Assembly (NCBI RefSeq): GCF_001194135.2
Contig: NC_068988.1
Location: forward strand, 83,081,066 to 83,115,450
Source: Octopus bimaculoides
Lineage: Eukaryota
Reading direction: 5' to 3'
DNA: 34,385 nt
Shown: positions 1 through 34,385 of the stretch, in pieces
How positions within the stretch are numbered: position 1 is the first letter of the stretch
Layout: each line of letters begins with the position of its first letter
The notes under the pieces: model-generated
What the model was told of the DNA's origin: nothing
Seen by the model: only the letters and a program-made list of their open reading frames with translations
Databases searched by the model: none
Program-made: the position numbers and the translations under genes

Positions 1-764
1 TATATATATATGTGCGTATGTCTGTGCATATGTGTATATGTAAATATGTATGTATGTATGTATGTATGTGTGTGTGTGTGTATGTATGTATGCATAAATA
101 TAGATATGTGTGTAGCTTATGCATGCAAACATGCATGCATGTATGCTTTTTCTTATGTATGTAATTATGTATTCCTAGTTATTTATGAGAATGTAACGCA
201 GAACGCATGTATATGTCAGCATGCCTCTTTTTCTGCTCCCTACCCTATCTCTTTCTCTACCTCTGTCTGTCTACTTGCCTGCCTCTCTTCCTCCTTCTCT
301 CTCCACCCCCTCTCTCTCACTCTGACTTTTAAAACAGAAACATAGACACACATATACAAACTTTACATACACAAATATAAATACGCTAATGTGTATGTGT
401 GTATGTACATATGCATGTACCTCATTCACATAGATGTTTGGTTTGTTGCAGGAAAGCGTTATTCATTTATTCATAGATGAATTTTGCCAGAAGACATTAT
501 TCGTGGTATAATGTGTATGTGTGTGTGTGTGTACACACACACACACACACATATATAAAGCTTGTTTGGATTATTTCACTTTGAAAACGTCGTGATGGAC
601 TCTTGATGAAATTGCAGCAACTAGGATGCATAATTGCATACGGAGCAATGTGTAGTTGCTGCAATTGAAACATATGTTGGTCATTGTTATATATGCTGTA
701 GAAAACATTTTGAATAAAAAGTTCCGGATATGAACAAATTTCCACTTTCCTATTCGTTTTCAAT

Positions 765-812
<48 letters not shown>
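1..812. repeat. Mixed microsatellite-rich region: (TA)n, (TG)n, (TATG)n, (CA)n
   Basis: Direct reading; the ORFs at 10..345 and 497..763 are largely translations of these repeats. Confidence 0.9.
597..682 (+). ncRNA. Hammerhead ribozyme-like motif (type I, variant core), probably a Penelope-like pLTR remnant
   Basis: CTTGATGA 602-609; perfect 14-bp stem AATTGCAGCAACTA (610-623)/TAGTTGCTGCAATT (653-666); GAAAC 667-671; ATAT; GTT 676-678; stem I GACT/GGTC. Confidence 0.6.
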
Positions 813-1621
813 NNNNNNNNNNNNNNNNNNNNNNNNNNNNNNNNNNNNNNNNNNNNNNNNNNNNNNNNNNNNNNNNNNNNNNNNNNNNNNNNNNNNNNNN
901 NNNNNNNNNNNNNNNNNNNNNNNNNNNNNNNNNNNNNNNNNNNNNNNNNNNNNNNNNNNNNNNNNNNNNNNNNNNNNNNNNNNNNNNNNNNNNNNNNNNN
1001 NNNNNNNNNNNNNNNNNNNNNNNNNNNNNNNNNNNNNNNNNNNNNNNNNNNNNNNNNNNNNNNNNNNNNNNNNNNNNNNNNNNNNNNNNNNNNNNNNNNN
1101 NNNNNNNNNNNNNNNNNNNNNNNNNNNNNNNNNNNNNNNNNNNNNNNNNNNNNNNNNNNNNNNNNNNNNNNNNNNNNNNNNNNNNNNNNNNNNNNNNNNN
1201 NNNNNNNNNNNNNNNNNNNNNNNNNNNNNNNNNNNNNNNNNNNNNNNNNNNNNNNNNNNNNNNNNNNNNNNNNNNNNNNNNNNNNNNNNNNNNNNNNNNN
1301 NNNNNNNNNNNNNNNNNNNNNNNNNNNNNNNNNNNNNNNNNNNNNNNNNNNNNNNNNNNNNNNNNNNNNNNNNNNNNNNNNNNNNNNNNNNNNNNNNNNN
1401 NNNNNNNNNNNNNNNNNNNNNNNNNNNNNNNNNNNNNNNNNNNNNNNNNNNNNNNNNNNNNNNNNNNNNNNNNNNNNNNNNNNNNNNNNNNNNNNNNNNN
1501 NNNNNNNNNNNNNNNNNNNNNNNNNNNNNNNNNNNNNNNNNNNNNNNNNNNNNNNNNNNNNNNNNNNNNNNNNNNNNNNNNNNNNNNNNNNNNNNNNNNN
1601 NNNNNNNNNNNNNNNNNNNNN
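813..1621. other. Assembly gap (N run)
   Basis: N bases. Other gaps: 12917-13721, 15662-15671, 22220-22761, 27713-27722, 29776-29785, 31036-31045, 34057-34270. Confidence 1.
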
Positions 1622-1944
1622 AGTAAGATAAGATAAAATAAAAGTATACAGGCATATACAAGGACATAAACTTCAGAAATATCATGAATGTTTAAAATAT
1701 TTATTTAAAAATATTTATAAACATGCATAGTTTCCAAGTTGTATAAAAATATTTAACAATTTAAGACAATATATTACGATATATAAACGTTCAGTATGAG
1801 TTAACATATAGTGGGTAAATATATACGATATGATATTACAAAATTTATATGTATTATATTAAAAATATGTACATTACAAAAGGATATGTATATATACTAT
1901 ATAAAAAAAAGACCTGTACAATACAGAGGCAATGTTAAAAGTTT

Positions 1945-2035
1945 CCATCTACGGGCCGTTTCTGAGATGTGTCTATTAATATGGTATAGTACTCATATTA
2001 GAAATAATTAGACACTCCCTTCATAAGGGTGTTCA
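1945..2035 (-). ncRNA. Degenerate hammerhead-like motif
   Basis: Minus strand reads CTTATGA...GTGTCTA/TAGACAC stem with inner AATATG/CATATT stem...GAAAC GGCCC GTA. The core has a G>T change and stem I pairs poorly. Confidence 0.4.
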
Positions 2036-2122
2036 TTGTCACACAAATAGAGGAAAGAATAAAAATATAAAAATGTTACAGTGACATAATACAATATGTT
2101 AAGACATAGGATTACATACATG

Positions 2123-2255
2123 TTGGTGATCAATACAAGCCGCAGAGTATAAATATGGTACGTATTTTTAGAGTAGGTTATACTATGTAACTGGTACTTC
2201 ATTTTAGAGTCTGTCGCAGGAATGTTAGCAGACTCCCCAACTCACTGCCTAGGAA
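2123..2255. repeat. 133-bp direct repeat, copy 1 (copy 2 at 4574-4706)
   Basis: Two mismatches in 133 bp; both copies are preceded by TGT; contains a GAGTCTG/CAGACTC hairpin. Confidence 0.9.
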
Positions 2256-2330
2256 ACTTTTGACGGAACACCAGTGACCGACAAGAACTCTCCCAGACAG
2301 AAACCCAGCTGACTAAAGATCCTAAACCCC

Positions 2331-2379
2331 AACAAAAGAATCTGACGAGTTTCTAACGAAATATATACGGTTTTTTGTT
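2331..2379 (+). ncRNA. Minimal hammerhead-like motif
   Basis: CTGACGA 2342-2348; stem II GTT/AAC; GAAA 2358-2361; TATA-TA (palindromic ATATAT helix III); flanks AACAAAAGAAT / GGTTTTTTGTT mostly complementary. Confidence 0.5.
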
Positions 2380-2409
2380 AGCGAGTGTGAGCAGTTGTAG
2401 AGAGGGGCA

Positions 2410-2825
2410 TTTATAGTGATAATGGCTTTTATACTGTTAATGTATGTTGTGAGAATGACTTTTATAGCACGAATGGTTTTCGTAGGAATGGATTTTAATG
2501 TGAGAATGTCTTTTATTGGGGAAATAACATTTATTGTGGGGGTGGCCTTTAATGTGGGAGTATCTTTTATTATGGAAATGGTATTTAAAGTGATAATGGC
2601 TTTTATTGTGAGAATGCTTTTAATGTGGGAATGGTATTTATTGTGGGAGTGGTTTTTATTATAGGGATGATGACTTGGATGGTGATAATGCTTTTGTCGT
2701 GCTAAAGGATTTTATTGTGAGAATAGTTTTTAATATGGACATTGCATTTATAATGATTATGGCTTATATCATGGGAATGATTTTTATTATGGGAATGCCG
2801 TTTATAGTGTTAATGGCTTTTATTT
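2410..2825. repeat. Degenerate 18-bp minisatellite, unit about AATGGCTTTTATTGTGAG
   Basis: Recurrent unit visible; ORF 2416..2664 shows the matching 6-aa periodicity (MAFIVR-like). Confidence 0.8.
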
Positions 2826-2911
2826 CACTGGTTTTCCATCACCAATAGGTTCTGCACGGACTCAGTAGCCAAACACTTTACCCTCAAACAAATTACCAAA
2901 TCTTTTAATCA

Positions 2912-2914
<3 letters not shown>

Positions 2915-2956
<42 letters not shown>

Positions 2957-2964
2957 TGTGTGTG
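2915..2964. repeat. (TG)n microsatellite
   Basis: Direct reading. Confidence 0.95.
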
Positions 2965-4573
2965 AATGTTGTAATCAGTGATAACGCAACACAGTATTCC
3001 AATTATCGGTGGAAGAGCAACGAATAACAACACGGAAAATATACGGGGAAGCCAATTCTCCGAGGTTTTTAACGAAAGATGAGACTAAATACTAGCAATA
3101 AGATACAGTAGAATAGAGACGTCAAAAATAATAATCTTTCATATTAAACCGTTTTTACATGCTATAAACAGGAGGCTTCTGTATGGTTGCCCGACATGCT
3201 AAGGATAACAACTAAATTTCCCTTAAATCAAACCATACTGCCTTATAAAAATCACACATTTGGTAATGTGGTTTTGGGTCCATTGCCTGAAAATAACATG
3301 GTGATTGTCAGGCTGGAACGCTTTGACTAAAAGTCTGTATCGTCAGAACTGACCCGAGTTAACCAAAGTACAACAATGTCAGTTACATTCGGCTTGGCGT
3401 TTCCAAAGTTTTACTGTTTTTTTCATACAAAACAAATCTATTTGTCTTCAAAATATAACACATTCTGTATGTTTGCAATGTTGTTGAATTAGTTATTTCA
3501 CACTTTCCAATAGACTACTCGAACTGAAAGTTTAATTATTATTCATCGGGTAGTTTCCATTGGAGACCCTAGGGAATGGGGAAAACGAAAGGGATTTTGT
3601 AATGATGCTTGTAAGTTATTCAAATATATTCCAGTATTTTTCTGTGTATGTGAATGTGTGTGCGTGCGCGCGCGCGAGTGTGTGGGTGTGTGTATGTGTG
3701 CGCGTATGTGTAAGTATCTGTGTTTGTGTATGTTTAAATGTATTAGACGTAAATTAGAGGAATGTTAGTGACATTTCTATTTTAGCTTTCCGTTATATGT
3801 ACATGAACCAGTTTAGTGTCAACGTGCTACATCACTTTTGTTCTGACACAGCATATTGTTCAGTATCGCTTTAAAACACATGTCATACTCTAACTTAGTA
3901 ATGAGGGTAGGGTTATCTGTATTTGGTCCAAGTTAAACGTAACATGAATATTAAAACATAATCTCTGGGGTATTGACGTTAGCCTTTCGATTGATCGATC
4001 TCTCTATTTTTGCCAGCTATATTTTATAAAAATCTGTCAGTTTTTTGTTATATATATTTTACATTTTGTATACTTCTGTATACTTAGAAAATGGAAAATA
4101 AATGTCATTTTTCATTCACCAAGTCCTCTCCTCCCGTTCTCCTTTTCGTCAACATTGAAAGTCTCTGAGGTAATGGACATTTCAATGCAATACATTTTTG
4201 TCGCATCTTCGTTCTACATACAACAATTAATGATAAAAATTCTCTCTCTTTAATTTTTCTTATAGTGTCGATATTTACTTACAAGCATTAATTTCTAGAC
4301 ACGTAAGAACAGGATCTACAAATACTTTCTTAATTTATTTCTTGTTTAATCATTCATTCTCTTTAACAACTTATGGTTTCCTCGTTATAATTCTTTTGAG
4401 AATAATAAATGAGTAAACTCTCGAGACCCGGCCAATATACGATGACATTGATTTCTGATGTTATTTGCATATCATAACACGAAGTACAAGAGTGACTAAT
4501 TACAGGTCTTTGATTCAAAAGTTCTGCTCAGTTTAAAAAAAAAAAGAAACTTAAACCAGAAGCTGGGATATGT

Positions 4574-4706
4574 TTGGTGACCAATACAAGCCGCAGAGTA
4601 TAAATATGGTACGTATTTTTAGAGTAGGTTATACTCTGTAACTGGTACTTCATTTTAGAGTCTGTCGCAGGAATGTTAGCAGACTCCCCAACTCACTGCC
4701 TAGGAA
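4574..4706. repeat. 133-bp direct repeat, copy 2
   Basis: Matches 2123-2255 except GAT/GAC and CTATG/CTCTG. Confidence 0.9.
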
Positions 4707-4729
4707 GTGAACCCGAAATCACTGTGTTC

Positions 4730-5040
4730 AGACATTAAAGTAATTGTCAAGACCAAAACAGGATTCTGTCAGGGGCTAATGACGTTAGCAAGCAACTAGC
4801 TATTCAGGTCCCTGATTAACACATTAAGATCTTGTTTTTATCAGTAGCTGGACTGACCGTCGAAACACAATAGACTCAGCCGACGTTGTAAACAATCTAA
4901 CCATTTTGAAGTATCATGAACGACTTTGTCTTTCACACTTTCTTTTTGACCGACAACTGAGTATAGATAGATGGTTTTTCTAGGAACTTATAACACTTAA
5001 TTCGGCTCCGGAATTCAACGACTGCAGCAATCCACTATCA
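4730..5040 (-). pseudogene. Retropepsin (LTR-retrotransposon aspartic protease) remnant
   Basis: Removing one extra A at about 5013 gives IAAVVDSGAELSVIS (4986-5031), the hydrophobic-D-S-G-A-x-x-S-V-I pattern; downstream LAPDRILFW weakly resembles the ILGxD motif. Confidence 0.5.
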
Positions 5041-5550
5041 TTGCTGTCACACACCAACTGACTCATTTGGAGTATATATTTCTTTTCTGTCGTCATTGCA
5101 ACGAAAACTTTCATTTATTTGTTTTCTAATTAACAGATATTTTTATTCAAATATAAATTAGAAGCAGCTCGTAGTATTTAAACATACACAAAGTAATGTG
5201 TGTTGTCGGTTTGTGGGTCAGCTACGAGTTTTAGGTGTGAGAGAATATATTGTCTATGCTGCACCTGGTGTAAAAAAGAAGAAAAACACCTCAAAGTAAG
5301 TCACAGTCAAGCGATACAACTCACATCGGGTCCTTTCTCGGAGACATCGATGTTTGTCGCTATATTCTGTTATTTTACTTTTACTGAGTCCAATTTTTGG
5401 ACTGTGGCCATGATGGAGCATCGACTACAAGTGCTTTAGGCAATTATATTTGTATGCTACTTATTAACTCGTCTGCGGAATGCAAAGTGGCCATTGATAT
5501 AAAAGGAAAACATTAATATTGTATGCGTGAAAATAACTACCGAGTGCATC

Positions 5551-5854
5551 GAACTGAGATATTGCATCAACATTTGCCAAAATCTTAGTGAAATTCAAAC
5601 TGAAACCATTCAGAAGTTTCAGTAGGCCTTTGTCAATGATGACATGGGAAAACTCAGATCAAGGAGTGACACAGCCACTTCAAACATGGCTGCACTTTAG
5701 TGGAGATGGTGGCATGCTCAGGCAAGCCATCTGCAGACTGAGACGAGGAACCGATTGAGAAGGATCAGCAAATAGTTATGGAAGACCGTTATGTAACAAT
5801 CCAGGAAATTTCTCACTAAGTGAGAATAAGCACGGTATTAGTGCATTCCATTCT
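5551..5854 (+). mobile_element. Mariner transposase N-terminal (HTH) fragment, decayed
   Basis: With frameshifts reads ELRYCINICQNL..ETIQKFQ*AF..TQIKE*..FKHG..SGKPS..IEK..QIVMEDRYVTIQEISH*VRIST..VHSIL, the typical mariner N-terminus; truncated by the adjacent LINE. Confidence 0.75.
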
Positions 5855-5855
5855 A

Positions 5856-7632
5856 GCCTGGCCCACCACACAACTTCTTTCGCTTGGGCCACCAGACAAA
5901 GAAATAGTGCCTGTTCTTCTCGACCGAGGGAAGGAAATGAGGCGACCTTCACAATGGACTCAGTGATTTCTGAAAGTTATCTATGGGCCCCGGCCCGAAA
6001 GTCCTTCAGAACTGACCAGCCAACGCATTCTCATCGTCGCACAGAATCTCCCCAAGAACGTCATCGCACCTGCCCGCCACTAACCCTCAATAGAACACCT
6101 GAGTGAAATTTCAACCGACCGCATTGCCCGAGTGACAGAGGACTGTGAGTGCTTGACGACACCCTAGGTGCCAGGTGCCGGGTACCCTGCCTCGGTCTAC
6201 GCTTGATCCAGGACTACAGCTCAGACAAAGAGATGAGCTGTGAGAAACTGTTTGACAAACAGTGACTACACCTGCTCACTGTCTAGGAAGTACTGGAAAT
6301 GTCGCAGCCTCAGCATATGTCTGCGCATCAGCAGTCACAGGATGCCCAGCCCTCCATTCAGCAGGTGTTGACAGCGAATGGAGCACCTGATAAGTGGAAC
6401 GCGCCCCTTATCACAGAAAGCGGAAAAGTACGCGTTGCAGTTTGGTCAGACGTGAACTAGAGCAAGGCACGATGGTCAGGTGATAATATATGACGGAGGT
6501 AATGTATGCATTCGCCACTTTTGCCCGACCTTTTAGGGATAGCTTTCTCTCGACCTATTTCTGGATGAGATTGGCCACCTTGTTCGTCAACTCGTCCAAG
6601 TTCTTCACCTGGAGATTTAGACCAAACCAGCCCCCCGAACAATTTAACTGGTCCTTCCGTCCAGCGCCCCATGACGTTATTGGACAGTATGAATCTGCTT
6701 CTCCAGGTGCCAAGCTGCAAGCCCACTGACTTTACTTGGTTAATTTTTGTTCCTGTCATCGCCTTGTTTTCTTTTAGAGCAGTGCCGACCAGGTCTATGG
6801 ACCTGCTATTCGACACCATGACGGTGACGTTGTCTACGTATGCTGACACGGTTCCCGCACGCCCTAATTCATGCGGCATATCTCTCAACACCTCCAATTT
6901 CCGCAGTAATGGCCCAAGAGCCAGTACATACAGAAGAGACGAGAGGGGACACTGTCGATGGACCGAATGCATGATGCTAAATGGTTCCGATAGGTAATCA
7001 TTTACCCGAACTACCGAGCAAATGTCGCTCTACATAGCAGCGATCCAGCCACGGAAAACGGGACCGAAATTGGCCGCCGTGAGAACGGCCACCAGGTATT
7101 GCTGGTCGACCCTATCGAAAGCTTTAGATTGATCCAAATTGATTACGGCTCTACACATGCCAATATCCTTACTCACCCTGTCTATGATGTATCGTATGAA
7201 GTGAAGTGGAAGTTGTCGTGGATGGATCTGCTTGGGATTAGACATGTTTGTGCCTCACCAACCAGTTCCTCGACGACGAGCGTCAACTTCTTCGCTAACA
7301 CCTTAGCCAAAATGCTAAAGTCTGCCTTCAGCAGCGTTATGGTCCTAAAGTTTCTATTTAATTTCCCCTTTTGGGGTCCTTTCTTAACAGTGCTACCACT
7401 CCTCGACTCATAGAATTGGGAATTCTCCCGTTCTGCTGCTAGTTGCAGTAGGATATCTGCCAAAAGTCCGCCCAGTTGCGGTAGATATCCGCCAAAAGAC
7501 ATACAGAAGCAAGCCTTATAAGGCAGACCATCCAAACCAGGCGATTTGTCCCCCGTGTAACTCGTCATCGCATACCGTATTTCCGCAGTTGTTATCGGTG
7601 TTTCGCAACACTCTGCTGCAGTTTCCAACAGT
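5856..7632 (-). mobile_element. L1/Tx1-clade non-LTR retrotransposon, ORF2 RT region, decayed
   Basis: ORFs 7182..7628 (KSPGLDGLP, FRTITLL..DFSILAKVLA), 7030..7245 (LDQSKAFDRV), 6457..6972 (PLSSLLYVLAL, AYVDNVTV). Confidence 0.9.
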
Positions 7633-7726
7633 CGTGGAATAATAATAATAATAATAATAGTGATGATGGACTCTCCCGTCGAAGAGTGTTCAGCTTATGC
7701 CGAATCAGATGCACAAATGATTTTTT

Positions 7727-7912
7727 TTATAGTGATCAAATGTATGTGTCGTACATTATTAGCTCACTCCCTCCATCTGCCTGAACAGGCGTGAGGTGCA
7801 CACGTCAGGTGACGAAGTGATCGCAGTGTTTTGCTGAAGAACGCAATGCACCGCTCGGTCTAGGGCTTGAGACCACGATCTCGCGATCGTGAGCGCAACA
7901 CCCTAACCACTA
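7727..7912 (-). mobile_element. tRNA-derived SINE, 5' part
   Basis: Minus strand TAGTGGTTAGGGTG.. A-box-like head, then TGCATTGCGTTCTTCAGCAAAACAC post-tRNA block. Confidence 0.6.
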
Positions 7913-7919
7913 ATCATAA

Positions 7920-8261
7920 TAAAACCAGGCATGATCGAATTGGCCAATACTTTCAGTAGAGAGTATGCCGTCACTATGATATCCCACACCCTAAGAACTG
8001 GTATGAATACCATCCAGAGCCAATCACTAACGGAGAGAATTACCAGCCTATAGGATTATAGGATACATACAGATAGGCAAATAAATATTAATGATCAGAA
8101 GTCATCATCAAAGACCTAAGACAAAAAAGGCTTGTTAATTGATATGACAGTGCCTACTGATAGAAACATAGCAGCAAAAGAATTTGAAAAACTATCAAAA
8201 CATAAGGACCTTGAGACTGAAATATCTAGGACATGGCAATTAAAAAAAAACAAAACCATCC
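7920..8261 (+). mobile_element. R4/Dong-type RLE LINE 3' region, left half (continues at 9882-10023)
   Basis: RHDRIGQY..WYEYHPEP..LIDMTVPTDRNIAAKEFEKLSKHKDLETEISRTWQLK; joining to 9882 restores ..KTIPVVVGVLEMIKKG. Confidence 0.85.
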
Positions 8262-9881
8262 CACATTGTTCCCAGAGTGGGAATTTATTTTTTTGGAAGA
8301 TCTTTAAAATGCATATTTTCTTATTTCTTTACTGCCCACAAGAGGCTAAACACAGAGGGGACAAACAAGGACAGACGAAGAAATTAAGTCGATTACATCG
8401 ACCCCAGTGCGTAACTGGTACTTAATTTATCGACCCCGAAAGGATGAAAGGCAAAGTCGACCTCGGCGGAATTTGAACTCAGAACGTAACGGCAGACGAA
8501 ATACCTCTAAGCATTTCGCCCGGTGTGGTAACGTTTCTGCCAGCTCGCCGCCTTAAATGCATATTTTCTGGTTCTCTAAACTCAAGAAATTACAAAGAAA
8601 AAGGCCTGAGTTTAAAATAATGTATAGTTCAATTTTTAAAGCTCTTTAAATTTGGCCAATTCAACGAAATTTACATTTTTTTTAGTATTATAAGATTGAA
8701 CATATTTTCTTTCACAAAAAAGATTTTAAACTTCCGTTTGAACTTATTTAGAAGCATTTTTTATTGTCTCTCAGTCAAGCTACATCCTAGAGTGCATAGG
8801 CCAACATAAATTTGAGAAATTTAAGAAAATAAGAAAAGCATGAAATATATTTGGTAAAACCCCCTCAAACTTGATAATTTTTTTAAAAATGACAAATTTT
8901 AACATATTAAGGGCTAACATATTTGACATCCTCAGCGTTTTATGTAAACTGTGGGAAAAAAATCAGTTCAGAGGGGTTAAAACGCCACACAGAAAGTATA
9001 ATTCCAATTTGGGTACCAAACATCAAAGCAAACCAAAATTGGATAAAATCGGTAATTATTGACCCCCAAAGTGATTAAATAAGTATAAAAACAGGAAACA
9101 TAAAATGGACTCCAAACCTGATAAATTTCTTGAAATAATTGATCTTAAATGCACTTTTATTGGTATTTAGCCTACTTTATGGGATAAAAATCGGATTAGG
9201 AAGGTCAGATTCCACCTTGGAGGATTTTACCGTGCTTACGCCGAAATTGAAGAAGGGCCAAAACACGAGATAACAAAAAGAAAATCCCTGGATTGAAACT
9301 TCCCTATAGTTTCCCCCCGCCAAAGAAAAAATACAATGAAAACCACCCACCCACCCCACCTATGATTCACAAAGAAAATCAGAATCATTTGCATTAAATT
9401 GTGAAAACTGATCACAACAAATATTGAAACAACAATGCTAAACAATAAATATGAGTAATATAGACCAGTCGGTAACATAGTGATTCGATTTTTGATTGCT
9501 CTTCTGTCAAAGCAGACATCTTCTGTTTTGAAGAGCGAGCTGTGTGACCAACTTTACCACAAATAGAACAACTTAGGCTGGGAAGTTTCGAAGCAATTCC
9601 TGGATGCGACATGATGGACATTCTTCTGAAGATGTCATGGATATCATCTTGCAGATAATCATTTTTAGCCGCAATACACCAAAAAGGCAATTTTGGTCGA
9701 AATGCCCTGATTTGGTTATTTGAATTCAGATCCCCATAAACTAAGAAAAAACAAATAAGTTTGATTCCAGCTGATATCCCTTAAAATTGTGGTTCAAACG
9801 AGCCTTCAACCGCTATCAAGTGATAATTTTAACCCGAGATATGATTTTCTTCCCTGAAATAGCCAATCTGGGCACAATGTG
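8262..9881 (-). mobile_element. Transib/RAG1-like DNA transposon, internally deleted non-autonomous copy
   Basis: TIRs CACATTGTTCCCAGAGTGG (8262-) and CACATTGTGCCCAGATTGG (reverse complement ending 9881), 17/19 identical; TSD CATCC (8257-8261)/CATTC (9882-9886); excision restores the host LINE frame; minus-strand peptide AAKNDYLQDDIHDIFRRMSIMSHPGIASK..CSICGKVGHTARSS. Confidence 0.8.
8322..8554 (-). mobile_element. tRNA-derived SINE family A, full length, with 15-bp TSD
   Basis: Head AAGGCGGCGAGCTGGCAG..GAGTTCAAATTCC; core GCCTTTCATCCTTTCGGGGTCGATAAATTAAGTACCAG (resembles the MetaSINE core from memory); TSD AAATGCATATTTTCT at 8307-8321 and 8555-8569. Confidence 0.92.
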
Positions 9882-10023
9882 CATTCCTGTTGTTGTAGGT
9901 GTCCTGGAAATGATCAAGAAAGGTAATGACAGATTTTTTGACCAGATCTCTGTGGAACCAACAATCAAGAAATTGAGTTGACATCAACCGCCCACACTCG
10001 TAGGGAAGTTCCTCTCCATCTAA
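9882..10023 (+). mobile_element. R4/Dong-type LINE 3' end, right half
   Basis: IPVVVGVLEMIKKG..PTIKKL....GKFLSI*, typical RLE C-terminus. Confidence 0.8.
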
Positions 10024-10097
10024 TATATACGTGCTTTAGGTATCTGGTTGAGACTCGGTTGGAAGATGAAATGTTTTATTAACCACAAAGGTCTACA

Positions 10098-11637
10098 TTG
10101 AGAAAAATATTGTCGACAGTACAGGACAAAACAAAGATTGTGTGTGTCGCGAAAATCTCAACAATTCTATGTGGTGAAAAGATTAGAAAACGACAACATT
10201 CCCACAAAAAACCTTCTTGGCAAGAGCGTATTCAACACAAAATTAAGCTACTTAGGTCTGACATAGAATGTTTAAAAAACCTTAAATTTAACAAGACTAT
10301 CAAACCTACAAAAACCCGAAAATTAAAGAAAAAAATTTAATATGAAAACCATATTTGACATTGATATCACCATAGAAACCATCAAACAAAATGTATGTGC
10401 TAAAGCCGCCCGCATAGCAAGGTATGAAAAGCGCGTTAGATTCTTTAAGGACAACATGTTCAAAAATAACCCAAAATTTTTTTACAGGAAGATACCAGTA
10501 GCAGTAAAGTCTGTCTCATCAAAAGAAGTGCAGGAATTTTGGAATAAAATTTGGTCAGAAGAAAAAACACCCAATGAAAAAAACCCTTGGATTGATAGAC
10601 TATCTATAGACTTAGACTCCTTAGAGGAGCAAAAGTGGGAGGGTGTCAAGGTAGAAGATATAAGATCTGCTCTCAGGTTAAGCAAATGGAAGTCTCCAGG
10701 AAAGGATAAAATTCCTAATCTCTGCCATGAACTACTAACAAAACTTTACAACAATGTTTTGCAACATCCCCGCTACTAATCCTCTGCCAAGAAAAGAGGG
10801 AGGCCGTGGACTTTTACAACTGGCATTAGCACTGAAGATTGCCACAATTGGCCTAGACACTTACCTGAAAAACTCTGAGAACTGGATGTTAAAACTTGTC
10901 TCAAAACATGAAAACAAGAAAGCATCATATTCAGTAACAAAACAGACAAAGGAATATCTAAGTGAATTCCGAATACAACAATTTCCAGAATTAGACGTAC
11001 TAGAAACAAGCGCAGAAAAAGCTAAGCGCATGAAAACCCGTGCTAAAACTACTGCCTTAGATATTCTGACTGACAAATGGCAAGAAAAACCTCTCAATGG
11101 CAAATACCCAAAGAGAGCCAATAATGCTGATGTTGACAAAGCTCTTACCCATCAATGGCTAATGACTTCTGTTTTAAAATTAGAAACAGAAGGGTTTATG
11201 ATAGCAGCCCAAGATCAATGCCTACTTATAAGGAACTACCAGGCTAACATATTAAAGAACGGCAGCTCCCTAATATGTCGTGTATGTCAACAACAAAATG
11301 AGACCATTGATCATGTTGTCTTCATGTGCAGTTTTCTTGTGCCTACAGAGTATTTCAACAGACATGATAGAGCTGCACAATATATTCACTGAGTAATTTG
11401 CAAAAACCTGGGCTTGTCCCATGATAAAAACTGGTGGGAACACAAACCACCCCCAGTGCTTGAAAATGATCACATCTCACTCCTCTGGAACTTCACCATT
11501 CAAACTGACAGAAAAATAGATGCAAATAGGTCAAACATCATATTGAAAGACTTCAGACAGTCATATCATGCCTCCTCATTGATATGACTCTCCCAATCGA
11601 TATAAACGTATCTGTCAAGACCTACCAAAAACCGAGT
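10098..11637 (+). mobile_element. R4/Dong-type LINE with the RT core deleted
   Basis: Pre-RT region (FFKDNMFKNNPKFFYR..WKSPGKDKIPN) joins at about 10770-10783 directly to LPRKEGGRGLL; then TEGFMIAAQDQ, CRVC..ETIDHVVFMC knuckle, RHD, and RLE region. Confidence 0.88.
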
Positions 11638-11639
11638 AA

Positions 11640-12916
11640 GCCGCCACGCAGAGGGAGTTGGCAACAGACTGACCGCCTGGCCATTGGAACGCGTCCCTTT
11701 CACAAGAAAATAAACAGGTTATGCTCCAATCTAATCAAGCAGTAATTGGGGAAAGGCACAACGGTCAGACGATAAATAATGACTGAGGCGATGTAGGCAT
11801 ACGCCACCTCTGCTCGACCTTTCAGAGATAACTTCCTCTCTGCCCATTTCTGGGTAAGAGAGGTCATCCTGTTCGTCACCTCTTCCCAATTCTTATCCAC
11901 CTGGAGGTCGGGACCAAACCAGTCCCCGAGCAGTTTAACTGGTCCGTCAGTTCAGCGTCCGGCATTGATTTTAGCCCCTACAACCGACTCATATTCCTTT
12001 ACAATGGAACCAACCGTCTCCATTTCGGAGGCGTCGGACACCATGACAGTGATGTCGTCCGTGTATGCAAACACTGCCCTCTCAAGTCCAATTTCGAAAG
12101 GGAGGCTTCTTAACTGTTTCAACTTCCGCAGCAGTAGCTCGAGAGCCAGCACATACAGAAGAGGTGACAGCAGGCAGCCCTGACGGACCGAACGTGCGAT
12201 ACTAAACGGTTTCGATAGGTGGCCATTTACTTTGACCACCGAGCAGGTGCTGCTGTGCATTGCAGCAATCCAACCTCTGAAAACGGGTCCAAAACCGGCC
12301 GCTTTCAAGTGGCGATGGTATACCCTATTGAAAGCTTTTCACTGATCTAAATTGATCAAGGGCCACCGAAGCCAGTTTTAGTCCCAGCCCTCTCTACGAT
12401 GTATCACATAAGGTGGAGGTTGTCATGGATAGACCTGCTCGGGATTGCGTACGTTTGTGCCTCCCCGACCAGACTACTTACGACAAGCGCCAATCTTTTC
12501 GCTAATAGCTTGGCCAAAATCTTAAACTCTGTGTTTAGCAAAGTTATGGGCCGAAAATTCCCTAGCATGTCATCATTGTCGGTGTCCTTTCTCAGCAGTG
12601 TTACTACACTCGGGCTAACAGCACTAGGAATCCTCCCGTTCTGTTGCCAGTTACTGTTGACATCTGCCAAGAGGCTGCCAAACAAATCTGCCATGAAAAC
12701 AGAATTGGATGGTCTGCCATCCAAACCTGGCGATTTGCGACTTGTGCAATCGCTCATCGCCTCCTGTATTTCAGAAGTTGTAATCAGCGTTTCCCAGAAT
12801 TTCGCGTCCGTCACCGAGAGCCTTGGTAGGCCGTCTAGGTCCGAAGTAAAGTTCGCTGACCCATCACCCTCCCCAAACAGCCGTTCAAAGTACTGCTGGA
12901 AAACTGCACACATCTG
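11640..12916 (-). mobile_element. L1/Tx1-clade LINE RT region, second copy
   Basis: KSPGLDG, FRPITLLNTEFKILAKLLA, SVRQGCLLSPLLYVLAL, AYTDDITV; homologous to 5856-7632. Confidence 0.9.
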
Positions 12917-13721
12917 NNNNNNNNNNNNNNNNNNNNNNNNNNNNNNNNNNNNNNNNNNNNNNNNNNNNNNNNNNNNNNNNNNNNNNNNNNNNNNNNNNNN
13001 NNNNNNNNNNNNNNNNNNNNNNNNNNNNNNNNNNNNNNNNNNNNNNNNNNNNNNNNNNNNNNNNNNNNNNNNNNNNNNNNNNNNNNNNNNNNNNNNNNNN
13101 NNNNNNNNNNNNNNNNNNNNNNNNNNNNNNNNNNNNNNNNNNNNNNNNNNNNNNNNNNNNNNNNNNNNNNNNNNNNNNNNNNNNNNNNNNNNNNNNNNNN
13201 NNNNNNNNNNNNNNNNNNNNNNNNNNNNNNNNNNNNNNNNNNNNNNNNNNNNNNNNNNNNNNNNNNNNNNNNNNNNNNNNNNNNNNNNNNNNNNNNNNNN
13301 NNNNNNNNNNNNNNNNNNNNNNNNNNNNNNNNNNNNNNNNNNNNNNNNNNNNNNNNNNNNNNNNNNNNNNNNNNNNNNNNNNNNNNNNNNNNNNNNNNNN
13401 NNNNNNNNNNNNNNNNNNNNNNNNNNNNNNNNNNNNNNNNNNNNNNNNNNNNNNNNNNNNNNNNNNNNNNNNNNNNNNNNNNNNNNNNNNNNNNNNNNNN
13501 NNNNNNNNNNNNNNNNNNNNNNNNNNNNNNNNNNNNNNNNNNNNNNNNNNNNNNNNNNNNNNNNNNNNNNNNNNNNNNNNNNNNNNNNNNNNNNNNNNNN
13601 NNNNNNNNNNNNNNNNNNNNNNNNNNNNNNNNNNNNNNNNNNNNNNNNNNNNNNNNNNNNNNNNNNNNNNNNNNNNNNNNNNNNNNNNNNNNNNNNNNNN
13701 NNNNNNNNNNNNNNNNNNNNN

Positions 13722-14460
13722 TCTATCATAGTTTTACAAACGCCTGACGACGTTTTAATCAAAAGTCTGTCCTTGGGTGTTTTGAGGATGAAATCCTCAA
13801 ATTCCTTTTCTTCTGTCTCTATACTATTCTTATTTTTGATTTACAAAATCAATCAATTCCCTGTTACACTTGTTCACAACGGTGAAATTGATGGATACAG
13901 TTCGTCTACAGTCTGATGAATATTTTTGAAGTTCTGTAATCGGTTGTTTCTCGGTTTCTTTAATTTCATGTTGTTGTTGATGATGTTACTGTCTTTGAAG
14001 TTGTTGATCTTGTTCTTGCAGTTTTTCCTGGAATAGTTGTGAATTGTGTTGCAGTTGTGGTTTCAGAATAAGTTCTTGTTGATTTCTTGGAGTAGGGCTA
14101 TGTACTCTCTTCCTCTCTCGCCTCCCCTCTTTTGTTATTGTGATCAATTGATCGTTCAGCTCTTCCTTCTCCATGTCATTGCAGTTGATGTTGGTTTGGG
14201 AGGAAGAAAATTCAGGAGAAACTTGCGTTTCCATGGGAACCGGGGGAAGATTCCTTCTTTGTCTTGGTTTGGGAGTGGGTGTAGGTGTAGGTGTAGGAGT
14301 CTTGAGCACTTGTTTATGATTTTTAACTTGTGGTGTTTGTAATGTTGGCAGCGGTGAGACTTTATTTTCCATTGTTTCGGGGCAGAAAACCTTTAAGTGG
14401 TTTATAGATCCACATTTATGGCATTTATGGGTCACATATAATACATATCCAATGTTCACT
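13722..14460 (-). mobile_element. Probable L1/Tx1 ORF1 remnant with CCHC zinc knuckle
   Basis: CHKCGSINHLKVFC (C-x2-C-x4-H-x4-C) followed by P/T/Q-rich low-complexity sequence (ORF 13986..14459). Confidence 0.6.
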
Positions 14461-14474
14461 GTTGATTACAGTTC

Positions 14475-15107
14475 CAATTGTTCCTTTGCGACAGACCCTT
14501 TTAAGTTCAGAGTGCTGAATCATCTTTTCCTCCTAGGCATTGCAATTAGTCCTAGCAGCACCTCTCCACTTGTTTCGATCTAGAACATCATTTTCTCAAT
14601 CACTTTTGTTCATATCTAATTTCTTCACGGTCTTTATACCTTTTCCTCGGATTATGTTGTGTTCGCTTACCGGAATTGAGCTCACCATAAAAAAAGACGC
14701 TTTGGCAAACACTCGTCTTTCATTCTAATAACATGTCCAGTCCATCTCATTTGAGCCAAGATAGCACGTTGTTCAAATGAGCTGCAACGTGTCATGCGCA
14801 AAACCTCTGTATCTGGCATGAAACATTCTCACTTGACTCCTAAGATACGTCTGAGGCACTTTTGATGAAATCTCTCCAGCATTTTTATATGACGCTTATA
14901 AGTGGTCTATGTCTCACTTGAATAAAGAATTGCAGACAATACACACGCTTTATAGACACTGGTTTTTGCCTTCAGGGAAATACCTCTATCCACCCATTCT
15001 CGCTTCCCTATTCGATAGTATATCTCTGCATCAAGACTACCCTCTCTTGACAGTATGCCTCCTAGGTAAACAAGGGTACCAACGACTTCTAACCTTGTTC
15101 CATTCAC
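14475..15107 (-). mobile_element. RTE-clade LINE 3' coding fragment
   Basis: LEVVGTLVYLGGILS..LDAEIYYRI..KTSVYKACVLSAILYSSET..RFHQKCLRRIL..LDRNKWR..ELKRVCRKG. Confidence 0.85.
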
Positions 15108-15671
15108 AAAAATGCAACTAGAAAAGTATTTTATTTTTTATATGTTTCAGCCCTAAGGCTGTATATGTAGTCAGCATATGCAGTCATATTCTCAGTATAG
15201 AAGACACTTAGTAGTGCTCGAATGGTTCGAACTTAGACTCCAATGACTTTACAAGGGATCAATTTCATGGGGTAAAGAATGGCTATAAGAGAAGTCAAAT
15301 TGAGAAGATGTGGAGGCAATTATTCAGATAGATCTGAAATGTAAGATCTATTGGACTTATAATACCTTTCTCCACCCCTCCACTTTAATTTTCCCTGTCA
15401 TTTATACTCTGTGTAAGTTGGGTCTATTGATATGAATATCTATATATCTATACTTAAATATTCATCGTCTGAAAATCTTCACTTTTTGCTTTCTCACTTT
15501 TTGCTTTTTGTACATAAAATACAAAAAATATAAAAATTCAAAGATGAGGTAAAAAAAAGAAAAAACAGCAAGCGAGATGCATTAAGTTGACGCTCAGGAA
15601 AATTAGAAGAAGTCTTCAACGCTTCGAGCCTACACTCTACCACGTACCACCCGCACAGCCANNNNNNNNNN

Positions 15672-15675
15672 GATT

Positions 15676-15709
<34 letters not shown>

Positions 15710-15777
15710 AAGATAGATGTAGATAGATAGATAGATAGATAGACAGAGAGATAGATAGATTGATTGATAGATAGATA
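15672..15777. repeat. (GATA)n microsatellite
   Basis: Direct reading. Confidence 0.95.
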
Positions 15778-15959
15778 ACTGTTTCAACGTACTCTCACAG
15801 CTCGTGGGAGTTAAAGAACAGGTTAATAACAGAAAATAAATGACATATTTTTTCACAGGTCAAAATCTAAAGCAGCGAAAGAGCAGTAGCACATAAAATA
15901 AAAAGAAAAAAGAAAAAAAGAGAAGAAAAATTACTGCTGAAATGAAGATTGAAGAAGGA

Positions 15960-16020
15960 TACTCTTTTACTCTTTTACTCGTTTCAGCCATGCGGCTGTG
16001 GTCATGCTGGAACACCACCA
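15960..16020 (-). mobile_element. SINE family B 3' tail fragment
   Basis: Reverse complement ends in GAAAC-GAGTAAAAGAGTAAAAGAGT, matching the tail of the copy at 32007-32460. Confidence 0.55.
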
Positions 16021-16059
16021 TGATAGAGGAAAAAATCAATAAAGTTAATAACTGCTTAG

Positions 16060-16141
<82 letters not shown>

Positions 16142-16168
16142 CGACGACGACGACGACAACGACGATGA
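16060..16168. repeat. Compound (TTA)n(GAT)n(GAC)n microsatellite
   Basis: Direct reading; source of the poly-Y/poly-D pseudo-ORF 15942..16220. Confidence 0.95.
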
Positions 16169-16553
16169 CAGTCTAGATTTTGAAGGAGATAACGGTCAAA
16201 TGCAGAAACAGATTCAATAAATTTGATTGACAGGTAGGAAGCAGCAAATTTAAATAGATTTTAACGAAATGGAATATATTAAAAAAAGAATAAATAATAT
16301 ATCTCTTGACAATCCTTGACTATATCTCGGCTTAAACTTTCATCAGTCGCTCGCTAGCGTTATGTCGTTTGGTGGCCGTATTTTGGTTTGTAATGTAAAT
16401 GTATTATTATTATTTCTGGCGATCTTTGTGATGTTTTGTTTTTGTTTTTGGAAAACAAATGCATGAAAATGAGCAACGTCTGAAACAATAAATTCCAAAT
16501 GATCTACTACAATCACCAGAAAGTTCAAACAAAATTCTTGATAACTTAATCCA

Positions 16554-16715
16554 TAGGCGCAGGCGTGGTGTGTGGTAAGTAGCTTATTTCTCAACCATGG
16601 TTCTGGGTTCAGTCTCACTGCGTAGCACATTGGGCAAGTGTCATCTACTATAGCCTCGGGCCGATTAAAGCCTTGTGAGCAAATTTGGTAGACAGAAACT
16701 GAAAGAAGCCTGTCG

Positions 16716-16764
<49 letters not shown>

Positions 16765-16771
16765 CCCCTCT

Positions 16772-16840
<69 letters not shown>
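16554..16840 (+). mobile_element. tRNA-derived SINE family B, 5' half with internal (TATC)n/(TG)n
   Basis: Head TAGGCGCAGGCGTGGTGTGTGGTAAG..GGGTTCAGTC; block GCCTTGTGAG..TTTGGTAGACAGAAACTGAAAGAAGCC resembling the Deu/Nin domain (from memory). Confidence 0.85.
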
Positions 16841-16842
<2 letters not shown>

Positions 16843-16924
16843 CACGTGAGTCGTCTAAGAGACCATAAGCCAGGGAAAAGATGCACTCGTATATCTATCA
16901 GTAGAGAGGGTATATTATCCGAAA

Positions 16925-18213
16925 TGTATTGTATTAAATATCCATCACGGTTCGGCTTACCAATCGGTTTCGCGTAAAGAATACAATGGAGTGTTAGGTA
17001 ACATCCCGATTATATAACTTTACGCTCATCAGAGTTAGCCGATATGGAAGGGAATATGGTGACTGCTCTTTATTGTCGGAGGTAGATTAGCACAACCGAT
17101 CAGTGGCTGCTGTGAAAAAGGTGGTGAAACGAAAAAGGGGCCAGAGGATTAGTTTAGGATTTATGTCTCTTGGTTGGGTATGCTGTGAAACTGGCAAGAG
17201 TTATCTTGAAGTGTGTATTATTAATGTGGTGTTTCTGTGGAGATAGGTGTGTGCTATGTGTAGCGTGTCATATGTATAATTTTTTCCGGGGATGTAGGTG
17301 TATATAGCTGTGTTCGTTGATCTGCTTTCTTTCTGTAAAGGATGAAGTTGTGGGAGGGAGAGGGTTATGTTAGCGTGCGGTGTGGAATGTGTGTGTGTGT
17401 GGAGTTTGTATATATGTGGAGTACAATTTGTGTGAAGTACGATTTGCATCTTTCTAGGATCTGCTGCTATTGAAGTACGGTTTGCATCTTTCTAGGATCT
17501 TCCACTTTATGTTGTACTCCGTGGTGTTTTCTTTCAAAGTCCAAACGTGCTTCGCTAGTGCTGTGGCGTTACGTCTCTCTGGGATGTTGAATGAGGACCT
17601 GTTGTTAAAGTGGGTTCTGAAGGGGTCTTCCGTTGCTCCCACATACTTCCGCACAGTCGGTTGTTCACTGGATCCTGTTGCTGTTGCTTCTGCTTCGTAA
17701 ACAACTGTTTCCATATTGCAGCGACCGTTTAGTGGAAAAATTGTGTTACTCCTGAATGAGATCCTGCCTCAGCCTTGGGTCTGGGTCAACCTACTAAAAT
17801 CTTTTTTACTCTAGGTGCACAGCTAAAGGATAATCTCAGGGTATGTCTATTAAATATTTTGTTAAATCTATTGGGGGAAGTATCTATCAACTAAACTTAG
17901 GAAAATCTTACCTACTCTGGTTTTAACGTTTAAAGAGAATGACGGTTTGAACCACAATACTTTCCAGTTGCGCTTTCTCTTAGGTGAGGGCTAGGGTCTG
18001 GCATCTAATTAATATTATCCTTGAAACCGCTAGCAGCCAGAGCCCGGTTGTAGTATGGGGCGGTAGCAGCAGAGATCTCTTTGCTTGAAGACAAGCTAGA
18101 GATTCTCTTGCTGGCACCCTTAACCAGGTTCCTGAAAACTATGGCTGGATGGCAAGAATCTGTGTTAATGTAAGACAACTTCTCATTTGGTTTCCTAAAG
18201 AGCCTATAGGCAC
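16925..18213 (-). mobile_element. Penelope-like element (Naiad-type): RT thumb, linker, GIY-YIG endonuclease, 3' pLTR; 5'-truncated and decayed
   Basis: YRLFRKPNEKLSYINTDSCHP..AAPYYNRALAASGF; [27 protein letters not shown]; PLNGRC..VVYEA..KYVGATEDPF..TALAKHVWTLKE..YNIKWKIL; hammerhead downstream. Confidence 0.88.
16952..17042 (-). ncRNA. Type I hammerhead ribozyme, canonical core
   Basis: CTGATGA (17032-17026); 8-bp stem II GCGTAAAG/CTTTACGC; GAAAC (16971-16967); helix III ACC-GATT-GGT; predicted cleavage after GTA (16958/16957); stem I TCGGCT/AGCCGA. Confidence 0.8.
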
Positions 18214-18278
18214 CTGATTCCAGGTATATGTATGTGTGAGTGTGTATGCGTCACATGCACATATGCATATGCATGTGA

Positions 18279-18450
18279 CATCAACTAGAAGATCACCGAA
18301 AATTCAGGCCATAAATACTACTAAGAGATGCAATTCTTGCATTGTAGAAAAAGTATACTTGTAAGGAAAATGTGAGAACCAAAATTGTGCCTTAATGCTA
18401 AAATGAATATTTTCAGTCCTTACATACGCGAGGGAAAATTCCTTCATAGA
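18279..18450 (+). mobile_element. Naiad-type GIY-YIG C-terminal fragment
   Basis: IN*KIT..NTTKRCNSCIVEK..CLNAKMNIFSPYIREGKFL; alignable by eye to 19150-19270. Confidence 0.65.
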
Positions 18451-19149
18451 TATTGGTTACCCAACTATAGCCACTTTTCACTGACAAATAAGCAAAAAAA
18501 ATTTATGTCTTAGTAATTGATTTGCTATTCAGAAAAATATATATTTCCAAGACAGAAAAGCCCGTTACCAGCTTCAGATTTGAATTTCCTTCGAAATTAC
18601 CATGGAAATTATTTTGAACCTCCATTAGGTCGAAAAAATCTATCTTAGACTAGAGCTCTTCAAGAACAATCGTAATGTTTAACGGCAATTTATCCCTCAC
18701 TCCATTCAGAACTTGTGAGCAAGGGATTTGAAATTGAAAAAATATATTATTTTAATATATTACAAAGCAAGAAATAGGTTCTACACCAGCCTTGGACAAA
18801 ATTTATCTCCCTTATCAACTTCTAGTTTTGTTCAGACATGTGGCACACTTATATGCACACACATGCATGCACTGGTAGTCACACACCTATATGCTCGTAG
18901 GTACACACGCACGTATTCACACACATTCATATGTACATGTTCTCATACATACATGCTAATACACTCTCTTATGTATAGGTTGGTATAGAAAAGAAAGAGA
19001 AACAGAGAGAAAGAGTGAGGGGAAGAGCGAAGAGGAGAAATCTCGGAAAATTGGGAAAATTTGGAAAGAATGAGGAGAAATTTTGAGAAATATTTGAAAA
19101 ATATTTTTTGGCCAAACGCTTACAAGGAAAAAACGGGGCCTCTAAAATT

Positions 19150-19530
19150 TGATTTTCATTAGTTCCATAGATTTATACTTTATGTTTTATACAATGCAGA
19201 GCTTGTATCTCTTGGTAGCATTCATGCATGTTCAGGAATTTTTGGCGATCTTCCAGTTGATTTTATGTTCGTTTCTTTCTCTTTTAACTTCTAAACGTAG
19301 CTTGCACGCTTGGTAACATTCCCTTTCTCGATGTTTCTGAACGAGGTGGTGTAGTTTATGAAATCTTTGTTTGAAGGGTCCTTCGTAAACCGATATATCG
19401 TTTTAGGTTGATGTTCTAGTTCGCATCCATTGATTTCAGTTCTACCTCATAAATGATTACTTCAGCGTTCCACGATCCATTCAACGAGTAGCCGTAGAGT
19501 TACTGTATGAACATTCAACCTCAGTAGTTG
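19150..19530 (-). mobile_element. Naiad-type GIY-YIG fragment
   Basis: With frameshifts: SLNGSWNAEVIIYEVEL..KRYIG..EGPFKQRF..YTTSFRN..SYV*KLKEKE..KINWKIAK..NATKRYKLCIV. Confidence 0.75.
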
Positions 19531-19619
19531 GGTTGAGTTTATGTGATATAATTGTTTCATGTTAGGGTTGTTGCTATAATTAATATTAACTGTATACTTA
19601 TTGAATAATATTCTATATT

Positions 19620-19705
19620 CGCACGCATGTGGGATATATATATGTGTGTATACGTGTGTACAGTTACATAAACATATATATATTTATTTATATATATACA
19701 TACAT

Positions 19706-19737
<32 letters not shown>

Positions 19738-19908
19738 GTATATACATACACATATATGTATATATATATATACACACATAATATTTGTGTACATATATAT
19801 GCATATATATTCGTATATACATACTTACAAACATACATACATGCACACTTACACAAACATATGTGTATGTATGTAAGTATGTATGTATGTATGTACATAT
19901 GTATGTAC

Positions 19909-19939
<31 letters not shown>

Positions 19940-19950
19940 TGTATGTATGT
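19620..19950. repeat. (TA)/(CA)/(TATG) microsatellite block
   Basis: Direct reading. Confidence 0.95.
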
Positions 19951-21523
19951 ATCGTCACGGGCCGCCAGTCATAATCAAAGTAGGATACTGGCTGGTGAAA
20001 TCAGACGTAAACTTGAGGATCTCCATATCTGTTGGTGCACGTTTTGCAAGCAACTACAAAAAAAGAATAAGGTTGACTAATATTAACTAATAAAATATAC
20101 GAGGCATGTATTCAATGAATCAGCTATAGAGTATGAAGTCGTTTAACTTAATCAATTATTGTTATTAACACCTTACTATCGCTTATCTGATTTATCACAG
20201 CGAGTAACAATAGAAGCTATGTATAACGTAAGGAAAGAGTTTATAATAGCTATATCTTAGCTATAGATATGTCTGTTAATAAATTGGTAATGGTTACTAT
20301 GCTGCTATCTTAAGTTATTTGAATTCTTAATAGAAAGAAAAAAAATATCCTATCCAAACCGTCAAACTATATCAATAGTCTCCGGATATATTCAATCAAC
20401 TTACTTCGAAGGAGGAAATTGTTAGTCGAGAAATGATTTGACGGTGTATTTCAAGTATTTATGCAATCACATTTGTCTTCATCGAAATTAAATTATATAA
20501 TGTGTAATAAATGGAAGTTTCTCAAGGAGTCAATTCAAGCAAGTCAAAAGCTCTAGAGTTTTGTGCCATATATATTCAGTATTTAAACATGTCACCGACT
20601 AAGTGCACGATATATTAGTCTAATGATTTCAGCTAGCTTATGGTTTGTGTCTGATTTTATTCCTTGAATTCGCGAAAATACTTTTGCAGGTGAGATTATT
20701 TTTTACTATTATACCCCTGGAAGACGTAAAGTCGAGTGGCTACATGGAATTGGCAGAAACATCGTTATCTTTAGCCTTAAACACAAAACTATGTGGTCTC
20801 CAGCTTTCGAGTCTCCCAAATGTATAGTCAAACGAAATCGCGCTCGCTAAAGCATTCTTGCAGATTCAAAGGGTAAAATACTGTTTATTATGAAGTTATT
20901 TATGTAGGAAAGTGATGGTTGGAGTGTTATCCATTGACGAGTGACCCACATATCACGATGAGCGGCTTCGTTTTTCTGTATGCGAGGAGAATAACAAAAT
21001 GTATTTATGTTTTTTGGGGCTGGATTATTTAGTCTGGCTGCATGCTACCAGTCACAGAAAACTGCATCCTAAATTTGCTATCAAAACAACCATTGTAGTT
21101 GGTAGATCGATGTTTCACACGGCAGTTCTATATGTTGTTTTATGTGATCCGGTTTTTGTCTGCGATTCACTTAGACATATGTTTGTATTATTAAACAAAC
21201 TTCGAGAACAAGCTCTTTCCATACTATGTCAATTGCAATAGTAAGTGGGATCAACGTTAATTTGTTTGAGTTTAGTATCACTATTTCCCTTAACATACAT
21301 TTCGTGTCTGGTTCGACAAACTGTTCACCAGATTACACAATGAAAAGAAAAGTATGTGGTAAGTTCTGCACAAACTTACTTCACTTAATACACATCCTTT
21401 GTGACAGTTGTTCAGTAACAGACCTATTTTTTTTACTCTTTTTAGTGTTCGTTGTCGTTCGTAGTTGCTTGGGGTACCAAAAAACACATCCAGATTGTGA
21501 GTGCAAGCCGTATGTACTTTTTC

Positions 21524-21690
21524 ACCTCCAATAACAGAGAGTAGTAATCATATTTTTTTTCCATTCCAGCTGACCCTGATGAGCATATGGTGTTACATAA
21601 CCGAGCTATCATCTAACATCCGGTTAAATACCCTGTACAAAACCGATTGGTAAGATTGGCCGTAATGAATATATAATATTGTACACTGTA
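21524..21690 (+). mobile_element. Solo Naiad-type pLTR remnant with decayed hammerhead, homologous to about 16925-17080
   Basis: Shared ACCTCC..CATATT..TTCCA..CTGATGAG..GTTA(C/T)ATAA..CTAACA..AAACCGATTGGTAAG..CCGT(A/G)ATG; GAAAC has become AAAAC. Confidence 0.75.
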
Positions 21691-21886
21691 ATATAAATTA
21701 TAATAAAACGAAGGTATTATTACTATAATGTAGAATAGATCTTCTCTATCGATCTGACAACCTGTAATTTAATGTTCGATCTCGTTGCCAGATGAAAATG
21801 TTAAATATGAAAATTGGTCTACCCAATGTACCGTGGCCCAAATATGAATGGGTTTCTAAGCAACTTGTTCGAGGATACTTAAATAA

Positions 21887-21939
21887 GGTATACTGCTGAT
21901 GATGACGAATCCAACAAGAGTCGAAACGTACAGGTGTCC
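21887..21939 (+). ncRNA. Minimal hammerhead-like motif (GAAACGUH type)
   Basis: CTGATGA 21896-21902; GAC/GTC stem II; GAAAC-GTA 21923-21930; stem I GGTATACTG/CAG(G)TGTCC partly complementary. Confidence 0.5.
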
Positions 21940-22047
21940 TCTCTTTTACTGTCCACGCGCATACTGTGGAGATGCAACGTTTACATTCGCTGTTAAACGT
22001 TTGGTGTCAAATTGGAAGGTGTAATTTGTAGTAAATTATAGTAATAA

Positions 22048-22079
<32 letters not shown>

Positions 22080-22143
22080 ATAAGAGTGAAAAAACTACAG
22101 AAGGCTTGTGTTACATGGTTAAAGTATATATTTAAATTATGTC

Positions 22144-22182
22144 AGAAAAATGTTAGAAAAATGTTAGAAAAATGTTAGAAAA
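22144..22182. repeat. 12-bp tandem repeat AGAAAAATGTT-type, about 3 copies
   Basis: Direct reading. Confidence 0.8.
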
Positions 22183-22761
22183 TCTTTTTGGTATATAAAC
22201 ATTGTATTTTGAGAAATAANNNNNNNNNNNNNNNNNNNNNNNNNNNNNNNNNNNNNNNNNNNNNNNNNNNNNNNNNNNNNNNNNNNNNNNNNNNNNNNNN
22301 NNNNNNNNNNNNNNNNNNNNNNNNNNNNNNNNNNNNNNNNNNNNNNNNNNNNNNNNNNNNNNNNNNNNNNNNNNNNNNNNNNNNNNNNNNNNNNNNNNNN
22401 NNNNNNNNNNNNNNNNNNNNNNNNNNNNNNNNNNNNNNNNNNNNNNNNNNNNNNNNNNNNNNNNNNNNNNNNNNNNNNNNNNNNNNNNNNNNNNNNNNNN
22501 NNNNNNNNNNNNNNNNNNNNNNNNNNNNNNNNNNNNNNNNNNNNNNNNNNNNNNNNNNNNNNNNNNNNNNNNNNNNNNNNNNNNNNNNNNNNNNNNNNNN
22601 NNNNNNNNNNNNNNNNNNNNNNNNNNNNNNNNNNNNNNNNNNNNNNNNNNNNNNNNNNNNNNNNNNNNNNNNNNNNNNNNNNNNNNNNNNNNNNNNNNNN
22701 NNNNNNNNNNNNNNNNNNNNNNNNNNNNNNNNNNNNNNNNNNNNNNNNNNNNNNNNNNNNN

Positions 22762-22813
<52 letters not shown>
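22762..22813. repeat. (GA)n microsatellite
   Basis: Direct reading, next to a gap. Confidence 0.95.
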
Positions 22814-22820
<7 letters not shown>

Positions 22821-24815
22821 CTCTTCAACTAAACGGCTGAATATTACACGTACAAAGAAAGTGCTTGGAAAACAGCAACAACAGACAAGCATACAGACCC
22901 AACAACAACCAAAACAAAAACAGTACTAATTGCATACACAATTCCACCCACAACAACAAATTGCTCCAACATCCAACTTTGTGCTGGTAAGAAGAAAAAA
23001 AAAGAACTGCCATGTTACATAAAAACATAGCACTAAGTGGAGATATAGGGACAGAGGGTAGGCTTTCAACAAAAGAAGCGGTGATAGTCCCAAAGGACCT
23101 CAAACTGGCAAGGATATCAATAAACAGATAAAGAGAAATGAGAGAAAGCTTACCACATGACGCCGGGAACCCATGTCTCATGGTCTCACACAAGTTACAT
23201 CAAGACCTCTTCATGGAACCTCACACAGAAAAGGATTTTTGAGAGACCCAATCACTTACAAGTAAATTAAGACAGGTAACTTCTTATCTTCTTCCCATCG
23301 TTCCTCATAACATGGCAGCTTTAAGAGTGGGTTGTATAAATGAATATAGCCTGTAGTCACCTTGAAAGTAGGGGTGCCAACTCAATAAATTCAGGATTTA
23401 ATAGCTATCAGGAAGACCAGAATATCCGACACATTCTAACGGCTATTTTCGATGACTTTGAGATCAACGCATCTTTTATCCAAACAGGAGGAGTAGCAGT
23501 GTTGTTTCGGAAAGGCCAGGGTCTTGAGACACGGTTGATCTTCCTGGACCCGAACAGTAAGTTAATGGTCCTGGATGTGAGCAGTAGCAAAGGGAGGTAC
23601 CTTCAGACTAGGAGCTGTCTGTGCCCTGGCAAGGGCGGAGTCATCAGATTTCTTCAGGTGTCTATAGGTTTTGCTCGGGACGTTCCGCTTTTTATGTTAG
23701 TTGGTGATTAGAATGCCAACTTAGATGCACATCTACATTGTGTACGGATGGTAGCCAATAAAGGGTGGTGGGACAAAAGCGTCAGGAACCTTCTCAGTCG
23801 TATCCGACTATCTTATAGCTACCGATGGGATTTCCCGAATGCGCCAATATGGACATCGGCAAACTGCATCGGATCGTCTAGATCGTATCTAGATAGATTA
23901 TTCTGAGGTCATTAAGTATGGATAACATCATTTGTTCACGCGTCTATTTAGTCGGCTACATAGATCACAAATTTGTGATTTGTACAGTTGACCTAGACAG
24001 ATTGCATAGGCAGGACCTGGTTACTAGAAAGTGAATGAGTCTTTCCTAGCGCACAAAGTTTACAGAGACCAGATTAGAGATCTAGTTAGGCGGACGATGA
24101 CGTGAACATTCGTCACCAAGTGATGGGGGTTAACCCTGGAAAGGTTGGTTACATTAGAGTCGACAAGGATTAGTAAGGAAATAGCAACTGAGAATTCTAG
24201 ACTAGAGGGAGAGCTAACTGGGAACCTAGAAGAGGCGCTTAAGAAAAGTACTGCGAGTGACGTGCTGGCAGAGCTTTGGCCCTTGACTAATTCTTTAACG
24301 CTGTGGTGTCAGGGCTAGGGCGAGTGCTCTAAGACATGGGGGAAGGAAAGCCGTTCGGTGGGCTCGGCTAGCGGAGGCGCAACATGGCAACAAATCCACA
24401 ATTCAGTCTTTGACGGATCGGGAGGGGCACAAACGACACGAGTCCAAGTAAATGTGTTCGGTTTTACAGAATCACTTCGTTCAACTGTTTTGGGTAGACA
24501 GGGGACCGAAGATAAAGATAGTCTTTACTGCCTAATTCGATGGCCTGCCGCAGCTCCCAGATGAGGATGTAGAATTTTACGAAAGGCCGATAACAGCTGA
24601 CGAAATATGGAAAGTGATGGCTAGTTGCATGTGAGCGTTGAGCTGATCCAAGATTTGCGGGTTCTTTGATTACCCATGGTTATTACTACTTTTCTGTTGG
24701 GGAATATTGCTGTTATAGATTTGTTTTTATTGTTTACACGTGTCTATGTAAATTCCTACTGACTTTTGTTTTTGTATTATCCTAAATGTTCTCGGTCCTC
24801 GTGGAAAATAAAAGA
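22814..24815 (+). mobile_element. L1/Tx1-clade LINE: ORF1 tail, APE endonuclease and linker, then deletion to a probable 3' end
   Basis: ORF2 start MAALRVGCIN at 23312; GGVAVLFRKG..LIFLDPNSKLMVLDV; linker ends PITADEIWKVMASC; AATAAA near 24807 before (TTA)n. Confidence 0.75.
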
Positions 24816-24819
24816 ATTT

Positions 24820-26882
<2,063 letters not shown>

Positions 26883-26887
26883 CATTA

Positions 26888-27247
26888 TTATTACCTCCGA
26901 GTTAGCGAAAGCGGGGGTATTGTTTTCAGTTGTGTTTGCTTATTTGTTTGTCCTTGGACAAGATATCTCAAGAACCGCTGGATGGATTCGGATGAAACTT
27001 TCAGAGATGTTTGGCCTCGTGACTGGCACGAACTGATTAGATTTTGAGATTGATCCGTTACCGGACAAGGATTCTGAATTATTTTTCCTGTTTTTTCACT
27101 TAATTTTTGAGAGCGGTCGGGTTCATTTTTAGTATTCTTGTTTGTGAGTGCAGTCGAGTTTATTTCAGATATTCTCATTTTAAAAAGCATCGTTGAGAGG
27201 AGGTTGGCGTTGCCTTGGTGGAGGTTTGCGCTCTCTGAGTGCTCTTG

Positions 27248-27249
<2 letters not shown>
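26888..27249 (+). mobile_element. Helentron-like non-autonomous element (HINE/DINE-1 architecture)
   Basis: 5' TTACCTCC..GTTTG repeats..GGATGAAACTTTCAG..GATCCG; 3' CCTTGGTGGAGGT sub-TIR plus GCGCTC-TCT-GAGTGC hairpin; sits in TT/(TTA)n. Confidence 0.7.
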
Positions 27250-27309
<60 letters not shown>

Positions 27310-27324
27310 GTTATTATTATTATT
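27250..27324. repeat. (TTA)n microsatellite
   Basis: Direct reading; tail of the next R4 element. Confidence 0.95.
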
Positions 27325-28135
27325 CATATGCACTCAACAGATTAGACTTGGAAAAGAATTCTAATTTCGGGCTACAACAGGTAGCCTTAGATGTCAAGAA
27401 CCCTCCTAAGTATCCTAACTGTCCCTAATAACACTGTTTTCTGCAGCTGCACTAAACTGATTTTTATGCTTATTTCCTCTATCCATCTGTTCAGATCTTT
27501 AGGGATAGTTCCTAATGCACCTATAACTTCTGGGATACATTTTACCCGCACTGTGATTCTAGCAGCTTTTAATAAACTTTCTTTACTATTACCAATATAG
27601 CTAACTCCACACAGTCTTCTACTGATATTAACCCTTTTCCACTTTCCTTTCTAAGTAAGTATAATCTTGCTACTCTTGCCCTTGGGTGGAGTCCTCCATT
27701 CATATTGAATTCNNNNNNNNNNAAAGCTGCTGAGTATCTAAGTAATGATACTTCCCAAGTATTTACAGCTTTCACTAGATTTGGACCATTTAACTTTGAC
27801 TTTATTAGCTTTCTCACCCTTCTAATGTACTCCTTCTCAATTCTCGTTTTCATTTCTGTAGTTAGTACTCTGTCAGATTCTAATACTCTAAGATACTTAT
27901 AACTCTCTCCTCCTTTCAATGATTATAATGTCTGGCCATTCGGTAATTGGTTGCCTTCGCTGTTGACTACCTGTCTCCTTCTCATGACTAATATTGCACA
28001 CTTATCTATGCCAAATTTTATGCCTATACATTTGCTGAAGAGTCTTACAGTCTGTATTAAGGAATCTATCTCTTTTTCATGCTTACTAAAAAGCTTCCGA
28101 TCATCCATGTAAATGGTTAATTTTTTCATTACTAT
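27325..28135 (-). mobile_element. R4/Dong-type LINE fragment with internal deletion
   Basis: YMDDRKLF..KFGIDKCAIL..SYKYLRVLE..LRYSA..RLYLLRKESGKGLIS..KESLLKAARI jumps at about 27555 to VRVKCIPEVIGALG..LGTVRILRRVLDI*. Confidence 0.85.
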
Positions 28136-28192
28136 TTCTGAACTGATACCCCGCCTTTGCCTTCCTTAATACTAAACTGAGGGGGAATTATT

Positions 28193-28405
28193 AAGGTGGC
28201 GAGCTCACAGAATCGTTAGCACGCCGGGAAAAATGCTTAGCAGCATTTCATCAGTCCTTTTGTTCTGAGTTTAAATTTCATCGAGGTCGACTTTGCCTTT
28301 CATCCTTTCAAGGTCGATAAAAATAAGTATCAACTGAGTACTAGGGTCGATGTAATCAACTTACCCCTACCCCGAATTTGCTGGCCTTGAGCCAAAATTT
28401 GAACC
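28193..28405 (+). mobile_element. SINE family A copy, alternative 3' tail
   Basis: AAGGTGGCGAGCT head and GTCGACTTTGCCTTTCATCC core as at 8322-8554. Confidence 0.85.
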
Positions 28406-28465
28406 CACTATTGTTGTTGTTGTTGTGGTCGTTATCGTCATCATCGGCATTATTATTATTATTAT

Positions 28466-29355
28466 TTCCATTTTACTTCTCAGAGCTCTCGATTTTACTC
28501 GCTCCGGTTAATTCTGTAAGAGCGGACAACAGCCTGTTGTCAAAGGTCTCACTGGGTCTCTTTCCACACCAAGTACCCATCGCAAAATCCTCACTGTCCC
28601 AAGCAGAGCAGTTTTCTGAGTATGTTCTCCCCTCGTGTCAATTCCAGTTTCTCCAACATATTTCCCAAACTAGGTTATTAGTGCTCCCAGAGCCTCTGCA
28701 ACTGCTGGGATAGCAATTACTCTCTTCATTGCATAAATTCGTGCAATTTTGTCTTTTAGTAGTTTGTATTTTTCAACCTTTTCCAACTCTTTGTCACCTA
28801 CGCGTGCGTTCCCATGTATGGCCAGTATCTATGACCTTAGTTTCTTTCTTCCTTTTATCCACTACAACAATGTCTGGTCTCCGATTCACTATTGTCGGTG
28901 ACGCCTTCTGGTTTATGTTCGTACTATTTCTGTGTTCTTTCAAAACTATACTTCTCATACAATCTCCAGTGAACAAACTTTGCCACGTCATCGTGTCTCC
29001 TTTTGTATTCCTTTCTGGCCAGTTGGATACACTCACTCACAATATGTGAGATTGTTTCGATTTTGTTGCTACATATCCTACAAAGGAGCGATTCACTGAA
29101 ACTTGGTGTAATTAGTTTTCAGAGCTTATTCTTGAGTGTTGCATATCAATGTCTCAGTGCATCCTTTCAGATTACTTTTCCTTAGCCACCTCCAAGTGTT
29201 GGTCTTGTCTTTCCATTTAATTTCTCTGAGGTATCGCCCATGCACCGTTTTAATTTTCCTATTGTTTAATTTTTGTTTTCCATCTTGTTTCTTAAATGTT
29301 TTTTCAGGTGTCACGTTTTCATTAGGTATCGTGTTATCATTATTATTTTTGCTTT
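28466..29355 (-). mobile_element. R4/Dong-type LINE 3' fragment (RLE domain)
   Basis: VHGRYLREI..TWRWLRKSNLKGCTETLICNTQE..RRHDDVAKFVHW..NRRPDIVVVDK..; ends on an (ATT)n-like tract at 28450-28465. Confidence 0.8.
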
Positions 29356-29461
29356 TCATCCTTTCGGCGTCGATGAAATAAGTACCAGTTGAGTATTGGG
29401 GTCGATGTAACCGACGAGCCCCTTCTCTAAAATTTCAGCCCTTGTGCCTATAGCAGAAAGG

Positions 29462-29492
<31 letters not shown>
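29350..29492 (+). mobile_element. SINE family A 3' fragment with (ATT)n tail
   Basis: TTCATCCTTTCGGCGTCGATGAAATAAGTACCAG..CTTGTGCCTATAGCAGAAAGG(ATT)n. Confidence 0.8.
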
Positions 29493-29494
<2 letters not shown>

Positions 29495-29740
29495 CATTAT
29501 TTACATTATCTACATTTGACGGATATTCGTCCTCATCTTGTTTGTTGTTAACACAACGTTTCGGCTGATATACCCTCCAGCCTTCGTCAGGTGTCTTGGG
29601 GAAATTTCGAACCTGGGTTCTCATTTCTATCGATGTTACTATTATTATTATTATTATATTATTATTATTAATCAGGTCGCTGCCGTGAATCGAACTCGGA
29701 ACCTTGGGGTTAGTAGCCCGCGCTCTTAACCACTACGCCA
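29493..29740 (-). mobile_element. tRNA-headed SINE-like element containing a minimal hammerhead ribozyme
   Basis: A box TGGCGTAGTGG (29740-29730), B box GAGTTCGATTC (29697-29687), (TAA)n linker, hammerhead 29595-29550, AATGTA(A/G)AT repeats, (TAA)n tail. Confidence 0.8.
29550..29595 (-). ncRNA. Minimal (dimer-type) hammerhead ribozyme
   Basis: GACAC-CTGACGA-A-GGCTG-GAGGGTATAT-CAGCC-GAAAC-GTT-GTGTT; stems I and II each 5 bp; AACGTT palindrome. Confidence 0.75.
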
Positions 29741-29775
<35 letters not shown>

Positions 29776-29785
29776 NNNNNNNNNN

Positions 29786-29992
29786 TCACTGAATTGTTTA
29801 ACAATCGCTAGTAGGCCTTTGAGTTGTTGGTCATTTTTTGCAAAGAGCTTTAAATCATCCATGTAAATGAGATGATTTATATTTTTATCAAATATTTTAT
29901 AACCATACTGTGCATCATTGAGCAATTTTGAGAGCGGTATTAGGGCTAGACAGAAGAGGAGTGGTGATAGTGAGTCACCCTGGAAAATGCCA

Positions 29993-29994
<2 letters not shown>
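29786..29994 (-). mobile_element. R4/Dong-type RT fragment (motifs 4-5)
   Basis: CGIFQGDSLSPLLFCLALIPLSKLL..NHLIYMDDLKLFAK; begins directly after (AAT)n. Confidence 0.85.
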
Positions 29995-30035
<41 letters not shown>

Positions 30036-30038
<3 letters not shown>

Positions 30039-30254
30039 TAGTTTTATTTTTATAGCGTGCTTTCACTTCACTACCGAGCGCAGCTCTGTGTGCCTTGGGT
30101 ATGTGATGTGGCTTGCTGTGATGCTCTGATTGATTTGCTGTAACATTTATATCCGCATCCAGTTCTATTTAGCATGTCAGATAAAGGTGTCAGTGCCAAG
30201 CAGAAAAGGGGTGGAGAGAGCGTATCTCCCTGGAATATTCCTCTACTAATGGGG
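30036..30254 (-). mobile_element. R4/Dong mini-derivative: RT motif 4 fused to a probable 3' UTR between (TAA)n tracts
   Basis: PISRGIFQGDTLSPPLFCLALTPLSDML..GYKCYSKS, then non-RT sequence ending ..AAAATAAAACTACTG(AAT)n. Confidence 0.7.
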
Positions 30255-30311
<57 letters not shown>

Positions 30312-30312
30312 A

Positions 30313-30485
30313 ATAAGGCGGTGAACTGGCGAATAGTTAAAGCGACAGACAAAATGCTTTGCCGAGATCAACTTAGCGTTTCATCTTTACAAGTCGATAA
30401 AATAAAGTACCAATGAAGTACTTGGGACGATGCGATTGACTTGAAACCTCATCTCTAAATTTCTGATCTTGTATCAAAATTTAAA
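30313..30485 (+). mobile_element. SINE family A, diverged with internal deletion
   Basis: AAGGCGGTGAACTGGC head; TTTCATCTTTACAAGTCGATAAAATAAAGTACCA core. Confidence 0.7.
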
Positions 30486-30723
30486 ATCCTACAAGTATCA
30501 AACATTTAACTTTTTGTCTTGCTGTGCCTTTACGTTACCCTTACATGCCTTGTCATATCTCTACACGCAAACTTTGCATTTCTTACTACCCTTCTCCCCA
30601 CTCATTTAGGCTCCCTCTATCCATTCACAGTTCTCGAGCATCATAGAGAAGTGTTTCCACCACCATCATACCCAATCACAAATCTATCCATCTCCTTCTA
30701 TCCTATCACAACAAGTAATATAT

Positions 30724-31335
30724 TATTTCTTTACTACCCACAAGGGGCTACACACAGAGGGGACAAACAAAGACAGACAAACGGATTAAGTCGATTATAT
30801 CGACCCCAGTGCGTAACTGGTACTTATTTAATCGACCCCGAAAGGATGAAAGGCAAAGTCGACCTCGACGGAATTTGAACTCAGAACGTAGCGGCAGACG
30901 AAATACCTATTTCGTTATTGCCCACAAGGGGCTAAACATAGAGGGAACAAACAAGAACAGACGAACGGATTAAGTCGATTACATCGACCCCAGTGCGTAA
31001 CTGGTACTTATTTAATCGACCCCGAAAGGATGAAANNNNNNNNNNCATACCCAATCACAAATCTATCCATCTCCTTCTATCCTATCACAACAAGTAATAT
31101 ATTATTTCTTTACTACCCACAAGGGGCTACACACAGAGGGGACAAACAAAGACAGACAAACGGATTAAGTCGATTATATCGACCCCAGTGCGTAACTGGT
31201 ACTTATTTAATCGACCCCGAAAGGATGAAAGGCAAAGTCGACCTCGGCTGAATTTGAACTCAGAACGTAGCGGCAGACGAAATACCGTTAAGCATTTCGC
31301 CCGGCGTGCTAACGTTTCTGCCAGCTCGCCGCCTT
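30724..31335 (-). mobile_element. Cluster of three SINE family A copies/partials (30724-30907, 30908-31035, 31103-31335)
   Basis: Near-identical to 8322-8554; 30667-30867 is repeated exactly at 31046-31246 across a 10-N gap. Confidence 0.85.
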
Positions 31336-31337
31336 GT

Positions 31338-31385
31338 AATATATCCACCCAAGTAATATATCCACCCGTAATATATCCAGCTGTG
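31338..31385. repeat. Short tandem repeat AATATATCCACCC.., about 3 copies
   Basis: Direct reading. Confidence 0.75.
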
Positions 31386-31542
31386 TCAATTCCATCATAT
31401 GCAACTATATGCATGAGAATACATACATAAAACATACAAATCTGCACATACATACATACATACATACATACATACGTACGTACGTACATACATACATACA
31501 TACATACACACACATACACACACCCATACATACATACATACA

Positions 31543-31576
<34 letters not shown>

Positions 31577-31732
31577 CAGAAATACCTTGTTGTTGATGTT
31601 GAAATTTCAATGAAGTAGCCTTGGATCTAGGTTAGAAACCGGCTCTTTCTCTATTGGCAAGAAATCTTGAAATAAACTGAATAATGACATACATACATAC
31701 ATGCATGCATGCATACATACATACATATAATG

Positions 31733-31947
31733 CTTTCTAGTATAGGCACTAGGCCTGAAATTTGGGGGGAGGAGGATAGCCGATTACATCGAGCCCAGCG
31801 CTCGACTGGTACTTATTTCGTCATCTTCGAAAGGTTGAAAGACAAAGTCGATATCGGGCGACATTTGACCTCAGAACCTAAAGACGGACGACCTGTCGCT
31901 AAGCGTTTTGCCCGGCGTGCTAAGCATTTTGCCAGCTCGCCGCCTTA
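31733..31947 (-). mobile_element. SINE family A, diverged full-length copy
   Basis: AAGGCGGCGAGCTGGC head, core, and GGCCTAGTGCCTATACTAGAAAG tail. Confidence 0.8.
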
Positions 31948-32006
31948 TAACATAAATATAATATAATACAATATAATACGTGCCTATGTACATAGGCATG
32001 TATGTA

Positions 32007-32460
<454 letters not shown>

Positions 32461-32496
32461 AAGAATACATACATACATGCATAAAGACAACAGACG

Positions 32497-32572
<76 letters not shown>

Positions 32573-32639
32573 TATTGAGTGCATTGTTAATAAAACGAAA
32601 TCAATGAATATGAGGGGTGTCAACGAAATGAAAAGCAAA

Positions 32640-32670
<31 letters not shown>
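32497..32670. repeat. (GATA)n and (AAAT)n microsatellites
   Basis: Direct reading. Confidence 0.9.
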
Positions 32671-33069
32671 AGGAGTCGACTTACTGTCATTGAATCCTCG
32701 ATCCCCTGTAATTTGACAGAGAAGGTTCGAATAATTAAAATTCTCCATTCCACGGGATTAGAAATAGTTTAAGAGAATTGTTAGAAATACAGCAGAACGT
32801 TTACATGTAACGGTAGCATTCACTATCATTGTACCGACCGCTGTCATTGTATATAACCGAATGCATGTGAAAGTGTGTACGTTTATATATATATACATCT
32901 ATATATTAAGTGCGTGTATATACGTGAGATTCAACGTCTCTGACATCGCTTGGTTACCATTATCATGTTTGCTTGTTGTCTAGAATGTCAAGCACATCTC
33001 TTTTCTTCTATAACTGACTAACAATCGTGTTTTCTGATTAAACTTTTCTCATATAGCATCGTGTGGCAT

Positions 33070-33150
33070 TCCTCCACCTCTTCCTCCTCCTCCACCTCCT
33101 CCTCCTTTTCCTCCACCTCCTCCTCCTTTTCCTCCACCACCTCCTCCTCC
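33070..33150. repeat. Imperfect (CCT)n tract
   Basis: Direct reading; source of the poly-E/poly-S pseudo-ORFs. Confidence 0.9.
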
Positions 33151-33313
33151 ATGCATATGCGTGTGTACACCTTTATACATACATACGGAAAGATACGCAC
33201 ACACACACGCGCACACACACACACACACACACACAAACAGACACACACACATAGATTTACCTCCATGTGTATACGAAGACTACATACATACATACATACA
33301 TACATATATACAT

Positions 33314-33688
33314 ACATTGTTGGCACTCCGTCGCTTACGGCGACGACGGTTCCAGTTGATCCGATCAAACGGAACAGCCTGCTCGTGAAATTAACATGCA
33401 AGTGGCTGAGCACTCCACAGACACGTGTACCCTTAACGTAGTTCTCGGGGTTATTCAGCGTGACAAGACTGATCCTTTGAAATACAGGTGCAACAGAAAC
33501 AGGAAGAAAGAGTGAGATAAAGTTGTGGTGAAAAAGTACTGCAGGGCTCGCCACCATCCCCTGCCGGAGCCTCGTGGAGCTTTAGGTGTTTTCGCTCATT
33601 AAACACTCACAACGCCCGGTCTGAGAACCGAAACCGCGATCCTATGACCGCGAGTCCGCTGCCCTAACCACTGAGACATTGCGCCTCC
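33314..33688 (-). mobile_element. tRNA-derived SINE family C
   Basis: GGAGGCGCAATGTCTCAGTGGTTAGGGCAGCGGACTCGCGG..GGTTTCGGTTCTC head; the tRNA-Arg-like look is consistent with published octopus OR-type SINEs (unverified). Confidence 0.75.
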
Positions 33689-34270
33689 ACACATACATAC
33701 ATACATATACGTGCGTATGTGGATGGATGGATGGATGGATGGATGGATGGGTGGATGGATGGACGGATGGATGAATAGATGGATGGATGACCACACAGAG
33801 TGGTTCACAGGTAGACAGCCGAACTGACAGTTTCATGGAAAGTCATAAAATAGAAGGATGGATAGATGAATGGGGAGATATGTGCATGTGCGTGTATGTT
33901 TGCGTGAATGTTTCGATGCATGTGTATATGCATGCGTATATGAGCATGTATCAATTTATATGTAAGTGCATATGACTGTGCGAACTTTTGCAGTTTGTGT
34001 TTATATATACTTGTCAATGTGTGTGTGTGTGTATATACATATACATATATATATATNNNNNNNNNNNNNNNNNNNNNNNNNNNNNNNNNNNNNNNNNNNN
34101 NNNNNNNNNNNNNNNNNNNNNNNNNNNNNNNNNNNNNNNNNNNNNNNNNNNNNNNNNNNNNNNNNNNNNNNNNNNNNNNNNNNNNNNNNNNNNNNNNNNN
34201 NNNNNNNNNNNNNNNNNNNNNNNNNNNNNNNNNNNNNNNNNNNNNNNNNNNNNNNNNNNNNNNNNNNNNN

Positions 34271-34385
34271 TATGTGTGTGTGTGTGTGTATGTTTGTGTG
34301 TCTGTGTTTGTCCCCCCAACCGATGGTGGTGTGTTTACGTCCCCGTAACTTAGCGAATCGGCAAAAGAGACCGATAGAATAAGAA
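34271..34385 (+). mobile_element. SINE family B 3' half (after gap)
   Basis: TTTACGTCCCCGTAACTTAGCGAATCGGCAAAAGAGACCGATAGAATAAG matches 32300-32360. Confidence 0.85.

What the first reader, a model, noticed from the sequence alone, without database searches (positions are those of the whole stretch)
8262..9881. Transib/RAG1-like transposon remnant carrying a C-x2-C-x3-G-H tail motif
Seen: two inverted termini starting CACATTG (17/19 identical), a 5-bp near-perfect TSD (CATCC/CATTC), and exact restoration of the interrupted LINE frame on excision. Also seen: a minus-strand peptide AAKNDYLQDDIHDIFRRMSIMSHPGIASKLPSLSCSICGKVGHTARSS (about 9672-9529). Established: CAC-starting RSS-heptamer-like TIRs with 5-bp TSDs mark Transib and RAG transposons. 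Transib C-termini contain an (A)RK..D.F.R....S.P.I.S-like helix, and invertebrate RAG1-like proteins are described with a C-terminal C-x2-C-x3-G-H-x4-C motif that vertebrate RAG1 lacks. Inference: this is a deletion derivative of a family bridging Transib-type core and RAG1L-type tail, once mobile in this genome. The last Cys is Ser here and the catalytic core is deleted.
Basis: partly seen in the sequence, partly recalled or inferred. Interest (0 to 1): 0.85.

Follow-up and report, generated by a model that had tools for sequence, protein, structure and literature searches.

The report
Dead, gutted Transib DNA transposon copy

Summary
Window 8262-9881 has CAC-starting inverted ends (17/19 identical) flanked by CATCC/CATTC. 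Removing the element plus 5 bp restores an open LINE reading frame. The minus-strand peptide is real transposase sequence: an exhaustive search gave 33 relatives, including ~700-aa proteins whose C-terminus it matches. A profile of 16 full-length relatives matches the element only over its last 68 positions (69.6 bits). That profile hits Helicoverpa Transib transposase at 1.5e-46 and RAG1 at about 3e-11. A predicted structure of one relative matches only Transib, RAG1 and RAG1L structures. Three full-length relatives have CAC[A/T]GTGTGCCCAG ends, perfect 5-bp duplications, a single gene and no RAG2-like ORF. The window's two ends are also homologous at DNA level to their 5' and 3' ends. So this is an internal-deletion derivative of a Transib element, later hit by a SINE, and now dead. 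Two corrections apply. The missing last Cys is a trait of the whole nearest clade, which has a conserved His 7-8 residues after the motif His; that His is Gln here. Transibs with a RAG1L-type zinc-knuckle tail are already published (Subgroup I, CTT1). I rate it a new member of a known kind, of low to moderate interest.

The parts
8257..8261 (.). Left copy of the 5-bp target-site duplication (CATCC)
   Evidence: a 4/5 match to the right copy. Removing the element plus 5 bp restores the LINE frame.
8262..8285 (-). 3' TIR in transposase sense: CACATTGTTCCCAGAGTGGGAATT
   Evidence: It resembles the 3' TIRs of relatives: L007 CACTGTGTGCCCAGAGTGTGAATT and L005 CACAGTGTGCCCAGCCCTGGAATT.
8262..8638 (-). 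3' subterminal region, interrupted by the SINE at 8322-8569. It is homologous to the 3' end of a full-length relative.
   Evidence: positions 1244-1372 of the SINE-free element match L005 11385-11524 at 66% over 140 bp, E 4e-5.
8322..8554 (-). Later SINE insertion, flanked by a 15-bp duplication AAATGCATATTTTCT (8307-8321 and 8555-8569)
   Evidence: 91-93% identity to SINE copies at 30723-31335 and 78-87% to older copies at 28191-28363, 29348-29415 and 31778-31947. The self-hits show an exact 15-bp direct repeat.
8570..9477 (-). Non-coding region downstream of the transposase stop. Measured from the 3' end it is about 970 bp once the SINE is removed, matching the ~1 kb 3' regions of L002 and L006.
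   Evidence: No match to the transposase profile in any frame.
9478..9678 (-). Remnant of the transposase C-terminus: last CTD helix plus the C-x2-C-x3-GH knuckle tail. Weak homology may extend up to about 9744.
   Evidence: family profile positions 645-712 of 714, 69.6 bits, E 4e-23; phmmer hits down to 8.8e-15, with alignments to P0007 and P0014 starting at query residues 10-13.
9744..9793 (-). Interval containing the internal-deletion junction. The 5' UTR remainder and about 620 codons of the transposase are missing.
   Evidence: DNA homology to the 5' ends of relatives stops at 9793. Protein homology starts at or after about 9744.
9793..9881 (-). 5' terminal region including the 5' TIR CACATTGTGCCCAGATTGGCTATT (9858-9881)
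   Evidence: 75% identity to L008 5506-5592 and 77% to L006 6127-6217. A 51-bp subterminal motif occurs three times in L006.
9882..9886 (.). Right copy of the target-site duplication (CATTC)
8132..8261 (+). Upstream part of the interrupted LINE ORF2 tail
9887..9981 (+). Downstream part of the interrupted LINE ORF2 tail

Best explanation
The element at 8262-9881 is a non-autonomous internal-deletion derivative of a Transib-superfamily DNA transposon. Autonomous relatives are about 4-5 kb and carry one intronless gene for a transposase of about 700-715 aa. That protein has a RAG1-like RNase-H DDE core, a ZnC2/ZnH2 zinc site, an N-terminal GRP motif and a C-terminal zinc-knuckle tail. By established Transib/RAG biochemistry (inferred, not tested here), the transposase binds the CAC-heptamer ends, nicks, forms hairpins on the flanking DNA, excises the element and integrates it with a 5-bp stagger. 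This copy landed in the 3' end of a LINE ORF2 and made the CATCC duplication. It keeps about 90 bp of the 5' end, the last 68-85 codons, the ~1 kb 3' region and the 3' end. It lacks about 2.5 kb, including the whole catalytic core. Either it was mobilised in trans already deleted, or it lost its core in place. A SINE later inserted into it. Point mutations have since hit the TSD, the TIRs and the probable fourth zinc ligand (His to Gln). Where relatives stop after ...LYY/F, this copy reads on through a CGA codon. It is now inert.
For: Shown directly:
- TIRs, TSD and frame restoration.
- The peptide belongs to a protein family of about 700 aa.
- The family profile matches the element only at its extreme C-terminus, 69.6 bits.
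- That family is Transib/RAG1-like by sequence. P0002 against the PDB gives only HzTransib, at 6e-23. Profile A1 gives HzTransib at 1.5e-46 (162 bits) and RAG1 at about 3e-11 (45 bits). Pfam RAG1 matches P0007 at 1e-8.
- It is also Transib/RAG1-like by predicted structure. The model has pLDDT 79.9. All 49 significant PDB matches are HzTransib, RAG1 or BbRAG1L, the best being HzTransib with a target-normalised TM-score of 0.82.
- Three full-length relatives have TIRs CAC[A/T]GTGTGCCCAG... with perfect 5-bp TSDs: CATCT, CATTT and CGATG.
- The window TIRs share the TGTGCCCAG core and the same difference between 5' and 3' ends.
- Both termini and the tail coding sequence are homologous at DNA level to relatives.
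- L008 is an independent internal-deletion derivative of the same lineage.
- Full-length elements have no RAG2/kelch ORF.
Against: No copy closer than about 76% nucleotide identity was available, so the autonomous parent in this genome was not seen. The catalytic core cannot be tested in the window itself. The TSD is imperfect (4/5). The cleavage and integration mechanism is inferred from HzTransib and RAG literature, not tested. Host identity was not established.
Confidence: 0.9

Rival explanations
1. It is a remnant of a RAGL transposon (RAG1L plus RAG2L gene pair) rather than a Transib.
For: It has CAC TIRs, a 5-bp TSD and a CCGH knuckle tail like the CTT* of invertebrate RAG1L (PMC7204232, PMC10462144). 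The relatives also carry an alpha11-12-like insert that HzTransib lacks.
Against: Full-length relatives carry one gene and no kelch/RAG2 ORF. The family profile scores 162 bits to HzTransib against 45 bits to RAG1, and BbRAG1L is absent at E<=1. The TIR lacks the AAA at positions 8-10 of the protostome RAGL consensus (PMC7204232). That study screened octopus WGS and reported molluscan RAGL only in bivalves.
Confidence: 0.04
2. A full-length autonomous Transib inserted here and lost its core afterwards by a local deletion, so the element never moved as a short non-autonomous copy.
For: Nothing in the window distinguishes the two orders of events. Only one copy is visible.
Against: Internal-deletion derivatives that keep both ends are the usual product of abortive gap repair and are commonly mobilised in trans (general knowledge). 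L008 shows the lineage makes such derivatives. Neither point is decisive.
Confidence: 0.3
3. It is a CACTA/Chapaev (CMC) or MULE element whose transposase happens to end in a CCHC knuckle.
For: Chapaev and CMC ends also start with CAC. Plant MULE transposases often end in a CCHC knuckle (from memory). P0002 gives a weak Pfam Transposase_mut hit, E 0.13.
Against: Sequence and fold of the full-length relatives are unambiguously Transib/RAG1. The TSD is 5 bp in 3 of 3 relatives and in the window.
Confidence: 0.01
4. The peptide is a chance ORF with a chance zinc-knuckle motif inside an unrelated MITE.
For: Searched alone, the peptide gave only weak generic CCHC matches in Pfam and the PDB and nothing in the word-index search.
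Against: Exhaustive phmmer gives 33 hits down to 8.8e-15, aligned over 60-80 residues well beyond the knuckle. The family profile scores 69.6 bits.
Confidence: 0.01

Closest known systems
Transib superfamily DNA transposons (Kapitonov & Jurka 2005, PMC1131882; Helicoverpa zea Transib structures 6PQN, 6PQX)
   Same: CAC-heptamer TIRs, 5-bp TSD and a single transposase gene. The relatives' transposase is homologous over nearly the whole HzTransib chain, including the last helix retained in the window. HzTransib is the best structural match, with a target-normalised TM-score of 0.82.
   Different: The relatives are about 200 aa longer than HzTransib. They have an N-terminal extension with a GRP motif, a ~50-residue insert after the ZnC2 cysteines where RAG1 has alpha11-12, and a zinc-knuckle tail. 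The window copy keeps only the ends and the tail.
Subgroup I Transibs with a CTT1 tail (Tao et al. 2022, PMC9435367)
   Same: It shares the defining features listed in that paper: a CCGH-type C-terminal tail, a region equivalent to alpha11-12, a GRP-type NBD and asymmetric TIRs. All were seen in the relatives here.
   Different: No phylogeny against that data set was run. The nearest clade replaces the last Cys of C-x2-C-x3-GH-x4-C with Ser and has a conserved His at +7/+8. I have not seen that variant described.
RAGL transposons / ProtoRAG (RAG1L plus RAG2L; PMC7204232, PMC10462144)
   Same: Same fold: BbRAG1L 6b40_A gives a target-normalised TM-score of 0.74. Also a CAC TIR, a 5-bp TSD and a knuckle tail of the same motif type.
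   Different: No RAG2L gene. Sequence identity is much lower, 17% to BbRAG1L against 23% to HzTransib. The TIR lacks the conserved A-rich TR2 element.

Membership tests
Transib superfamily | Transposase homologous to the Transib/RAG1 DDE core (RNase-H fold with ZnC2/ZnH2) | tested here: inconclusive
   The core is absent from the window copy; the profile matches only positions 645-712 of 714. In the full-length relatives to which the remnant belongs it is met: HzTransib at 1.5e-46 and RAG1 at 3e-11. D242, D353, E612, C368, C371, H589 and H594 are invariant.
Transib superfamily | C-terminal region homologous to the Transib transposase C-terminus | tested here: met
   Window 9478-9678 (-) scores 69.6 bits against the family profile. 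The same profile columns align to HzTransib residues 433-463.
Transib superfamily | TIRs beginning 5'-CAC with an RSS-heptamer-like terminus | tested here: met
   CACATTG at both ends, 17/19 TIR identity. Relatives have CACAGTG or CACTGTG.
Transib superfamily | 5-bp target-site duplication | tested here: met
   CATCC/CATTC with frame restoration, and an uninterrupted LINE paralog. Three of three full-length relatives have perfect 5-bp TSDs.
Transib superfamily | Single transposase gene, no RAG2-like partner | tested here: met
   L002 9031-13147 and L005 6518-11524 have no other long ORF and no Kelch or RAG2 Pfam hit.
Subgroup I Transib (Tao 2022) | CTT1 (CCGHC-type) tail, alpha11-12-equivalent region, asymmetric TIRs | tested here: inconclusive
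   The features are present in relatives, but the last Cys is replaced in the nearest clade. Membership in the paper is defined by phylogeny, which was not run.
RAGL transposon | Convergent RAG1L-RAG2L gene pair between the TIRs | tested here: not met
   No RAG2L or kelch ORF in full-length relatives.
RAGL transposon | TIR fitting CACTWMCAAACKTYKBB with conserved AAA at positions 8-10 (protostome consensus, PMC7204232) | tested here: not met
   Positions 8-10 of the window TIRs are TTC and TGC.
RAGL transposon | C-x2-C-x3-G-H-x4-C tail | tested here: not met
   The window reads CSICGKVGHTARSS with no final Cys, as do 37 relatives.
CMC/Chapaev or MULE | Transposase of that superfamily in full-length copies | tested here: not met

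The most novel reading that the evidence does not exclude
The fossil may mark an uncatalogued invertebrate lineage of RAG1-proximal, Subgroup-I-type Transibs; a cephalopod host is only a guess from memory. This lineage would combine a GRP-type NBD, the alpha11-12 region and a knuckle tail in which the fourth zinc ligand has moved from Cys (+5) to His (+7/+8). Its relatives carry exact RSS-consensus CACAGTG ends. Intact, possibly active copies may still exist, since uninterrupted 702-716-aa ORFs are present in environmental assemblies.
Probability: 0.25. Interest if true: 0.45.

Novelty: new member of a known kind. Interest (0 to 1): 0.3.

Why it matters
For genome annotation it settles what the stretch is: a Transib deletion derivative nested in a LINE and itself hit by a SINE, which gives a relative order of three insertions. 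For RAG evolution it adds little, because Transibs with RAG1L-like tails, NBD and alpha11-12 are already described. Two points may be of use to specialists. The first is the family of intact ~700-aa relatives recovered here, with CACAGTG ends and 5-bp TSDs. The second is the clade-wide swap of the last knuckle Cys for a downstream His, which could be tested for its effect on TIR binding. A mollusc-wide survey found only one Transib with an intact DDE ORF (PMC10294476), so a molluscan Transib lineage would be a modest addition if the host is confirmed.

Tried and rejected
- Pfam and PDB searches with the peptide alone gave only sub-threshold generic CCHC knuckle matches and no Transib or RAG1 hit.
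- The word-index protein search with the peptide found nothing. Only the exhaustive phmmer search recovered relatives.
- There is no second copy of the element or its TIRs in the window.
- I suspected coding homology (ZnH2 region) in 'NYHLIAVEGSFEPQF' near the 5' end. I rejected this because that stretch is a non-coding subterminal DNA motif shared with L008 and repeated three times in L006.
- Host identification failed. A LINE ORF gave a best hit of only 52% identity, with the named hits in cnidarians, a shrimp and a coelacanth. Searching papers for SINE 20-mers found nothing. The octopus guess rests only on my memory of the SINE sequence.
- The machine-read alignment supplement of Martin 2020 is corrupted, with rows repeated, so I did not use it to compare RAG1L tails.
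- L003 and L004 showed long inverted repeats around the gene rather than short CAC TIRs. I did not resolve them.
- I skipped a metagenome-wide TIR pattern scan because chance hits were expected and the evidence was already sufficient.

Full report

Yes. The two ends of 8262-9881 read CACATTGTTCCCAGAGTGG and, as reverse complement, CACATTGTGCCCAGATTGG. They are 17/19 identical. The degenerate pattern occurs nowhere else in the 34-kb window, against 0.05 expected by chance.

The flanking pentamers are CATCC and CATTC. Joining the flanks with one pentamer removed gives a single open frame, LLIDMTVPTDRNIAAKEFEKLSKHKDLETEISRTWQLKKNKTIPVVVGVLEMIKKGNDRFFDQISVEPTIKKLS. This is the tail of a LINE ORF2. 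A diverged paralog at 25102-25251 (-) reads ...KVIPVVIGALG... without interruption. Only a 5-bp duplication therefore reproduces the ancestral IPVV junction.

**2. What is the peptide?**

Searched alone, it gave only sub-threshold generic CCHC zinc-knuckle matches in Pfam and the PDB. The word-index protein search found nothing.

The exhaustive phmmer search of 1.84 billion representatives gave 33 hits at E<=1e-3, the best at 8.8e-15. In the long hits the match is at the extreme C-terminus: P0002 (702 aa) at residues 619-697 and P0012 (716 aa) at 657-714. A follow-up search with P0002 gave 34 relatives, many of 700-720 aa.

These proteins are Transib/RAG1-type transposases.
- P0002 against all PDB sequences hits only Helicoverpa zea Transib (6PQN), at E 6.3e-23, over nearly the whole chain.
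- A profile of 16 full-length members (A1) hits HzTransib at 1.5e-46 (162 bits) and RAG1 at about 3e-11 (45 bits).
- Pfam RAG1 matches P0007 at 1e-8.
- An AlphaFold model of P0002 has pLDDT 79.9 and pTM 0.67. It gives 49 significant PDB matches, all HzTransib, RAG1 or BbRAG1L.
- Best target-normalised TM-scores in that search are 0.82 for HzTransib (23% identity), 0.74 for RAG1 and 0.74 for BbRAG1L (17% identity). The next hit, Mos1, has E 0.45.

Invariant family residues include the DDE triad positions D242, D353 and E612, the ZnC2 cysteines C368 and C371, and the ZnH2 histidines H589 and H594, in P0002 numbering. D353 and E612 align with RAG1 D708 and E962. D242 aligns with the corresponding Asp of HzTransib.

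HzTransib ...SRKKSRQASNEDILNMLIISSDPLIS aligns with the family's ...ARQNSMKNNLHDIFRRMLIRSHPSIA.

**3. How much of the transposase is left in the window?**

I searched the A1 profile against all six frames of the element with filters off. It matches only minus frame 2, at profile positions 645-712 of 714, with 69.6 bits and E 4e-23. That corresponds to window 9478-9678 (-). Single-sequence alignments extend weakly to about 9744. No other part of the protein survives in any frame.

**4. Do the ends belong to the same family?**

Yes. Around full-length genes on long contigs I found CAC-starting inverted repeats with perfect 5-bp duplications:

| Locus | Element | 5' TIR / 3' TIR | TSD |
|---|---|---|---|
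| L002 | 9031-13147 | CACTGTGTGCCCAGGATC / CACTGTGTGCCCAGACCTGG | CATCT |
| L005 | 6518-11524 | CACAGTGTGCCCAGAAGTC / CACAGTGTGCCCAGCCCTGG | CATTT |
| L006 | 6127-10451 | CACAGTGTGCCCAAAATGGC / CACAGTGTGCCCAGACCTGG | CGATG |

The window TIRs share the TGTGCCCAG core. They also share the family's difference between the two ends: the 5' end reads ...ATTGGCTATT (L006 ...AATGGCAAAT) and the 3' end reads ...GGGAATTTA (L005 ...TGGAATTTA, L007 ...GTGAATTTA).

Homology extends beyond the TIRs at DNA level.
- Window 9793-9881 matches the 5' ends of L008 (75%) and L006 (77%).
- The SINE-free 3' end matches L005 11385-11524 at 66% over 140 bp.
- The tail coding sequence matches L008 at 76%.

The orientation of the ends agrees with the strand of the peptide. 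The ~970 bp between the ancestral stop and the 3' end, after removing the SINE, matches the ~1 kb 3' regions of L002 and L006.

L008 is itself a different internal-deletion derivative. It has a 5' end, then a mid-protein segment, then the tail. Such derivatives therefore recur in this lineage.

**5. Transib or RAGL?**

Transib. The full-length relatives carry a single intronless gene. No other long ORF and no Kelch or RAG2 domain lies between the TIRs. The TIR does not fit the protostome RAGL consensus CACTWMCAAACKTYKBB with its conserved AAA (PMC7204232). By sequence the family is much nearer HzTransib than RAG1.

The family does have features that HzTransib lacks and RAG1/RAG1L have.
- A ~50-residue insert after the ZnC2 cysteines. 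It aligns with RAG1 but is skipped in the HzTransib alignment.
- An N-terminal GRP motif.
- The knuckle tail.

This is the combination Tao et al. 2022 describe for Subgroup I Transibs: CTT1, alpha11-12, NBD and asymmetric TIRs (PMC9435367). PMC10462144 also states that the CCGHC tail has been identified in Transib transposons. The 'bridging family' is therefore already in the literature. I did not run a phylogeny, so subgroup placement is inferred from features only.

**6. The tail motif**

The motif itself is a generic nucleic-acid-binding zinc knuckle (PMC10462144). Among relatives with the upstream helix, 10 have the canonical C-x2-C-x3-GH-x4-C. Another 37, including all those nearest to the window, read C-x2-C-x3-GH-[TS]ARS-x-x-H. 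These have no final Cys and carry a conserved His at +7/+8.

The window has Gln at the His position (GHTARSSKQK). Where relatives stop after ...ESLYY/F, the window reads on through a CGA codon (sequence). Both are consistent with neutral decay. That the His is the fourth zinc ligand is my inference and is untested.

**7. History and mechanism**

The following order is shown.
1. A LINE inserted first.
2. The Transib-derived element then inserted into its ORF2 tail, with a 5-bp TSD.
3. A SINE (8322-8554) later inserted into the element. It is flanked by an exact 15-bp duplication, and other copies in the window are 78-93% identical.

The deletion junction lies between 9744 and 9793. Whether the element moved as a short copy or was deleted in place cannot be told from one copy. 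The chemistry is inferred from published HzTransib and RAG work: CAC recognition, nick, hairpin and 5-bp staggered integration. It was not tested here.

**8. Context and limits**

The window is repeat-rich eukaryotic DNA with assembly gaps, LINE reverse-transcriptase fragments, SINEs and microsatellites. From memory the SINE resembles an octopus SINE. I could not confirm the host: the best protein match of a LINE ORF was 52% and the literature sequence search was empty. The nearest relatives come from unnamed ENA and TARA assemblies. No closer copy than about 76% nucleotide identity was available.

**9. Verdict**

It overstated novelty, and one detail needs correcting: the Cys-to-Ser change belongs to the clade, not to this copy. 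The element is a dead member of a known kind. Interest is low to moderate.

Noticed in passing
window 8322-8554 (TSDs 8307-8321 and 8555-8569); also 30723-31335, 28191-28363, 29348-29415, 31778-31947: A ~233-bp SINE is inserted inside the Transib remnant with an exact 15-bp target duplication. Copies at 30723-31335 are 91-93% identical, and those at 30723-30908 and 30908-31035 abut each other. Three other copies are 78-87% identical. From memory it resembles an octopus SINE; this was not verified.
   Followed up: partly
relatives P0001-P0081 (tails); window 9529-9570: In the clade nearest the window, the last Cys of the C-x2-C-x3-GH-x4-C tail is replaced (usually by Ser) and a His is conserved 7-8 residues after the motif His. 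This holds for 37 proteins, against 10 with the canonical motif. It may be a ligand swap to a CCHH knuckle.
   Followed up: partly
L008 5506-6255: Another non-autonomous derivative of the same lineage. Its 5' end (CATATTGTGCCCAGATTGGC) is followed directly by a mid-transposase segment (ZnC2 region) and then the tail, which implies two internal deletions.
   Followed up: partly
L006 6165-6217, 6303-6353, 6480-6530; window 9793-9843: A ~51-bp subterminal motif (TTATCAC.TGATAG..T.GA.GGCTCG) occurs three times near the 5' end of a full-length relative and once in the window copy. It may be a set of transposase-binding repeats.
   Followed up: no
L003 6445-6900 and 10800-11696; L004 6155-6620 and 10144-10609: Two family genes sit inside long (hundreds of bp), near-perfect inverted repeats rather than short CAC TIRs. 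The structure was not resolved.
   Followed up: no
window 13986-14459 (-): A 157-aa ORF starts with a CCHC-like knuckle (CHKCGSINHLKVFC), followed by a Pro/Thr-rich repeat. It may be a LINE ORF1 or gag-like fragment. Pfam hits are only weak.
   Followed up: partly
window 6457-7628 (-), 10342-11392 (+), 11952-12308 (-), 25102-26293 (-), 26393-26905 (+): Multiple decayed LINE reverse-transcriptase fragments (Pfam RVT_1, zf-RVT) lie on both strands. The whole window is a nest of retroelements with eight N gaps (the large ones at 813-1621, 12917-13721, 22220-22761 and 34057-34270).
   Followed up: partly
PMC7204232, supplementary file 6: The machine-read text of the published RAG1L alignment is corrupted: identical rows are repeated for different species. 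It cannot be used as sequence data.
   Followed up: yes
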